Of a stretch of 64,000 nt of DNA, positions 1 to 64,000 are shown one piece after another. The translations under genes were made by a program, and so were the position numbers. Below the pieces are notes generated by a model. The model saw only the letters and a list, made by a program, of their open reading frames with translations. It did not search any database and was not told where the DNA came from. This DNA comes from Candidatus Micrarchaeia archaeon (lineage in GTDB: Archaea > Micrarchaeota > Micrarchaeia > Micrarchaeales > CABMGC01), in contig JBMFHL010000001.1 of assembly GCA_049976845.1 (NCBI GenBank), positions 32,001 to 96,000 on the forward strand, read 5' to 3'. How positions within the stretch are numbered: the first letter of the stretch is position 1; every line of letters starts with the position of its first letter.

Positions 1-279
1 TATTATAACACCATTTTTCAGTGCGGGTATTATTTGTGTTTTGAGGTGTTGGGCTCTGTCTGAAGCGAACAAGAGCTGAGTGGCTTCGCTCGATATTTTT
101 AATTCCCCTGCAAGAGAGGATTTGATAATGCCGCCGATTATGCCTGTAGTCGGCTCCTTTGTTAATATGGTCTTTCTGCCCGCCTTCCTTAGATAAGTCT
201 CCAACAGCATCGCTTGAGTTGAGTTGCCTGAGCCATCAAGGCCCTCAAATGCTACAAAAAGGCCTTTTGATTTTTGCAT
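1..279 (-). CDS. tmk: Thymidylate (dTMP) kinase, 5' part (runs off the window; not in the ORF track)
   Basis: Manual translation from ATG at 279: MQKSKGLFVAFEGLDGSGNSTQ...TKEPT...QLLFASDRAQH. Contains FEGLDGSG, (T)xEP and LF.ADR motifs; GAGGT SD upstream. Confidence 0.9.
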   Translation of the reverse strand, partial: MQKSKGLFVAFEGLDGSGNSTQAMLLETYLRKAGRKTILTKEPTTGIIGGIIKSSLAGELKISSEATQLLFASDRAQHLKTQIIPALKNGVII

Positions 280-342
280 GCCGTTACCTCAAAATAATTG
301 TAGAGCAAATATATTTATTAGTGCTCAAAGAAAGTTATAGAT

Positions 343-891
343 GTGGTGGCAATGATTCTTTCAGATTTTGATTTGAAGAACTTGATAAAGGATAAAAGAC
401 TCATAGTGAAGCCATTCAACAGCGAAATAATAAGGGAAAATGGCATTGACCTGAGGCTTGCGAACGAGATAGCATATCATAATCCAATGCTTGGCGATGA
501 TTTCATAATAGATCCTTCAAATGCAAAGCATATAGAAAAAGAGTATGTGATAGAGAAGAGGAAAAAATATTTCATAGTAGAGCCCAAGCAGCAGATCCTG
601 CTCTCAACAATCGAGTACTTGAAGATGCCTGATAACGTGATAGGATTTGTAGAGTTAAGGAGCACATGGGCAAGGCATGGCTTACTAATGCCCCCAACAA
701 TAATAGATGCAGGGTTTGAAGGTACGATTACTTTGGAGGTATTTAATGGATCGCCAAGCAGGATAAAGCTAGTGCCTAAAGTGAGGTTTGCCCACATAAT
801 CTTTGCAGTAACTATGAATAAAGTAAAGAATACTTACAAGGGTTCTTACAGCGGGCAGAAGGGTATATTCAGACCTAAGGTCATTAGCTGA
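343..891 (+). CDS. dcd: dCTP deaminase
   Basis: ILSD start, GIDLRL, ELRSTWARHGL, IDAGFEGTITLE, YxGxYxGQ; start may be ATG 352. Confidence 0.9.
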   Translation: MVAMILSDFDLKNLIKDKRLIVKPFNSEIIRENGIDLRLANEIAYHNPMLGDDFIIDPSNAKHIEKEYVIEKRKKYFIVEPKQQILLSTIEYLKMPDNVIGFVELRSTWARHGLLMPPTIIDAGFEGTITLEVFNGSPSRIKLVPKVRFAHIIFAVTMNKVKNTYKGSYSGQKGIFRPKVIS

Positions 892-902
892 CTATTTGCT
901 AA

Positions 903-1181
903 TTATCTTGTTAGGTCGTTTAATTCTTCTTTGGTTGCCACATCTTGCTGCGAAGGCATTGTAGATACTAAGACTACGTCGCCCACATTCTTTACATTTT
1001 TGTAAAGAACGCTCTTCGTCCTAAGCGTTGTCTTCATGTCTCCCCTTATATTTTTCCAAGGAACCATGAGGAGTCTGCTTATTTCGCTCTTCTCTAGATC
1101 TACAATAATCCCCTGCACGTCGCCGAGGTATTGGCCTGCGTCGCTATATATATCCATGTGGTATATCTCAGACAACTTCAT
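903..1181 (-). CDS. PRC-barrel domain protein (CdpB-like)
   Basis: LSEIYHMDIYSDAGQYLGDVQGIIVD...VKNVGDVVLV, typical small archaeal PRC barrel. Confidence 0.8.
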   Translation of the reverse strand: MKLSEIYHMDIYSDAGQYLGDVQGIIVDLEKSEISRLLMVPWKNIRGDMKTTLRTKSVLYKNVKNVGDVVLVSTMPSQQDVATKEELNDLTR

Positions 1182-1248
1182 TTCAACACCGTATACTTGT
1201 TAATATTATACCCTTATAAATCTTTAACCTCTCTGTTAATAGTGGAAT

Positions 1249-2400
1249 TCAGGGTTGCATCCAGTCTATCTCATAGTATTCGTGTCCGCTTCCTGGTAAT
1301 TCTATCTGCCTGACTTTATAGTATGTTATTGCGGTTTCTCTGTCTGCTATTGCTATTATGAGCTCGAGTTTTTTATCCTTCGCTTCTTTTATGGCACCTG
1401 CAAGCTCCTTGCCACCTATGTACTCCTCCTCGCTTAAGGATAGCATCCCATATTTTGGTACATTGTTTTCTGGACTCTCTGCTTCGCCGCCCTTTCTATG
1501 ATATAACACATAATCTAATTTCATCTTCTTTTCTTTTACCTTTCCAGGTATTGCAAGTATGAATGTCTTCCTAACTGAATGCGCTACCCTTATCGCCCTC
1601 GCCCATTCTGATATCAGTAATTTTGAGCTCTTGGGGAAGACCTGCAGCACATGCTTCGAGTGAATCCAATTACTGTCTTTCACTGGCCTTGCACCTGGGA
1701 AGTATATCCTGAAATGGGTGCCGAACTTAAATCCTGTCTTAACAACATAGCCATTATCGCGCCAATCCCTGTATACTTCATACATCATCGAGAAGTCGCT
1801 TCTTCTCTGCTTTGCAAGCTTAATGACCTCCGCCAATTTGACGCCTTGAAGGGCCAATTTCTTGCGCTCCATCAGGAATACTGTTTCGTAGATGTCAAGC
1901 TTGTTTAGCTTGCCACGCTCTGGAGCCTTGTAAGAACCGTATTGGCCAAACCAAAGCTTCTCATATATTTCTTTTCCTTTGTCTGAATCTTCTATTACAG
2001 TTATAAGATCTTCTTCAAAAAACACCCCGCCAACTTTCCATTTTGGCAGCTCTATTGAAGATGATGGATACGCCTTTACTGGAGTTTTGTCTGGCGATTT
2101 ATATGCTATGTCAAATGACCTTGCTATAAGGCCCCTATCCCTCCAATCTTTGTAGGTGAAGTAGCTTGCCATCAGCTTCTTCTTTTTCTTGAAAAGCATA
2201 GCTATGCTGTTGAATGTTATTTTTTTGTCTTTGTATGTGCATTCTGCATTTCTCAAATCTACAAGATACATTGCCTCTTCTGGCATAAGCTTTAGCTCTG
2301 AATCTACTTCCATTCCGAAAAAGCTTCTCTTCAATATATCTTTTGTAGATTGGTCAGCGGCTATTATATTGCCTTTTTTCAGGATTTTTATTTCTAGCAT
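1249..2400 (-). CDS. endA: tRNA splicing endonuclease, probably three-unit (epsilon2, ARMAN-type)
   Basis: Repeated units (YFTYKDWRDRGL; YEVYRDWRDNGYVVKTGFKFGTHFRIY...HS...RVAHSVRK), C-terminal WMQP, ~385 aa; start 2400 or 2415. Confidence 0.85.
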   Translation of the reverse strand: MLEIKILKKGNIIAADQSTKDILKRSFFGMEVDSELKLMPEEAMYLVDLRNAECTYKDKKITFNSIAMLFKKKKKLMASYFTYKDWRDRGLIARSFDIAYKSPDKTPVKAYPSSSIELPKWKVGGVFFEEDLITVIEDSDKGKEIYEKLWFGQYGSYKAPERGKLNKLDIYETVFLMERKKLALQGVKLAEVIKLAKQRRSDFSMMYEVYRDWRDNGYVVKTGFKFGTHFRIYFPGARPVKDSNWIHSKHVLQVFPKSSKLLISEWARAIRVAHSVRKTFILAIPGKVKEKKMKLDYVLYHRKGGEAESPENNVPKYGMLSLSEEEYIGGKELAGAIKEAKDKKLELIIAIADRETAITYYKVRQIELPGSGHEYYEIDWMQP

Positions 2401-2476
2401 AGAAATCAAGCACATTTTATGTATTTATCGCATCCAATTAAAATATTAATCCTTCTTTATTTTATTAGGGATTTAC

Positions 2477-3499
2477 ATGAATAAGCCAAGAAGAGAAAAG
2501 GAGCAACTTGCTAAGATGAAGCCAGATATACCTGAAAAACTCTTTGGCATGATGAAAAAGCAAGGGTACCATTTTGTTGGAAATCACTCTGCGGTAAAAC
2601 TATGTAGTTATACTTCTAGCAGTATGAAGAAAAATGGCACTACATGCTATAAAAACAAATTCTACGGCATAAGGAGCTGGAGGTGTCTGCAAAGCGCACC
2701 GACACTTGGTTGCAACCTCGCATGCAGATTCTGCTGGAGGATAATACCAGAAGAAGTTGGGATAAAATGGAACGAACTCAATGTAACTAATTGGAATGAT
2801 CCGAAGGTAATTGCTGACGGCCTTATCGAGGAACAGAAAAGGCTGGTAAGCGGATACAAAGGTAATGAGAATGTAGATATTGGAAGATGGAACGAGGCCC
2901 TTGATCCTGCACATGTTACGTTCAGCTTGACAGGAGAACCGCTATTCTACCCTATGATGAATGAACTTATGAAAGAATTTCACAGTAGGAAGATGAGCAC
3001 TTTTCTAGTCACAAATGGTACTCTGCCTGCTGCATTGAAGAAGCTTAAGGTCTTGCCCACGCAATTATATGTTTCTATACAGGCGCCTACAAAAGATATT
3101 TACAATGCAGTCGTAAGGCCAAAAACACCAAATGCGTGGGAAAGTTTCCAGGAGTTTCTGGATATTTTTTCAAAGCTTCCTACAAGGCGGGTCTTTAGGC
3201 TTACGCTTATAAAAGGAGTTAGTATGGTAGACGCCAAAGGATATGCAGAATTAATAAAGAAAGGAAATCCAGAATATGTGGAAGTGAAAGGGTTCGTATA
3301 CGTTGGTGGTTCAAGAAATGAAGCAAGGGGATTAAAGTATACGCAGATGCCTGGAAAAGAGGACATTATTAATTTTGCGAACGAGATCTGCAAGGAATCT
3401 GGATACATTTTTGCTGATTACCACGAACCTAGCAAGGTTGCACTCTTGTGCAGAGATGAGAAGGCAGTTGCTGACAGATTTATAAAATTTGAGAAATGA
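2477..3499 (+). CDS. taw1: 4-demethylwyosine synthase Taw1/TYW1 (radical SAM)
   Basis: GNHSAVKLC, CYKNKFYGI.S.RC, CNLACRFCWR, SLTGEP, LVTNGT, YVEVKG. Confidence 0.92.
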   Translation: MNKPRREKEQLAKMKPDIPEKLFGMMKKQGYHFVGNHSAVKLCSYTSSSMKKNGTTCYKNKFYGIRSWRCLQSAPTLGCNLACRFCWRIIPEEVGIKWNELNVTNWNDPKVIADGLIEEQKRLVSGYKGNENVDIGRWNEALDPAHVTFSLTGEPLFYPMMNELMKEFHSRKMSTFLVTNGTLPAALKKLKVLPTQLYVSIQAPTKDIYNAVVRPKTPNAWESFQEFLDIFSKLPTRRVFRLTLIKGVSMVDAKGYAELIKKGNPEYVEVKGFVYVGGSRNEARGLKYTQMPGKEDIINFANEICKESGYIFADYHEPSKVALLCRDEKAVADRFIKFEK

Positions 3500-3503
3500 T
3501 CAA

Positions 3504-4547
3504 ATGAGTAAATTAAAAAGCAAAAATAGCGCCCTTAACCTTAATAGGATGGACAGGATAAAGGGCAGAATAGATTACAAGAAGAGGATAAAGAAAATCG
3601 AGTATGTTCTTATAACTATTTTGTTTGCTAGCTTAGTGGTTTTTGCGGCAATTTCACTAGGTGCCATATTGAATGAAGGCCTTGGGAAGTTTGTAAACGA
3701 ATTAGAGTCTATCAACTTTTTTTATTATTCGCTGGCACTTGTGACTATTTTTATTGGGTACCTGCTGCGTTTCCCCAAATGGGAATTGTATATGAAGAGA
3801 CTTGGCGTACATTTGCCTAGAGCCAAAAATCTATGGATATATTTTTCAATGTATTCCATGGACATAACTCCTGGAAGATGGGGAAGGGCAGTAGTTTCTT
3901 ATACTATAAACAAACTAACAAAGATTAAGTTTAGCAGGACGTTCCCTGCTGTGGTAACAGATATCTTTACCGATTTCCTTGGTTTTGCAATAATATGCCT
4001 ATTCTTTGCATTTTTCGTCCATAAATACATTGCAGTTTCTATAATAATAACAGCACTATTGCTGCTTCCTTTTATATTTCTGTACAATAAGGCACCATTT
4101 GCTTTTCTAAAATCTAAGCTTATCAGATTTAAACGCCTTAAGAGCTTTTTTAATGTGGGCGAGCTCTATTTCAAAAGCAATAAGCTCCTAGGAAAAGATG
4201 TCTATGGCTACTCGCTTCTATTCACTGTGCCCTCGATGTTCTTGAATGGCCTCAGCTTATATTTTGTGATTCTGAGCTTTGGGTTCCATCTGGGTATCAC
4301 ATATATACCTACAGTTATATTCATTTTCTCGTCGTCGCTTATTTTTGGTATGATTACCGGAATTCCTGGGACTCTTGGAGTCACTGATGTTGCCATGTTG
4401 GGGGCTCTAGTAACTTTCTTTGGTGGCATAGGGATGAACTTTGGACTTGCTTCTGTCATTACCATCTTTTTTAGGATTGTTAGTGTATGGTTTGTCGAAT
4501 TATTTGGGTTCACGGCATTAATGCATACCTTTAGATACTGGAAATAG
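3504..4547 (+). CDS. Lysylphosphatidylglycerol-synthase-TM / UPF0104 flippase-like membrane protein
   Basis: Multi-TM; LRFPKW, ITPGRWG, PGTLG, FR motifs. Confidence 0.7.
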   Translation: MSKLKSKNSALNLNRMDRIKGRIDYKKRIKKIEYVLITILFASLVVFAAISLGAILNEGLGKFVNELESINFFYYSLALVTIFIGYLLRFPKWELYMKRLGVHLPRAKNLWIYFSMYSMDITPGRWGRAVVSYTINKLTKIKFSRTFPAVVTDIFTDFLGFAIICLFFAFFVHKYIAVSIIITALLLLPFIFLYNKAPFAFLKSKLIRFKRLKSFFNVGELYFKSNKLLGKDVYGYSLLFTVPSMFLNGLSLYFVILSFGFHLGITYIPTVIFIFSSSLIFGMITGIPGTLGVTDVAMLGALVTFFGGIGMNFGLASVITIFFRIVSVWFVELFGFTALMHTFRYWK

Positions 4548-5298
4548 AATATTTCTTCAAAGATTCTTCTTCTGCAAAGTTAGGATTTGAGGGTATGATT
4601 AAAGATATTACTTTGCCTGCAAACCTGCCGCTTTCCTTGGCGAGTATATCCTTATCGGCAAATGCAATCTCCTGGTTTTCTTTTCCTACATCTGCTAATA
4701 CAATTATCTTGTTGATTATTCTTACGCCTCTTTCCAATTCTGCTTTTTGGAGAAGCCCTAGTGCTTCCTCAAAACTCATTGCCCTTTCCTCTTTATAATT
4801 ATAATCAAGCAGCACGAGCGTATGCTCATTATTTTTCAGATTTTTCTCAATTACATCTATAAAAGAGATTGGTTTATATTTTTCGCTCCAGGACGGGATT
4901 GTTGTTGTAGGACCAAATCTGTATATATCTAATCCGCTTTCGCCTATTGCTGCTGTGAAGATGGATGCTGCGTGCAATACCTTTACATTTATGCCATTCC
5001 CCTTGGCCAAATCCAATATTGTGTGGTGTGTCGTTGCAATTAAGGGGTCCCCAGGGACAAGCAGTGCCACATCTTCTTCCTTCGCGCTCTTTATTGTTTC
5101 ACTTGCATTTTCTTCTAAATCGGATCTGCTAAGCTTAAATATTTTTTTATCTGCTTTGAATTCCAAATACGCTATATAATCGGCATTTATTCTATTTGTA
5201 TATGGATCCAACATCAGCTTTTCAGCTTTTTTAATAATTTCCATCGCCTTTTCTGAAATATCCCCTTTTTCAAGGCCGATGCCTATTAGAAACAGCAA
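4531..5298 (-). CDS. dph5: Diphthine synthase
   Basis: MLFLIGIGL, YT, LVPGDPLIATTH, GLDIYRFG, NxHTLVLLD. Confidence 0.92.
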   Translation of the reverse strand: MLFLIGIGLEKGDISEKAMEIIKKAEKLMLDPYTNRINADYIAYLEFKADKKIFKLSRSDLEENASETIKSAKEEDVALLVPGDPLIATTHHTILDLAKGNGINVKVLHAASIFTAAIGESGLDIYRFGPTTTIPSWSEKYKPISFIDVIEKNLKNNEHTLVLLDYNYKEERAMSFEEALGLLQKAELERGVRIINKIIVLADVGKENQEIAFADKDILAKESGRFAGKVISLIIPSNPNFAEEESLKKYSISSI

Positions 5299-5307
5299 AC
5301 TTCCACC

Positions 5308-6264
5308 TTAGTCCCTTATCCCATCTGGTGTTATTTTTATAATGCATTCTCCTTCTGGCATGTTTGGAGAGTCAACAAGCCTTATTATCCTCTTATCCTC
5401 CTTTCCTTTTCTTATGTATAGCCTTGTGGTAGCTGCATGGGCTATTACATTGCCACCGACGGGGGTTGTAGGGTCTCCAAAAAGTATTGCAGGGTTATCC
5501 ATTACTTGATTAGTTATGTAAACAGCAAGGCTATGCTTATCTGCAATGCTCTGCAATTTGTGCAGATGTACATTTAACTTCTGCTGGCGCTCGCCTAGTG
5601 CTCCTCTCCCGATGAATTCTGAACGGAATAAAGCCATGAGCGAATCCACTATTATGAGCTTTATATTTTTTTCAGTTATGAGCTTGTCTGCACGCTCTAT
5701 TGTGAGTATCTGCTGCTCTGTTGTAGAAATGCGCACTGTAAAGATATTTTCTAATACTTTGCTAGGATCTAGACCAAGGGCCTTTGCTATGCTCTCTATT
5801 CTTTCTGGCCTAAAAGTGCCTTCGGTATCTAAGAATAATACCCCTCCCTCAAGCCCCCCCTTACTGAGTGGAAGCTGGACATTAACTGCCAACTGGAAGC
5901 CTATCTGACTCTTCCCAGCAGCATATCTACCATAAATTTCTGTGATGCCATTGGTTTCTATACCTCCACCGAGAAGTTCGTCAAATCCTTTCACACCTGT
6001 AGTTATCCTGCCCAATGCCTTTCTTTTCTCGTATACTGTAGTGGCTGTTTCGTATTCTACAGTTGTAGCCTGCTTCGCAGCATCAACAGCCTTCTTTGCT
6101 GCATCTACGCTTATACCTACAAGCTCGGAAAGATCGTGTGGGGCAGAAGTAGCAACCTTCTCTATCGTATCTATGCCTGCTTCCCTGAGTTTTTCTGCAG
6201 TTGTAGGCCCTATTCCTGGAAGGTCTTCTAGATCTTTGATACTCTTTTCTTTGTCTTTAGCCAT
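5308..6264 (-). CDS. radA: DNA recombinase RadA
   Basis: HhH N-terminus (LEDLPGIG), ITEIYGRYAAGKSQ, DTEGTFRPER, VDSL, GRGALGERQ, TNQV, RLVDSP. Confidence 0.95.
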   Translation of the reverse strand: MAKDKEKSIKDLEDLPGIGPTTAEKLREAGIDTIEKVATSAPHDLSELVGISVDAAKKAVDAAKQATTVEYETATTVYEKRKALGRITTGVKGFDELLGGGIETNGITEIYGRYAAGKSQIGFQLAVNVQLPLSKGGLEGGVLFLDTEGTFRPERIESIAKALGLDPSKVLENIFTVRISTTEQQILTIERADKLITEKNIKLIIVDSLMALFRSEFIGRGALGERQQKLNVHLHKLQSIADKHSLAVYITNQVMDNPAILFGDPTTPVGGNVIAHAATTRLYIRKGKEDKRIIRLVDSPNMPEGECIIKITPDGIRD

Positions 6265-6316
6265 ATACCCCCAACTCAATTAATTATGGGAAAACAAGAA
6301 ATATAACTCTTTTGAA

Positions 6317-7210
6317 TCAAATCAGAAATGCCTTGGCTTCATTAACAACCTTTTTTGCAGGAAAATTCTTTTTGGAATAGAGGGAATGCCCTGCACCTTT
6401 TATAACTATGACTTTCTTCGTGAATTTGTTTTCCTTAAGTCTAGCCGCAGCCAAGCCGATGCTTATTACTCCTTTCATATACTCATCGTTGGATCCGAAT
6501 ATTGCTATTATTGGAATTTTTATTGATTTGAATTCTGCAAGATCCCGCTTATAATCCAGCAACTTGCCCTCTATACTCTTTTCTTCGGCTGTGCTCAAAA
6601 ATCTCAGAGCTGATATTGGCCATTGGTCTTTTGGAAGCAACTTTTTGGGCATTATTGCATATAAATCTTTACTTACTAGCCTGTTAGCTATCAATATATT
6701 TTTATGAAAATTCTTGTGGGATTTCTGATGATTTTTGATATCATAGTTCCTATCATCTACAGGGCTAAGCAAGACCAATCCTTTTACCATCTTTGCTATT
6801 GGCTTTTTGCTGTTTTTGTAAAGGAAATAAATTGATTTTTGACAACCGGTACTCTTTCCTATCAGTATGACTTTCCTAAATCCTAGCTTTTTGAGAAGGG
6901 AAAGAGCGCCATAGATGTCATATTGGGAATCTTCAAACTGCTCGAATGCGGCTCCGGATAGTATCGAAGCTTTTTTTCCTTCATATCCGAGCTCGTCTGC
7001 AATATGACTACCGCGCTGCTGCATGGCAAAAAAGGCCATACCCTTTGCACAGGCTTCTTTACCCACTGCAAGGATTGATTTTGAGTAGAAATTGCCTCCC
7101 AATCCATGAAGATAGAGCATTGCAGAGCTCGCTGGTTTTTTAGGGGTAAAAAGTATGCCTGCAAGGGCAATGCCATCTCGTGCCTTAAAAAACACAATTT
7201 TTGTATCCAT
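6317..7210 (-). CDS. Alpha/beta hydrolase (DUF1749-like)
   Basis: HGLGGNFY, GKSTGCQK nucleophile elbow, GSNDEY, GAGH. Confidence 0.75.
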   Translation of the reverse strand: MDTKIVFFKARDGIALAGILFTPKKPASSAMLYLHGLGGNFYSKSILAVGKEACAKGMAFFAMQQRGSHIADELGYEGKKASILSGAAFEQFEDSQYDIYGALSLLKKLGFRKVILIGKSTGCQKSIYFLYKNSKKPIAKMVKGLVLLSPVDDRNYDIKNHQKSHKNFHKNILIANRLVSKDLYAIMPKKLLPKDQWPISALRFLSTAEEKSIEGKLLDYKRDLAEFKSIKIPIIAIFGSNDEYMKGVISIGLAAARLKENKFTKKVIVIKGAGHSLYSKKNFPAKKVVNEAKAFLI

Positions 7211-7280
7211 TGAACCACTAATGAATTAGAATGCAGGTTTTTATTTCTTCTTATTATAAAATAAACAGGGAGAGTTTATT

Positions 7281-7360
7281 AAAAAGGAAGAGGCCAGCAC
7301 ATTCGCATGCGCTGGCAAGGCGACCAGTTTTTCCCTTCCTACAGTAGAGAACCCGTAGTA
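7281..7360 (-). ncRNA. Putative orphan structured small RNA or cis-regulatory leader
   Basis: GC-rich island. Minus-strand stems CUACGG/CUGUAG, GGAAGGG/CUCUUCC and GCCAGCGCAU-GCGA-AUGUGCUGGC, followed by UUUUU. TTTAAAAA box ~20-25 nt upstream. Confidence 0.55.
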
Positions 7361-7377
7361 TTATATAATAACTTATA

Positions 7378-7390
7378 TTTTTAAACCTTC
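7378..7390 (-). promoter_or_regulatory. BRE/TATA-like element for the putative sRNA
   Basis: Minus strand GAAGG-TTTAAAAA at archaeal spacing from the structured element. Confidence 0.4.
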
Positions 7391-7442
7391 CTTTTTAGTG
7401 GAATTTTCCAAAAATATGAAATTTAGAAGAGAGAAAGATTGA

Positions 7443-8105
7443 ATGAAAAGCTTCCTTACGCTTGACAAAAAAGGTATCACAGTGGCATTGGTATTTGCAG
7501 TATTTATTGTGCTGCTTGGCAGAGCTGAAGGGCCTTATCTGCTTGCTGTACTTATCTTTTTCTTGATTCTTTCTGCACTAGTAACAAATATTGGCAAAAG
7601 AAGGAAGAAGGCTGTTGGAGTGTATGAAAGAAGCCGAGGATGGAAGAATGTGCTTGCTAATGGCGCAATGCCTGTTTTGATTACGGCTTTTTATTTTTTG
7701 AACAGCTATTGGCATATATTTCCACAGGCAATGCTAATTGTAGGCTATTTGGCAAGTGTTAGCGCCGTAACTGCTGACAAGTTCGCAAGCGAGATAGGGG
7801 TATTGGATGGCAAGCCATTGATATTGGTCACCTTGAAACGGGCAAAGCAAGGCACTTCAGGAGGCGTTTCTACCCTTGGACTTGGAGCAGGTTTGCTGGC
7901 ATCACTCTTAATAGCCTTGACCATTGTTTTCTACACTTTTTCATTTGAGTGGCTTGTAATAGTTATTCTTGCAGGTTTTATAGGGAACATTGCTGATTCT
8001 ATATTTGGATATTTTGAGGAGCAGGGTTTTGGCAGTAAGTTTACCACCAATTTCATCTGCTCCTTTGTTGGATTTTTAGTAGGAATCGCTTTATTTGCAA
8101 TATAG
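7443..8105 (+). CDS. DUF92 (TMEM19/VTE6-like) membrane protein
   Basis: RGWKNVLANG, ADKFASEIG, GTSGGVS.LG, DSIFG, TNF. Confidence 0.85.
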   Translation: MKSFLTLDKKGITVALVFAVFIVLLGRAEGPYLLAVLIFFLILSALVTNIGKRRKKAVGVYERSRGWKNVLANGAMPVLITAFYFLNSYWHIFPQAMLIVGYLASVSAVTADKFASEIGVLDGKPLILVTLKRAKQGTSGGVSTLGLGAGLLASLLIALTIVFYTFSFEWLVIVILAGFIGNIADSIFGYFEEQGFGSKFTTNFICSFVGFLVGIALFAI

Positions 8106-8230
8106 GGTTTTAATGGCGAGTAGTGTAGGTTAACTTGAATGCCTTAGCTTATAATATTCATGACTAGCAAGATGCCCGTAATGTTTTGAAAGCTGTTCGC
8201 ACACAGCCAGAAGGTTGAAGAAGGTGTACT

Positions 8231-9025
8231 TCAGAGCTTGAGGATTTTAGGCTTGATAAGCTCTATTATTATTGCCTGAGGCACTTTTGAAAGCTTCTTA
8301 TAGCGCTCTGGATTCACTTTTTTGAGAGATTTTAGTGGCTCTGGCTCGAGGACGCTTTTTATTACAAAACCTGCATTCAGCGAATCCATTATCAAATGAG
8401 AGAAGGTTTTCGGGTAGAACTTTACAACATGCCTCTTGAACCACTCGCCCCCTTTTATGCCTTGCTTGAAATAATCACCTATTACCTCATATTTGCCGTT
8501 TCTGTTTATATACCCAAAAAGCTCGGAATGCGCGTTTGGTCCTTCGTTCTTTCTTACAAGTATATCGTATATAGGGTGGGTATTTGAGAATATAAACCTT
8601 CCACCGGGCTTAAGCACCCTGTACGCCTCTTTCATCGCAGGCCCCATATCTTTAAGGTAGTGGAGCACAAGATCAGCGTATACCAAATCGAATTTGCCAC
8701 TTTCAAAATCGAGCTTTGCGGCGGACATTACGTAAAACTCTATGTTTTTGTGTAATTTTCTCGCAATGTCAACCATGCTCCTTGAAATATCTGTGCCTAT
8801 TACTTCTTTTGCCCCTTTCTTCTTCATGAAAGAGCATTCGTTTCCGGTCCCACATCCTATGCACAAGACCCTCTTATCCCTTACATTGCCTATTATTTTA
8901 TGCATTGCTGGCTTGTCTTCATACAGATGAAAAAGGTCTCTTTTCGATGCTTCATAGTATTTTTCAACAAATTCTCTGCTTTCATAAACTTCTTTTGAAA
9001 GCTGTTCTTTGTTTTTTGATGCCAT
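8231..9025 (-). CDS. Class I SAM-dependent methyltransferase
   Basis: VLCIGCGTG, GTDISRSM, FDLV, LHY, RVLKPGG. Confidence 0.85.
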   Translation of the reverse strand: MASKNKEQLSKEVYESREFVEKYYEASKRDLFHLYEDKPAMHKIIGNVRDKRVLCIGCGTGNECSFMKKKGAKEVIGTDISRSMVDIARKLHKNIEFYVMSAAKLDFESGKFDLVYADLVLHYLKDMGPAMKEAYRVLKPGGRFIFSNTHPIYDILVRKNEGPNAHSELFGYINRNGKYEVIGDYFKQGIKGGEWFKRHVVKFYPKTFSHLIMDSLNAGFVIKSVLEPEPLKSLKKVNPERYKKLSKVPQAIIIELIKPKILKL

Positions 9026-9204
9026 GCAAACACAGAACAAGATAGGAAAAGAGAGATTTTATTCCTTGCGCTATGCTATTGTTAGAGGGGTTTTAGTGAA
9101 GAGGTTTATTTTTTATTATATTAGAGAGTATATGGCCAAAAGGTGATACCGAGCTATAGCTCAAGGAGCATGAGCTATGAAATAATTTTATCGTTTATAT
9201 TGTA

Positions 9205-9290
9205 TGCGCTAGCCGGGATTTGAACCCGGATTGCGAGCTTATTCCTTGGCTTGGGAAGCTCGTATCTTAACCAGATTGGATCACCAGCGC
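9205..9290 (-). tRNA. tRNA-Gly(CCC) with 12-nt intron at 37/38 (9240-9251)
   Basis: GCGCUGG/CUAGCGC-A acceptor, CGAGC-UUCCCA[intron]A-GCUCG anticodon arm, CCGGG-UUCAAAU-CCCGG T arm. Confidence 0.92.
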
Positions 9291-9316
9291 ATGTGACAAT
9301 TTTGCCGATACTATGT

Positions 9317-10081
9317 TTATCTTATGTATGTGAGGTTTTCCTTGCTGGGTTGGCCCGCGCCTTTAACTGCTTCTTCTATGTTTTTAAGGACCTTTTCCGT
9401 TTCTTTCTTTACCTTTTCCATATTTGCCAAGTCTATTTTTATTCCAAGGAGCTTTGAAATCACTTCCAATACTGTCTTTGCGGAATTCGCATCAACATCG
9501 ATAAGGCCAGTTTCTCCCATGATGCATGCTGCATCTAGTTTATATTTCTTTGCAAATTCTAATATAAGGCCTGCCGACCCCCATATTGCACCGGTAGCCT
9601 GGCCAAAGAGTATGTTGTATTTTTTGAGCTCTTCTATATATTTCAGGCTTGTTGCTACTCCAAACACCCTTGGATTTTGAACATATTGATCTGCTATGTT
9701 ATATCCGCCTATTGTTATTACCTTTTTACCTCCTAGGAAGGTAAAGAATTTTATTATCTTTTCATTGACTTCGTATTGACCTTCTGTAGTTACAGCCTGA
9801 GCATCACCAAGCAAAAGTACTATATCGCTTGAATTTTTGGATTTTGATGGATTCTTCCAATAGTAAAATCTATTATTTACCAAACGGGATTTGCCATTGC
9901 TAAGCATCAATACTTGATGTGGAAAGTGTGGGGATAGTAATGTTGCGAATTTTTGGGCCTTAAGCTCGTTTTTGAGATGCTCCCCCACTAGGCTGCCCAC
10001 ACTACCTATGCCAGGTAAGCCTACAATTAGTATTGGATTCCTGAGCTTTATTTTTTTGTAGTATATTTTTGTTTTCTCCAT
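9317..10081 (-). CDS. PAC2-family proteasome assembly chaperone
   Basis: PILIVGLPGIGSVG, FPHQV, GDAQ, TIGGY, CIMGET; conserved position after eIF2a. Confidence 0.88.
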   Translation of the reverse strand: MEKTKIYYKKIKLRNPILIVGLPGIGSVGSLVGEHLKNELKAQKFATLLSPHFPHQVLMLSNGKSRLVNNRFYYWKNPSKSKNSSDIVLLLGDAQAVTTEGQYEVNEKIIKFFTFLGGKKVITIGGYNIADQYVQNPRVFGVATSLKYIEELKKYNILFGQATGAIWGSAGLILEFAKKYKLDAACIMGETGLIDVDANSAKTVLEVISKLLGIKIDLANMEKVKKETEKVLKNIEEAVKGAGQPSKENLTYIR

Positions 10082-10083
10082 GC

Positions 10084-10845
10084 TTATTCCTTCTCCTTTT
10101 TCAACTCAACGACTCCCCCTATCGACTTTATCTCTTTATTAAGTAAATCCTGCGCTTTTTTTATCCTATTTTCAGCATCAGGAAAGTTTGAATCCTCTGA
10201 AGTAAATTTGTAATGAGGGGCGCCCAAGTAAAGCACATTTACCCCTAGCTTAGAAACGTCGTTAAGCAGCTTTTTTATCTTATTTATTCCATCCTTTGTA
10301 TCATATACAAGTATTTTTGCAGTATATGCCACTTTGTACCTCTTCGGCTTGACATTCTTTGCCACTATTTCAGATAGCGCGGACTTGAAGTTACTATCTA
10401 CATTCCCTATATCCTTACCCTCCGAAACGCTTTCGATTATTTCGGAATAAGAGATAAAGGTACTTGAAAGGGTCTTTTCTATCTCCGCTTCCTGCGCTTC
10501 CTTCTTTGCGGCGACTATTGCTTGCTTGAATAGTTTCTCAGATCTTTTTTCTGTATTATACGAGTCTATCTTTTCTTTCTCTTCTTTCTTACTAACTTTT
10601 TTTAGTGATATGTCTACTGCCCTCTTCTCATGGTCTACAAATATAACTTTAGCTACAGCCTGCTGCCCTTCTCTTATGAATTCGTGTATATTCTTAATCC
10701 ATCCTGGGGCAACTTCTTTTATGGGCAGATACGCTTCTATGTTTTTGTATTCAACAAATTCACAGTATGCTCCGAAAGGCATTACTTTTTTTATTTTTAC
10801 TAAGACTATTTCTCCATTTTCAGGAAGTTCTTTATGCGTAAACAT
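10084..10845 (-). CDS. eif2a: Translation initiation factor 2 alpha
   Basis: S1 domain LPENGEIV, GWIKNI, VDISLKKV, YLGAPHY. Confidence 0.92.
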   Translation of the reverse strand: MFTHKELPENGEIVLVKIKKVMPFGAYCEFVEYKNIEAYLPIKEVAPGWIKNIHEFIREGQQAVAKVIFVDHEKRAVDISLKKVSKKEEKEKIDSYNTEKRSEKLFKQAIVAAKKEAQEAEIEKTLSSTFISYSEIIESVSEGKDIGNVDSNFKSALSEIVAKNVKPKRYKVAYTAKILVYDTKDGINKIKKLLNDVSKLGVNVLYLGAPHYKFTSEDSNFPDAENRIKKAQDLLNKEIKSIGGVVELKKEKE

Positions 10846-10850
10846 TCAGA

Positions 10851-11135
10851 TCAGCGTTTTATTTCTACCTTCTTTTTTGTCCTTTTGCCAAGGACCCTCT
10901 CTATGCTTTTGTTACATACTGTGCATGTCAGCAAAACTTTTTGCTTTTTTCCTAGCTTCTTTGGATGTGCTTTTGGCTCGACACTGCCTACATGACCTTT
11001 TATTGCCCTTGCGTGCCTTCTTGAACCTACATTTAGCCAGCGCTCAGGCTTTTTTGAATATATTTTTACTGTATGTTTTGTATGCTTGTTGCAATATGGG
11101 CAGTAAGCCATTACCTCTTTTTGTATCTTCATCAA
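10851..11135 (-). CDS. rpl44e: 50S ribosomal protein L44e
   Basis: YCPYCNKHTKHTV...CTVC; upstream of eIF2a. Confidence 0.9.
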   Translation of the reverse strand: MMKIQKEVMAYCPYCNKHTKHTVKIYSKKPERWLNVGSRRHARAIKGHVGSVEPKAHPKKLGKKQKVLLTCTVCNKSIERVLGKRTKKKVEIKR

Positions 11136-11141
11136 ATCACT

Positions 11142-11621
11142 TCAATTTACTATTTCTCCGAGTTTATTCTTTAATATGAAGTCTGTGTCATTTTCATCTT
11201 CTACTTCTATCGTTTGGTTTTGCTTGAAAGGCCCGAGTTTGTTTCCTTTTGGTGTAATTACTTCTGGTATATCTGAGAGTATTTTTACTCTCTTTAATGA
11301 AGGCTTCGTTGTACTTTCTGAAAGCATATTTTTAATTTTATTATAAATTTCTTCCTCTTCTGCTGTAGAGTAAGAAGGTAATTGTTTATTATATGCAATG
11401 TATATTAAAATCTTTTGCATTCTCCGCTCTTTTAGTATATTTAAAAGTTTCCTGAAGTTGTTTATATACTGCGTTTTTTGTGGATCTTTTTGCTGATTTT
11501 CTATGTTTTTTATGTATGTTTCTGCATCTTCAAAGAAGTTTTTAGGCAATGGCAATATTTCTCCTGTTTTCTTTTCCGCTTGCACTTTTTCGAATAAGAG
11601 TTCAGGAGAAATTTCTTCCAT
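11142..11621 (-). CDS. GINS complex subunit (Gins51-like)
   Basis: E..tgeilpLP.NFF, ERR.QKI, C-terminal B domain (VKILSDIPEV...GPF); next to rpl44e. Confidence 0.7.
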   Translation of the reverse strand: MEEISPELLFEKVQAEKKTGEILPLPKNFFEDAETYIKNIENQQKDPQKTQYINNFRKLLNILKERRMQKILIYIAYNKQLPSYSTAEEEEIYNKIKNMLSESTTKPSLKRVKILSDIPEVITPKGNKLGPFKQNQTIEVEDENDTDFILKNKLGEIVN

Positions 11622-11782
11622 GGCAATACCTGTATATATTTCAACCGCAAAGCAAATAAACTAAATGCACCACCCTATACTTCCACTATTCGCTCTCTTT
11701 TATATATATAATAAAAAATAAATTATAAAACTTTGTTATAATTGCTTTTTTACAGAATAAAAAAATAGTGGAACTGTGGTGT

Positions 11783-11857
11783 TAGCGAGGGATGGATTTG
11801 AACCACCGATCTCCGGGTTATGAGCCCGGCGGGCACTCCATGCTACCCTACCTCGCT
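11783..11857 (-). tRNA. Initiator tRNA-Met(CAU)
   Basis: A1-U72 (AGCGAGG/CCUCGCU-A), CCGGG-CUCAUAA-CCCGG with three G-C pairs, GGUUCAAAUCC. Confidence 0.93.
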
Positions 11858-12616
11858 TTAAGCATAAGTAACAGCTTCTTTTTCAACTATTCTCTCAGCA
11901 TCTTCCCTGCTTATCCTGACAAGTTTTCCTCCGCAATCGCACTTAAAATTCATCTCCATCGCAGTTTCAAAAGGGAATAGGGTCCTCTGCTTCTCAAAAC
12001 AAGCTTCACAAATGAAAAAATCATTGCAGTTATCTGGCAATATATATGCAGAATTTTTAACTTCGGTTAGTAAGTTTTCTTTAACCTTTTTAATATTTTC
12101 AAAATTTATATACCATTTAAATGTAAGCCAACCCTTACTATCTTTATTTGTATCATATTTGGCAATACCATAAGTATTAAGCGTATTTAAAATCCTCCTA
12201 ACCTCATTTATCTTTATATTCAGTGAAGTAGAGAGGTCATCATCAGTTTGTGGTTCCCTTAATGCAGACAATATATCCAAAGCCCTCTTGCCAACAGCCT
12301 TTACAATATAATTAGAAAAACTATTGTCTTTTATCATCTCATCAATAAGTGATGCATTATAAGAAGCCTTTGCTTCAGCTTCTATCAACCTATTTTTTTC
12401 CAAAGAAAGCTTCTTTTTATCTATAGCAACCTTTTTACTTATCTTATTTGATCTATTGGAAAGTTTGTGGTTAATGGACCTGTAACCTTTTCTAATATTC
12501 ATAGACTTAGGTGCAATATGCCTCTTATTCATTTTTTTAGAGCCAGAGCTCTGCTTTTTATGTGAAAAATGACGAGTTACCTTCTTTTTTATTTTTGATT
12601 TAGACAAGAGCATCAC
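11858..12616 (-). CDS. tfe: Transcription factor E (TFE alpha) with basic N-terminal extension
   Basis: TDDDLS..LNIKINEVRRILNTL...GWLTFKW winged helix; FICEAC...FETAMEMNFKCDCGGKL Zn ribbon. Confidence 0.85.
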   Translation of the reverse strand: MMLLSKSKIKKKVTRHFSHKKQSSGSKKMNKRHIAPKSMNIRKGYRSINHKLSNRSNKISKKVAIDKKKLSLEKNRLIEAEAKASYNASLIDEMIKDNSFSNYIVKAVGKRALDILSALREPQTDDDLSTSLNIKINEVRRILNTLNTYGIAKYDTNKDSKGWLTFKWYINFENIKKVKENLLTEVKNSAYILPDNCNDFFICEACFEKQRTLFPFETAMEMNFKCDCGGKLVRISREDAERIVEKEAVTYA

Positions 12617-12745
12617 CTACCTTAAAGCAACACTATATTATATGTGGGTTTTAATATAAATATATTCCGTTTTTTAGAAAATTAAAATAAATAAAATAAC
12701 AAAATAAACACGTTTTTTGTATTTTAACTTTTTCTCAGAATATCT

Positions 12746-12820
12746 CGGGCCCGAGGGGATTTGAACCCCTGACTTACTGGTTAAGAGCCAGTCACTCTGA
12801 CCAAACTGAGTTACGGGCCC
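12746..12820 (-). tRNA. tRNA-Lys(CUU)
   Basis: GGGCCCG/CGGGCCC-G, ACUGG-CUCUUAA-CCAGU, GGUUCAAAUCC; no intron. Confidence 0.93.
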
Positions 12821-12865
12821 AGTATAAGGACATTTGCGAATAAAGGCTTATATTAGTTTTGAGTA

Positions 12866-14011
12866 TTACAGATCTAAAATCCTATTAACTGCATTTCTGA
12901 CTTTTTTAATATTCCTTTTCTCACAAGCAATCAAAAGCTTTTTGTTCTGTGAATTTGCCTCTTCTAATCCTTTTATAATAAGCGAAGTATTCTCTAAAGT
13001 GCCTATCTTTTTACCAAATCTATTGAGTATTGGTGTGTTCTCTACTGTGTCTTTTGGGAAGATCTTAGTGACAATTAGTTCTGTTTTATCCAAATCAACA
13101 TACTTAAGTATTTCCTCCTCAATCTCCTTTTCGCTTAGGCTAAAATCTTTAGGCACTCTATCATAAAATACCCTCTTAAAAAGCTTCCTCTCAATTATTC
13201 TGTTTAAGAGAGGTGCAGATGGCTTATAAGACAACAATGTATTCATCATTTCAAAATCATTTAACGTTTTTAAAAGCGTCTTATCAAGATATCCATTATC
13301 TATTGCAGCTTCTACTGCACGCTCAAACATACCTTCTGCAATAAGTGTAGTATGGTGTAAATAAACAGATGTAAACATGAAATATCTTGCTAAAAGTATA
13401 GATTCAGCAGAAGGAATCCCCTGTGCATAAATAGACAGCTTGCCATTATACAGTGCAATCTTGCTTTTTAGCTGTTGATAGTCTATCACTCCATATGTGG
13501 CTCCTGTGTAATACGCATCCCGAAGCAGGTAATCTAATCTATCCGAGCCAAGCGAAGCGGTAATAACCTCTCCTCTCTCCTTGCCCTCTAGCATCTTCAA
13601 TATTCTATTCAGCGAAAGTCCGCTATCGCTTATGACGTTTTTTATATCTGATTCTTTAATTATCTCCTTGCCTAGCTCTTCATGCGAAGTATGCAGATAT
13701 CTTTTCAACAAGCGATCTAAACTATGCGAAAAGGACGCATGGCCAATATCATGCACAAGGCCCGCTACGCAAAGATCCTCCGCAGCATCTTCCTCTACCC
13801 CAATACTTTTCGTAAGCTCTTTGGTTATATAAAGTGTCCCAAGCGAGTGTTCAAAGCGCGAGTGGGTAGCCCCAGGGTATATAAGGTAAACAAATCCTGT
13901 CTGTCTTATATAGCGGAGTCGCTGCATGTGTTTGTCCTCTATAATCTTTTCCTCTGTTTCTGTCAAGTTTATATTTCCAAATATTGGGTCTTTTATGAAC
14001 ATGTTCACCAT
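12866..14011 (-). CDS. HD-domain phosphohydrolase (dNTPase/SAMHD1-like)
   Basis: QRLRYIRQ.G, YPGATHSRFEHSLG, HDIGHASFSH, DRLDYLLRD, VYLHH. Confidence 0.88.
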   Translation of the reverse strand: MVNMFIKDPIFGNINLTETEEKIIEDKHMQRLRYIRQTGFVYLIYPGATHSRFEHSLGTLYITKELTKSIGVEEDAAEDLCVAGLVHDIGHASFSHSLDRLLKRYLHTSHEELGKEIIKESDIKNVISDSGLSLNRILKMLEGKERGEVITASLGSDRLDYLLRDAYYTGATYGVIDYQQLKSKIALYNGKLSIYAQGIPSAESILLARYFMFTSVYLHHTTLIAEGMFERAVEAAIDNGYLDKTLLKTLNDFEMMNTLLSYKPSAPLLNRIIERKLFKRVFYDRVPKDFSLSEKEIEEEILKYVDLDKTELIVTKIFPKDTVENTPILNRFGKKIGTLENTSLIIKGLEEANSQNKKLLIACEKRNIKKVRNAVNRILDL

Positions 14012-15318
14012 TTTTTAACAAAGTCCCTTATTATACCATCAAATTCCTTCCCAATAGGGGCAAGTTCATATGTTACCTGCACTATTGGCTTGTTTACTTT
14101 TACTATCTTCCTTAGGTCTGTAGGGGTTCCAGAAATAACAATGTCGCATTTCGCATTATTTATTACTTCGGTGAGCTCCTTTACCTGCATTTTGCTGTAA
14201 CCTATCGCAGGAAGTATCCTCTCTATATTATACTTCTCATAGGTTTTCTTTATTGTTCCAATCGCATACCTTCTTGCATCAATTATCTCCCTGGCTCCAT
14301 AATTCTTGGCTGCGACTACTGCCGCTCCAAACTTCATATTTCCATGGGTGACTGTGGGCCCATCTTCTATAACAAGTGCCGTTTTCCCTTTTATCAATTC
14401 TTCAGGATCTGCATTTATCTTAGATTCTGCATATACTATTTTGGCTTTTGCATTTATACTTTTTAGGTTGCGTTTAATCTCGCTTAACTCCATCTTACTT
14501 GCAGAATTTACTTTATTCACAACGAGTACATCTGCCATTCTTGCGACCGTCTCTCCAGGATAATACCCAAGCTCATTTCCTACTCTGAGTGGATCTGCTA
14601 CAGTTATCATAAGATCCGGTTTTATGAAAGGTGCGTCGTTGTTGCCACCATCCCATATAATAACATCTGCCTCTTTTTCAGCAGCTTTTAGTATTTTTCC
14701 ATAGTCCACTCCAGAATAAACAACAGTGCCTTCCCTAATGTGCGGTTCATAATCTTCCCTCTCTTCGATGGTGCATTTCTGTTTGTCCAAATCTTCAAGC
14801 GCACCAAAACGCTGTACCTCCTGCTCTTTAAGATCTCCATATGGCATTGGATGCCTAATAACTACAGGCGTTTTTCCTAGTTTTTTTATTAACCTGGATA
14901 TGTATCTGGATGTTGGGCTTTTTCCGCTTCCGGTCCTTACAGCGCATACTGCTATTACGGGTTTTACCGATTTTAGCATCGTGTGCTCTGGAGAAATAAG
15001 CCAGAAATCTGCTCCGTGTGAATTTGCAATGCTTGCTTTGTGCATTACCTCCGCATAAGGCAAGTCGCTGTATGCTAGCAAGCAAGCGTCAATTTTATAT
15101 CTGTCTATCAAGTCTCCAAGTTTAGACTCATCAAAAATTTTTATACCATTTGGGTAAAGTTTGCCTGCAAGTTCTTTGGGATATCTTCTGTCTACTATAA
15201 AAGGAATCTGGTTTGCAGTAAATGCAATAATTTCATAATCTGCATTGTCGCGGAAAAGCATATTGAAATCATGAAAATCCCTTCCTGCAGCGCCAAGAAT
15301 CAAGATTCTCTTCCTCAT
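14005..15318 (-). CDS. COG2403 P-loop NTPase, probable arginine synthetase (ArcE family; often annotated cDPG synthase or GTPase)
   Basis: GAAGRDFHDFN, AFTA.QIP, AYSD, AVRTGSGKS, RHPMPYGDL, CTIEEREDYEPH, WDGGNND, EDGPTVTHG. Confidence 0.7.
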   Translation of the reverse strand: MRKRILILGAAGRDFHDFNMLFRDNADYEIIAFTANQIPFIVDRRYPKELAGKLYPNGIKIFDESKLGDLIDRYKIDACLLAYSDLPYAEVMHKASIANSHGADFWLISPEHTMLKSVKPVIAVCAVRTGSGKSPTSRYISRLIKKLGKTPVVIRHPMPYGDLKEQEVQRFGALEDLDKQKCTIEEREDYEPHIREGTVVYSGVDYGKILKAAEKEADVIIWDGGNNDAPFIKPDLMITVADPLRVGNELGYYPGETVARMADVLVVNKVNSASKMELSEIKRNLKSINAKAKIVYAESKINADPEELIKGKTALVIEDGPTVTHGNMKFGAAVVAAKNYGAREIIDARRYAIGTIKKTYEKYNIERILPAIGYSKMQVKELTEVINNAKCDIVISGTPTDLRKIVKVNKPIVQVTYELAPIGKEFDGIIRDFVKKW

Positions 15319-15469
15319 GTAATCACAATTAAAACTTGCTTGAAAAGGATATTAAATTTAGATGGTTAAAAACAAGACTTAATGTACTAATTACTCTCGT
15401 CATGCCATCCTCAAAAGGTTTATAAGGATTGAATTCAATATAATATAAAAACGGCCAGTGCTGATACCT

Positions 15470-17386
15470 ATGTCAAATGAATCAGAGGAGTATAACGCTT
15501 CTAAAATAATAGTGCTAGAAGGTGTGCAAGGAGTAAGGAAAAGGCCGGCAATGTATATAGGGTCAACAGGTTCAAGCGGAGTGTTGCACTTGCTATTTGA
15601 AGTAATTGATAATGCCGTAGATGAAGCTATCGCCGGCTACTGTAAAAATATTATAGTGCATCTAACCGAGGCAGAAAATGGTGACATTGCAGAAGTGATA
15701 GATGACGGCAGAGGGATACCTATAGACATAATGCCAAAGTATAACAAGAGTGCCTTAGAGGTAATAATGACCTCCTTGCATTCAGGCGCCAAATTTAGCA
15801 ACGATGTATATAAAACTGCCGGGGGTCTTCATGGTGTTGGCCTTACCGTTGTAAATGCACTATCTTCAGTGCTTGAGGTCAGGGTCAAAAAAGGAGGAAA
15901 GGAGTACATGCAAACCTATAGTAGGGGACTTCCAACTTCTGAGCTAAAAGAAGTGGGAGTTGCCACGGATACAGGAACTTCAATAAAATTTCAGCCGGAT
16001 CCTGAGATATTCCCTTCTACAAAATTTGATTCTGATCTATTAAAAGAGAGGTTGAGATATACAAGTTTCTTGAATCCTGGGCTTAAACTATTCTTTATAG
16101 ATGATAGGTTTAATTCCCACGAAGAAAGCCAGTACTATTCGCAAAATGGGCTTGCAGATTTTCTTTCAGAACTAAATAAAAATACAACCACCATAACCAG
16201 TCCGATACATTACAAAAAGCAGGTTGATAATGTGATGGTTGAAATAGCATTGCAATACAACAACAGCTACGACGAGAAAATAGAATCATTTGTAAATAGT
16301 ATAAAGACAAACGACGGCGGCACGCACGTTATAGGTTTTCATGCAGCATTGACAAGGGCAATATCAAACTACCTGTTGCAAAATAAAAATGCGAGCAGCA
16401 AGAAAGAGGTAAAAATTACAGGAGAAGATGTAAGAGAGGGCCTTTCAGCAATAGTAAATGTACTGATGCAGAATCCAGAGTTCGAAGGGCAAACAAAAGA
16501 AAGACTTGGAAATACGCAAATAAAAAGCATAGTTGAAAGCAGCGTTTATTCTTTCCTTTCACAATACTTAGAAGAGCATCCTAGTGATGCAAAGGCAATA
16601 GTAGAGAAAGCGACAAATGCAAGTTTAGCTAGAGAGAGTGCAAGGAAGGCCAGGGAGCTAGTGAGAAAGAAGAGTATATTTGATGGCGCGATACTACCAG
16701 GCAAATTGGCAGACTGCATAGAATCTGATCCAGAAAAATGTGAAATATTTATAGTAGAAGGCGAGAGCGCAGGCGGCTCAAGCAAGCAAGGTAGGGACAA
16801 GAGGATACAAGCAATACTTCCATTAAGAGGGAAAATTCTTAATGTCGAAAAAGCAAGCGATGAAAGAATATTTGATAATGCGGAAATACATACAATGGTC
16901 ACAGCATTTGGGACAGGAATAAAAGAAACGTTTAATGTGGAAAACATAAGGTACAAAAAAATAATCATTATGACGGATGCTGATGTTGATGGGAGCCATA
17001 TAAGGACGTTGCTCCTCACGTTTTTCTATAGGTACCTCAAAAAAATATTAGACCTGGGGTATGTATACATAGCGCAGCCTCCACTATATAAAATCTCTAA
17101 AGGGAAAGAAGAGTATTACTGCTACAGCGATGCAGAATTAGAAGCTAAAATGAAAGAACTGGGAGACAAAGTAAATCTACAAAGGTACAAAGGATTAGGA
17201 GAAATGAACCCTGAGCAATTGTGGGAAACTACAATGAATCCAGAAAAACGCATCCTCAAAAAAGTTCTTGTAAACAATGCCGAAAGGGCAGAAAGATTGT
17301 TCACAATACTCATGGGTATTGATGTTCAGCAACGTAGAAAATTCTTGGAGGAGCATTCAGGCGAAGCCGCCTTCCTAGATATATAG
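15470..17386 (+). CDS. gyrB: DNA gyrase subunit B
   Basis: VRKRPAMYIG, EVIDNAVDE, DDGRGIP, GGLHGVG, EGESAGGS, PLRGKILN, MTDADVDGSHI, QRYKGLGEM. Confidence 0.96.
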   Translation: MSNESEEYNASKIIVLEGVQGVRKRPAMYIGSTGSSGVLHLLFEVIDNAVDEAIAGYCKNIIVHLTEAENGDIAEVIDDGRGIPIDIMPKYNKSALEVIMTSLHSGAKFSNDVYKTAGGLHGVGLTVVNALSSVLEVRVKKGGKEYMQTYSRGLPTSELKEVGVATDTGTSIKFQPDPEIFPSTKFDSDLLKERLRYTSFLNPGLKLFFIDDRFNSHEESQYYSQNGLADFLSELNKNTTTITSPIHYKKQVDNVMVEIALQYNNSYDEKIESFVNSIKTNDGGTHVIGFHAALTRAISNYLLQNKNASSKKEVKITGEDVREGLSAIVNVLMQNPEFEGQTKERLGNTQIKSIVESSVYSFLSQYLEEHPSDAKAIVEKATNASLARESARKARELVRKKSIFDGAILPGKLADCIESDPEKCEIFIVEGESAGGSSKQGRDKRIQAILPLRGKILNVEKASDERIFDNAEIHTMVTAFGTGIKETFNVENIRYKKIIIMTDADVDGSHIRTLLLTFFYRYLKKILDLGYVYIAQPPLYKISKGKEEYYCYSDAELEAKMKELGDKVNLQRYKGLGEMNPEQLWETTMNPEKRILKKVLVNNAERAERLFTILMGIDVQQRRKFLEEHSGEAAFLDI

Positions 17387-17394
17387 GTATAGAT

Positions 17395-19788
17395 ATGGAA
17401 AAAACAGAGCCAGTCCAATTGGATGAAGAATTGCAATCAAGCTATATTGACTATGCCATGAGTGTTATAATAGGCAGAGCCATACCTGATGCCCGAGACG
17501 GTCTCAAGCCTGCGCAAAGAAGAATACTTTATGCAATGTATAGCATAAACAATTTGCATGACCAGCCTACTAAAAAGAGTGCAAGAATAGTTGGAGAAGT
17601 AATAGGTAAATATCATCCACATGGGGACGTCGCAGTTTATGATACTTTAGTAAGGATGGCTCAAGACTTTTCAATGAACCACGTGATGGTTGAAGGGCAG
17701 GGAAATTTTGGTTCAATAGACGGAGATCCACCTGCAGCAATGAGATATACCGAGGTGCGTCTCACTAGCATTGCAGAAGAATCATTAAACGATTTGGATA
17801 AGAACACTGTGGAATTTGTATCAAACTTCGACAACACCGAAAAAGAGCCCATAGTATTGCCATCAAAAATACCAAATCTTTTGATAAATGGTGCATCCGG
17901 GATTGCCGTGGGTGTAGCAACAAGCATACCCCCGCATAACCTGAGCGAAGTATGTGATGCAATAATACAGGTATTAGATAAGGATACAACAATAGAAGAT
18001 ATACTAGAAATAATAAAAGGCCCTGATTTTCCTACAGGCGGCATAGCAATAATGTCTGGAAATGCCTATAATGGGTATAAGTACGGCAAAGGGCAGATTA
18101 CTGTAAAAGCAAAGGCAGAGATAAAAGAAAAAGAGAGAAAAATAATAGTAACAGAAATACCTTATAATGTCAACAAAGCCATGCTCATACAAAATATAGC
18201 AGAGCTCGTAAGAGACAAAAAAATAAATGGCATAACTGACATAAAAGATGAGAGTGACAAAGAAGGAATAAGGATAGTAATAGAGTTTAGAAACGGAGAA
18301 AACGGCGAGAGTCTTTTGAACTCGTTATATAAGCACACGCAACTTGAAATAACATTCCCTATAATAAATCTCGCAATAGTTGGAAAGGAATTAAAGAATT
18401 TTAACATATTGCAGTTGATAAATACTTTCATCGAGCACAGAAGGGAAATAATAAAGAAAAGAAGCGAGTTTGAACTTAATAAGTCAAAAGACCGTGTTCA
18501 CATATTAGAAGGCCTTCTAACAGCAATCAATAGCATAAATGAAATAGTAAAGCTAATAAAGGAAAGCGCTTCAGTAAGCGATGCAAAAGAGAGGTTGGTG
18601 AAAGCATACAATTTAAGTGAAAAGCAGGCATCTGCCATTTTAGAGATGAAGCTTAGCAGATTAACCCATCTTGAGTCAGACTCTATAAACAAGGAGAGAG
18701 CAGAGCTTGCAGGCAAAATAGATTATTACAATTCACTATTGTCAGATCCAAAGAAAATAGATTCAGTAATTAAGAACGAAATCAAAGAAATAAAAGAAAA
18801 ATATGGCAGGAAGAGAAGAACGGAAATAATTAAAATGGAAGAGGAAATAACGCTGAAGGAAGAAGATCTAATAAGCAATGAAAAAGTGACGGTCATATAC
18901 ACAAATTCCGGATATATAAAAAGACTTGGCATAGAAAGCTACAAAGAACAAGCAAGAGGGGGCAAGGGAGTAATAGCAATAAACCTTAAGGAGGGAGACT
19001 ATGCAAAGCAAATAATCACCTGCTACACTAAAGATTACCTGCTATGTATATCAGATAAGGGAAGAGCGTACTGGCTTAAGGTATACAGAATACCAGAAGG
19101 GAAGCGGTATTCAGAAGGCAAGAGTATAGTAAATTTGCTTAACTTAAAAGACGAGAAAATAGTTATAATAATGGTACTGAATGACATAGAACGATCAAGC
19201 ATATCTTTGCTAACAAAAAGCGGATTAGTAAAGAAAATGAATGCACGTCTATTCTCCAAGCCTAGGTCAAGCGGCGTTACCGCAATCGCCTTAAGGGAAG
19301 GCGACGCAATAATCGATGCAATAACTTATACAAATGAAAAGTATATCTTCATAACAACAAAGAAAGGCAAAGCAATCAAATTCGAAGATTCGAAAATAAG
19401 GTTTACTGGAAGATCTTCAATGGGTGTGCGTGGCATAAGGCTATCAAACAATGACGAAGCAAAAAACATAATAGCAGCAGGAGATGTTGGCTATATACTT
19501 ACTGTTACTGAAAATGGCTATGGCAAATTGACAGAAGTGCTTAATTACAGGCTGCAAAATAGGGGCGGCGGCGGCGTCCTAAATATCAGAATATCGGAAA
19601 AAACAGGTTATGTAGCAAAATCCTTATTCTTGAGTGGCGAAGCAAATATAATATTAATAAATTCCTCTGGCATAACGATTTCATTCAATGCAAGTAGTAT
19701 AAGGATTACAGGGAGAAATGCAAGTGGGGTAAGATTAATGAGAGTCGAAGAAGGGATGAAAGTAGTAGATGCAAAGATAATGCAATAA
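17395..19788 (+). CDS. gyrA: DNA gyrase subunit A
   Basis: YAMSVI, DGLKP.QRR, YHPHGD, AAMRYTE catalytic Tyr, GyrA-box QARGGKG, beta-pinwheel C-terminal repeats. Confidence 0.96.
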   Translation: MEKTEPVQLDEELQSSYIDYAMSVIIGRAIPDARDGLKPAQRRILYAMYSINNLHDQPTKKSARIVGEVIGKYHPHGDVAVYDTLVRMAQDFSMNHVMVEGQGNFGSIDGDPPAAMRYTEVRLTSIAEESLNDLDKNTVEFVSNFDNTEKEPIVLPSKIPNLLINGASGIAVGVATSIPPHNLSEVCDAIIQVLDKDTTIEDILEIIKGPDFPTGGIAIMSGNAYNGYKYGKGQITVKAKAEIKEKERKIIVTEIPYNVNKAMLIQNIAELVRDKKINGITDIKDESDKEGIRIVIEFRNGENGESLLNSLYKHTQLEITFPIINLAIVGKELKNFNILQLINTFIEHRREIIKKRSEFELNKSKDRVHILEGLLTAINSINEIVKLIKESASVSDAKERLVKAYNLSEKQASAILEMKLSRLTHLESDSINKERAELAGKIDYYNSLLSDPKKIDSVIKNEIKEIKEKYGRKRRTEIIKMEEEITLKEEDLISNEKVTVIYTNSGYIKRLGIESYKEQARGGKGVIAINLKEGDYAKQIITCYTKDYLLCISDKGRAYWLKVYRIPEGKRYSEGKSIVNLLNLKDEKIVIIMVLNDIERSSISLLTKSGLVKKMNARLFSKPRSSGVTAIALREGDAIIDAITYTNEKYIFITTKKGKAIKFEDSKIRFTGRSSMGVRGIRLSNNDEAKNIIAAGDVGYILTVTENGYGKLTEVLNYRLQNRGGGGVLNIRISEKTGYVAKSLFLSGEANIILINSSGITISFNASSIRITGRNASGVRLMRVEEGMKVVDAKIMQ

Positions 19789-19789
19789 A

Positions 19790-22579
19790 CTATGTTTCCT
19801 TCCAAAACCTGCGATTTTTTATATAATTTTTTTGAGCCTCTATTAGATCTATGACAAAAAAATTATACTCTGTTCTGAGCATTTTCAGAACCCTTGCAGC
19901 AGTCCTGACCCCTATCCCATAGGTTGAAAGCGCAACCAGGGCTTTATCACCATACTCCTGTATAAGACCCGCAGAGCTTAATGCTTCAGAGTAAATCTCC
20001 TTCTCGTGCTTTTTCAGTTTTACACCTTTAGTAACTTTATCTATGACTTCCCTGTACTCTGGTTTGAATATAGAAATCATTGTACTCCTACAATTTGGGC
20101 ATGTGATGCCAGAACCCTCATTTAGTCCAGAAATCTTTCTTGAAAAGTTGAAACCACAAAACGTGCAGAGTAGATCAACACTCTTACTCTTCATTCCTTC
20201 AACAAACTGTCTTACTTCCTCGCTTCCAGGCAATAAAGGAAGCATCAGCTCTCTGTAATGGTATGATGATTTCAAGACCTCATTAGACATTGGGCTTAAT
20301 TCTGGGAAAGAAAATAGCGCAAAATCTATAGTGCCCTCTTTTAGCCGTTTTGAAAAATCAAGGACATGTTCAAGATCATAATAATTTTTATATAGGTCTC
20401 TCAAAGTCTCATCGAAAACAGGCGTGCCTTTATAGAAGTCGATTAACCTATTTGCAATATTCTTAGTAACAGTTGCTTTCTTTTCAATAATCCCGAAAAG
20501 TTTTGCTATTTGTATGAATTTGTACCTGAATAACTCGGAAGAGTATATAAGTGAATTACTCTTCAAAATCCCTTCAAAATTCTGTTCCTTAAGTAAGGAT
20601 AGGATCCTCTTTGTATTGGGCTTATGCCGTGCAGCACTCACATCAACAACAACAGCATATGCCATTGCCCGTGTGCTTACTCCAAAGCCTACTTCTGAAG
20701 TAAATATGGCTCCGATGATCCTAGAAAGCAGTTCATTCGCCAACTTTCCTAAAGGAAGATAAATTATAACATAATCTCCAAATTCTTCAACAGCAATTTC
20801 GTTTTCCTTAGGAATAAAGTACTTCTTTTGTTCAGCCATAAAATTATTTATCTTGTTTAAAGTTGCAGAATCTACAAAACTTTCTATTTCACTAACATCA
20901 TGTCCTGAAAGTAGTTTATATGTTGAATTAGCAACCTCATAAGAAACAGGGATGTCCTCCCCTTCCCAATCAGGTATTGCAGCTTCCAGATTGGTCGAAG
21001 GCTCTACAAATATTGTATCTTTTTCTATGCTAATTACATGCCATGGTAAACCTTTAGTTATAAAAATGGAGCCATCATCAATATAATTAGCGACAAAGTT
21101 TTCGTTTAATGAGGATATGATATTATTTCCTGTAGCGCTTCTTACAATGAATCTTGCAACATCAGGTATTACACTTATATTTTCTATAAAATATGAAATG
21201 CTCCTTCCACTTCTAAAAACAACTCCTTTATAAAATTTTATTAGGTGCAATTGATTTAGGAGATTAATTACCGATTTTAGAGTCTCTATTTTTAAATTTG
21301 CAAAAGGCTGAGACCGACTTATAATTTCAAATAGCTTCTCTTCTCTTATAGATTTGTACTCTAGTGCTATTGCAACGATCTGGTTTGCAAGCACGTCTAG
21401 CGGATTTTTTTCTATTCTCCTTTTTTCAAGCACCTTTTCGTAAGCAAGCTTAATTATTGCTGCAGATTCAATCGATTCGATGACGCTAGCCACAACAATA
21501 TCCCCAGAAGCCTTTCCATGTACGGCATGACCACTTCTGCCTACCCTCTGCAGCAATCTTGTAACTTGTTTTGGTGATCCATACTGTATAACTAAATCGA
21601 TTCCCCCTATGTCTATCCCCAGCTCAAGGGAGCTCGTTGCGATTATGCTCCTTACCCTTCCGTTTTTAAAATCCTCTTCAACTCTTATCCTCTCCATTTT
21701 GTCTAGAGAACTGTGATGCACTGCAATTGGTCCAAAATGTTCAGTTTTGTCCAAATACAAAAGTTTACTTCCTAAACTTTCAGCAACCTGCCTGGTATTT
21801 ACAAATACAATGCTCTCGTTTGCACCCTCTATTAATTCTTTTAACCTTTCCACCCTAGCCGCAGTCTCAACATCCAGTGCAAATACCTCCCTAAATTTTG
21901 CATAATCCTTTTTCATCACACTGGGCATCTCTAACCTCAGCTCAACTTTCTTCTCATTCTCATCAGAAATAATTTTACACAGCCTGTTCCCACATAAAAA
22001 AAGCGCAGCAGTGTTCATATCACCTATTGTAGCACTTATCCCTACTCTTTGGAAGTTGCCTGCAAGCTCTGCGATCCTCTCTAAAGCAACAGCAAGTTGG
22101 GCTCCACGCTTGTTATAATATAATTCATGCAATTCATCAACTATTACCACCTCCAAGTTTTTCAAAGAGTCCCTTAAATTTTTGGTGAATAACAAATTTT
22201 GAATGCTTTCAGGAGTGGTTATAAGCAGTTGTGGTGGCTTCTTAGATTGGTTAACCCTGTCTTTTTTTGGGGTATCTCCATGCCTCACTCCTATGCTAAT
22301 ACCAAGCGTTTTGCAAAACAATTCCAACCTTTTCAGCAAATCCCTGTTTAGCGCTCTAAGTGGCGTAACATAAATAGCATTTATGCCTTTTTTATTTTCA
22401 ACACTTATCCTCTTAAGTATGGGTAATATTGCAGCCTCTGTTTTTCCTGTTCCTGTAGACGCAGTTATTATGCAGTTCTCTCCCTTCTCCACTACTGGTA
22501 TTGCTTTCTTTTGTATGCTTGTAAACTCTCCGAATCTATCTAGAAAAATCCTATAAATATCTTCCGGCAAAGATACCAC
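19790..22579 (-). CDS. lhr: Lhr-family SF2 helicase
   Basis: TGTGKTEAA, PLRALNRD, TTPES, DELH, HHSSL, TSSLELGIDIG, QRVGRSGH, IPDWEGE; C-terminal CxxC...CxxC and HhH. Confidence 0.9.
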   Translation of the reverse strand: MVSLPEDIYRIFLDRFGEFTSIQKKAIPVVEKGENCIITASTGTGKTEAAILPILKRISVENKKGINAIYVTPLRALNRDLLKRLELFCKTLGISIGVRHGDTPKKDRVNQSKKPPQLLITTPESIQNLLFTKNLRDSLKNLEVVIVDELHELYYNKRGAQLAVALERIAELAGNFQRVGISATIGDMNTAALFLCGNRLCKIISDENEKKVELRLEMPSVMKKDYAKFREVFALDVETAARVERLKELIEGANESIVFVNTRQVAESLGSKLLYLDKTEHFGPIAVHHSSLDKMERIRVEEDFKNGRVRSIIATSSLELGIDIGGIDLVIQYGSPKQVTRLLQRVGRSGHAVHGKASGDIVVASVIESIESAAIIKLAYEKVLEKRRIEKNPLDVLANQIVAIALEYKSIREEKLFEIISRSQPFANLKIETLKSVINLLNQLHLIKFYKGVVFRSGRSISYFIENISVIPDVARFIVRSATGNNIISSLNENFVANYIDDGSIFITKGLPWHVISIEKDTIFVEPSTNLEAAIPDWEGEDIPVSYEVANSTYKLLSGHDVSEIESFVDSATLNKINNFMAEQKKYFIPKENEIAVEEFGDYVIIYLPLGKLANELLSRIIGAIFTSEVGFGVSTRAMAYAVVVDVSAARHKPNTKRILSLLKEQNFEGILKSNSLIYSSELFRYKFIQIAKLFGIIEKKATVTKNIANRLIDFYKGTPVFDETLRDLYKNYYDLEHVLDFSKRLKEGTIDFALFSFPELSPMSNEVLKSSYHYRELMLPLLPGSEEVRQFVEGMKSKSVDLLCTFCGFNFSRKISGLNEGSGITCPNCRSTMISIFKPEYREVIDKVTKGVKLKKHEKEIYSEALSSAGLIQEYGDKALVALSTYGIGVRTAARVLKMLRTEYNFFVIDLIEAQKNYIKNRRFWKET

Positions 22580-24226
22580 TCAGCTAAAGAAATTAACAGT
22601 AGCATTGCCTTTCGACAATGCCGTAACATTATTTGAGGTATAGTTTAGGATGATCTTCAAATTCAAATTGAATGGTAAACCAGAAATTATCTGGTTCATG
22701 CTGTAGCATTTGGCAGTAAGCAATGTATTGCTGCCCAAATTTACAAGGCTATCAATTTTTGTTGGCATGCCCGTACCATCTTCAGAGCACAAAACATTGT
22801 TTATTTTTACTGGGTAAAGTTTCTCATTCCCTAATCGGAATGTGATACTTCCACTAGCAAATGTTACGTTTGCGCATCCAAATCCTGCTATACTGCATTT
22901 GCTTGCAAATCCAGATTCAAAAGCAACAGACTTTCCAGAGAAATTGAGGAGCTTCAGCAGGTTTACATTTAATGGAACAGCTTCCAATACTAGCGATTCA
23001 TTGGTAAGGGCAAAGACGCTTAAATTATAAGGTGGTAAATACTCACTTGTCCTAACAAGGCCTACTGGCATAATCTTTCCATAGGTCTGGAACAGGTATG
23101 TGCTGCAATAGCTCTGGTTGTTTACACTGCTTATTATGCCATAGCACTTATTATCTCCAATATTCTCATTTATGCTTGGTGCAACAAATTCATTCCCATA
23201 TTCAAATATCTTTTCTGCCGAAAAACTTGCCGTTGGGAAGTAGTACGAGTCATAGCTCGCAAGAAGAGTAGAATTAGCCAAATCAAAATCTTCGAATTTA
23301 GAGGATTCTGTTGTAATTGGCATATAATTGCTGTTATTTGCTCCAATTAAGCCAATGCAGGAAGAAGGGCCCTTGTAGGCAACGCTCTTTATCCATCCAT
23401 CTGAGTACCAGCTGCAAAGGCTCACATTTTTTGCCAATTCTGCTACAGTCACATTAGTACCATTTGCTTCATATGTGCTAATGCTTGCATTTGTGCCGTT
23501 CAGTGCTATCTTTACAAGGTCTGGATTTAGGTACCCTCTTATCCACACTGAATATATCGAGCTGCCATTAGTATAATTAGCATAAGCAACATTAATTTGC
23601 CTTATGTATGGGCTTATCATTGTTATAAGCGAAGAGAAGAAAGTATATGGCAAGTTAATGTCTGTATAATCGAAAATCGGCAAAGAGTAATTCATGTTCA
23701 GGTAAAGCGCAACCAAACTTCCTTGCTGGCTCATGTTAATCTCAGTGAGGTATGTCAAGTTTCTTCCAGTTATTGGAGAATATGCCTCAGCAGGCTGCGG
23801 CGCATTCACATAAACATATTTGGTTGCCTGTGCATTGCTTCTATCTACAATGTTGTAGAATTTTGCTGGGTCTGCTATTGCCATAACAGAATAGTTTCCA
23901 GGCTCAGTAGGGGTGAAATTAAAATATATAATTGCTTCTTTGCCTGCAGGCACAGTAATCCGGTAGTTTGTACTTGAATTGTAAGTTAAATTTTCGCTGT
24001 TCTTTACCAAAACTTCAAATCCTATTTCATCTACATTGCTGCTGCCAGTATTGTTTATTATTATCGGCAAATCTACCTGCCTTAGCGGGAAGAGGTTCTG
24101 CAGATTCGAAGTGCCAAAGCTAACATGCAAGTCTATGCCTGGCTGGTAATAATACCTAAAATAAAGTGCTATTAAAACAATGAAAATGAAAAATACTACC
24201 AAAGCATAATCTATCTTTTCCATCAA
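22580..24226 (-). CDS. Membrane-anchored secreted glycoprotein with Ig/CARDB-like domain
   Basis: N-terminal TM; I.NTG...V...FTPTEPGNYSV.A.ADP; many NxS/T sequons; paired Cys. Confidence 0.6.
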   Translation of the reverse strand: MMEKIDYALVVFFIFIVLIALYFRYYYQPGIDLHVSFGTSNLQNLFPLRQVDLPIIINNTGSSNVDEIGFEVLVKNSENLTYNSSTNYRITVPAGKEAIIYFNFTPTEPGNYSVMAIADPAKFYNIVDRSNAQATKYVYVNAPQPAEAYSPITGRNLTYLTEINMSQQGSLVALYLNMNYSLPIFDYTDINLPYTFFSSLITMISPYIRQINVAYANYTNGSSIYSVWIRGYLNPDLVKIALNGTNASISTYEANGTNVTVAELAKNVSLCSWYSDGWIKSVAYKGPSSCIGLIGANNSNYMPITTESSKFEDFDLANSTLLASYDSYYFPTASFSAEKIFEYGNEFVAPSINENIGDNKCYGIISSVNNQSYCSTYLFQTYGKIMPVGLVRTSEYLPPYNLSVFALTNESLVLEAVPLNVNLLKLLNFSGKSVAFESGFASKCSIAGFGCANVTFASGSITFRLGNEKLYPVKINNVLCSEDGTGMPTKIDSLVNLGSNTLLTAKCYSMNQIISGLPFNLNLKIILNYTSNNVTALSKGNATVNFFS

Positions 24227-24227
24227 A

Positions 24228-24689
24228 TCACGCAGACCTATTCTTTAATTCGTTTATGATCTCCTTTATTTTATTTCTTACCTCTTTATATTCATCTTCG
24301 AATAAATTGTCAGCCCAAGAGGCTATGTCATATTTATCTCCTATGCTTGGTGCCTTGAAATAAAATTTCCCCTGGCTATTATCCAAAAAGCCCATGTTCT
24401 TCATCCTTAACAAATGGTACCTTAAGGTTTTTTCATTCATCTGCTGCCAGTTTGAATTTATATACGAAATAATTTCACCCACATTCGGATCTGTTTTTTT
24501 TACGAATTGATAGTAAACCAATGCATCTAACACTGCCACAGCACTCAATCTGGATTCCCCAGGGTTTATTATTCCAAGCGACAGCGCAAGCCACCTTACC
24601 ATAGAGCGTCTTGTTTCAACTACCTCTTTAGTGAGCCTAAGATTTCGTATAGTTATCTCCCGTTCTATTAGCTCCGCTTCGTTCAGCAT
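24228..24689 (-). CDS. Hypothetical winged-helix protein
   Basis: EI......EKTLRYHLLRMKNMGFL...GKFYF winged-helix pattern. Confidence 0.6.
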   Translation of the reverse strand: MLNEAELIEREITIRNLRLTKEVVETRRSMVRWLALSLGIINPGESRLSAVAVLDALVYYQFVKKTDPNVGEIISYINSNWQQMNEKTLRYHLLRMKNMGFLDNSQGKFYFKAPSIGDKYDIASWADNLFEDEYKEVRNKIKEIINELKNRSA

Positions 24690-24779
24690 TAAAAACCCTC
24701 ATTATAAATTAGAGTGTAATTATTAATATATATGTAAAGCAAGCAAACAAATAATAATCTATCAAAAATGCCCTTAGTA

Positions 24780-25023
24780 ATGCATGCATATATAGGCATT
24801 CCTGGGCACGTACTTTGAAAAACCTTCAAGTAGCATATATCATAGAGCGCAGGGCAGATTAAATTGGAACGACTATAAATACTCCAGCAGCGAACTCAAA
24901 GATGTGCTGCTTAATATATAGCAGAAAAAACCCAAAGAATTCCACGTTTCCTTTAATAATAATTACAATACGCTCGAAAATGATCGCAGTATGCTTAAGT
25001 ATGCAAAGAATAAAGATTATTAA
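24780..25023 (+). pseudogene. DUF72-family pseudogene (internal deletion, stops, frameshift)
   Basis: MHAYIGIPG (cf. YVGTSGW), then in another frame IYHRAQGRLNWNDYKYSSSELKDVLLNI*QKKPKEFHVSFNNNYNTLENDRSML (cf. Y.R.HGR..Y.Y...EL...YVFFNN...ENA). Confidence 0.6.
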
Positions 25024-25045
25024 AGTATAGTTCAAAAGTAATTTT

Positions 25046-25414
25046 ATGCCAGATTTTAAAGTATCAATAACCAGCACACCAGAAACTATGAAATCTTTTA
25101 GAAGAAATGAGTTAGAGCTAATGCTTTCAGTGACTTCAGAAGAAAACCAGCCCCCTTTTAATTATTGGGTCGAAGCAATAGTGACAGTTCCCCATCTTAC
25201 TTCGTTAGCTCCAGATAGACCACTGGAGAACGGCAAGCTCCTGTTGGGAATAATATCAAACGGATCTGCAAAAGAGAAAAGATTCAAGCTATTTGCAAAC
25301 AACAACATATATCCAGATACCTATAAGATTATGCTTACAATTTTATTCTACGACTCAGAAGGTGCAGTAGCAGAAAGGCAGGATGTAACAAAAGAGATAG
25401 TGTGCAGTGACTAA
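25046..25414 (+). CDS. Hypothetical beta-rich protein
   Basis: 122-aa ORF with upstream TATA-like ATTATTAAA; first gene of an apparent operon. Confidence 0.6.
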   Translation: MPDFKVSITSTPETMKSFRRNELELMLSVTSEENQPPFNYWVEAIVTVPHLTSLAPDRPLENGKLLLGIISNGSAKEKRFKLFANNNIYPDTYKIMLTILFYDSEGAVAERQDVTKEIVCSD

Positions 25415-25648
25415 ATGCCCAAATACTTCAAAGTCTACGATTCAAATGAAGTCCTCTTCATAACTATAGATGACAGTGGTGCAGTAATAATAAAAGACAA
25501 GGCTGGAAAGAAAATATTCCTCTCTAGATACCAGGCAAAACTAATGAGATTTAGCATAGATAACCTCTTCGGAGACAAATTCAAGAAATCTTCAGATTCT
25601 AACATACACATTGAGGAAATAAGCGAAGAAGATAGCAATAAAAAGTGA
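25415..25648 (+). CDS. Hypothetical protein
   Basis: 77-aa ORF abutting the previous stop codon. Confidence 0.55.
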   Translation: MPKYFKVYDSNEVLFITIDDSGAVIIKDKAGKKIFLSRYQAKLMRFSIDNLFGDKFKKSSDSNIHIEEISEEDSNKK

Positions 25649-25673
25649 AATTGCTATATTAATACTGATTTAT

Positions 25674-26042
25674 ATGGAAAATACTCCAAATCAACAGCAA
25701 AATGGTGAAATGCAAGGGCAAGAAATAGAGAAGATCATCAAAGAATATCAGCTCCTCCAAGAACAGCTGAGGGCATTCTCCCTGCAACTAGAGCAGCTGC
25801 AGCTACAAAAGAGCGAGTCTACAACAGCCCAAGCAGAGATAGAGAAAGCAACAGGCAAAATATACATAACAATTGGCGGAGTCATAGTAGAAACAGACAA
25901 ATCAACAGCATTGAAGAATCTAAAAGAGAAAATGGAAACTACAGACCTAAGGTTGCAGACTACAAGCAAACAGTTTAATGAGCTCAAAGCAAGGGAAAAA
26001 TCACTAAGAGAAAAGCTGTCAAAAATGCAGCTACAGCAATGA
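25674..26042 (+). CDS. pfdB: Prefoldin beta subunit
   Basis: Coiled coil - IYITIGGVIVE hairpin - coiled coil; followed by a DHH gene as in many archaea. Confidence 0.85.
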   Translation: MENTPNQQQNGEMQGQEIEKIIKEYQLLQEQLRAFSLQLEQLQLQKSESTTAQAEIEKATGKIYITIGGVIVETDKSTALKNLKEKMETTDLRLQTTSKQFNELKAREKSLREKLSKMQLQQ

Positions 26043-27037
26043 GTGATTCATTGACTGGGTTGAATTTTAATGATCTGCAAGAATTCATAAAGGCAAACAG
26101 CCAGAGGAAATTTTTGCTAACATTTCATTCAATAGGGGATAGAGACGGAGTAGGCTCAGCAATCTCACTTTCAATGTATCTTAAAAATTCAATAGTGGGC
26201 ACTCCAGATTTCATAACAAACAATGCAAGAAGGATGCTCGATCAAGTTGGCTATCAAAATAAGATAAATCCTGCATCTACAAAAGGTATAGATATAGTAA
26301 TAGTGCTCGATGCAAATAACTTGGAGGCGCTTGGCAATTTTAAGGAAGAGGTGCAGTCATTCAAAGGCAAAGTAGTGTTTGTTGATCACCATTTGCTTCC
26401 TCCAGTGCAAAATAAAAAGCATCTTATGTTCTCCGATGAGTCCTATAATTCAACAGCGAGCATAATATATGATCTGCTTAAATCCCTAGGTGCAGGTGTA
26501 AATAAAAAAGCAGCAATCCTTCTACTAAATGGAATAATATCAGATTCTGCAGATTTTAGGAATGCAACAGCGTATACCTTCAAACAGGTCAGTGAACTGC
26601 TTGATATAGCAAACATGTCATATTCAGACATATTAGAATATTTTCATGAGAGCATACCTCTTAACAGCAGATACAGCTTAATAAATGATTTATACTCTTC
26701 AAAAGTGGAAATAGTTGGGAAATATCTCTTAATCTATGGAAAAGCGTCAATGCATGCAAACGTTGCGGCAGACATAGCAATGAAGCTTGGCGCAGATGCC
26801 TCATTGTTTTGGTCCGAATCAGAAAAAGAGGTATCAATATCATCTAGGCTAAGGCCCCCTCTCGACAAGAAGCTGCCAATGCATTTAGGTAGGGTTATGC
26901 AAGGGGTGTCTAAAATTCTTGGAGGAAATGGCGGAGGGCATCCTTGTGCAGCAGGTGCATATGGGCCGAAAAAAGAAATGATAGGAAAGGCGGTTGAAGA
27001 AGCTCTGATTTCAATAAAAAAGCAGCTTTCTGCCTAA
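26039..27037 (+). CDS. DHH-family phosphoesterase (NrnA-like)
   Basis: H...D.DGVGSA, VLD, DHH, GIISDS, GGGHPCAAG. Confidence 0.88.
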   Translation: MSDSLTGLNFNDLQEFIKANSQRKFLLTFHSIGDRDGVGSAISLSMYLKNSIVGTPDFITNNARRMLDQVGYQNKINPASTKGIDIVIVLDANNLEALGNFKEEVQSFKGKVVFVDHHLLPPVQNKKHLMFSDESYNSTASIIYDLLKSLGAGVNKKAAILLLNGIISDSADFRNATAYTFKQVSELLDIANMSYSDILEYFHESIPLNSRYSLINDLYSSKVEIVGKYLLIYGKASMHANVAADIAMKLGADASLFWSESEKEVSISSRLRPPLDKKLPMHLGRVMQGVSKILGGNGGGHPCAAGAYGPKKEMIGKAVEEALISIKKQLSA

Positions 27038-27069
27038 AATTTTTATATTATGGTATGCAATAAATAATC

Positions 27070-28275
27070 ATGAAGATTGCAATAGTCTCCGACTTCCATC
27101 TTGGATACGAAAAATTTTTTGAAGATGCATACAACCAAGCATATGAAGCCCTTAAAGAAGCGCGCCAAGAAGCAGACATGATAATAGTACCAGGAGACAT
27201 ATTCGATAACAGATCACCCAAGCCCGAAGTTCTTGCACAAGGCATAAACATATTCAGAAGTATAGGCAATTGGAAATGGGAAGCAAAGATAACCTCTTAC
27301 ATTGGAGAAAGGAAAATATACACTACAATACCAATAATAGCCATACCTGGGACACATGAGCGAAGGTCCGAAAAATCTGAGAATGCGGTGGAACTCCTAA
27401 GCCTTGCAGGCCTGCTTGCAAATGTTAGTGAGGCATGCGCCATAGTTGAAAAAAACGGAGAGAAAGTGGCAGTCTATGGAATAGGCGGCATTTCAGAAGA
27501 GAGATTTGGAGAAACTCTGAAGAAGCTTGATCCAAAGCCTGTAGAAGGAGCATTCAATATATTTGTATTTCACCAGTCCGTATACGAGCTTATGCCTTTT
27601 AGCAAGGATTTTATCAAATTCGAAGAATTACCAAAAGGCTTCGACCTGTATATAGACGGGCATATACATAACAAGGTAGAGGGTAAGGTGCACGGCAAGC
27701 CTTTTCTAATCCCTGGTAGCACTGTGCTCACCCAGCTAAAAGAGAGCGAGCTTGAAAAAAAAGGTTTTTTTGTCTTTGACACAGAAAAACTAAGCTATTC
27801 CTTCCATGAAATAAATTCGCGTGGCTTCCACTTGATAAAAGTAGACGTAACGGGCAGAACTCCAAACGAAATAATAGAAGAAGCAGACAAAAAAATAAAC
27901 AATACGTTAGAGCAGTACAAAGAAAGCGTGCCTATAATAAGGGTCGTACTTTCTGGAAATGCACCTGAGAGTTTCAGGCAGAACGACTTTGATATACGCG
28001 CCTTAATAAAAAAATATGAGAATAAAGTGCTATTGGACATAAGCAAGGACATAGATGATAGTGGCGTTAAATTGGAGATCGATGGGCTCAGGAGCGGATC
28101 TATAGAAAATCTCTCTATAAAGGACTATGGCTTAAGCATATTCTTGGAGAAACTTGCCTCGAAAGGATATAATCTAAGAGTAAAATCTTCTGAGCTCTTC
28201 GACATTCTGAGTTCTGAAAAAAATAAAGAAAAAGTTATTGACAAGGCGATGGAAGAGCTGTTTAGCAAAAAATAG
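27070..28275 (+). CDS. mre11: Mre11/SbcD nuclease
   Basis: SDFHLG, GDIFD, PGTHE, FHQ, GHIH, PGS. Confidence 0.85.
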   Translation: MKIAIVSDFHLGYEKFFEDAYNQAYEALKEARQEADMIIVPGDIFDNRSPKPEVLAQGINIFRSIGNWKWEAKITSYIGERKIYTTIPIIAIPGTHERRSEKSENAVELLSLAGLLANVSEACAIVEKNGEKVAVYGIGGISEERFGETLKKLDPKPVEGAFNIFVFHQSVYELMPFSKDFIKFEELPKGFDLYIDGHIHNKVEGKVHGKPFLIPGSTVLTQLKESELEKKGFFVFDTEKLSYSFHEINSRGFHLIKVDVTGRTPNEIIEEADKKINNTLEQYKESVPIIRVVLSGNAPESFRQNDFDIRALIKKYENKVLLDISKDIDDSGVKLEIDGLRSGSIENLSIKDYGLSIFLEKLASKGYNLRVKSSELFDILSSEKNKEKVIDKAMEELFSKK

Positions 28276-28277
28276 GG

Positions 28278-29663
28278 CTATAAGTCTCTGTCTATATACT
28301 CCTTATACTTCAAAAGCTTGGTTAGAGAGGATGTTGCTGCCATAGGCGAATCATATACAGGTAGTCCAGAGCTTTCCATCATAGTCTTGTGCGTTTGCGT
28401 ATAATCAGAACCCGCAGTAATGACTACCATTGGTTTTGAAATCTTCTTCTTGTAGTATATGAGCTTTGAAGCAACAGTCGAATCAGCGCCTGGCGTCTGG
28501 AATAATGCAATTACAATAAGCATATCTACATTAGGGTCATTTGTAACCAAGGACAACGCATTATCATATCTAACCTCATCAGCATCTCCAGCCAGGTCTA
28601 GCGGATTTCTTATGTTTACAAGGCTCGGCAAAACCTTCCTCAAGGCCACTTTAGTGTTCTCGCTGAAATCTGCAAGTTCAAGTCCTTCTAAGTAAACAGA
28701 GTCTGCAGTAAGCACACCAGTACCACCGCCGTTTGTTATTATTGCAACTCTCTTTCCTAGCGGTAGGGGCTCTGTAGAGAAAGCCTTTGCAAAATAAAGG
28801 AGTTCGCTCAGATCCTTAGCAATTATAAACCCAAATTGTCTGAACACTGCTTCATATGCCTGGCTGTTTCCAGCAAGCGAAGCTGTATGCGAATGTGCCG
28901 CAGCAGCACCAGCATCAGTCATCCCTCCTTTTATTATAATGACTGGTTTTACCTTAGTGATTTTTTTTGCAATCTCTATAAACTCCTTTCCCCTCTTCAC
29001 GCCTTCTATGTACATGACTATTACACGGGTCTCCTTATCGTGCAACAAGTATTCTAATATGTCTACTTCATCTACATAAGCCGCATTCCCATATGAAATG
29101 AATTTTGCCAGACCAAAGCCCTCCTTTGCAATCAAATCAAGTACTGTGCTACCGACAGCGCCGCTCTGTGATACGAAGCTAACATTACCGCTTTTAGGTC
29201 TGCTTAGCTTATAAGTAGGCAAGAACAGCGTATCTACCCTAGATGAAGGGTCCATGATACCTAAGCAGTTTGGCCCAAGCATAGCAATATTGTACTTTTT
29301 TGCTATTTCGACAATCTTATCTTGAAGTGCAACCTCTCCTATCTCTGCAAATCCCCCACTTACCACGACAGCAGTTTTGACGCCAGCTTTCCCACACTCC
29401 TCGAGTGCATCTGGTACTGCTGGCGCCGGAATTGAAATAACTGCAAGGTCTATGCTCTTTTTCACTTCTAAAACGCTTTTATAAACCTTCAAGCCAACAA
29501 TAGTCTCTGAACCGGCGTTTCTATTTATTGGATATAGTGCACCAGAATAGCCCGCATCTATATAATTCTGAAGTATTATGTGTCCCACCTTATCAGGGTC
29601 TCTCGATGCTCCTATAATTGCAACACTCTTTGGGTTCATCATAGGCTTAAGGTCCATTCTCAT
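28278..29663 (-). CDS. acdA: ADP-forming acetyl-CoA synthetase, alpha subunit
   Basis: SVAIIGASRDPDKVG, GGFAE, GPNCLG, SQSGA, SHTASLAG phospho-His, TNGGG, NPLDLAGDA. Confidence 0.9.
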   Translation of the reverse strand: MRMDLKPMMNPKSVAIIGASRDPDKVGHIILQNYIDAGYSGALYPINRNAGSETIVGLKVYKSVLEVKKSIDLAVISIPAPAVPDALEECGKAGVKTAVVVSGGFAEIGEVALQDKIVEIAKKYNIAMLGPNCLGIMDPSSRVDTLFLPTYKLSRPKSGNVSFVSQSGAVGSTVLDLIAKEGFGLAKFISYGNAAYVDEVDILEYLLHDKETRVIVMYIEGVKRGKEFIEIAKKITKVKPVIIIKGGMTDAGAAAAHSHTASLAGNSQAYEAVFRQFGFIIAKDLSELLYFAKAFSTEPLPLGKRVAIITNGGGTGVLTADSVYLEGLELADFSENTKVALRKVLPSLVNIRNPLDLAGDADEVRYDNALSLVTNDPNVDMLIVIALFQTPGADSTVASKLIYYKKKISKPMVVITAGSDYTQTHKTMMESSGLPVYDSPMAATSSLTKLLKYKEYIDRDL

Positions 29664-29671
29664 GCAAACAC

Positions 29672-30289
29672 TTATTTTATTATTCTAATGTCGACAACAT
29701 CATATCCGTCTTCTCTAACAATCACCGGATTCAAATCCAGTTCGCTAATACTATTCTCTTCAATCATCCTTGAAACCTTCATGAGCATGCTTGTAAGCTC
29801 ATTTTCGGCTTTGCCATTATAAGTAACTATATCCTTAGATTTAAGTTGCCTTATCATCTCAACAGCATCATACCTCGTGATTGGACAAACTCTAACAGCA
29901 AAATCCCTGAAAGATTCTACAAATATACCTCCAAGCCCTATAAGAAGCAGTTTTCCAAACTGCTGGTCCTCCCTTCCTCCTATTATTACCTCTATGCCAG
30001 ATCCTGCCATCTTCTGTGCAAGAATCTTATACGGCGCATATGCATGCGCCCTCTTTGACAGCTCGCCAAAAGCCTTGCGTATACTCTCGCTGCCAGAAAT
30101 ATTCAACATAACAAGTCCTGCCTTCGACTTGTGCAATGCCTTTTCAGATATTGCCTTCAGGGCTATTGCACCTCCAACTTTGCTTGAAAATTCAATAGCC
30201 GATTCAGTATCTTTCACATATGCGCTCTCAATGCTACTAATCCCATATCTGTCTAGTAGCTTTTTTGCATTCATATACTCCAAGAGCAT
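29672..30289 (-). CDS. acdB: ADP-forming acetyl-CoA synthetase, beta (ATP-grasp) subunit
   Basis: HKSKAGLV, EVIIGGREDQQFG, GLGGIFVE, ELDLNPV. Confidence 0.88.
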   Translation of the reverse strand: MLLEYMNAKKLLDRYGISSIESAYVKDTESAIEFSSKVGGAIALKAISEKALHKSKAGLVMLNISGSESIRKAFGELSKRAHAYAPYKILAQKMAGSGIEVIIGGREDQQFGKLLLIGLGGIFVESFRDFAVRVCPITRYDAVEMIRQLKSKDIVTYNGKAENELTSMLMKVSRMIEENSISELDLNPVIVREDGYDVVDIRIIK

Positions 30290-30297
30290 GAAAATCC

Positions 30298-30969
30298 CTA
30301 TATTATCCCATATTTGTAGAGGAACAAGGCAATTAATACTATTACTAGAACCAAAATAACAGCCACATTCTTCATCTTGCGCTTCGGCCTAGCTTTTGCG
30401 AGTGCTTCTTTTATTGCCGCCTCTTCGTCTACCTGCAATTTGTTATGATCCTTTGGCTCCTGTTTCTGCTGTGAATTTAAACCTCCAGCAACAACCTGTG
30501 CCTGTGGGGTCGCAGTTGTCTGGATTTTCAAAAATCCTTTCTCAGTAAGCATCATGTCGACGCTGCCATTTTTGAGTTCGTAAGTCATGTACTCCTGCTT
30601 GTACAGTTTGTATAATCTCAATGCCAGATCCTTAGGCCTTAGGTTTAAGGTAGTGCTTAGTTCATTTGGCAGCCTCTTGCCTGCAGAAAGCTGTGTGAGT
30701 ATTGTGCCATCAAGATTGTCAAAGGGCTCGGCACTTCTCGTATTAGCTTCGTTTATAAGATTTTTCCCTGCATCTGTAAGGACCATGCCATTTGGTCCAG
30801 GATAATTTGATGTAAAATCAATTAAGCCTTTTTGCTTAAGAGTTCCTGCTATGTTTGACGCATCGAAGAAACTTGCATTTATGAGACTCCCAAATTTTTC
30901 AAGCACAGTATCAGGCGTAATCTTCAAAATGCAAGCTAAATCCATAAAATTTATTTCGTCGCTTGCCAT
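30298..30969 (-). CDS. Hypothetical tandem winged-helix protein with C-terminal TM anchor
   Basis: Two repeats ending LKQKGLI...LTDAGK and LYKQEYM...LTEKG; linker; C-terminal hydrophobic helix. Confidence 0.6.
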   Translation of the reverse strand: MASDEINFMDLACILKITPDTVLEKFGSLINASFFDASNIAGTLKQKGLIDFTSNYPGPNGMVLTDAGKNLINEANTRSAEPFDNLDGTILTQLSAGKRLPNELSTTLNLRPKDLALRLYKLYKQEYMTYELKNGSVDMMLTEKGFLKIQTTATPQAQVVAGGLNSQQKQEPKDHNKLQVDEEAAIKEALAKARPKRKMKNVAVILVLVIVLIALFLYKYGII

Positions 30970-31164
30970 GCAATCAACATTACAATATATGGATAGGAAA
31001 AGTCTATGAATTTATCACACAACCTATGTGGGTTATGAGAATTCTAACTTCCTAAAAAATCAATGTAAGTGTTTACATATGAAAAAGGCATAAAAAGAAA
31101 GATTTTTAATAGAAAAGCGCAGAATAACATTATTGCATTAGTAGTGCATTGTCAAAGTGTTTTT

Positions 31165-32415
31165 TTGGAAATACAACTTCTTGGAGGAGCCAGCGAAGTA
31201 GGCAGGTCAGCGATACTGCTCAAAGACGAAAAGAAAATATTGCTGGATTATGGCATAAAAATTAACAATAAAACAGAATATCCTATGCAGGCTGGAGATG
31301 TAGATTTATTCATACTTAGCCATGCACATCTGGATCACAGTGGCTTTGCCCCAGCACTATACTACTCTTCACTCCCTACTACTATAACCACAGAGCCAAC
31401 AATAAAACTAAGCGAATTGCTGATAAAGGACTCAATGAAGATAAGCAAGAGGCAGCATTCTAAGCAGAAATTTGTTAGGAGGCAGCTTCTCTCGTTCCTT
31501 GAGAAAAGTCTGCCATACGAATATGGAACGCAGATGCAGAATGACGATTATTATATAACATTATATGATGCGGGCCACATAACAGGCAGTGCAATATCAT
31601 TAGTGGAAAAAATAAAGAACGGAAGGAGGCTTGTATATACTGGAGATTTTAAGATAGAACCGCAGATGCTGCAGGGCAGTGCTGACATAGTCGAAAGCGA
31701 CATACTAATCACAGAATCAACATATGCAGATAAAGAGCACCCTGACAGGTCAGAGATAATCAAAAAGCTTGTAAATAATATAAGGGAAGTTCTTGATAAT
31801 GGTGGCACAGCACTTGTACCTAGCTTTGCGGTTGGAAGGGCGCAAGAGATACTTGCAATTCTATATAGTCATGGCCTTATAGACTATACTTATATAGACG
31901 GAATGGCAAAAGCTGCCACTGAAATAGTTATTAACTACCCTGAACAGACAAGAAACAAAGATCTCTTAATGAGTTCGGTAAAGAACGCCACGTGGATAGG
32001 CATGCATAGTGACAGGGCCGAAGCGCTAACAAGGCCAAGCATAATAGTTACAACTGCAGGCATGTTAACAGGGGGTCCTGTACTAAATTACATAACAAAA
32101 CTAAATAACAAGTCAAAAATCTTTCTTACTGGGTATCAAGTTGAAGGTACAAACGGCAACAAGCTCCTCAACGGCAAGCCGATAAATATAGATGGGAGGA
32201 ACTATAAGATAAAAACTCCTGTGGAATTCTATGACCTTTCGGCACATGCCGGTAAATCTGACCTTTATGAATATGTAAGAAAAAGCAATCCAGAAACTGT
32301 CATATGCGTGCACGGAGACAAAGAAAAAACAGAATCATTTGCGGAAACCCTGAAGCTTGAAGGCTTCGATGCGCATTCGCCAAAAGTAGGAGATAAGATA
32401 GAAGTGGAATTCTAA
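31165..32415 (+). CDS. MBL-fold beta-CASP ribonuclease (aCPSF2-like)
   Basis: LGGASEVGRS, SHAHLDHSG, AGHITGS, YTGD, ESTY, FAVGRAQE, SAHAG, VHG; probable TTG start at 31165. Confidence 0.9.
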   Translation: MEIQLLGGASEVGRSAILLKDEKKILLDYGIKINNKTEYPMQAGDVDLFILSHAHLDHSGFAPALYYSSLPTTITTEPTIKLSELLIKDSMKISKRQHSKQKFVRRQLLSFLEKSLPYEYGTQMQNDDYYITLYDAGHITGSAISLVEKIKNGRRLVYTGDFKIEPQMLQGSADIVESDILITESTYADKEHPDRSEIIKKLVNNIREVLDNGGTALVPSFAVGRAQEILAILYSHGLIDYTYIDGMAKAATEIVINYPEQTRNKDLLMSSVKNATWIGMHSDRAEALTRPSIIVTTAGMLTGGPVLNYITKLNNKSKIFLTGYQVEGTNGNKLLNGKPINIDGRNYKIKTPVEFYDLSAHAGKSDLYEYVRKSNPETVICVHGDKEKTESFAETLKLEGFDAHSPKVGDKIEVEF

Positions 32416-32787
32416 TTATTCCTCTCCAGGCTCAATACTGTCATCTTCTCCATCAATCTCCTCTGTTGAGCCAAGCTCCTCTTCGTTGCCCGTGCCTTTT
32501 TCAATTACTTCTATCTTGCCCCATTTGCCAGCTGAAAGCTGCGGGGTGCCTCTGAATTCACTCACATAACCATTAGTAACCCTCACCTTGTCGCCAACAG
32601 CCACAGTTTCAATATCCTTGCCCCATACCGAGAGCACAATGCTTCCTGTGTCATCCTTCAAAGTAACATTAGCAACATTCAATCTTTTTCCATATTTTGT
32701 TACCACTTCTCTAGGCTCTTGTTTTTCTGCTACAGTAGCCTCAATAGTAACATTAGTTGCACCTGCCTTTAACTCATTTATTTTCAT
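32416..32787 (-). CDS. ssb: Single-OB-fold ssDNA-binding protein with acidic tail
   Basis: KINELKAG...LKDDTGSIVLSVW...NGYVSEFRG.PQLSAGKWG; acidic C-terminus. Confidence 0.85.
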   Translation of the reverse strand: MKINELKAGATNVTIEATVAEKQEPREVVTKYGKRLNVANVTLKDDTGSIVLSVWGKDIETVAVGDKVRVTNGYVSEFRGTPQLSAGKWGKIEVIEKGTGNEEELGSTEEIDGEDDSIEPGEE

Positions 32788-33097
32788 TAACTCACCAATA
32801 AGAACTAACAAGTTATATAAAAGGGATTAATTATAATAATCTTTGTTTCTGAAGAAGAGCCCAAAAAAGGTAAATTTGGTACGAACAGCAATATTTTACA
32901 TCTGCATTCGAAATAAATCCCTCCATGTTATAAAACAATTCAAAATACCTATACCTATCAAAAACAATAATCAAAGCCCTTACAGGATTTCAATGCGATA
33001 CATAAAGCAGCCATTTGAACCTTATTTGTATAATAAGCATACCTTCAAACAAATAGATAATTTATAATTGTTGCTTACAATTATTTAGTGGGGTTTT

Positions 33098-34345
33098 ATG
33101 GCTGAAGCATTCTCTGATTTATTAAAGGAATCAAGTATATTCGCAAACAGGGACGCACTGTCTCCGCACTATATGCCAAATAACCTCCTGTTTAGAGAAA
33201 AGCAGATAAGCAACATAGTCAAATATCTCACCCCTTCACTCAGGGGCGAAAGGGGCAGAAATCTCTTTATATATGGGAAGACAGGAACAGGGAAGACATC
33301 CTGCATGAAATACGTGATAGAGAAAGTCAAAGAGATTTCAACGGTAAAAGCAAAGATCTCCTATGTCAATTGTAGGATATACAACTCTAGATATAGGGTA
33401 TTGAGTAAGCTGATGAGCGATCATTTACCTTCATATGCCAAGAGAGGCTACGGCATTGTAGACATCTATGAGAAACTCATAAACTGGATAGAAGAAGATG
33501 GCAAGGTGCTTATAGTTGTGCTAGATGAGGTAGATGTAGTAAAAGACTTAGATGACTTAATATATACGCTGACAAGGGCAAACAGCGATATAAAAAGTGG
33601 AGGAGTAACAATTGTAGGTATATCAAACAAAATATCCTTCAAAGAAGAATTGGACCCAAGGAGCATATCAACACTTTATGAAAATGAACTAGTTTTCCCT
33701 CCATACAATTCTACCGAACTTGCAGCAATATTGAAGCAGAGGGCAGAAATAGGATTCAAACAGGGGGTCATAGATTCTGCTTCATTGAACCTAGCAGCCG
33801 CAATAGCAGCAAAGGAAAGCGGGGATGCAAGGCTTGCCCTAAAGATACTTTCAAAAGCAGGAGAGCTCGCCGAGGAGCACGGCATAAAGTTCATATCAAC
33901 TGAAGAAGTGAACGAGGCATCAAAATCGGCAGATGAAGAAGTAGCATACGAGCTTATAAGCACATTGCCAGAACACCAGAAACTTGTGGTCTATGCAATA
34001 GCAATCCTTACACTTCAGGGCAGCAAATACAAAAAGCTCATAGATGGAGCCGAAGCATATCTTTTCAGCGGAGAGGTATATGACAAGTATGTGGCAATAA
34101 GCAATTCAATGAACAAGGAGCCAAAGAGCTCCAGGTGGTACAGAAAATACATATCTGATCTGGAGATGCAAGGACTAATAAACACCTATGAGTCTGGTAA
34201 GGGCATAAGGGGCCACACCAAGCTGATAAAGCTAGCATATCCACCAGAAAAGATAAAATCAACAATAGAGAAAGGCCTTTTTAGGGAAAGCGAAGCGGAT
34301 TCAACAGGGGGTTCTTCAGAAAGTCCAGATGACGCTTTGCATTAG
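33098..34345 (+). CDS. cdc6: Orc1/Cdc6 replication initiator
   Basis: IYGKTGTGKT, YVNC, VLDEVD, FPPY, GDAR; C-terminal winged helix GKGIRG. Confidence 0.95.
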   Translation: MAEAFSDLLKESSIFANRDALSPHYMPNNLLFREKQISNIVKYLTPSLRGERGRNLFIYGKTGTGKTSCMKYVIEKVKEISTVKAKISYVNCRIYNSRYRVLSKLMSDHLPSYAKRGYGIVDIYEKLINWIEEDGKVLIVVLDEVDVVKDLDDLIYTLTRANSDIKSGGVTIVGISNKISFKEELDPRSISTLYENELVFPPYNSTELAAILKQRAEIGFKQGVIDSASLNLAAAIAAKESGDARLALKILSKAGELAEEHGIKFISTEEVNEASKSADEEVAYELISTLPEHQKLVVYAIAILTLQGSKYKKLIDGAEAYLFSGEVYDKYVAISNSMNKEPKSSRWYRKYISDLEMQGLINTYESGKGIRGHTKLIKLAYPPEKIKSTIEKGLFRESEADSTGGSSESPDDALH

Positions 34346-34359
34346 CGCAAGGAATTCAA

Positions 34360-34854
34360 ATGGAGTATTTTGATATCTCTTATGCGAATGACAATTTGCC
34401 TAGCCTAGCGTTAAGGCTAGGATACAAGAAAATTTTTACCATAGGCAAAGAAGTTTTTTTAGTAGAGAAGGAATCTGAAATTAAACAAAAATCGATAATC
34501 TACAGTAAAGATGCTCCAAAGCTTCTAAAGCAGAGCAAGGTTTTTGCAGTGGTAGCGGACAAGATAAATGAAGACCTAATCCAGAAGATAAAGGGCCAGG
34601 AGAAAATACTGATAATCGATGCCTCTGCAATAATACGAGCTTCTAGCGAGCCGCAAGCTGTGCAAAATATTAAGAAAGCTAGGAAGATAGTCTCCTATGC
34701 GCTGCGATCTAGGGTAAAACTGGCAATAGCATCATTCGCAAAGGACGCTCACGGGCTTATTTCAGCTGAGCAAATGATAGAGCTGGCAAAATTTTTGGGT
34801 GCAAACGAAGGGCATGCAAAAGCAATGCTCAAACAACTGGGTGCAGATCAATGA
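34360..34854 (+). CDS. RNase P protein Rpp30-like (short, divergent)
   Basis: A.RLGY N-terminus, IASFA...FLG C-terminus; conserved position before Pop5 and psmA. Confidence 0.6.
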   Translation: MEYFDISYANDNLPSLALRLGYKKIFTIGKEVFLVEKESEIKQKSIIYSKDAPKLLKQSKVFAVVADKINEDLIQKIKGQEKILIIDASAIIRASSEPQAVQNIKKARKIVSYALRSRVKLAIASFAKDAHGLISAEQMIELAKFLGANEGHAKAMLKQLGADQ

Positions 34855-35195
34855 TAGCAAGGAAAAAAAGCAGATACATACTAATCGAGCTTTCAAGGCC
34901 GTTAGAAATTACATCGGCTCCAGCATATGATGAATTCATCGAAAGCATAAAAAGGAATATAGGCATGCTCGACTTCTCAAGCATGGGCATTTACCCAATT
35001 AAAAGGTTAAGCGACAGTATATTCATATTCAAAGTGAACAGGGGATATGAGAAGAAATTCATACTTGCCTCTGCTTTTATAAGCTCACTCTCTGGATACA
35101 GCATAAGCATATATTCAATATGTACTTCAGGCACCATAAAAGCATTGCTGAAAAAATATGAAAGAAAGTATGTTGCATTAAAGCAAGCGCACTAG
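34851..35195 (+). CDS. RNase P protein Pop5/Rpp14
   Basis: RKKSRYILI, TSGTIKAL. Confidence 0.8.
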   Translation: MIARKKSRYILIELSRPLEITSAPAYDEFIESIKRNIGMLDFSSMGIYPIKRLSDSIFIFKVNRGYEKKFILASAFISSLSGYSISIYSICTSGTIKALLKKYERKYVALKQAH

Positions 35196-35324
35196 CGCAG
35201 TGCCATTTGAGGCAAGCAAATTTTATTATTTTTTCATAAGCCTAATAAAATCCTCAAAACAAAAAGTTTATAATATTGCATAAACATAATTACTAAAGAT
35301 TCTCATGCTTCTTAGGTGAATTTG

Positions 35325-36020
35325 ATGTATCCAAACATACAAGCATATGATAGAGGAGTGATGTTTAACCCAGACGGCAGATTATTCCAAGTGGAATATG
35401 CTAAGGAAGCTGTAAGGAAGGGAGCAACCTCAATAGGCCTTATAGCAAAAGACAGCGTTGTTTTTGTAGCGCACAAAAACATAACAGAGCCTTTGGCAGT
35501 TCCAGATACAATACAGAAAGTTTTTAGGATAGACTCTCATATCGGCGCAACCTATAGCGGCATGGTGGCCGACGGCCTGCACATAGTGGGCATTGCAAGA
35601 AACTCAGCACAGAATCACAGGCTTGTATACAATGAAGTTAAATCAGTAGAAGCAATAGCAAAGGATCTAGCATCATACATGATGCAGGCGACGCAATATG
35701 GCGGAATGAGGCCTTATGCCGTTTCTGTGCTTGTTGGCGGTATAGATACTTCTCCGAGACTCTTCGAGATAGAACCAGGCGCATCATTCCTTGGCTACAA
35801 GGCAGATGCAATAGGTATAGGAAAGAAAGTTGCCTCAGATATGCTATTAAAAGAGTACAAGGATGATATGAAGCTTGACGATGCCATCTCTCTAGGGGTT
35901 AGAGTTATAAAAAAGGCAAGCGAAGCTAAGGTCAACCCTGAGAATATAGATATTGGCTATATTGAAGATGGGATCGAATTTACAATGCTGAAACATGACG
36001 AAATAGCAAAATACCTTTAA
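35325..36020 (+). CDS. psmA: Proteasome alpha subunit
   Basis: AYDRG.MFNPDGRLFQVEYAKEAVRKGAT, YGGMRPY; GGTGA SD. Confidence 0.95.
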   Translation: MYPNIQAYDRGVMFNPDGRLFQVEYAKEAVRKGATSIGLIAKDSVVFVAHKNITEPLAVPDTIQKVFRIDSHIGATYSGMVADGLHIVGIARNSAQNHRLVYNEVKSVEAIAKDLASYMMQATQYGGMRPYAVSVLVGGIDTSPRLFEIEPGASFLGYKADAIGIGKKVASDMLLKEYKDDMKLDDAISLGVRVIKKASEAKVNPENIDIGYIEDGIEFTMLKHDEIAKYL

Positions 36021-36044
36021 TTTTTATTATCCGCTGTGACATCT

Positions 36045-36734
36045 ATGTCTTCTAAGAAAGTTATCGCAAAATACTCTATCGGTGGCGAAGAATTTGAAAT
36101 ATTCGTAGATGCCGATATTGCATATGAATACATAACAGGCAAAAGAAGTGACCCTCTTGCCGCATTAGAGACAGACGAAGTATTCAAAGACGCAAACAAA
36201 GGCGAGAGGCAAAGCAATGAAAAACTTGCAAAAGCTTTTGGCACTACAGATATCGCGAAAATAGCGTCGACAATACTCAAGAATGGAAATGTGCCCATAA
36301 CAACAGAGCAGAGAGGCAAGCTACTCGAAGAAAAAAGGAAACAAATAATTTCAATAATATCCAGAAATTCAATAGATCCAAGGACAAACGCTCCACATCC
36401 AATGCAAAGAATAGAAAACGCCATGGAGCAGGCAAAGGTCTCTATAGATCCATTCAAAAATGCAAGTGAACAAGTCGATCAGATAGTAAAGAAAATTAAC
36501 ATGATAATACCAATAAAATTTGCAGTTGCAAAAATAGAGGTTATAATACCTCCAAGCTATTCAAACAGATGTTATAATATACTTAAGCAGTATGGCCTCA
36601 AATCAGAGAAATGGCTTGCTGACGGTTCGCTTTCGGCAATAGTGGAATTCCCCGCAGGGTTGCAGAGCGAATTTTTCGACAAACTTAACAGTGCAACCCA
36701 AGGAAACGCAGAAACAAAAATTTTAGAGGTGTGA
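36045..36734 (+). CDS. Ribosome maturation factor SBDS/Sdo1
   Basis: [34 protein letters not shown]. Confidence 0.93.
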
Positions 36735-36738
36735 TTAA

Positions 36739-37347
36739 ATGGGAAAAATAGTTGTTCCAGGAGATTTACTATCAGATAAACCTATACGCATTGAAAATGC
36801 AATAATAGACGAAGGAAAGACCTATTCGACTGTGCTCGGCATGTTTGACAGCGAAAAAAACACATTAATCCCTTTGGAGGGGTTATGGTATCCTAGGCAT
36901 GGGGATGTAGTAATAGGTATAATAACCGAGGAGAGGATGAGCAGTTATTCTGTCGATCTCAATGCACCTTATAAAGGAATACTGATAGCAAAGTATACGA
37001 GAGAAGAGTTCTCACTAGGTGACATAATTGAAGCCACGGTGAAAGAGCTTGACGAAACTCAGACTGTTGTGCTAATGCATGAAAGAAAGCTCTTTGGTGG
37101 AAAGATAATAGAAATCAAACCATCAAAGATACCAAGGATAATAGGAAAGGAAAATACAATGCTCACCCAGCTTACAGAAGGTACAAAATCCACTATAGTG
37201 GTGGGCATGAATGGCAGAGTATGGATAAAAGGCGGCGACGTTGCACTTACAACAGAGGCTATACTTAAAATAGAAGAAGAGGCTCACACGGCAGGTCTGA
37301 CAGACAGGATAAAGGAGATGCTTGAAAAATCAAAATCAGGGAAGTGA
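36739..37347 (+). CDS. rrp4: Exosome RNA-binding subunit Rrp4
   Basis: IVVPGD, GDVVIG, KIPRIIGK, VGMNGRVWI. Confidence 0.9.
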   Translation: MGKIVVPGDLLSDKPIRIENAIIDEGKTYSTVLGMFDSEKNTLIPLEGLWYPRHGDVVIGIITEERMSSYSVDLNAPYKGILIAKYTREEFSLGDIIEATVKELDETQTVVLMHERKLFGGKIIEIKPSKIPRIIGKENTMLTQLTEGTKSTIVVGMNGRVWIKGGDVALTTEAILKIEEEAHTAGLTDRIKEMLEKSKSGK

Positions 37348-37351
37348 TATT

Positions 37352-38092
37352 ATGAGTTCAGCAAACAAACCAGAACTTCTAATAAATGGAAGAAGATTGG
37401 ACAACAGGGATTTCGATGAGCTTAGGCCCATGAAAATAATCGCAGGTGTTTTGAAGAATGCAGATGGTTCTGCTTATATGGAATGGGGCAACAATAAGAT
37501 ATTTGCAGCAATCTATGGGCCACGGGAAGCTTTACCAAAGCACACCTCGGATCCAGAGAAAGCAGTTATAAAGTGCAGATATTCAATGGCGCCTTTTTCA
37601 TCATTGGAAGAGCACGGGCGCTCTGGGCCTAACAGGCGTGCAATAGAGATCTCAAAAGTAACCAAGGAGGTGTTCGAAAACGTTATAATAGCAGAAAACT
37701 TTCCTGGAAGTGAAATAAACATATTCATAGAGGTCTTGCAAAGCGACGGTGGCACAAGAGCAGCAGGAATAACTACCGCTGCCGTAGCATTGGCAACCTC
37801 TGGAATACCAATGCGCGATTTGCCATTTGCAGTTTCTGCAGGTAAAATAGGCGAGCAAGTAGTATTGGACTTGAATAAGATAGAAGATAACTATTCTGAT
37901 GCAGATATGCCTGTGGCAATGCTTCCAAGAACAGGCGAAGTGCTTCTTTTGCAGATGGATGGCTCATTGACAAGAGAGCAATTCTCCGAAGCATTCAGAA
38001 TGATAAAAAAGGCAGGGCAGACAATATCGAAGGTACAGAAAGACGCTTTAAAGGCGCCATATGAAAAAATTACAAACAAATACAAGGTGTAA
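37352..38092 (+). CDS. rrp41: Exosome subunit Rrp41
   Basis: ADGSAY, YGPRE, YSMAPFS, RR.IEIS, SDGGTR, EDNYSDADMP, LLQMDG. Confidence 0.93.
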   Translation: MSSANKPELLINGRRLDNRDFDELRPMKIIAGVLKNADGSAYMEWGNNKIFAAIYGPREALPKHTSDPEKAVIKCRYSMAPFSSLEEHGRSGPNRRAIEISKVTKEVFENVIIAENFPGSEINIFIEVLQSDGGTRAAGITTAAVALATSGIPMRDLPFAVSAGKIGEQVVLDLNKIEDNYSDADMPVAMLPRTGEVLLLQMDGSLTREQFSEAFRMIKKAGQTISKVQKDALKAPYEKITNKYKV

Positions 38093-38094
38093 GA

Positions 38095-38880
38095 ATGCAA
38101 ACAATAAATTCAGTTAAGGGTGCATATATAAAAGAGCTGCTAAACAAAGGCACAAGAGTGGGCAGAGGGATGTATGATTACAGAAGCATAAACATTGAGC
38201 AGGGTATGATACCACATGCCGAAGGCTCTGCTCAGGTTGATTTGGGCTATACGAAAGTGCTTGCCGGAGTAAAGATAGATATTGATGAGCCGATGCCCGA
38301 CAAGCCAGATGAAGGGAATCTGGTAATGTCTGCCGAGCTGTTGCCTCTCGCTTCTGCTGACTACGATGTTGGCCCTCCAAGTCCAGAAGCTATTGAGCTG
38401 GCAAGGGTAGTAGACAGGGGCATAAGGGCAGCCAACGTAATAGATACAAAATCTTTATTCATAAGTGAAGGCAAGGTATGGTCTGTGTTTATAGATATAT
38501 ACATACTAAATTATGATGGCAATCTTTTTGACGCAAGCACGCTTGCAGCCGTTGCGGCATTGTCAAATACAAGGATGCCAAAGTACGAAGACGAAAAGGT
38601 AATAAGGGAAGGCAATCTTGGCAAACTCAAGATTAGCAGTCTAGTGACATCATGCACATATGCAAAAATAGGCAATAATCTAATACTAGACCCTAACGGA
38701 GAAGAAGAATCAATAATGGACGCGCGCTTGACTATAGCAAATGATGAAGGCTATATAAGAGCAATGCAAAAGGGGCTAAGCGGTGCCTTCACGCAGCAAG
38801 AAATAGAAAAGCTTATAGATGAGACATTCGAAAAGTCTAAAGATTTAAGGGCTGCAATAAATAAGCTAAAAACTGATTGA
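38095..38880 (+). CDS. rrp42: Exosome subunit Rrp42
   Basis: AEGSAQV.LG.TKV.AGVK, GPP...AIELARVVDRGIR, DGNLFDA. Confidence 0.93.
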   Translation: MQTINSVKGAYIKELLNKGTRVGRGMYDYRSINIEQGMIPHAEGSAQVDLGYTKVLAGVKIDIDEPMPDKPDEGNLVMSAELLPLASADYDVGPPSPEAIELARVVDRGIRAANVIDTKSLFISEGKVWSVFIDIYILNYDGNLFDASTLAAVAALSNTRMPKYEDEKVIREGNLGKLKISSLVTSCTYAKIGNNLILDPNGEEESIMDARLTIANDEGYIRAMQKGLSGAFTQQEIEKLIDETFEKSKDLRAAINKLKTD

Positions 38881-38881
38881 T

Positions 38882-39124
38882 ATGGTAAATGCAAGCATAA
38901 GATACGGAGTAAGTCTCAGGAAGAGATACATGGCAGTGCAGAAAGAGAAGAAGGCAAGATATAAGTGCGATGTGTGCGGAAGATTGGCAGTCAAAAGAAT
39001 AAGCACAGGCATCTGGAAGTGCAAGCACTGTGGCGCCACATACGCCGGCGGTGCATATACCCTAAAGACATCAGCAGGAGAAACTGCGAACAGGATAATA
39101 ATGCAATATTTGCAAAGTGAGTAA
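38882..39124 (+). CDS. rpl37ae: 50S ribosomal protein L37Ae
   Basis: RYGVSLRK, CDVC, GIWKCKHC, AGGAY. Confidence 0.93.
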   Translation: MVNASIRYGVSLRKRYMAVQKEKKARYKCDVCGRLAVKRISTGIWKCKHCGATYAGGAYTLKTSAGETANRIIMQYLQSE

Positions 39125-39490
39125 ATGGTAAAAATAGAGTATTCGCCTGCTACCGAACTGGTGGTGCACGAAGTAATTAAAGTAGATAAGGAAGATTTGC
39201 TTAGGGAGAGGGTGACGCCATCAGGCACAATGCCGCTATACTGGTGCGATGGCATACTATTTAGCTTCTCGTCCCTGCCCATGACAGATGACGTGATAAA
39301 AGATTATCTTAAAGGAAAAATACACTGGCTCGAGGTGCATTTTGCCAAAATGGACGAGTACACACCAATACTCACATTGAATGAGGAGGAGTATAAAGCC
39401 ACTATGAATGTAAGAATAATAGACACGAGTAGCTCGCAGCTCCATAAGGAGTTTTCAAAGTGGCTAAAATCAAACATAAAAGGAAAATAG
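39125..39490 (+). CDS. Hypothetical protein inside the exosome superoperon
   Basis: 121-aa ORF abutting rpl37ae; LYWCDGILF, RIID motifs. Confidence 0.65.
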   Translation: MVKIEYSPATELVVHEVIKVDKEDLLRERVTPSGTMPLYWCDGILFSFSSLPMTDDVIKDYLKGKIHWLEVHFAKMDEYTPILTLNEEEYKATMNVRIIDTSSSQLHKEFSKWLKSNIKGK

Positions 39491-39511
39491 AAAAATAGAC
39501 GAGGCGATAGA

Positions 39512-39643
39512 ATGGCGTATGTGTGTTTGCAATGCGGAAAGCAGATAAAAGACATCTCAAATTTCATAAGGTGTCCGTACTGTGGCTACAGGGTAATTGC
39601 AAAAGAAAGGTCTTCCCTAGCCAGAGAAGTATCTACAGACTAG
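39512..39643 (+). CDS. rpoP: RNA polymerase subunit Rpo12/RpoP (43 aa; below the ORF-track cutoff)
   Basis: MAYVCLQCGKQIKDISNFIRCPYCGYRVIAKERSSLAREVSTD; GAGGCG SD; canonical position. Confidence 0.92.
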   Translation: MAYVCLQCGKQIKDISNFIRCPYCGYRVIAKERSSLAREVSTD

Positions 39644-39650
39644 AAACAGG

Positions 39651-39899
39651 CTATTCTTCTCCTACTATAATAGTTTCTGCAATACTTTTAACCCTCTTGT
39701 ACAATATGCTGTTTTTTGAAAGATCCCTTTTCACATCCTCGCTCTTTGCGAGGCTCTCCAACTTTGTGGTAAGCAAGTGAGATACTGATCCGTTTTCAAC
39801 ATCTAAAACAACAGCCTTTACATCGCCAAGCATCTTTCCAGCAGAAGTTATAATTTTCTTCCCATACAATTCAGACAAGTTAATTCCCATAATATTCAC
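39651..39899 (-). CDS. PRC-barrel domain protein (CdpB-like)
   Basis: LSELYGKKIITSAGKMLGDVKAVVLDVENG...VKSIAETIIV. Confidence 0.8.
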   Translation of the reverse strand: MNIMGINLSELYGKKIITSAGKMLGDVKAVVLDVENGSVSHLLTTKLESLAKSEDVKRDLSKNSILYKRVKSIAETIIVGEE

Positions 39900-40456
39900 T
39901 TCTTTATACTAATTCTCATAATTTTCTTAGAAGCAAAAATTCTTATTATATACTCTTTCAGCTCGTTTACAAATGCACCCTCATCCTTCTCTCTTTCTGC
40001 AAGCTCCTCTTTAGTAAATAGCTCCATATTCAAGCGTATAAGCGTCTTCAAATACGTGTCTGTCAGCGAATAAAATTTCTGGCCGCATGAGGTGCATACA
40101 AATATAGGCATGGTCTGCACTTTCGAAAGTAGCCTTGTGTCTATAAGGTCAAGTTCTCTTCTTATACTCCTTTTCCCACACTTGCTGCATTCTGCATTGA
40201 TATGTACTCCTTCATAAAAGGGCTTGTCAATTATATTGTATGTATATGCCCCATTTGGAGTGTGCCTTCTCAAAGCTTCTATCCCATCATCAGCATTCTC
40301 CAGGCTTTGCCCAAGCACTTCTCCATCTTCATTAAACTCTGTAACCAAGAAACCCCTCATTATACGTTCAGAAAGCACAGTCCTCTTTTCGTTACCATAG
40401 TAAAAATCGGCCTTAAGCCTGCCATCCGGACTCCTAAACACATCAACACTATTCAT
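39896..40456 (-). CDS. Hypothetical Zn-ribbon protein
   Basis: CSKCG...CTSCG; overlaps both neighbours by 4 nt. Confidence 0.65.
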   Translation of the reverse strand: MNSVDVFRSPDGRLKADFYYGNEKRTVLSERIMRGFLVTEFNEDGEVLGQSLENADDGIEALRRHTPNGAYTYNIIDKPFYEGVHINAECSKCGKRSIRRELDLIDTRLLSKVQTMPIFVCTSCGQKFYSLTDTYLKTLIRLNMELFTKEELAEREKDEGAFVNELKEYIIRIFASKKIMRISIKK

Positions 40457-40662
40457 CCATGCCTCACTACATACTCCATTATGTCTTCTTTAGTAATCTT
40501 CTCCCTTTTTTTCTGTTTTGCATTCTTTACTGCAAATTTCGATATTTCCATCGCCTTGCTTTCAAGCAATTTTGCTACTGCATCTATCCCATCGTCAGTT
40601 ATATTGGCTTTGGTATATTTTTTAATCAACTTCTTTATGTTACCTCTAGATAGGCTTGCCAT
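40453..40662 (-). CDS. Histone-fold protein (atypical archaeal histone)
   Basis: 69 aa from ATG 40662 (GGTGG SD): IKKLIK...ITDDG..A...LE....EI...A...A...KREKITKEDI. Confidence 0.75.
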   Translation of the reverse strand: MASLSRGNIKKLIKKYTKANITDDGIDAVAKLLESKAMEISKFAVKNAKQKKREKITKEDIMEYVVRHG

Positions 40663-40871
40663 ATTGCCACCTTCCACAGTTTTGCCTAATTCAGCACTCA
40701 AGATCCTCATCACGACATCAGAAAAGATCTCATCACAATAGTATTTGCGCAATGCTCTTATTTAATACTTTTCTCAATAAGAATTTATCATGCAGCAAAT
40801 TCCTTATCAAATCAAAACAACATTTAAATATTTTCTGTGACAATATATACACTTACGATTTTTGTGATATA

Positions 40872-41198
40872 ATGGCGATAGCAGATATAGATAAAAATTC
40901 GTTCGAAAGCGAGGTATTGAAATCAAAGCTACCTGTAGTAATAGACTTCTGGGCAGAATGGTGCGGTCCGTGCAGGATATTCTCACCCGTATTAGAAAGT
41001 ATATCTAAGAATTATGAAAATAAGGTAAAATTTTACAAGTTGAACACTGATGAGAATCCTGAAATTGCTGTTGCATATAATGTGATGAGCATACCTACGG
41101 CAATGCTCTTCGAAAATGGAGAAGTGAAGGCAATATCTATAGGTGCAATTCCTCCAGAGTCCCTAAAAAAATGGCTCGACGACAATTTGAAAAAATAA
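40872..41198 (+). CDS. trxA: Thioredoxin
   Basis: DFWAEWCGPC, SIPT; probable ATG at 40872. Confidence 0.93.
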   Translation: MAIADIDKNSFESEVLKSKLPVVIDFWAEWCGPCRIFSPVLESISKNYENKVKFYKLNTDENPEIAVAYNVMSIPTAMLFENGEVKAISIGAIPPESLKKWLDDNLKK

Positions 41199-41285
41199 TC
41201 TCCCAAAATATAGTGACACGCGTCTAATCTGCCAAAGAATAAAAAGCTATAAAGAGTACCATAGCAAATAATATCAGGTAAGTAG

Positions 41286-42563
41286 ATGGTAGATATATCT
41301 TTGCCTAGAGGGACACGAGATTTTAACCCTAGCGAAAGCATGCTACGCAAGGAAATTATAGCAATTATAGAGGAAGTATTCAAGAGATTTGGCTTTTATC
41401 CAATAGAAACCCCGAGTATTGAGACCCTTGATGTGCTGAATGCAAAAACATACGGAGAAGAGTCGACAAAGGAAATATACAAGATAGAAGGAGAGAATAA
41501 CGGCCTTATATACGATTTTACAGTCCCTATGTCTAGATACATAGCAATGAATAGGAACATGCCCTTGCCTTTCAAGCGCTATCAAATAGGGAACATATGG
41601 AGGAAGGATGAACCCCAACACATGCGCTACAGGCAGTTTACACAGGCCGATATGGATATAGTGGGAAGCGACGAAGTAATAAGCGATGCAGAAGTAGTTG
41701 CAGCTGCAGCAATGGCGCTAGACAGCCTAGGCATAAAAGGATACAAAATCCTCATAAACGACAGGATGATACTGGATGCAGTACTTTCATTATTTAATAT
41801 AGAATCCCAGAAGCACATGCAGATAATAAGGCTCATAGACAAAATCCCAAAGCTCGGTGCAACTACAGTAATAGAGCAAATAGCAGGTCTTGGTATAGAG
41901 CGTAAGGTAGCTGAAGAATTAATTTCATTCCTGACAAAAGAGGGAGACAATGAAAGCAAATTAGAGAGCATAAGATCAAACATTAGCGGCATTGAAAAAG
42001 AAGTGGACAAGTTTGTCCAACTCTTGGAATTGATAAGCAAATATCCACTGCTTGGTGAAGTAACAATAGACCTCTCGCTTGCAAGAGGTTTAGATTATTA
42101 TACAAGCTTCGTATGGGAATTTGTAATGTACAATGATGGAAAGCGTCTTCCAACCATAGTTGGAGGGGGCAGGTTTGACAATCTTATCGGAATCTTCTCA
42201 AAAAGCAGGCTCCCTGCAACAGGCATTTCTTTGGGCATAGACAGACTTATGGATCTGTACAAAGTGGATAATGAAAAGAGAACATATGCGAAGGTCTTTG
42301 TAGCATATATTGGCGATAATCTGAATTATGCGGTAAGCATTACAAACGCGATAAGAGCAAAAGGCATATATACGGACCTCAACATCATAAAGCGCAGCAT
42401 CTCCAAGCAGCTTGAATATGCAAACAGCATGAAGTTCAAATACACTATTATCATTGGAGATAACGAGGTTAAGGCCGCACAGGTGAGGGTGCGCGACATG
42501 GTCTCTGGCAAGGAAGAGCTTTTAAGCCTAAATGAGGCAATAGGTCTAATCAGTGGTGAGTGA
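41286..42563 (+). CDS. hisS: Histidyl-tRNA synthetase
   Basis: PRGTRDF, YDFTVP, RYRQFTQ.D.DIVG, ARGLDYYT, GGGRFDNL, G.SLGIDR. Confidence 0.95.
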   Translation: MVDISLPRGTRDFNPSESMLRKEIIAIIEEVFKRFGFYPIETPSIETLDVLNAKTYGEESTKEIYKIEGENNGLIYDFTVPMSRYIAMNRNMPLPFKRYQIGNIWRKDEPQHMRYRQFTQADMDIVGSDEVISDAEVVAAAAMALDSLGIKGYKILINDRMILDAVLSLFNIESQKHMQIIRLIDKIPKLGATTVIEQIAGLGIERKVAEELISFLTKEGDNESKLESIRSNISGIEKEVDKFVQLLELISKYPLLGEVTIDLSLARGLDYYTSFVWEFVMYNDGKRLPTIVGGGRFDNLIGIFSKSRLPATGISLGIDRLMDLYKVDNEKRTYAKVFVAYIGDNLNYAVSITNAIRAKGIYTDLNIIKRSISKQLEYANSMKFKYTIIIGDNEVKAAQVRVRDMVSGKEELLSLNEAIGLISGE

Positions 42564-43077
42564 ATTGAAGAAGGAAGGAGTAGAGGAGGTAACAAAAGCA
42601 GCAATAGAAAGTGGTGGTATACTTGCGAAAGCGTATTTCGACATGCAAAGCGAGAAGGCCGAAGACCTACAGCCGTTGATGACGGAACTGGTAAACAATA
42701 GCATATTGAAAGCAAAAGGCGTAATCTACTGCTTCGGGAGCATAGACGAACCCATCAAAATAGGGGAAAACCTATATTCCACAAATGCGGTTCTTACTAT
42801 ACTGTTCAAGGATTTGGGAGCATTGATAAACGTAGCATTCAATTACTCCCCTGCAGGCGTAGAGATATTGAAACCTGAAAATGAGTATATATTAAAGACA
42901 AGTGAACTTCAATCAATAATCCTAGACATTTCACAGATAGCGTTGAGCTATTCACAATACATATTAAACAAAGTATTGACAAAGGAAGACTTGGAAAAGC
43001 TGAAAATTAATTTAGATCAAAGGGAGAAGTTAGGCAGAAAGCTCCTAGAAGACTCAAAGAAGAAAGGTAGCGCATAA
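42553..43077 (+). CDS. Hypothetical protein
   Basis: 174-aa ORF overlapping hisS; YSPAGVEILKP. Confidence 0.65.
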   Translation: MVSELKKEGVEEVTKAAIESGGILAKAYFDMQSEKAEDLQPLMTELVNNSILKAKGVIYCFGSIDEPIKIGENLYSTNAVLTILFKDLGALINVAFNYSPAGVEILKPENEYILKTSELQSIILDISQIALSYSQYILNKVLTKEDLEKLKINLDQREKLGRKLLEDSKKKGSA

Positions 43078-43082
43078 GCATT

Positions 43083-44183
43083 CTATTTTGCAAATCCCCT
43101 TAGGAAGAACCTCTTGAGCATAATGCTTGGTCTGTCCATGTCTCCATATCTGCTCATAAAATCTTCGAATTTAAGCGCCTTCATGCTCTTTCCAAGCAAG
43201 TCCAACTCCCTATTGTTCATAGAGGAATAAAGATTATTTATGAGCTTATGCAGCCTTATGTCTAATTCGAATCTGCGCCTCCATTCTTTTTCATAAGTAA
43301 CAAGACTAGCTGCCTTGTCAAAATGATTTGCTATTGCATCTGCTGCAAGCAGTGCGGCATTCCCCCCGAATATTATGCCACCGCCAGTCGAAGCTTTAAC
43401 TTGTCCAGCAGCGTCTCCAATAAGCAACACTCCATTCTTTTCGTCTACAAACTTCTTTCTCAACTCTATTGGTATAATGCTTGCCCCCTTAGTCACAACC
43501 CTAATCTCTGAAAACTTTTCTCTTAACTTAGGCATATGTATAAATTGTTTGAATGCATTCATGCTGTTCCCTCGCTTTGAATCAATTCCTACTCCAACCT
43601 CTGTGTTATCTCCATGTGGAGCTATCCATCCAAACATGCCTGGCGTTAACATGTTATTAAAGAACAATTCAACTAATCTATCATTCTCACTCTTTATTCT
43701 GTATTCAGCCTTGTAGGTAAGTAAATATCTCCCTATGCCAGGGAATCTAAAATGCCTCGCAACAGAAGAGACTGCACCATCCGCGCCCACAACTATATTT
43801 GATCTCCTGAGCTCCGCCAAAGACCTCTCTGTAACACCTTCGTCGTAATTAATGGTAGCTCCAGAGCCCGCAGCATCTTCCCTGCACAACTCGTTGAGTT
43901 TGCTCCTATCAATTACATAAGCCTGGGTTTTCTTACTCTCGACCCTTAAAGAAACGCTTGGGAAGTGTATCAAAGCCCCGTCCAGCTTGTTAAGAATGCC
44001 CTCCCTGTAATTTATGTCGAGTCCCTGCAGCCCAGAAACTGACAATATACCAGAAGCGTTGTTTATCTGAGCAGTGCTTTTTTTCCTCTCATACACATTC
44101 ACTTTCTTATCAAGTCTAGCAAGCCTGGCTGCCGATATAAGCCCTGCGGTACCAGCACCTATAATAACCACTCTTTTCTCCAT
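43083..44183 (-). CDS. Geranylgeranyl-reductase-family FAD oxidoreductase
   Basis: GAGTAG, VGADG, FGWIAP, IGDAAGQVKASTGGGI. Confidence 0.8.
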   Translation of the reverse strand: MEKRVVIIGAGTAGLISAARLARLDKKVNVYERKKSTAQINNASGILSVSGLQGLDINYREGILNKLDGALIHFPSVSLRVESKKTQAYVIDRSKLNELCREDAAGSGATINYDEGVTERSLAELRRSNIVVGADGAVSSVARHFRFPGIGRYLLTYKAEYRIKSENDRLVELFFNNMLTPGMFGWIAPHGDNTEVGVGIDSKRGNSMNAFKQFIHMPKLREKFSEIRVVTKGASIIPIELRKKFVDEKNGVLLIGDAAGQVKASTGGGIIFGGNAALLAADAIANHFDKAASLVTYEKEWRRRFELDIRLHKLINNLYSSMNNRELDLLGKSMKALKFEDFMSRYGDMDRPSIMLKRFFLRGFAK

Positions 44184-44395
44184 TCTGTCACAGCAAACTA
44201 CTATACTATTTTACAATCCTGCTTATAAATTTAAACAATGACATATTTTAACGACAAATCCTAAAAATAAAGATACCAATATATAACTTACGCATTAATT
44301 ATCTTTAAACATCTCTGCATAATCTTATAGATGCTTAGATAGACAATAAATATACCAAATGCATAAATATACAAGAATGAATTAGGTAGGTGAAG

Positions 44396-47300
44396 ATGTC
44401 TTTGCTGCTTGTAATAATAGAGGCTTTTTTCTCAATAGTAGTGCCAGGAGTATTGTTATCACTTGCACTGCTTAAGAAGACAAAACTCCCTATGTTTGAG
44501 ATAGTTGTGATAGGCTTCATACTCGGGCTCATCTTCCCTCCAGTGATGGTATGGCTTGAATCCTACTTAATCCCTTACATACATGTTTTTTCATTTTCGG
44601 GTTCGCTTTACAACATAAATGTTGTACTGCTTACTATATTAGGTATAATACTGTGCTTTCAGCAGAAAGTATTTACCAAGAATCAGATTAAAAAACTCCT
44701 TGGCCCAGAAAGCTCAGAATCAGAAGCAAGGCAGAAATATATCGCATCTTCGAAGGAGAGCATAGCATTGCTGAGAAATGAGCTTTCAGAGATAGGTATA
44801 GGTTTAGAGTTGACCAAAAAGCACGAAGCAGAGGAAAAGGAGCTTGAAAAGAAGCATGAAACAGAAGAAACCCTTCTTTCAAGCATGAGTGAAGAAGAGA
44901 GAAACAAAATCTTAAACCTTCACAAGGAGGAAGAGAGGAAGCTTATAGAGGAGCACGAAGCAGAGGAAAAGGAGCTGCTAAAAGTACACAAGGAAAAGAA
45001 AGAAGCAGGAATGCCGATAGTGTGGACTATACTACTGCTTCTAATGGCGCTTTCATTTGTGACAAGAATAGTAAACATAGGCGTAGCTCCAAACTATTTT
45101 GAATTCGACCCTTACTATGACATGATAAGTGCGCAATATATATTGACCTACGGGTACCAGTTGTTGTATGACCATTCTGCGTGGCCCACGCTTGCAAATG
45201 GAACAATACACAGAATACAGCCGATAGTGCCATACCTAGAAGCATACTGGTACGATTTAGCGAATACACACGCAGCGTCAGCGACTAGCGTAGACACAAC
45301 ACTATTAAGCTTGGTAAGCAGCTATTACCCTCCAATCATGGCAGCACTGCTAGTTTTTGTGGTATTCATGCTGCTCTATCACGAATACGGCCGCTTCCCA
45401 GCATTGGTAGGTGCTTCGATTGCGGCAAGCATGCCGGCGCTGATAACTACATTTATTGCAGGAGAGCAGCTGCTTGAGCCTTGGGGTATCTTTGCGATGT
45501 TCTTCTTCTATGCTGCATATCTGCTTGCCGTGAATAACACGAAAGAGAAAAGGTTTGCAGTACTTGCAGGCATAGCCTATGCATCAACATTCCTCGGTGC
45601 CCACTACTATACAGTTACTGCTGGGGTACTGGCAATATATATAGTGCTCCAAGGCATAATACACGTTCTCAAGAATGAAGACATGCGCGAGTTTTACAAG
45701 GTAAACGCAATTGTAATAGCAGTGTTCACAATATTCTATCTTTTATACATGCCCTACTCAGCAACGCTAACCGAAAGAATTCCAAATGTGATAGGCATAC
45801 CCGTAATAATCGCATTTCCTCTCTTTGCGCTGATATTTGCCTTTGTATTAGAATATCTGTCCAGAAGGTATTCAAAGCTTATAGAAGGAAACAAAGTAGC
45901 TATAGCAATAGCATCTATAATCTCAATCATAGGCATATTTGTAATAGCAGTCGAAGTGCTTCTGGGCAGGTTCAATAAAGATATAAAAGCGCTATCTAGG
46001 TTCAGCGTTGCATCGGTTCTAGGCTTTATAATACTCCTTCTAATACTCCTGACTCCGCTAGGCAAGCCTGTAGACAAATACGTTGCATTGAGCACACATT
46101 TCATAACGCCTTCAATACCTTTGTTCATGACGGTGCAAGAATATGAACCGACAGGCATAAACTTCAATTTTGGCTCTGCAGGCTTCGGTATAATAGGTTT
46201 GAGTATAGGTGGCGTTAATATATTGTTGTGGCTTATACTTGCGTTATTCACTGCATTTGAGCTTGCCGCAATATACTACAGGAATTCAAGGATAAGCATA
46301 CTGATGCTTGCTGCTGTTTGGCCTCTTGCAATAGCTGGTATGGTAGAAGTGAAATACCTGCCACACTTCGGTGTAGGTTACATACTTGCAATTGGCGTCA
46401 TAATAGGAGAACTTATAATGTTCGTAAAGAACGGCTATAGCTTTAATCCTAAGAAATCTGAGCCTTACAATAAACAGGCACTTAACGGACTCTATGCGAT
46501 AAGCATATTTGTAATCTTATTAGAAGCCACTTCGCTAATCTCTGTATTCTCAGCAGCAATGAATCAAAATTGCAATGCAATAATTTCAAGCAACAATGCA
46601 ATAGGATATGATTTGTTCTGCAATCAAGTGCCTAACTACTGGCTTTCAGCAACCAACTGGATGCGTGCAAATGTCGGTCCTTTCGGGCCAAGAATACTAT
46701 CCTGGTGGGACTACGGCGACTGGATTAACTGGTTCGGAAACAGCAACGCAGTGCTCAGAGGGGACAATGCAGTTGCGACACTAGACTATGCAACCGCAGC
46801 TCAATATGTTCTAGGTCCAGCTGATGGTTTCGGTGCCGGAGAAATTGCCAATTTCATGAATAATGTTGTGCAAGCTAAATATCTACTATTGGATGATCAA
46901 ATAATGCCTAAATGGGGTGCCCTCGACTTCCTTGCATGCATAGATGTAAACGAGACAAGTATGCAGTATGCCGAAGCACAGGGCGCAGCTGAGAATCCGC
47001 CACAGCCTTATGCGCTTGGCACTTCTTCGTGCGAACTGAATCACGATCCCATATTTGCATTGGTTCCATTTAATGCAACCAGCATAAGCAGCTACTGCCA
47101 GTTTTCAAATTCTACAGTAACAGCAGTGAAGTTGTTGCTTCTGACGGGCAATCAGCAATATGTAAATGGCACCTACTGCCTGCCGACAAGCTTTTACAAT
47201 TCTACAAAACCTGTTAACTTATACAATTCAAAAGGCGTAAAAATAGCCAACGCGTTTATAATACCCAACGGGGAGTTCTACTATGGTCCCGTAAAAATTT

Positions 47301-47587
47301 ACGGGCAGGAATTCCTTGACTTTATGGTTGTATATACCCCGAATGGGCCAAATGAAACGATAACGAATGCGCCATCAGAGTTCTATTCATCAAACTATTA
47401 TAGGGGCTTCTTCTTCGGAAAGCTACCCGGGTTCTCCCTAGTGTATCCAAAGAATTTTACAGGCATAAACTATATCAACTCTACAAACCCTATAATGATA
47501 CTTCAGCTTAACAACTATTCAGGTAAATTACCATACGTAACCCCAAAGCCAAGCTGGGTAAAAAATAATTACACAATGCCTGGTTGA
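44396..47587 (+). CDS. aglB: Oligosaccharyltransferase AglB (STT3) with N-terminal extension
   Basis: EFDPYY, TVQEYEP, WWDYG.W, multi-TM core; followed by a GT4 gene. Confidence 0.9.
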   Translation: MSLLLVIIEAFFSIVVPGVLLSLALLKKTKLPMFEIVVIGFILGLIFPPVMVWLESYLIPYIHVFSFSGSLYNINVVLLTILGIILCFQQKVFTKNQIKKLLGPESSESEARQKYIASSKESIALLRNELSEIGIGLELTKKHEAEEKELEKKHETEETLLSSMSEEERNKILNLHKEEERKLIEEHEAEEKELLKVHKEKKEAGMPIVWTILLLLMALSFVTRIVNIGVAPNYFEFDPYYDMISAQYILTYGYQLLYDHSAWPTLANGTIHRIQPIVPYLEAYWYDLANTHAASATSVDTTLLSLVSSYYPPIMAALLVFVVFMLLYHEYGRFPALVGASIAASMPALITTFIAGEQLLEPWGIFAMFFFYAAYLLAVNNTKEKRFAVLAGIAYASTFLGAHYYTVTAGVLAIYIVLQGIIHVLKNEDMREFYKVNAIVIAVFTIFYLLYMPYSATLTERIPNVIGIPVIIAFPLFALIFAFVLEYLSRRYSKLIEGNKVAIAIASIISIIGIFVIAVEVLLGRFNKDIKALSRFSVASVLGFIILLLILLTPLGKPVDKYVALSTHFITPSIPLFMTVQEYEPTGINFNFGSAGFGIIGLSIGGVNILLWLILALFTAFELAAIYYRNSRISILMLAAVWPLAIAGMVEVKYLPHFGVGYILAIGVIIGELIMFVKNGYSFNPKKSEPYNKQALNGLYAISIFVILLEATSLISVFSAAMNQNCNAIISSNNAIGYDLFCNQVPNYWLSATNWMRANVGPFGPRILSWWDYGDWINWFGNSNAVLRGDNAVATLDYATAAQYVLGPADGFGAGEIANFMNNVVQAKYLLLDDQIMPKWGALDFLACIDVNETSMQYAEAQGAAENPPQPYALGTSSCELNHDPIFALVPFNATSISSYCQFSNSTVTAVKLLLLTGNQQYVNGTYCLPTSFYNSTKPVNLYNSKGVKIANAFIIPNGEFYYGPVKIYGQEFLDFMVVYTPNGPNETITNAPSEFYSSNYYRGFFFGKLPGFSLVYPKNFTGINYINSTNPIMILQLNNYSGKLPYVTPKPSWVKNNYTMPG
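44820..44976 (+). repeat. 25-nt direct repeat within aglB (44820-44844 and 44952-44976)
   Basis: AGCACGAAGCAGAGGAAAAGGAGCT twice, 132 nt (44 codons) apart, encoding HEAEEKEL. Confidence 0.85.
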
Positions 47588-47588
47588 T

Positions 47589-48734
47589 ATGATGAAACTT
47601 GTGCTAGCGCAGCCCTACCTGACATTGAAGGGTGGCGCAGAGAGGGTAATACTCAAGATAGCGCAGCATTACGATGCCAAAATATATACAACAGAGTATA
47701 ACAAGGAAACAACCTTCCCAGAATTTGCAGATGTTGACATAGAATTAATAAAAAAGAAGGTCCCACTTTCAGGCATGCTCCCATACAGGGCATCGCAAGG
47801 CCTTAGATACGGCTACACTTTTTATAATACAAAAATAAAAGACGACTACGACTTGATAAATTCACACATATCTCCAAGTGAGTGGATAAGGCACAAAAAT
47901 AGCAGCGTGTTATGGTACTGCCACACACCTCCTAGAGAGGTGTATGATCTCTATTCTGTAAGAATGAAAAATAGGAGCTACACCGAGAAGTTCATATATG
48001 CGACGCTAACCAATTCATACAAGTTCATAGCTAATAAGGTAGTAAAGGAGCTTGAGGGCATAGCAACAAATAGCAACAACACCGCATCGCGCATCAGAAA
48101 ATACTTCGGCAGAGAAGCAACTGTAATAAATCCTGCTGTAGACTACAAGAAATTCAAGGACGAAGGAGACAGCAAATACTTCCTATATCCCTCTAGGATA
48201 ATATCAAACAAAAGGCAGGATTACGCCATAGAAGCGTTCAAAAAATTCGAGAAGAAAGTAAAAGGCTACAAGCTCATAATTGCAGGTGTAGTTTCAAAGG
48301 ATAAGGAGCACATCGAATATTTCGAGAAAATAAAGCGCATTGCAGATGATAATGTAGAGTTCAAAATAGGCATAAGCGAGCAAGCAATGCTAAACCTATA
48401 TTCAAAGTCTACTGCAGTGTTGTTTGCAGGCATCAACGAAGATTTCGGTTATGTGCCCCTGGAAGCGATGGCAAGCTACAAGCCTATAATATCAATAAAC
48501 GAGGGCGGCCCTAAAGAAACAATAGTAGATGGAGAAACAGGCTATCTAGTAAATTCAACCGACGAAATGGCTTCTAAAATGCAGTTCATAGCAGAACATC
48601 CTTTAATTGCAGCTGAGATGGGAAAGAAAGGCAGGAAGCGCGTGGAGGAAAAGTACAATTGGGAAGTATTCTTCAAAAAATTTGATAAGCTTGCATTGAG
48701 CGTAATCAAAGAGAAAAGAGAAGAGAAAGAGTGA
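47589..48734 (+). CDS. GT4-family glycosyltransferase
   Basis: GGAERV, YCHTP, KRQD, EDFGYVPLEAMA, GGPKET...TGYL. Confidence 0.9.
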   Translation: MMKLVLAQPYLTLKGGAERVILKIAQHYDAKIYTTEYNKETTFPEFADVDIELIKKKVPLSGMLPYRASQGLRYGYTFYNTKIKDDYDLINSHISPSEWIRHKNSSVLWYCHTPPREVYDLYSVRMKNRSYTEKFIYATLTNSYKFIANKVVKELEGIATNSNNTASRIRKYFGREATVINPAVDYKKFKDEGDSKYFLYPSRIISNKRQDYAIEAFKKFEKKVKGYKLIIAGVVSKDKEHIEYFEKIKRIADDNVEFKIGISEQAMLNLYSKSTAVLFAGINEDFGYVPLEAMASYKPIISINEGGPKETIVDGETGYLVNSTDEMASKMQFIAEHPLIAAEMGKKGRKRVEEKYNWEVFFKKFDKLALSVIKEKREEKE

Positions 48735-48743
48735 AGGATCTAA

Positions 48744-49040
48744 TCAAGAAGTAATAACATATTTTGATATAACCTTAGTTGCATACCCTAAGACTCTCTT
48801 TATATCTGCTTCAGTGCTAGAACCTGTGCAGATTAGTTTGCCATTCTTGAACAGTATTATAACAGCCTTTGGCTCCTTTATCCTAAATATCGCTCCAGGG
48901 AACTGCTCAGGCTCATAATCTACCTCCTTCACGTTCTTAGACAAAGCATATAAATCTATAGTAGCGTGAAGATCCGAGCTAACCACAATATTTTGTATCT
49001 TTATTGCAGGTTTCATGTTTAATACGCGTTTCTGTTCCAT
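48744..49040 (-). CDS. Single-repeat (half) TATA-binding-protein domain protein
   Basis: IQNIVVSSDL...IDL...YEPEQFPGAIFRIKEPKAVIILFKNGKLICTG is one TBP repeat; 98 aa, then stop. Confidence 0.85.
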   Translation of the reverse strand: MEQKRVLNMKPAIKIQNIVVSSDLHATIDLYALSKNVKEVDYEPEQFPGAIFRIKEPKAVIILFKNGKLICTGSSTEADIKRVLGYATKVISKYVITS

Positions 49041-49321
49041 GGAATCAAATATTTTATTGCTGTAACAGTTTATTAATCTTTCTAAAGGTAGTGCTTTGTT
49101 GATTTAATCTGCTTTATCAGCGAACTTTGCCTTTTTCAACTAAGCTTAAAGGTGAGAGTATTCCTCATCCAAAAGCAAAATCAATCAGAATCCTTAATTT
49201 ATCTCTCAAAAATTAGAAAGATATAAAAACATTGCCTGCATAATAATATCAAGTATATGAATCTATACCCATCAAAAATTCAAAAGCAAATTTTTCTTTC
49301 TACTTATAAATTGGTGATATA

Positions 49322-50977
49322 ATGGCTGAAAATCAAATTGGCGCAGGACAACAGTATCTAATACTCCCAGAAGGAGCAACAAGACTTTTGGGAAGGGAAG
49401 CACAGAGGACTAACATAGCAGTAGGCTATGCAGTAGCTAGTGCAGTAAAAACAACATTGGGACCTAAAGGCATGGACAAAATGCTGGTAAGCGAGCTTGG
49501 AGACATAGTTATAACAAATGACGGAGCAACCATACTTGAAGAGATGAATGTAGAGCATCCTGTTGCAAAAATAATGGTAGACATAGCCAAAACGCAGGAC
49601 AAAGAAGTCGGCGATGGCACAACGACTGCAGTTATCATAGCAGGGGAGCTTCTGAAGGCTGCGGGAAATTTGATAGAGCAAGGCATACACCCAACTACGA
49701 TAATAAAAGGATATAAAATGGCAGCATACAAGGCTCAAGATATTTTGCGTGAAAAAAGCTTTGACATATCTATGGACAATGAAGACAAGCTTGAGAAAAT
49801 AGCAATGATAGCGATGGGCTCAAAGAACATAGGCAGCGACAGCACAAAGAAATATCTTGGCAAGCTCGCAATACAAGCAATAAAGCAAGTCTCTGTACAG
49901 AATGATGGCAAAATCTCAATAGACCACGACTTCATAAAACTAGAGAAGAAGGAAGGTGGCAGCATAGAAGACACCGAATTTATAAATGGCGTTCTTATAG
50001 ACAAGGAAATAGCGCATCCTGGCATGCCAAAGCAAGTGAAGAATGCAAAGATAGCATTGCTTGATGTGGCATTGGAGATAGAGAAGACAGAAACAGATGC
50101 AAGAATTGAGATAACAAGTCCAGAGCAGATGCAGTCGTTCCTTGCGCAAGAGGAAAAGATGCTAAAGGAGATGGTAGATAAGATAGCAAAGAGCAAGGCC
50201 AACGTGATCTTCATACAGAAGGGCATAGATGACGTTGCACAGCATTACCTTGCAAAAGCAGGAATACTTGCCGTGAGAAGGGTTAAGAAGAGTGACATGG
50301 AGAAGCTCTCAAAGGCAACGGGGGCAAACCTTGTGACAAGCCTTGACGATCTCAACCCAGAAGATTTGGGCTATGCAGGAATAGTAGAAGAGCGCAAGAT
50401 TGGCGGAGAGCAAATGGTCTTCGTAGAAAAGTGCAAGGATCCAAAGAGCGTCACAATATTCATAAGAGGCAGCACCCAACAAGTAGTTAATGAAGTAGAA
50501 AGGTCTTTGAACGATGTAATAGGTGCATTGTCAAGTGCTGTGGAAGAAGGCAAGTATGTGATAGGTGGCGGCAGCATTGAAGTTGATATAGCAAATGGCC
50601 TCAGATCTTACTCTAGTGATGTAGGTGGCAGAGAACAGCTAGCAATACAGGCGTTTGCGGATGCAATAGAAATAGTGCCGAAAACTCTTGCCGAAAGCGC
50701 GGGCATGGATGCAATAGACACCTTGGTACAGCTCAGGAGCAAGCACAAGGGCTCAGAAGGCCGTGTATACGGCGTAGACGTATTCAAAAATGCTATAAAT
50801 GACATGGAGAAGCAGGGTGTCATAGAGCCGCTAAAGGTAAAGGAGCAAGCAATAGCAAGTGCAAGCGAAGCATCAGAAATAATATTGCGCATAGACGACA
50901 TGATAAGTTCTAGGAGCAAAGCCCCTTCGGGCCCAGCTCCAGGAGGCGAAGGCGGCATGGGTGGCATGGAAGACTAA
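49322..50977 (+). CDS. Thermosome (group II chaperonin) subunit
   Basis: [40 protein letters not shown] tail. Confidence 0.96.
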
Positions 50978-51036
50978 TCTTCCATCTTTTTTCTTATTCT
51001 TTTTTATTACTTTATTTCATATTCTTTCTTGATTCA

Positions 51037-51600
51037 ATGGCAATTACATTGGTTGTAGTAGGTACTCCTGGTGCAGGGAAAACAACTGTACTTTCGAAGC
51101 TAAAGTTGGCAAAGGACATAGAAGTTATTGGCATGGGCACAGAAATGCTCAAGTTTGCAAAAGGCATATTAAACAGAGACAAGCTCCGCTACTTGAGCAT
51201 AGAAGAGCAGAAAAACCTCAGAAAAAAAGTGATAAATAGCATTTCAAGGAAAAGGGGGATAGTAATATTAGATACCCACTTGTCAATTAAGAATGGAAAT
51301 CAATACTTGCCCGGTTTTTCAATATCCGAACTTAAAACGCTAAATGTGAAAGGCATACTTTATATAGATGCAAGCCCTTCCGAAATACTCAAAAGAAGGG
51401 CCAATGACAAAACAAGGGAAAGGGAACAAGATTCCCAAGAAGAGATAATTGAGCAGAAAGATGTAAACTTGGGCATAATATCAGCAAGTGCAATCGCGCT
51501 TAACATACCATTTTATATATTTCAAAACAGTAAAGGTAAATCAAGCGAGGTAGCTGATGAAATAGCTAAAGTAATAGCAAATACGCAAGATAGTGATTAA
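51037..51600 (+). CDS. adkA: Archaeal adenylate kinase
   Basis: GTPGAGKTT, GTEM, RDKLR, LDTH, YLPG, RRAND.TR.R. Confidence 0.88.
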   Translation: MAITLVVVGTPGAGKTTVLSKLKLAKDIEVIGMGTEMLKFAKGILNRDKLRYLSIEEQKNLRKKVINSISRKRGIVILDTHLSIKNGNQYLPGFSISELKTLNVKGILYIDASPSEILKRRANDKTREREQDSQEEIIEQKDVNLGIISASAIALNIPFYIFQNSKGKSSEVADEIAKVIANTQDSD

Positions 51601-52093
51601 AATGATCCTAGTAGCATTGTGGGTAGGAATAATAGCAGTTGCATATACCCTGCTTTCTTTTGTGCTCCAGCGCAAGCTTGCAAATATGAAAAAAGTATAT
51701 GAGATGCAGGAAATAATAAAGGCAAAAACAAAGGAGCTTACTGAACTAACAAAAAAAGGCGTGCCCCCTGCAGAGCTTGCAAAAAAGCAGAAAGAAGTAA
51801 TGTCACTGGCATCCGAAAGCATGATACATCAAATGAAACCAATGATAATAATACTGCCATTATTCTTCATAGTTTTTTATCTCTTATTGCCATCATTGTT
51901 CCCTTCAAAGCCCATTATTGATGTTGGCACGTATAAGCTTGCTTATACAACCTTTTTCATAATAATCGTATTTGTTTTGGGTATGATTCTTTCAATCAGT
52001 GTGCTGATAAGGGATAAAGCAAGAGCCAGGAAAGAAAAAATGACATTGCAGCAGCAAAGTGGCATTCAATCGCAAAGCAATGAGAATAAATAG
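51593..52093 (+). CDS. DUF106 / EMC3-TMCO1 (Oxa1 superfamily) membrane protein
   Basis: TM - coiled coil - QMKPM - TMs; canonical position between adk and rpl34e. Confidence 0.8.
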   Translation: MIKMILVALWVGIIAVAYTLLSFVLQRKLANMKKVYEMQEIIKAKTKELTELTKKGVPPAELAKKQKEVMSLASESMIHQMKPMIIILPLFFIVFYLLLPSLFPSKPIIDVGTYKLAYTTFFIIIVFVLGMILSISVLIRDKARARKEKMTLQQQSGIQSQSNENK

Positions 52094-52140
52094 TATTTTA
52101 TATATATCCTTATTAAGAAATGGTTAAGCAGGTGCTTAAA

Positions 52141-52467
52141 TTGCCAAGACCAATGTATAGATCAAGAAACATGAGAAGATTAGCTAGAGTAACCCCCAGC
52201 AAAAAGAATGTGGTGCATTACAAGAAGAAGCAAAGCCAGTTGCCACACTGTGGCATATGCGGAAAAGAGCTTCATGGAATTTCGATAAAGAAAGGCTCCA
52301 AAGGCAAAACCCTTAGATCAAATTCAAGGATGTTCGGAGGTGTTTTGTGCGCAAACTGCACTGCAGACATAGTAAAGCTTGCAAGCAGGATAGAGCATGG
52401 GGAGTTGAGGCTTAATGACATAGGCATAAAGCAGAAAGAATTTGTCCTCCAGCTTATCTCGCATTAG
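52141..52467 (+). CDS. rpl34e: 50S ribosomal protein L34e
   Basis: PRPMYRS, TP, CGICGKEL.G, R.FGGVLC..C; probable TTG start after GGTG. Confidence 0.9.
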   Translation: MPRPMYRSRNMRRLARVTPSKKNVVHYKKKQSQLPHCGICGKELHGISIKKGSKGKTLRSNSRMFGGVLCANCTADIVKLASRIEHGELRLNDIGIKQKEFVLQLISH

Positions 52468-52475
52468 TTTTGCTT

Positions 52476-53033
52476 ATGCAAACAATAATAATTTCTGGGC
52501 TTCCAGCTGTAGGCAAAACTGTAGTTGCTGCCGAAGTCGCAAAGTCACTTAAAGTAAAAATGCTTAATGCTGGCGATCTTCTAGAAAAAGCATCCCCAGA
52601 TGCATTGCATCATGGCACAGAATGGTGGGATACAAAAGCAGGCATAAAATTTCTTAAGTATAGGAGTGCAAATCAGGAATTTGACAGAACGCTCGACAGG
52701 AAGCTAGTAAATATAATAAAGAAGGGTAATTTGGTAGTAACAAGCTACACAGCGCCATGGCTCTCCTCCCAGGGCTACAAAGTCTGGCTGTCTGCAAGCT
52801 TGCAAACACGCGCAAGACGCATGTCTAAAAGGGATAAAATAAGCATTTCAGAAAGCGAAAAGGTAATAAGGGAAAGGGACAAATATAATTACAAACTCTA
52901 TATGAAGTTGTACGGAATAGAGTTCGGTAAAGACAAGAGCCCTTTTAATCTTGTGATCAATACCAGCAGACTTTCAGTAAAGAAAGTTGCGGCAATAATA
53001 CTAAAGCACTTCAGCGCTAATCAACGCCAATGA
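52476..53033 (+). CDS. cmk: Cytidylate kinase (archaeal type)
   Basis: ISGLPAVGKT, DR.LD, VWL.AS...RARR...RD, LYGI, LVINT. Confidence 0.85.
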   Translation: MQTIIISGLPAVGKTVVAAEVAKSLKVKMLNAGDLLEKASPDALHHGTEWWDTKAGIKFLKYRSANQEFDRTLDRKLVNIIKKGNLVVTSYTAPWLSSQGYKVWLSASLQTRARRMSKRDKISISESEKVIRERDKYNYKLYMKLYGIEFGKDKSPFNLVINTSRLSVKKVAAIILKHFSANQRQ

Positions 53034-53103
53034 TTGATTAATGTTTAATAATCTTGCAGATAAATTACTATAACCAAGCAATACATCGACAAAAGGTGTT
53101 ATA

Positions 53104-53388
53104 ATGGCTTTAATAGAAATAGGAAGAGTATGCATAAAGAAATATGGAAGGGACGCAGGCAGCAGGGCAGTCGTCACAAAGGTGATAGACAAGAATTTTG
53201 TAAACATAATCACAGCCCAAAGGCAAAAGGAACGCAGATGCAATATTAGGCACTTAGAATTCATAAGTGAAAAGGCTGATATAAGCAACAACGAGCAAAT
53301 CGCAAAGGCGCTTGAGATACCTTCTTTAAAAACAGCCAAGAAGCAAGAAGAAAAGGACGAAAAGAAGACCAAAGAGAAGAAAAAATAA
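53104..53388 (+). CDS. rpl14e: 50S ribosomal protein L14e
   Basis: IEIGRVCIK..GRDAG...ID.NFV...RRCNIRHLE. Confidence 0.93.
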   Translation: MALIEIGRVCIKKYGRDAGSRAVVTKVIDKNFVNIITAQRQKERRCNIRHLEFISEKADISNNEQIAKALEIPSLKTAKKQEEKDEKKTKEKKK

Positions 53389-53424
53389 TAAAATCTAGTA
53401 TACGAAAAACTAGCGAGGTGTAAT

Positions 53425-53907
53425 CTACCTTTTAATACCTTTATATCTTTCTATGTCTACTTCTAGATCCAAAGGTCCGAAAGCAAGCGGCAGCAACTCA
53501 CTTATCTTCTTTATAATTATTACGTCTCTTTTGGTGTTCGACATTATAACTTCAATATCAAAATCAGATAGCTGCGAGGCTTCAAATATTGATTGTCTGC
53601 ATGCACCACAAGGGGCTGTAGGCTTATCTACATCGAAATTTTCACCTTTAGCTATGATTGCTATAGCTTTGAATCTTCTGTAACCCTCTGCATTTGCCTT
53701 AAGGAGTGCGGCCCTTTCAGCGCATATCGTATTGCCATAAGACGCATTCTCATAATTAGCACCGGTTATTATTTTACCATCTGCAGTAAGCAAGGCCGCG
53801 CCGACATAGAAATGCGAATACGGATTATATGCCTTCTCCATAGCCTCTTCAGCTGCATCCAAAAGCTTCACCTGATAGTCTTCAGGCTTTGTCTTAACAT
53901 TTTTCAT
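53425..53907 (-). CDS. cdd: Cytidine deaminase
   Basis: AYNPYSHF.VGAA, N.ENASYG..ICAERAA, PCGACRQ, ELLPLAF. Confidence 0.93.
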   Translation of the reverse strand: MKNVKTKPEDYQVKLLDAAEEAMEKAYNPYSHFYVGAALLTADGKIITGANYENASYGNTICAERAALLKANAEGYRRFKAIAIIAKGENFDVDKPTAPCGACRQSIFEASQLSDFDIEVIMSNTKRDVIIIKKISELLPLAFGPLDLEVDIERYKGIKR

Positions 53908-54079
53908 AATATCCCCATATTCTCTAATTTTTCTATTTTAATATCTGAGAGAATTCCCCCAATATCGTTGGGGATCTGATTTCGCAACAAGTATACTTTT
54001 TCTTATCGTAATCCCTCTGACGACGAGTGATCGCGGCTTTACGCGACCGGATTTTCATCGCCGAAGTGAAGATATAAAT

Positions 54080-54302
54080 AGTATAACTCGGGCAAAAAAT
54101 AAGAATGTATCGGACTTCCAATACAATTTCGAGCATGTTGTGCTTGTATCGAAGTACCTATTCAAAGTCTTCAAGAATCCAACGACGCAGAAAGTAGTCA
54201 CAGATGCATTCAAAAATGCCGATGCAATACGGAATACAAATACGAGAACTATCTTTTGGCGATGATTTTGCTCATATACACATGGTCGTGAAAGGTTTAT
54301 AA
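54080..54302 (+). mobile_element. IS200/IS605-family tnpA (Y1 HUH transposase) remnant
   Basis: QYNFEHVVLVSKYLFKVFKNP..., frameshift near 54221, then QYGIQIRELSFGDDFAHIHMVV (HUH motif); truncated before the catalytic Tyr; hairpins on both sides. Confidence 0.7.
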
Positions 54303-54582
54303 GGGCGAAGCCCTTATGCCATACGTTTTTTGGTCTACACCTTTGCAACAACTCCAATATTCTCAACAACATAGGTAGCAGATCAACTATTTATCTTGTA
54401 ATAAAACTAACCATAGAAATTAGTGTGATCCGTTCCTTCTTTCAGCAACCTCTTCTCCTGCCACTTTTTCCATTCAGAACAAATGGCATTATACTATTGT
54501 TCGCTTGGTATCGCCTTTTGCTGTGGTGTCTATACCCAATAAAATAGAAAGTATTTAATAATTCAACTTTCTATAAGCATTT

Positions 54583-55899
54583 ATGGATACTAAAATAACC
54601 TCTAAAATTAAAAGCATAATAGAGAGGGACAAGAAGGTAATAATGACCTCCACGAGAGAGAGCTATCCCTTTGTATCTGACCATGGCGATGGGGATTATA
54701 TCTATGATATTGCAGGGAACAGATTCATTGATTTTTCGAGCTTCATATCCGTTTATAATCTAGGCGTAAATGCAAATAGGATGGTTAGGGATGCAGTCAA
54801 AAAGCAAGCAGACAAGCTTATGCACTCAGCATTTACAGATTATTACTCAGAATTGCCTGTTGCCTTTGCAGAAAATCTAGTATCCATGTTTCCCAAAGGC
54901 TTTGGTAAGGTATTCTTCTCGAATTCGGGCACAGAGGCAAACGAAGCGGCAATAAAATTTTCTAGGATATTTACAAAAAGGCAGTATACAATATCATTTT
55001 ACAACTCTTTCCATGGCAGGACCTTGGGTTCGCTCTCGCTAACAGCTTCAAAAAGCATACAGAGGCAAGGATTTGGCCCTTTCCCTAGCACCATACATGT
55101 ACCTTTTGCATATTGCTATAGGTGCCCTTTCAAGCAGGAATATCCGTCTTGCGGGTTGGCTTGCTTGGACTATATAAAAGAATATCCGCTAGCCAAAGAA
55201 GTAAGCCCTGGCGAAGTGGCAGCAATATTCATAGAACCTGTGCAGGGAGAAGGCGGGTACATAGTACCTCCAAAAGACTTTATCAGAGGGGTCAGAAAGC
55301 TTGCAACTGAAAATGGCATCCTTCTAGTAGACGACGAGGTGCAAGCAGGCTATATGAGAACCGGGAAATTCCTTGCCTTGGATAATTTCAGCGTAAATGC
55401 AGATATCTACACAATGGCAAAATCGTTAGGCGGGGGATTGCCTATAGGTGCAACCATAACAAGAAACTCCCTGGGCACTGTGCCCCCGGGATCGCATGCC
55501 AATACTTTTGGTGGCAACCTCATTTCTGTTGCAGCCGCGCAGGCATCGCTAAAGTATGTAAAAGAAAATCTTCGCATCATTGAACAAGGTGTTAAAAAGA
55601 AAGGAGCATATATAATGAAGAGGCTCAACGAGATGAAATCACAATATGAGGTAATTGGAGACGTAAGGGGCATTGGCCTCATGATTGGCGTTGAGATAGT
55701 AAAGGATAAGAAATCGAAAGCGTATGGCATAGAAGAGCGCGAAGCTATAATAAACGAATGCTTCAAAAAAGGCTTGCTGCTGCTTCCAGCAGGCAAATCA
55801 ACAATAAGGCTGATACCGCCATTAACAATGAGCGATAAGAACATAGAGAGAGGTATGGACCTATTTGAGCATTCTGTGAAGAAAATTTCATCTAAATAA
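54583..55899 (+). CDS. Class III PLP aminotransferase (ornithine/lysine/GABA type)
   Basis: NSGTEANEAAIK, SFHGRT.G, EPVQGEGGY, DEVQAG..RTG, AKSLGGG, H.NTFGGN. Confidence 0.88.
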   Translation: MDTKITSKIKSIIERDKKVIMTSTRESYPFVSDHGDGDYIYDIAGNRFIDFSSFISVYNLGVNANRMVRDAVKKQADKLMHSAFTDYYSELPVAFAENLVSMFPKGFGKVFFSNSGTEANEAAIKFSRIFTKRQYTISFYNSFHGRTLGSLSLTASKSIQRQGFGPFPSTIHVPFAYCYRCPFKQEYPSCGLACLDYIKEYPLAKEVSPGEVAAIFIEPVQGEGGYIVPPKDFIRGVRKLATENGILLVDDEVQAGYMRTGKFLALDNFSVNADIYTMAKSLGGGLPIGATITRNSLGTVPPGSHANTFGGNLISVAAAQASLKYVKENLRIIEQGVKKKGAYIMKRLNEMKSQYEVIGDVRGIGLMIGVEIVKDKKSKAYGIEEREAIINECFKKGLLLLPAGKSTIRLIPPLTMSDKNIERGMDLFEHSVKKISSK

Positions 55900-58800
55900 A
55901 TTTGCTCAGGTTGAACTGCTTTGTCTCTGCCTCTGGCGCCTCTCCAAAAAGGCTGTTTATCTCTTCTTTAACCAGATCAAGCCTCTGCGTTATATATGGC
56001 TCCAGCTCATATTTTTTGCCCAATGAGATTGCTAGTTCAAGATACTTTTCTATACCGCCTTTTGATATTGTCAGTAAGAGCTTGCCTCCATCCTTCGGGC
56101 ACTTGCCAGCAAGCGGCACCCTCCTATATTTTGCATTGCACACGCTGCATCTGAAAGCTTGCCTTGAAAATGAATGCAAATTGCCTATGAGGTCAGGTAT
56201 GAAATGACTTATTATAAGCCTTTTTGCAGCATCCCTCTTGTCAACGGAGTCAAGCATATCCATGAGCCTAAATTCCGCATCTACTTTCTCATGCATCGTC
56301 TTTAAAGTGGTATAAGTGCTTTTCTTCGGTGCATCTGCGATTGCATGTTCTGAAGTGCCATGTGTGAAATTTAAATTGTAGAACCTGCTTCCATCGCTTA
56401 GCCTGTCTTTTACGAGTTCTACTTCGGCATCTCCAGGAGGAGAATAATTCATTGTCCTATTGTAAAAATCGATAGAGAACGAAGGTGCAACCTCCATAGA
56501 ATGCACCTCGTCGTCAACCTCTTCTGGAAGGACATGTAATGTAAGTATTAAAGGCGCATCCATAGTGCCTCCTATTGTAGTAGGAAGATATTCTTTTGAG
56601 AAATTCACAAGACCATCAAGTAGTAGCATTGAAGTGTCTTCATCGCCATCGCAGTTCCTCCTTCTTGCAGATATCATATATGGATGTGCAAAGCCAACGT
56701 TAGCATCACTGAAACCTATTATCCTTCCAAGCACTCCGCACGAGGTATGAGGGGATAGTGTTATGACAAGCTGGCCTATCAAATCAGAAATGCTTGTTGC
56801 ATTGTAAAATCTTTCAAGCCCATAGAAGCGTTCAAGCAGGTCATCTATGAAGTTCGCGACACGCAGCAGGTATTCCCCACCCCTCCTGTTTATTATAACA
56901 TCCTGGTGCCTCATCTCAACTAACTGGCTTCCTTCAACAAGCTCCTTCCCATATATATCCTTATCATAGCCCAGCTCCCTGAGTTTTTCAACGCTAGTAC
57001 CTATCTCGCTCGGATAAAAATGCGTTATAGGGGAGTCTGTCGCATCGAATCTCGATGTGCCATCTTTAAATATATAAACATTGTGAAGGCTCCTGAGTAT
57101 GCCTTTCTCAAGAGGCTCAGCTATCCTGTCCCTGCTGAAAAGCCCTTTAACCCCTTTTAGAACATCAGGCAGCTTGCTTATGCGTAGGTTCTTCATCGAA
57201 TTTGAAACAAGGTTCCTCAGGTCCACATTCCTCTCGCTGTGGCCAATCGTTTCGGATCCGCAAACCTCACACTTATAGCTCTCTGTATGTACTCCACATT
57301 TTGGGCATATTCTTTCTATAGATGCCTTGGCACCGCAGTCATAACAGTAAGATAAGTCGAGCGTCCTTTTGCACTTGTCGCACTTGTAGTTTGCGATGTC
57401 AACGTAAATGCCCTTGTTGCTGAATTTTTTCTCATCCATCATGTACGCTTTTGTTATATTCCTCTCTTTGCCCCCATATTCGCCTATTGGGAAAAGTACA
57501 TGCGGTGCAGGTTTCATTAACCTCTCCTTTGCCTTTTCCGGCCTGCCTATCCTGGCCCCTATATAGCTAGACCTTCTGGGTATCTTGAAAGGCGCCACTC
57601 CATTCACAAGCTCAAGAACCTTGCTGTAGTTTGCATATCTGTCAGTAGAAATCTCGCTTACCTCAAGTTTTCCTTCTTCTCCGCTTGCAAATCCCAGCGA
57701 AGCAAGAAGGGATTTTGCAAAATCTCCATAAATAGCAATTTTATCATCTTGCATCTTGTGTGGCACTTGCAAAAGCTCAAGGTAGCGTTTTATGCCGTTT
57801 TGATACTCCAATATTATACTCTCAACTTCAAACAGCGAGCTGCCCGAAGCGAAGTTTATTTTTGAATTTCTTATTATTGCCCGAGCAACTTCTTCAAGTG
57901 CCTTAACATCAACTGCCTGAAACTCAAACAAGTACTTAGGATAAATCGCTACGCCATATTTTAAAGAAATTCTATAAGCATCGTCAAAGCTAATCCCGTT
58001 TCCTATAACATTTTCATACCCTTTGCTTCTCAGTTCTTGAAGCCATAGTTCCTCAACATAACTGCTTGGTTGTAGAAGCGTGTTCGATTTCTTGAAGTCA
58101 CCGTAAGTTATAAGTATGTCACCAAGCGAAATTATCTCTTCAACTTCATTCTTCAGCAATTTAGCCGTATTGGCGTCATTTATGCGCAAAGCCTCTCCAG
58201 ATTTAAGCTTTACGAAAGGCCCTTCTATAGAATCCACAGGGGCAGCGATACATCCCTTACCAGGCAGTTCCACCTTCAACTGAGTCCCTGTTGCAACGAA
58301 ACTATCCAGCAATATCATTGTAGCGGGGCTGAATCCCTTTGCCGCGATGCCTGTCAATCTGCTCCTGCCATACCTTAGTCGCAAACCTCCAATAAAGCCA
58401 GGATACGCTATTACCGGTCTGCCCGCAACAAGCTCTTCTAAAAAGACAGCCACCTTTTCTTCCCCTGCCTCGCTTTTTTCTATTTTTGTTACTTTTATGA
58501 CGCTGTTGAGCCAGTCCCAGTCAAGCCCTGCGGATTTTACCTCTTTCACAAGCTTCTTCGCCTTCTGCGCCACACCTTCGCAAAGGACTAGGGCAACGCC
58601 TCCCCTGACCCTGTTTGTGACAATAACTTCTTTTCCAGTAAATTCTCTTCTTTTTATGTCCCTGTGCACATTTAGTTCTATATCCTCTGTGGATACGCCA
58701 TCCACACAGACGGGGCAGTTGCTTACAATCGACCTAAGGTCATCATCGCTAGGTCTATACTGGAGGTGCGCCTTCATGTGATAAAGTTCTACCTCTTCAA

Positions 58801-59335
58801 CATATCTCTCCACCTCCTCCTGTGTTGGCTTATAAGCTCCTATATTGAAAAGTTTCCTTGCATAGTCTCCGAATGCAACCGATAGTGCAGCAGCAGTGCC
58901 ACCCGCACCCCTTATGGGTCCAGCGTAAACTATTGATATATAATCCGAATTGTCTTGGTTCTTGTAATGTGAAACTCCTTGTATGCCTTCTGTTGGGGCA
59001 ACAACAACGCCATCTGTTATTATAGACAGACCTATTCTTACTGCAAGCTCTATCCTCTTTATATTGTCATACCTGTCAAACATCTTGTTCTCACAAACCT
59101 CTTTTACTATCTTGAATGCAAGAGCAGTCTTCTCCTTCCCATCATAATTCTTTCTTATTATCTCAGCAAGACCATCTATACCCATTATGCCTTCTACCCT
59201 GCTTGCAAGATCTGGGGCAGGCTTAATCTCTATTTCTTTTTTAGGGTCAAAGCCCTTCGCTTTAGCCGCTTTTGCAACTTCGAAAGCATCGTCGAACCTT
59301 TTTGTAAGATCTTTAAAATAATCATCATTATCCAT
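55892..59335 (-). CDS. polC: DNA polymerase D large subunit DP2
   Basis: YAGPIRGAGGT, LRYGRSRLTG, RIGRPEKAKER, RRNCDGDED, YRRVPL.GKC, C-terminal PIP-like QFNLSKF. Confidence 0.96.
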   Translation of the reverse strand: MDNDDYFKDLTKRFDDAFEVAKAAKAKGFDPKKEIEIKPAPDLASRVEGIMGIDGLAEIIRKNYDGKEKTALAFKIVKEVCENKMFDRYDNIKRIELAVRIGLSIITDGVVVAPTEGIQGVSHYKNQDNSDYISIVYAGPIRGAGGTAAALSVAFGDYARKLFNIGAYKPTQEEVERYVEEVELYHMKAHLQYRPSDDDLRSIVSNCPVCVDGVSTEDIELNVHRDIKRREFTGKEVIVTNRVRGGVALVLCEGVAQKAKKLVKEVKSAGLDWDWLNSVIKVTKIEKSEAGEEKVAVFLEELVAGRPVIAYPGFIGGLRLRYGRSRLTGIAAKGFSPATMILLDSFVATGTQLKVELPGKGCIAAPVDSIEGPFVKLKSGEALRINDANTAKLLKNEVEEIISLGDILITYGDFKKSNTLLQPSSYVEELWLQELRSKGYENVIGNGISFDDAYRISLKYGVAIYPKYLFEFQAVDVKALEEVARAIIRNSKINFASGSSLFEVESIILEYQNGIKRYLELLQVPHKMQDDKIAIYGDFAKSLLASLGFASGEEGKLEVSEISTDRYANYSKVLELVNGVAPFKIPRRSSYIGARIGRPEKAKERLMKPAPHVLFPIGEYGGKERNITKAYMMDEKKFSNKGIYVDIANYKCDKCKRTLDLSYCYDCGAKASIERICPKCGVHTESYKCEVCGSETIGHSERNVDLRNLVSNSMKNLRISKLPDVLKGVKGLFSRDRIAEPLEKGILRSLHNVYIFKDGTSRFDATDSPITHFYPSEIGTSVEKLRELGYDKDIYGKELVEGSQLVEMRHQDVIINRRGGEYLLRVANFIDDLLERFYGLERFYNATSISDLIGQLVITLSPHTSCGVLGRIIGFSDANVGFAHPYMISARRRNCDGDEDTSMLLLDGLVNFSKEYLPTTIGGTMDAPLILTLHVLPEEVDDEVHSMEVAPSFSIDFYNRTMNYSPPGDAEVELVKDRLSDGSRFYNLNFTHGTSEHAIADAPKKSTYTTLKTMHEKVDAEFRLMDMLDSVDKRDAAKRLIISHFIPDLIGNLHSFSRQAFRCSVCNAKYRRVPLAGKCPKDGGKLLLTISKGGIEKYLELAISLGKKYELEPYITQRLDLVKEEINSLFGEAPEAETKQFNLSKFI

Positions 59336-59345
59336 AATACCACTG

Positions 59346-60848
59346 TTATTCTATGTTTTTGAAATCTACAGTAGTGAGCCTCGAGCTTTTCATCTCGTAT
59401 ACAGGCATGAGTGCTGGAGAAGGCAGATGTCCCTGTTTTATCTGAAATGATGTCCTGCTTTGCCAGGTCCCACTGTTTACTACAAGCGTACCATGATAAT
59501 CCATGGCGCCATTCTTATGTATATGGCCCATGTTAAGAATGTCTGGTACTTCATCTATAACAAGGGCGTCACTTTTAGTTGGGAGTATCTTGTTTCCGCC
59601 ATATATTGGGGAAAGATGCCTCCTCTTGAGCAGCTCGGTCATAGCCACCTCCGGTTTTGCATAGCTGCATCCAGGTATCGATTGTATAACAGAATCTAAG
59701 GAGGTGCCATGATATGCAAGAATGTTTACCCCATGCAATTTTATGTAGCTTGGATTAGTTACCAAATGCACATTATCCATTTTAAAATCATTTATGAGAT
59801 CTTTGCCCAGTGCAGGCTGTGGTTCGGTGCTTTGCACCGCGTCATGGTTCCCAGCTAGGATAAAGGTGTGTATATAATCAGGCACCGAAGCAATAAAATC
59901 AAAGAATATTGAGTATTGCTTGTATATGTCAGAGACTATAAGCTCCTTGTCCTGGTTTGGATATACTCCTATGCCATCAACAAGATCTCCGGAGATGACT
60001 AGATACTTTATCTTAGCAGCAAGTTCTTTCATATAGTCAAGGTTGCCATTTAGCCATCTGAGCATCTGGCTGAAATTCTTCTCCATGAAAAGCTTGCTGC
60101 CAATATGAACATCAGATACAAAACCCACAGCGACATCCTCTTTGCTTGTCTTCCTGGGTCTTATGGGAATATCCGGCCAAAGGATTGCATTTGCGATAAC
60201 AAATGGCCCAGAAACTTTACCCCGCACTGCGATTATATCATCCTTTATTATCTTTTTTGCATTCTCGAAGAGGTCCTGTGTATGCTTAAAGCCCTCTTTC
60301 ATGAAAATTACTTTTGCAGTGCCTGTTTCATCCTCTATTGTAACAAAGATGTTGTCATTCTTAGTAATTCTTTTATCATAAACCATGCCTATTATTGATA
60401 CTTCCCTTCCATTTGCATACTCCTTAAGCTTGTCTATGCTGTTTATCCTACCATTGATTATATTGCCCCTTCCACTTTCTATTATCTCCCTAATTTTCCT
60501 AAACCTGTCATTTAAATAAGAAACGAAATCGTCAAGCCTGCCAGAGGTCCTCTCAATTGTGCTTTGCCTTATGCTAAAATTGCTCTCAAATTCCTTTGCC
60601 ACGGGTTCAAAATCGCTTACTCTGTTAATCTCTATCCTTATTGGGCTCTTCTCCTCTTTCATCTTCTCCAGAATCTCTGCGAGTGCCTGCTTTGTCAGTA
60701 TGCCAGCAGTCTCGCTACCACCAAAATAATCAGTTATGTGCGCAATCAACGATTCGAAATCAGCATCAGCTATATCGCTCTCACTTATGTCTGAGCTTAC
60801 TATGACACGACCACTGAGCCTATTTGCTAACTGTGTAAGAGTATCCAT
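59346..60848 (-). CDS. polB: DNA polymerase D small subunit DP1
   Basis: SDVHIGS, GDLVDGIGVYPNQ, GNHD, YHGTSLD, RHLSP.YG, GHIH, NSGTWQ. Confidence 0.95.
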   Translation of the reverse strand: MDTLTQLANRLSGRVIVSSDISESDIADADFESLIAHITDYFGGSETAGILTKQALAEILEKMKEEKSPIRIEINRVSDFEPVAKEFESNFSIRQSTIERTSGRLDDFVSYLNDRFRKIREIIESGRGNIINGRINSIDKLKEYANGREVSIIGMVYDKRITKNDNIFVTIEDETGTAKVIFMKEGFKHTQDLFENAKKIIKDDIIAVRGKVSGPFVIANAILWPDIPIRPRKTSKEDVAVGFVSDVHIGSKLFMEKNFSQMLRWLNGNLDYMKELAAKIKYLVISGDLVDGIGVYPNQDKELIVSDIYKQYSIFFDFIASVPDYIHTFILAGNHDAVQSTEPQPALGKDLINDFKMDNVHLVTNPSYIKLHGVNILAYHGTSLDSVIQSIPGCSYAKPEVAMTELLKRRHLSPIYGGNKILPTKSDALVIDEVPDILNMGHIHKNGAMDYHGTLVVNSGTWQSRTSFQIKQGHLPSPALMPVYEMKSSRLTTVDFKNIE

Positions 60849-60923
60849 TATTCCCCCAAAGCTTATAATCCTGATAACTATAAATATGCAATGTAAGCTT
60901 TTTGGCTAATTAATTACAAAAAA

Positions 60924-62252
60924 TTACCAATTCGGTTTTTTTGCAATATGCTTATACTGTGTCAGCGGCAAGCCAAGGCGCGTGCGCTCCGCCTTTGCAA
61001 GTATATAATAAATTGTTATAAAAACGAGCATTGCAAATGTAAGTATTATGCTCAGTCTTGTGAGAAATATCAGCAGCATCGAGGTAAGTATAAGCCCAAG
61101 TGCTGGTATCGCAATGAAATATTTTGAGCCAAAGAGCATCCTATTGCGGTCTTTTCTATACATAAATGCAAGCTTTATTGCGCCTAGGTTTGCTATCGCA
61201 TAAGAAACCAAGGCAGCAGAGTTGCTTAGCGCGACAATCTCCTTGAAGCTTATTGCAAACATTGCAAGTACCATTATAAGCGAAGGTATTGCTATAGCTG
61301 CATCAGGCACTCCATATTTATTTATCCTATTAAATACCTTTGGCAGATCGTGGTCTCTTGACATCGCAAAAACCACTCTTGACAAGCCAAGTATCATTGC
61401 AAGGTCAACATTAACTGTGGCAACTATTGCGCCAAGCGATATTGCATAATCTATAATTTTGTTGTGCGTTGCATAATACATTGCATTTGCCAAAGGCGCA
61501 GTAGAGCTGCTGATGTTCTGGTAAGGAATAATACCTATAAGCACAAACATTACAAGCGTATAAACTAACGCAGAAATAGCTATCGAAACTATTATTGCCT
61601 TTGGTATAGTCTTTTTCGGCTTCTCTATCTCCTCTCCAAGCATCGTCACCCTTGCAAACCCTGTGTATGCAAAGAAGATGAATGCAGAAGATACTGCCAC
61701 GCCTCCGAGCCCTTTAGGTAAGAGCGGCACAAAATTAGAGGTTTTTACGAAGAAAATCCCTATAATTACAAAAAGCACAAGTATTGAAATATTCACTATT
61801 ATAAGCAGCACAGAGATCCTTGCAGAATGCTTTACCCCAAAGTAGTTTATCACTGCAAGCACTATTATAAGAAGTGCAGCCATAACCTCAGAGCTTAATG
61901 GTATATTGAATATACTAAGGAAATAGCCACCAAAGCTAAGTGCAACTGCGGCTCCAGATATTATAGTGGCTGCTATCCAGACAAAACCTGCAATAAAGCC
62001 GGCGTAGCTGCCAAGCACTTCCCTGGAATATTCATAGTTACCTCCTTCTCTAGCATATACATGTGCAAGCTCGGCAAAGCTCATGCCAGTGAAAATAGCA
62101 ATTATTGCCCCTATTGCTATAGAAAATATGACGCCAGGCCCAGCAAGCCCGGCCGCAAGTCCACTTATAGTAAATATACCGGCGCCTATTATGGCGCTTA
62201 TATTTATTGCTAAGGCTTCTAAGAATGTTACATTCCTTCTAAGCTTTGGCAT
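60924..62252 (-). CDS. APC-family amino acid permease
   Basis: IIGAGIF, AEL, GG.Y.Y, FFAYTGF...EE..P...IPKAI, SRVVFAMSRD. Confidence 0.88.
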   Translation of the reverse strand: MPKLRRNVTFLEALAINISAIIGAGIFTISGLAAGLAGPGVIFSIAIGAIIAIFTGMSFAELAHVYAREGGNYEYSREVLGSYAGFIAGFVWIAATIISGAAVALSFGGYFLSIFNIPLSSEVMAALLIIVLAVINYFGVKHSARISVLLIIVNISILVLFVIIGIFFVKTSNFVPLLPKGLGGVAVSSAFIFFAYTGFARVTMLGEEIEKPKKTIPKAIIVSIAISALVYTLVMFVLIGIIPYQNISSSTAPLANAMYYATHNKIIDYAISLGAIVATVNVDLAMILGLSRVVFAMSRDHDLPKVFNRINKYGVPDAAIAIPSLIMVLAMFAISFKEIVALSNSAALVSYAIANLGAIKLAFMYRKDRNRMLFGSKYFIAIPALGLILTSMLLIFLTRLSIILTFAMLVFITIYYILAKAERTRLGLPLTQYKHIAKKPNW

Positions 62253-62259
62253 TAAATCA

Positions 62260-62535
62260 TTATTCCTTTATTGATTCAAGCAAGCTTAATATATTCCATA
62301 CAATTGTTCTCGCATATGGGGGCAAGTTAATATCGTTGCTAACCTCGTCTATTTTGTATGTTGCTGCAGAAGCCTTCACCGCGTAGCTATCCTCTTTATT
62401 AAGCTCATTTTTTGCCTCTTCAAGCGCACTCTTCACATTCCTAGGAACGCTGTTGTCATTTAGCAATAAATCTACTTGCTGCTTTATCTGCATCAGAACT
62501 TCATCAAATTTTTTTGCGTCTTTCATAGTACTCAC
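62260..62535 (-). CDS. UPF0147 family protein
   Basis: DNSVPRNVK, DINLPPYARTIVWNILSLLESI. Confidence 0.85.
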   Translation of the reverse strand: MSTMKDAKKFDEVLMQIKQQVDLLLNDNSVPRNVKSALEEAKNELNKEDSYAVKASAATYKIDEVSNDINLPPYARTIVWNILSLLESIKE

Positions 62536-62547
62536 CTATATTCGCTG

Positions 62548-62638
62548 CGGGCCCGGCGGGATTTCCATGTATTATATTTTGAACCCACGACCGTCAGCTT
62601 AGAAGGCTGCTGCTCTATCCAAGCTGAGCTACGGGCCC
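62548..62638 (-). tRNA. tRNA-Arg(UCU) with 16-nt non-canonical intron in the T loop (~59/60; 62562-62577)
   Basis: GGGCCCG/CGGGCCC-G, GCUC/GAGC D stem, CAGC-CUUCUAA-GCUG, GUGGG-UUCAAA[16 nt]U-CCCGC. Confidence 0.88.
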
Positions 62639-62675
62639 AATACATTAATATTAAACTACCATATATAAAAACCTC

Positions 62676-63437
62676 TCATATATAAAAAAATTCCCTTAAA
62701 TTGTCGAGGGTCTTTTCAGCTACGTAATCTACTCCCAAACCTTTTGCATTTGCAACAATGAGTGCAGATTTTTTAACATCTGCAGGGGTTTTCCCTACTA
62801 CTGGCGAGTCTGTTTCAAGCAAAATGCTTTTGAGGCTTAGCGCCTTAATCATCCTATACCTTTTGCTTGACTCTATAGGTGGCACAGAAGCAAAGTAGCC
62901 TAGTCCTTCTATACGCTTTGCATCTACCTCATCACCTTCAAAGAAGTGGAAAAGCACGCGCTTTATACTCATTTCTTCAAGTATGCTAATAGTCTCGTTA
63001 AGTGCACCTCTAGAGTGGACAACCACTGGCACTTCTAGCCTTTCAGCAACTTCAAGCTGCATCTTGAATATTTCTATCTGCTTTTCAATGAGTTTTTCAT
63101 CCTGTGTAATCTTTCTGTCTATACCTATCTCCCCGATTCCTACAATATTTCTGCTGCTTTTTACAAGCCCCTCAAGTTGTGTTTCATCTCCGTATTCGTT
63201 GACAAAATCGGGGCTTATTCCAATGACTCCATAGACATTTGTTCCATTTGCAAGCATTGCTGTCTCTGCATTATCTTTGTTGCTACCTCCTGCCGTTACA
63301 ATAGTGCTAATACCCTCTAATATTGCTGATTCAATCGCTTTTCTAGGGTCTTCGAAAAGGTTTAAATGGCAGTGTGCATCGCCAAACTCTGCTTTTGTTA
63401 ATTGGTTTTGCTCCATGCTGCTGGAGGTTTGGTACAT
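62676..63437 (-). CDS. tatD: TatD-family nuclease
   Basis: DAHCHL, IGEIGID, VVHSR, FHFF, LLETDSP. Confidence 0.9.
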   Translation of the reverse strand: MYQTSSSMEQNQLTKAEFGDAHCHLNLFEDPRKAIESAILEGISTIVTAGGSNKDNAETAMLANGTNVYGVIGISPDFVNEYGDETQLEGLVKSSRNIVGIGEIGIDRKITQDEKLIEKQIEIFKMQLEVAERLEVPVVVHSRGALNETISILEEMSIKRVLFHFFEGDEVDAKRIEGLGYFASVPPIESSKRYRMIKALSLKSILLETDSPVVGKTPADVKKSALIVANAKGLGVDYVAEKTLDNLREFFYI

Positions 63438-63574
63438 AAAAATACCTAATTAAACAAAACATTTTAAATATTAATACCTACCTAATGAATTTACAGTTAG
63501 GTATCAAGTCTTTCAAATTTATTAGATTAATTTCAAGAGCTAATACTCAAATCAAGCATTTTTGGTTGGTTTTA

Positions 63575-64000
63575 ATGGAAGAAGAGATAAAAAAGATTGA
63601 AAAAAATGAAAAAAAGGAAGAATCAGAAACCAAGAAACTTGCTAAAACTGTAAAATCTTTGCAGATAGTTTCATGGGCAGCGTTGCTTATGGGCATAATT
63701 GCAATAATCATCGCAGCACTTTCTATAATGAGCATTTCAAGCACAACGCAGCTAGCCCCTACAACTGTAGCTCCTACAACCATACCAATTGGAGCAACAA
63801 ATACAAGTATATCGCTGCACTCAATAAATGTAAGTGGACCTTTGGTAGTTCCGCCGATGAGCTTACCCAATGCACCCATAATAACACAAAATCAGACCTT
63901 CGGTTTTAGATTAACAAACGTAAACGAGCCCCTAAATCAATCAGAGCTTGCAGTTATTAACAATGCCTCTGATTCATATTTTGAAAAGGCAGGAGAAATG
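63575..64000 (+). CDS. Membrane-anchored secreted protein, 5' part (possibly DUF929-like; not in the ORF track)
   Basis: Open from ATG 63575 to the window end: charged N-terminus, TM helix, Thr/Pro linker, NxS/T sequons. Confidence 0.7.
   Translation, partial: MEEEIKKIEKNEKKEESETKKLAKTVKSLQIVSWAALLMGIIAIIIAALSIMSISSTTQLAPTTVAPTTIPIGATNTSISLHSINVSGPLVVPPMSLPNAPIITQNQTFGFRLTNVNEPLNQSELAVINNASDSYFEKAGEM

Follow-up and report, generated by a model that had tools for sequence, protein, structure and literature searches.

In the window, by which we mean the whole stretch of 64,000 nucleotides analysed, the genes of a DUF92 membrane protein and of an alpha/beta hydrolase, the latter followed by radA, point away from each other, and the minus strand between them reads, from position 7358 down to 7281, CUACGGGUUCUCUACUGUAGGAAGGGAAAAACUGGUCGCCUUGCCAGCGCAUGCGAAUGUGCUGGCCUCUUCCUUUUU. 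This GC-rich element starts 20 nt past the TATA-like box TTTAAAAA and ends in a run of five U. An earlier note on this DNA had described the element as an orphan structured RNA with its own promoter, composed of hairpins, an outer stem, a GCGA loop and a U-run, all of which are indeed present on the minus strand in the fold that RNAfold returns as the minimum free energy structure. The arrangement suggests a small-RNA gene with a promoter of its own on the minus strand, whose putative product of ~75-80 nt would extend from about 7356 to 7281 and end at the U-run. The coordinates of all features are compiled in Table 1.

Table 1. The element, its neighbouring genes and its candidate target; coordinates refer to the window except for the target gene.
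Feature	Coordinates	Strand	Basis or remark
Promoter: TATA-like box TTTAAAAA (7378-7385) and purine-rich BRE-like bases just upstream	7378..7392	-	sequence, alignment
Putative transcription start, ~23-25 nt past the TATA box	7353..7357	-	TATA spacing and onset of conservation at UACGGG
5' hairpin CUACGG (7358-7353) / loop GUUCUCUA / CUGUAG (7344-7339); holds 5' motif ACGGGUUCUCU	7339..7358	-	RNAfold, alignment
Candidate second mRNA contact, CUACUGUAGGAAGG versus UCACCUCCACAGUAA around the stop codon	7334..7347	-	frozen codons, cofold
P1, 5' strand GGAAGGG	7333..7339	-	RNAfold, alignment
Unpaired loop AACUGGUCGCCUU, 13 nt, proposed seed	7317..7329	-	invariant or near-invariant columns, 54 sequences
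UGGUCGCCUUGCCAGC, reverse complement of target site GCUGGCAAG(G/A)CGACCA	7311..7326	-	sequence comparison
P2, 10-bp hairpin GCCAGCGCAU-GCGA-AUGUGCUGGC; stem base conserved, tip and loop variable	7293..7316	-	RNAfold, covariation
P1, 3' strand CUCUUCC	7286..7292	-	RNAfold, alignment
U-run UUUUU, presumed archaeal terminator/3' end	7281..7285	-	sequence; conservation stops here
DUF92 membrane protein, divergent upstream neighbour	7443-8105	+	
Alpha/beta hydrolase, downstream on the same strand	6317-7210	-	
RadA, past the hydrolase	5308-6279	-	
Target gene in the same genome	G000:C6:28807-29322	minus	another contig, outside the window

The minimum free energy calculated for the minus strand by RNAfold amounts to -30.5 kcal/mol (z = -3.36; 1 of 200 shuffled sequences equally stable) versus -21.6 kcal/mol for the plus strand (z = -1.77; 15 of 200 shuffles equally stable). 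Three G-U pairs, one in each helix, are present on the minus strand and, together with the compensatory changes in P2 described below, they fix the strand of the RNA in agreement with what had been supposed from the G-U pairs before. Judging from the spacing which archaeal promoters maintain between TATA box and start, transcription probably begins ~23-25 nt downstream of the box, within the 5' hairpin. Since this position falls into the 5' strand of that hairpin, at most four of its six base pairs would be formed in the RNA.

Across 57 relatives the promoter aligns as the block AAAGnTTTTTAAA. This block is followed by the UACGGG onset, the invariant CUGGUCG(C/U)CUUGCC, a hairpin with variable tip, a pyrimidine stretch and a T-run, and within the order conservation begins at UACGGG and stops past the T-run. 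Of the distinct sequences, 50 of 52 from the order and 37 of 42 from other families have a TATA-like hexamer 40-85 nt ahead of the core; as such hexamers are common in AT-rich spacers, the aligned block constitutes better evidence for a promoter than these counts. A run of at least four T is located 30-80 nt after the start of the core in 34 of the 52 relatives from the order and in 30 of the 42 from other families.

The structural alignment comprises 54 of the 57 extracted sequences; excluded were L006 as a duplicate of L005, L058 as nearly the same sequence as L054, and L016, which is truncated where its contig ends. The unpublished genome G050 is absent from the alignment and is counted in the tallies for the phylum. 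Within this alignment 95.5% of the P2 cells are paired and six of the nine pairs display double-sided changes. P2, with these nine pairs, is the helix which RNAalifold retains alone. For P1, the closing pair of which is G-C in one and U-A in the other of the families f1 and f3, the paired fraction is 83.8%; its strands are low-complexity purine and pyrimidine runs so that the comparative support is moderate. For the 5' hairpin, in which some A-U for G-C exchanges occur, the value is 76.4%. An alternative hairpin, UUCU/AGGA, which is mutually exclusive with P1, reaches a similar 78.6% and may reflect either a switch or chance. The competing hairpin CUGGU/GCCAG considered in the earlier note can be drawn as described but is not maintained, for CUGGU remains static where the main hairpin covaries (GCCUGC, GCCCGG).

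The element is present as a single copy in the source genome, whose 731-kb assembly is roughly 90% complete. In 57 of 60 relatives, which belong to three families, BLASTN with a 131-nt query gave a single strong match (E <= 4e-4). By means of the covariance model R1, built on the 54-sequence alignment, the RNA was detected in 138 of the 151 genomes taken as a sample of the phylum, representing 17 of 21 families and nearly always with one copy per genome, which disposes of the term orphan. No detection was obtained with this model at E <= 0.01 in genus g2 and in the families f12, f15, f18 and f20, which is not equal to absence. As measured by these sequence searches the element is among the most conserved non-coding sequences of Micrarchaeota. 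An exact-pattern scan yielded at least 120 stretches; among the 80 matches listed 48 are archaeal and 32 derive from GC-rich bacteria.

Within the order the position of the locus is stable. DUF92 is the divergent upstream neighbour in 17 of 19 larger loci and radA is the downstream gene on the same strand in 16 of 19, preceded by a BRE/TATA-like box of its own 100-150 nt past the U-run. The hydrolase follows the element in two of the 19 loci, those of the source genome and of one relative, where it is inserted ahead of radA. Of 14 loci examined in other families, five have rtcA downstream, four a rhomboid gene (two of each verified by Pfam) and the rest other genes; DUF92 is nearby in two of these loci and radA in none. 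These downstream genes are likewise equipped with promoter-like boxes. Thus, the neighbours swap between lineages and the promoter block and the U-run remain. RtcA and the rhomboid protein were considered as functional partners and dismissed, as neither is found in the source genome by tblastn.

Outside the order the 5' domain is replaced, for example by a small covarying hairpin CUGCC-GAAA-GGCAG. The 5' motif RCGNNUUCUSU, which recurs across all subtypes, the loop together with P2 and the tail CCUNNUUYU are kept. The 13-mer loop AACUGGUCGCCUU is identical in 43 of 51 distinct sequences from the order and in 33 of 48 from other families. Conservation of the loop and of the 5' strand of P2 is equally high in the order and in families without a recognisable target site (see below). 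In f10/f11 a loop-complementary stretch, GGCGACCAGUUC, which might be termed an anti-seed in cis, is placed between the first U-rich tract and a second U-run.

With Rfam 15 at E <= 10, the region 7000-7700 of the window gave five chance matches (12.7-20.9 bits compared to thresholds of 50-80), and at gathering thresholds the whole window gave three tRNAs elsewhere and nothing at the element. Nothing relevant was obtained at E <= 5 for the loci of 35 relatives covering all subtypes either, and the description of the RNA as a novel one is upheld to this extent. A tRNA or split tRNA half is found at the element neither by ARAGORN, also with introns allowed, nor by the Rfam tRNA model, and the P2 loop is no T-loop since it varies in length and sequence. 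In H/ACA guides the pseudouridylation pocket is two-sided, a K-turn or K-loop is present at the apex and an ACA box follows the lower stem on its 3' side. Here, the internal loop is one-sided (13-16 versus 0-1 nt), the lower stem is followed by UUU instead of ACA, and the apex is formed by small loops which vary (GCGA, GAAA, UUCG) and lack a K-turn. C/D guides are characterised by a C box (RUGAUGA) and a D box (CUGA) which form a K-turn; neither the sequence nor the alignment consensus contains such boxes. Nor does the element resemble a hammerhead, so that the exclusions made in the earlier note stand. SRP RNA, RNase P RNA and 5S rRNA have their own copies elsewhere in the genome (C9:26611-26889, C3:9340-9577 and C10:13379-13492, respectively), as has 16S rRNA; 23S rRNA was not found in the source assembly. 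A role as a guide for stable RNAs was rejected, as the best duplexes which 16S rRNA, 5S rRNA, SRP RNA, RNase P RNA and the predicted tRNAs could form with the loop, 5' end or tail of the element do not exceed those of shuffled probes. A T-box-like pairing to tRNA 3' ends does not fit once the discriminator base is placed. Inspection by eye led us to drop split tRNA, H/ACA, C/D, K-turn, triple helix, small ORF and dif/ORB-type DNA sites, and a conserved peptide is ruled out because the differences in hairpin length are not multiples of three.

In at least 15 genomes BLASTN revealed perfect 16-nt matches between the element used as query and a second locus. This locus is the 3' end of a gene whose 172-aa product combines an N-terminal coiled coil with a C-terminal winged helix and at its C-terminus reads ...QLGHKVYYKFDAGK(A/T)TNTLIVSPPQ-stop. 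The winged-helix protein is present in 60 of the 61 genomes of the order. Its matches to known families are weak (ArsR/SmtB-type HTH with E 0.008; BlaI-type repressor with 2e-5 for a far homologue), and a search by sequence retrieved no related solved structure. UGGUCGCCUUGCCAGC is the exact complement of the sense-strand codons GCU GGC AAG GCG ACC A within the last codons of this gene. As the source genome harbours ACG at the site, its own pair contains one C.A mismatch. By sequence, the loop of the RNA is the antisense of a conserved, unlinked message at its 3' end, a relation which the earlier note had missed. Both partners are present in a cultivated member of the phylum (NZ_CP060530.1; L172, G175) and match perfectly over 16 nt, which renders the idea of pairing directly testable; there, the sRNA maps to about 63086-63167 and the target gene to 353679-354197, with the site at about 353705-353719.

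At this site the codons are constrained at the nucleotide level. Among 30 orthologues the synonymous positions are frozen in GAT (28/29), GCT (28/28), GGC (29/30), AAG (30/30), (G/A)CG (30/30) and ACC (21/26). Nearby residues which are equally conserved drift at the codon level; one Leu column uses six codons and one Gly column GGC 13, GGT 12, GGG 4 and GGA 1 times. Accordingly, the normalised codon entropy of the 75 usable columns mostly amounts to 0.7-1.0, whereas at D-A-G-K-A/T-T the values are 0.22, 0, 0.11, 0, 0 and 0.35. A second, weaker frozen island precedes the stop codon (TCA 25/27, CCT 21/28, CCA 26/30, CAG 22/24). It faces CUGU(A/G)GGAAGG of the sRNA, with which pairing is predicted by cofolding; in the source genome this second contact comprises six plus two pairs and would hence be weak.

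When the sRNA of each genome is paired with the mRNA of the same genome (n = 51), an unbroken 17-bp duplex results in 30 cases and one of 14-16 bp in three, while 12 pairs form 10 + 6 bp around the C.A mismatch, which is carried by the source genome and 11 others, and six exhibit short runs of 3-9 bp. Variants within the site are mostly wobble-compatible (ACC>ACU, ACC>AUC, ACC>GCC, GGC>GGU, AAG>AGG) and include amino-acid changes (Thr>Ile, Thr>Ala). The transitions GCU>GCC, AAG>AAA and GCG>GCA are confined to genomes in which the whole site is decayed. In G041 and G054, the mRNA of which contains AAG ACG, the sRNA variant GUCGUCUU presents a C>U exchange opposite the A of ACG. The site is decayed and the sRNA kept in G042, G056, G057, G058 and, largely, G044; in G042 and G058 several synonymous positions are altered at once, as would be expected if a constraint on the nucleotides had been lifted. 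The persistence of the sRNA past the decay of the site indicates that the winged-helix target is not what keeps it.

Cofolding predicts a gain of the heteroduplex over the separate folds of -11.8 kcal/mol in the source genome, where the mismatch is present, and of -15.5 to -23.1 kcal/mol in four other genomes. In a target ranking across the source genome the winged-helix site comes third after the antisense strand of the element itself is set aside; the better-scoring sites are located at C6:10652 and C3:16357. Antisense scans with AAGGCGACCAG in the source genome and in five complete genomes miss the site because it ends in ...ACCA(A/U/C); one match among the five complete genomes (G023, 363935-363945) is the target site.

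Far homologues of the winged-helix protein were found in 10 of 10 genomes from outside the order and end right after the wing without a C-terminal extension. A scan of the 151 genomes with CTGGCAAGGCGACCA (<=1 mismatch) revealed a second site in 66 of them, while a control with the reversed pattern gave seven hits in total. Ten of 13 second sites fetched from other families adjoin the winged-helix homologue, and in nine of these ten, as well as in G126, the site is positioned at or just past its stop codon; the remaining three, all from f9, are situated inside unrelated coding regions. The located far-family sites, which belong to f4, f6, f7, f8, f13 and f14, are all on the sense strand, and their duplex runs with the cognate sRNA extend over 14-18 bp. 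In the four genomes of f7 the stop codon UGA is directly followed by UGCUGGCAAGGCGACCAUA. In G157 (f19) and G072 (f4) 12 Watson-Crick pairs are possible at the stop codon or 7 nt past it, and in two f11 genomes a shifted site pairs with GUUGAACUGG. No clear site was recognised in five of nine further far genomes examined (G110, G071, G153, G093, G111), the families left without a recognised site being f9, f10 and f17, and a scan of 26 genomes of another order with the 9-mer GGCGACCAG gave hits close to the control level.

In G063 (f6), where the sRNA reads ...UUGGUCGCCUCGCCAGC and the site CUGGCGAGGCGACCAA, both partners are altered together at two positions: CCUC of the sRNA faces CGAGG of the site, and the first base of the sRNA, U, faces an A. 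Given that related genomes are not independent, the independent compensatory events number about two (f6 lineage, G063; genus g35, also listed as G041/G054). As far as can be judged from sequence, the element displays the features expected of a trans-encoded sRNA, namely a transcription unit of its own which is unlinked to the target, and complementarity that is conserved, constrained at the nucleotide level and accompanied by compensatory change. The simplest history would be an old contact of the sRNA to a 3' UTR, followed by an extension of the reading frame through the site in the ancestor of the order, which added 15 residues.

As the invariant loop mirrors the mRNA 3' end of a conserved protein of DNA-binding type, control by pairing offers itself as the most likely explanation. 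We consider it likely that the element encodes a trans-acting antisense sRNA which targets the 3' end of the winged-helix mRNA and controls it post-transcriptionally. The RNA might instead be a housekeeping ribonucleoprotein RNA whose loop, 5' motif and U-rich tail bind a protein, for instance an Sm-like one, with the complementarity to the mRNA being a secondary addition by which an abundant RNA could tune this single gene. Such a role would account for loop and hairpin-base conservation being equally strong in families in which no site was found, for the survival of the sRNA where the site has decayed, and for RCGNNUUCUSU and CCUNNUUYU, to which pairing assigns no role; a near-universal single-copy presence is typical of such RNAs as well. 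We nevertheless regard it as unlikely, for no protein partner was identified, no neighbouring gene is consistent, SRP RNA, RNase P RNA and 5S rRNA are all located elsewhere, and K-turn, ACA box and C/D boxes are lacking. Moreover, it leaves the frozen mRNA site unexplained, so that pairing must be assumed anyway. That site could in turn be a DNA operator, perhaps of the winged-helix protein itself, shared between the sRNA gene and the end of the protein's own gene. The DNA-binding-type fold suggested by the weak HTH matches, the partial dyad symmetry of the motif (CTGG-N8-CCAG) and the two inverted copies ~50 bp apart at the sRNA locus of f10/f11 would all suit an operator, and frozen synonymous sites are equally expected from it. 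Symmetry does not, however, require the sense-strand orientation that is observed in all 10 located far-family cases and throughout the order. Furthermore, the tolerated variants are transitions which preserve G-U pairing, other easy transitions occurring in decayed sites only, and the motif is situated ~25-45 nt inside the transcribed region, an unusual position for archaeal operators. On this account an operator is very unlikely.

The suggestion of the earlier note that the element may act as a switch-like leader of the hydrolase gene, i.e. as a riboswitch-like attenuator in cis, could draw on the U-run behind the structure and on the alternative hairpin that can be drawn, and, if applied to radA, on the frequency of this gene downstream of the element. 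Yet the hydrolase is a rare neighbour, radA and the varying downstream genes of other families have promoter-like boxes of their own, the alternative hairpin is devoid of covariation, and the RNA has one copy per genome and matches no Rfam riboswitch; the probability which we attach to a leader function is minimal. We deem it just as extremely improbable that the element derives from a mobile element, be it as a relic or as a MITE or IS end, or that it represents a divergent form of an RNA family already described. Four related genomes do contain several core-like copies (UGGCCGCCUUGCCAGG) ~30 nt upstream of a transposase-like frame, but the element is single-copy here and in nearly all other genomes and its position is stable within the order, while the outcome of the Rfam and ARAGORN searches speaks against a known family.

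To our knowledge, regulatory RNAs are almost unknown in DPANN archaea. We found no title or abstract opening that deals with a regulatory RNA of such kind in Micrarchaeota, and a term search of the culture paper of the cultivated relative retrieved no mention of ncRNA. Base-pairing sRNAs usually turn over fast in evolution; the seed sRNAs of bacteria mostly act at translation starts and are rarely conserved beyond family or order. With its own promoter, invariant single-stranded seed, terminal hairpin and U-rich tail the putative Micrarchaeota RNA resembles the Hfq-type representatives of these bacterial sRNAs. Some archaeal sRNAs which bind 3' UTRs are encoded in cis on the strand opposite to their target, unlike the RNA studied here, whose target resides on another contig.

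Archaeal sRNAs binding to mRNA 3' UTRs have been reported from Pyrobaculum species and Haloferax volcanii (PMC4152357). They share with the Micrarchaeota RNA that pairing involves the 3' part of the message and not the ribosome-binding site, but are described as conserved at the level of the genus, whereas conservation of the Micrarchaeota RNA is at the level of the phylum. The closest parallel is formed by the RNA-257 paralogues of Sulfolobus solfataricus, described as trans-acting antisense RNAs which are complementary over an extended stretch to the 3' end of a single message, that of a phosphate transporter; in vitro this mRNA is reported to decay faster once the duplex has formed, the effect can be conferred on a reporter by the 3' UTR, and RNA-257 is called transposon-derived (PMC3674436). 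RNA-257 and the Micrarchaeota RNA are both archaeal RNAs with an extended antisense match to the 3' end of a single mRNA, which in the present case is deduced from sequence. The transposon origin given for RNA-257 is paralleled by the core-like copies beside transposase-like genes in four relatives of the source genome. By contrast, RNA-257 is described as multi-copy and restricted to the species level while the Micrarchaeota RNA has one copy per genome and has been retained phylum-wide along with its target site; the latter RNA also differs in that its seed occupies an internal loop flanked by two helices and in that its site, in one order, is part of the coding sequence.

The likely mode of action as an antisense sRNA could be envisaged as follows. 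The RNA would fold into the closing stem P1 and the hairpin P2, exposing between them the 13-nt loop which, as a seed free to nucleate, would pair in trans together with the 5' strand of P2 to a site of 15-17 nt, the base of P2 being opened by strand displacement. In this order the target site would be constituted by the last codons, whereas other families would offer it at the stop codon or directly past it. Provided that sRNA and mRNA meet in the cell, the outcome would be control of the protein via the stability of the mRNA 3' end or via events linked to termination at the stop codon. Control at the mRNA 3' end is favoured because archaeal sRNAs pairing with 3' UTRs are known and the RNA-257 duplex speeds up decay; by analogy to RNA-257 we would guess that the effect is a destabilising one. 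The conservation seen in families without a site, as well as the 5' motif, the 3' tail and the f10/f11 anti-seed, which have no place in the pairing model, make it probable that the sRNA has further partners, be they RNA or protein. A more far-reaching reading holds that sRNA and winged-helix protein form an ancient, phylum-wide autoregulatory ribonucleoprotein circuit in which the 5' motif and the pyrimidine tail are bound by the winged-helix protein or by some other conserved factor, the loop guides the complex to the stop-codon region of the mRNA encoding this same protein, such targeting couples translation termination to 3'-end decay, and the anti-seed and the transposase-side copies act as further inputs; taken as a whole, this seems quite unlikely to us.

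Trans-acting antisense sRNAs as such are known. What stands out here is the phylum-deep conservation of both partners, along with a predicted RNA-RNA contact that constrains the sequence of a protein. An sRNA and its site retained as a pair across a phylum of genome-reduced symbionts would suggest that one DNA-binding protein is under the control of a core circuit. Within a single order the reading frame appears to have grown through the target site, where the seed would freeze the codons and steer which amino-acid changes are tolerated.

The small RNA gene is present in two copies in each of two related genomes, G032 (loci L039 and L040) and G099, the duplicates occupying separate contigs or separate positions, while a single copy is found elsewhere. 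The two copies of G032 score 77.5 and 75.3 bits. With respect to the downstream neighbourhood, the small RNA gene and radA are separated by an inserted alpha/beta hydrolase gene (DUF1749 / Abhydrolase_1) in just 2 of 19 loci, those of the genome under study (G000) and of a congener; in the others radA follows the small RNA directly. In three other families the gene immediately downstream on the same strand encodes RtcA, the RNA 3'-terminal phosphate cyclase; a tblastn search of G000 for RtcA found none.

At the 3' end of the winged-helix gene, the proposed target of the small RNA, a GC-rich hairpin (AAGGCCUGCUUGGGGGAAGCAGGCCUUA) occurs in two tandem copies between convergent genes, flanked by the stop codons of the winged-helix gene and of a gene for an aIF2-gamma-like GTPase. 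These tandem hairpins are likely bidirectional 3'-end structures.

Coordinates of the genes, structures and loci described in the text
Feature	Location	Strand	Remarks
Alpha/beta hydrolase gene	window 6317-7210	-	
tRNA gene	window 9205-9290	-	Rfam, 46.4 bits
AAGGCCUGCUUGGGGGAAGCAGGCCUUA hairpins	L024 1215-1300 (G000:C6)		
16S rRNA gene	G000:C20:9513-11499		outside the window
SRP RNA gene	G000:C9:26611-26889 = L068 1501-1779		outside the window
RtcA gene	L282, L283, L284, L287, L288	as small RNA	Pfam-checked in two loci
Extended small RNA gene	L106, L141, L144, L145, L146, L148, L149, L150		families f10, f11, f17

In G000, the gene for 16S rRNA extends over 1987 nt compared to 1478 model positions and thus holds an insertion or intron of about 500 nt; a 23S rRNA gene was not found in this assembly. 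The tRNA gene listed for the window yields no ARAGORN prediction at default settings and, with introns allowed, is predicted as tRNA-Gly(CCC) interrupted at a non-canonical position by an intron of 12 nt. The SRP RNA scores 63.9 bits, below the Rfam threshold of 96.5 bits, and alignment to the archaeal model reveals that about 8 nt replace some 40 positions and one hairpin following the 5' strand of helix 5. Helix 6, the SRP19-binding arm, thus appears to have been lost.

In relatives from three families of the Micrarchaeota sample (f10, f11 and f17; loci as listed above) the small RNA gene runs beyond the first U-rich tract into GGCGACCAGUUC and ends at a second U-run. This additional segment is complementary in cis, over 9 to 12 bp, to the invariant loop of the small RNA, and may serve to mask the seed from within the transcript, or may reflect a long and a short isoform. 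A dispersed repeat comprising a hairpin and a sequence resembling the core of the small RNA (UGGCCGCCUUGCCAGG on one strand) is observed in up to six copies per genome in four related genomes (G028, G029, G038 and G020; loci L377-L383), and a transposase-like reading frame (MKIEKLKNKIPEVW...) starts some 30 nt downstream of it. This repeat may be an IS leader mimicking the seed of the small RNA, or else the source from which that seed arose.

Follow-up and report, generated by a model that had tools for sequence, protein, structure and literature searches.

The window, that is the whole stretch of 64,000 nucleotides of DNA analysed here, carries on its reverse strand an intact, ATG-initiated open reading frame for a protein of 98 amino acids with a single TBP repeat. 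In the following this gene is named type B, and a further one-lobe gene on contig C2 of the same assembly is named type A. The features at the type B locus are these:

47589..48734, forward strand: GT4 glycosyltransferase gene, convergent with type B (Pfam Glycos_transf_1, 102.8 bits)
48744..49040, reverse strand: type B single-lobe TBP gene (open reading frame, PF00352, AF2 model, Foldseek, 28 orthologues in two families)
Type B protein residues: S1 17-20, H1 30-36, S2 40-42, S3 49-54, S4 59-64, S5 69-72, H2 77-94 (AF2 model)
49069..49077, reverse strand: TATA-like box 'attaataaa', read from the sequence, 28 nt upstream of the type B ATG
49078..49083, reverse strand: BRE-like purine run 'agaaag', abutting the TATA-like box on its upstream side
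49322..50977, forward strand: thermosome gene, divergent from type B across a 281-nt spacer (Pfam Cpn60_TCP1, 601.9 bits)

The Pfam search assigned exactly one PF00352 repeat to the type B protein. Residues 13-94 align to positions 2-85 of the 85 profile positions with 86.2 bits (E 1.3e-24), above the gathering score of 22.9, so that a full repeat is present, as the initial annotation had stated for this frame. When the whole assembly was searched with PF00352 in six frames at E ≤ 10, no TBP match other than type B came up on this contig, and hence no second or frameshifted repeat beside it, which agrees with the earlier reading that no frameshifted remnant is visible. The distance between the end of the GT4 gene at 48734 and the type B stop at 48744 was measured as 9 nt, close to the roughly 10 nt first given. 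Ten NCBIfam models of full-length TBP (PRK00394) were applied as well; the best of them scored type B with 87 bits, and all have higher cut-offs (181-347). Type B lacks the two tandem repeats per polypeptide that define a canonical TBP.

An AF2 model of type B built on 25 orthologues reached a mean pLDDT of 79.5, with S1 as its least confident part, and shows the element order S1-H1-S2-S3-S4-S5-H2 of a helix-grip lobe. In a Foldseek search of the PDB with this model the top 44 matches (E ≤ 0.001) were all TBPs, with TM values of 0.65-0.74 over the query and of about 0.4 over the target, as is to be expected for half a TBP. The canonical archaeal TBPs of S. acidocaldarius (1MP9), P. woesei (1PCZ/1AIS/1D3U) and M. 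jannaschii (2Z8U) have the same repeat fold and element order; their two lobes are both matched by type B (E 1e-35 to 1e-38), and the Phe pair, the Asn-x-Val of S1 and the acidic stirrup are common to them and to type B. Nevertheless, a canonical TBP comprises two repeats per chain and type B only one, so a saddle would have to form in trans.

The promoter-like sequence 'agaaag attaataaa' (49083-49069) is preserved in six of six same-genus orthologues, with the BRE-like part in the form 'aRaaag', and its flanks are divergent. Thus the BRE/TATA-like element that had been described upstream of type B is present and conserved. We take 'agaaag' to be a BRE on the basis of the general archaeal promoter consensus, and the combined element presumably serves as the type B promoter. 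The thermosome gene has a BRE/TATA-like element of its own, 'agaaag atataaaaa', at window positions 49215-49229 on the forward strand, about 93 nt 5′ of its ATG. This near-identical word lies 130 nt from the type B element and implies a 5′ leader of about 65 nt.

Among the type B loci that were fetched, an orthologue of the GT4 gene is found in 17 of 19 from family f1, to which the genome belongs, and in 10 of 10 from its sister family f3. The thermosome gene adjoins type B in 14 of the 19 loci from f1 (where it is missing, in five, the flanking sequence is absent in three) and in none of the ten f3 loci. According to this, the thermosome gene is a neighbour of type B only inside the genome's own family, and the GT4 gene is a neighbour across the order. 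The GT4 gene is itself preceded by a forward-strand frame for a multi-pass membrane protein of 1065 amino acids (window 44390-47587), which ends 1 nt 5′ of the GT4 start and gave no Pfam match at E ≤ 0.01. This protein has a WWDYG-type motif, presumably the oligosaccharyltransferase signature of AglB/STT3, and an acidic, Glu/Lys-rich insert close to its N-terminus. Its orthologues stand before GT4 in most f1 loci, and the two genes may constitute an N-glycosylation pair.

The neighbourhood of the thermosome had led to the suggestion that type B is linked to stress. One form of this idea makes type B a regulator or antagonist, which would form non-productive heterodimers with type A or compete for TATA boxes or TFB, perhaps under stress together with the thermosome. 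The promoter region shared with the thermosome gene in most loci of family f1 and the 'agaaag' plus TATA-like element of both promoters speak for it. In family f3, however, type B is highly conserved and the thermosome gene is never its neighbour, and no stress element was identified. The proposed stress link is therefore unsupported by the locus, where it is the GT4 gene that is kept in both families.

One-lobe TBP genes in the genome and its relatives

The assembly (731 kb in 52 contigs, about 90% complete) contains exactly two PF00352 matches in a six-frame search at E ≤ 10, each with a single repeat, namely the window gene and C2:19591-19839. The latter belongs to type A, a frame of 102 amino acids (L001:1474-1782) whose product is 48% identical to type B. 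The same search found no two-repeat TBP in this assembly of about 90% completeness, and closed relatives, for example G032, G039, G115 and G023, have none either. Thus the separate full-length TBP that the initial annotation had considered is not found; in its place stands a second one-repeat gene that had gone unnoticed. The search for TFB genes in this genome yielded one. Types A and B resemble each other in length and motifs, and purifying selection acts on both, but type A occupies the L21e/RpoF locus, where the class as a whole has its TBP gene, and may be a genome's sole TBP gene, whereas type B lies beside GT4, was found only in f1 and f3, the two families sampled from this order, and is absent from several f1 genera.

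TBP matches were obtained in all 41 genomes of the order sample. Reciprocal phmmer scores divided the fetched frames clearly into 30 that are A-like and 28 that are B-like. In 33 of the 41 genomes a single type A gene and a single type B gene occur, each at its own locus; in the closed genomes G032 and G039 both lie on one contig, hundreds of kilobases apart. Seven genomes have a single match, and one (G024) has two adjacent matches. A search with the type B protein at E ≤ 10 found only type A and no type B in G009, G023, G115, G016 and G017. Two of these five re-searched genomes, G023 and G115, consist of a single contig, and type A alone thus suffices as TBP where type B is missing. A single genome, G011 (88% complete, about 80 contigs), yielded type B without type A.

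A second repeat is present at none of the 28 orthologous type B loci, so relatives do not carry a full-length TBP at this position, the finding that would have pointed to a recent truncation. The search for single-repeat homologues and their synteny returned 28 orthologues in two families with the GT4 neighbour kept. A truncated pseudogene, a misassembly or bin contamination might be suspected in a draft assembly of this contig number and completeness. But the same single-repeat gene stands in the GT4 context in 27 further genomes, closed ones included, no second repeat occurs at the locus, and type B is under strong purifying selection (see below), which leaves an artefact with a negligible probability.

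The first ATG, GTG or TTG of four f3 type B loci (L047, L053, L056, L058) falls within the conserved N-terminal part of the lobe; the frame is open and similar further upstream, and another start codon may be used. The bin of the same-genus genome G006 holds, besides A and B, an ordinary divergent two-repeat TBP of 188 amino acids on a 3.7-kb contig (L040 = G006:C77). Compared with A and B it reaches a score of only 38-61 bits, and its lobes fall among those of outgroup TBPs, so that it was set aside as probable bin contamination.

In the class sample (genomes at least 85% complete) a TBP match was found in 148 of 151 genomes. By a hand count over the 151 genomes, 62 have exactly one match. 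Among the matches listed, 42 genomes from families f5, f10, f13, f14, f16 and f19 have adjacent matches inside one frame of about 185-223 amino acids, and in 44 genomes two or more matches are separate single-repeat frames. These tallies take in G038, which is flagged as unpublished; no claim depends on this genome alone. The phylum-level sample of 121 genomes contained none from outside the class and left the picture unchanged. Family f8 (G063:C1 with L064-L066, G069, G072, G109, G116) has two to three separate single-lobe TBP genes per genome, which form a clade of their own (support 98) and look like an independent expansion of lobe genes.

The type A gene adjoins the genes for L21e and RpoF and lies upstream of the pelota gene. 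The L21e gene, in many cases accompanied by RpoF, is likewise found next to the only single-lobe gene of families f6, f7, f8, f11, f21 and f24 and next to the two-repeat TBP in the six families with adjacent matches in one frame. Since type A shares these neighbours with TBP genes across the class, it is the positional TBP orthologue and type B the relocated copy.

Conserved residues, selection and lobe character

Identities between families f1 and f3 are 60-86% for type B, 51-66% for type A and 43-55% for GT4. Values of pN were 0.07-0.25 for B and 0.07-0.28 for A, and pS was 0.69-0.96, which is saturated even within the genus. As a consequence a dN/dS ratio could be computed for no more than two of the 18 type B pairs and seven of the 15 type A pairs, where it was 0.03-0.15; elsewhere pN is far smaller than pS. 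Both types are under strong purifying selection, and the dN/dS near 1 that a decaying gene would show was not observed.

The motifs named in the initial annotation, i.e. both Phe positions (F47 in QFPG, F64 in LFKNG), the N17-I18-V19 strand and the acidic stirrup Y42-E43-P44-E45-Q46-F47, proved invariant or nearly so among type B orthologues: F47, F64 and E43 are each kept in 28 of 28, E45 in 27 of 28, N17 in 24 of 24 and V19 in 24 of 26. The stretches Y-E-P-E-Q-F-P-G-A-I and L-F-K-N-G-K are likewise invariant or nearly so in type A, in other single lobes and in both lobes of the two-repeat TBPs of the class. The Phe pair and the Asn and Val of S1 align with their equivalents in 1AIS and 1MP9. 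The DNA-contact roles of these residues follow the general picture of TBP and published work (PMC7221094). E43 and E45 align with the C-lobe positions C.L3.2 and C.L3.4, whose residues contact a conserved Arg and Thr of TFB/TFIIB (PMC7221094). Glu occupies these two positions in 86% and 84% of outgroup C lobes and in 28% and 55% of outgroup N lobes. Because all lobes of the present set keep the C-lobe-type Glu, any dimer of them would be expected to carry two TFB-competent stirrups, unlike outgroup TBPs with their Glu-poor first position in the N lobe.

The conservation of all DNA- and TFB-contact residues bears on the antagonist reading, under which a loss of such contacts would be expected. 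Together with the missing thermosome neighbour in f3 it makes a regulator or antagonist improbable, and this proposal of the initial annotation was not adopted. The same residues weigh against a role outside initiation, in which a lone TBP-fold domain would act on another nucleic acid in the manner of the RNase HIII N-domain or the monopartite proteins of Thermococcales. Single TBP-fold domains with other roles do exist (PMC3597702), and type B gives a weak match of 19.8 bits to the RNase HIII N-domain family DUF3378. This match lies under the 27-bit cut-off and the identity was rejected, given the far stronger match to PF00352, the 38-42% identity to lobes of solved archaeal TBPs and the invariance of the TBP-specific stirrup and Phe motifs. 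A role outside initiation is accordingly very improbable, slightly more so than antagonism.

Residues specific for type B are I13, Q16 and V20 in the S1 region, H25, A26, T27, S34 and V37, F52 and R53 in S3, V60, I61 and I62 in S4, and V83, L84, Y86 and S92 in H2; these about 17 positions, which distinguish B from A, map to S1, H1, S3, S4 and H2. The consensus of type A is identical in genomes with and without type B, which suggests that type A may still homodimerise independently of B.

N- and C-lobe profiles trained on half of 89 outgroup TBPs classified 43 of 44 C lobes and 42 of 44 N lobes of the held-out half correctly. The C minus N score had a median of -5.9 bits for type A (C>N in 0 of 29), of -4.8 bits for other single lobes (0 of 21) and of -1.9 bits for type B (5 of 28). 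In the two-repeat TBPs of the class, the medians were -4.0 and +0.4 for N lobes and -1.1 and +4.4 for C lobes. The shift of B against A has the same sign and about the same size as that of C against N lobes within the class; it is small (about 4 bits), and the B median is still slightly N-like. Of the 10 NCBIfam full-length models, 8 aligned B best to their C half and 6 aligned A best to their N half.

Origin of the paired lobe genes

A tree built by a quick method from 159 lobes and 104 columns unites every lobe of the class in a single clade (support 98) and keeps the outgroup TBPs outside it. Among the outgroup the N lobes stand apart from the C lobes; in f16/f19 the two kinds of lobe fall together (98). 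Type B forms a clade (99) with a long stem inside an A+B clade (98); in a tree of 93 rows the corresponding supports were 99 and 79. That A and B are each other's nearest relatives favours duplication of a homodimeric lobe. Topologies compatible with fission of a two-repeat gene were compared by AU tests, for which the groups were chosen after the tree had been seen. They were not rejected: holding the class C lobes with the outgroup C lobes cost 36 lnL units (p 0.086), placing B with class and outgroup C lobes 44.5 (p 0.076) and placing B with class C lobes 22 (p 0.20). The two lobes of the class two-repeat TBPs are 45-72% identical to each other, and those of the 89 outgroup TBPs have a median identity of 39%. 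We lean towards the view that type B arose when a single-lobe gene was duplicated at the base of the order; its descent by fission from a symmetric gene with two repeats is a serious but clearly less probable alternative.

Four proteins of 195-196 amino acids (P0001-P0004) are two-lobe TBPs whose lobes, both of type A, are 82-88% mutually identical. For P0001 and P0004, the two that were placed in the tree, both lobes nest within the type A of family f1. In G024 (L012:1483-1896, reverse strand) an A-A tandem is cut by the contig end, and the terminal part of the first lobe that can still be seen has the same sequence as the terminal part of the second; for this tandem an assembly artefact is possible. 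Taken together, these cases suggest that the single-lobe gene has very recently been duplicated in tandem and fused. They show that type A lobes function as pairs and that the duplication and fusion of a lobe is a recurrent event. For P0003, one of these natural A-A fusions, an AF2 model made with no alignment had a pLDDT of 46.5, too low for use.

P0033, a single lobe of 127 amino acids, is B-like in its first half (QNIVVSADLH...) and A-like in its second (CKIHEPKTALLLF...GAKTEADIRKAI), which points either to natural recombination or to a chimeric assembly. The database proteins P0014, with four eukaryote-like TBP repeats in an exact tandem of a whole TBP, and P0015, with three repeats, are both likely gene-model or assembly artefacts.

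Proposed pairing of the lobes and its significance

The textbook TBP is one chain of two lobes and is presumed to have arisen by duplication and fusion of the gene for a homodimeric one-lobe ancestor. The direction of archaeal transcription is set by contacts of TFB with the BRE. Since one lobe is half of a DNA-binding saddle, type B must pair. What the sequences establish is the gene with its fold class and conserved contact residues, the purifying selection, and the A/B paralogues with their distribution; dimerisation, the choice of partner, DNA binding and TFB binding we infer. That the partner is type A, with B as one subunit of a two-chain TBP saddle, is in our estimate an even prospect.

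In such an A:B complex type B would pair through the S1 edge strand and the H2 helix, giving a mildly asymmetric two-chain TBP. Each chain would supply one Phe pair (F47 and F64 in B) for kinking the TATA box, and N17 and V19 of B would contact the central minor groove. Either stirrup, in B by means of E43 and E45, could recruit the single TFB, whose contacts with the BRE would then determine in which direction transcription proceeds. Besides A:B, the homodimers A2 and B2 may occur. Because type A alone suffices in several genomes, A2 homodimers should be functional as TBP. The A:B dimer is favoured on account of the finding of B as sole type only in the incomplete G011, the shift of B towards C lobes, the presence of one TFB and a general prior, according to which duplicated homomers often yield heteromers of paralogues (PMC1895999). 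A clear division of labour between the stirrups is argued against by the TFB glutamates, which both A and B retain.

Haloarchaea with multiple TBPs and eukaryotes with TBP-related factors possess extra copies of a basal factor, which may serve subsets of promoters. By analogy, type B could pair with itself, and the symmetric B2 dimer would serve some promoters as an alternative TBP beside a general A2. This is possible but distinctly less probable than pairing with type A. Every DNA- and TFB-contact residue is kept in B, and the B-specific changes cluster in the DNA-facing sheet (S1, S3, S4) and in H2, where they could alter promoter preference and self-packing. The constancy of type A with or without B fits such a B2 dimer too, as does the long stem of the B clade followed by high conservation, the pattern expected of a new function, and a B2 dimer is equally conceivable after duplication of a homodimeric lobe. 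On the other hand, the incomplete G011 is the one genome in which B alone was found, a single TFB is available as partner, and two lobes with 48% identity and a generic edge-strand interface in common are expected to cross-dimerise unless this is selected against; moreover, the C-lobe-ward shift of B fits the role of a partner. The initial annotation had proposed a symmetric homodimer resembling the ancestor before duplication. Its premise that the lobe must dimerise for a saddle holds, but the picture fits type A better, since several genomes, closed ones among them, have no other TBP gene; for type B, pairing with A is at least as likely.

Alternative TBP paralogues are complete two-lobe proteins, except for the single-domain TbpA; here the paralogy concerns single lobes, and two genes allow three possible dimers. 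Brindefalk et al. 2013 (PMC3597702) describe stand-alone frames of less than 150 amino acids with a single TBP domain from Halobacteria (TbpA) and Thermococcales. Type B resembles these monopartite proteins in its size, its one TBP domain and the lack of an adjacent domain, and like them it is no misannotated TBP. Each of them is tabulated beside at least one full-length TBP of the same genome, and the Thermococcales group is strongly diverged from TBP (PMC3597702). Type B differs in that its genome has no two-repeat TBP, in its close relationship to TBP and in the occurrence of two paralogous lobes together. The DPANN surveys consulted do no more than list TBP as present (PMC8407392; 10.1101/2021.01.12.426361). 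Searches of the main text of open-access papers found no description of one-lobe TBPs as the sole TBPs of a lineage or of an A/B pair, and the lobe alignments of PMC7221094 might contain such sequences.

The archaeal lineage described here appears to rely as a whole on one-lobe TBPs, and we know of no described living organism that depends on these alone. For annotation this has the consequence that one-lobe genes stay below the cut-offs for full-length TBP, and pipelines may call TBP missing or "partial". Three states are found within one lineage: a single lobe gene, a pair of lobe genes that have diverged, and two-lobe genes that have freshly re-fused. As small, expressible proteins the lobes make it testable whether a symmetric TBP with TFB and the BRE alone is enough for directional initiation, what the asymmetry of N and C lobes contributes, and by which route a homomer becomes a heteromer and then a fusion. 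Tentatively, and at somewhat less than an even chance, the lineage may be seen as a replay of the origin of TBP, in which a homodimeric lobe is the sole TBP in many genomes, type B has, in one order, drifted towards the C lobe and would pair with type A to restore an asymmetric two-chain TBP, and recent, almost perfectly symmetric tandems have re-fused elsewhere.
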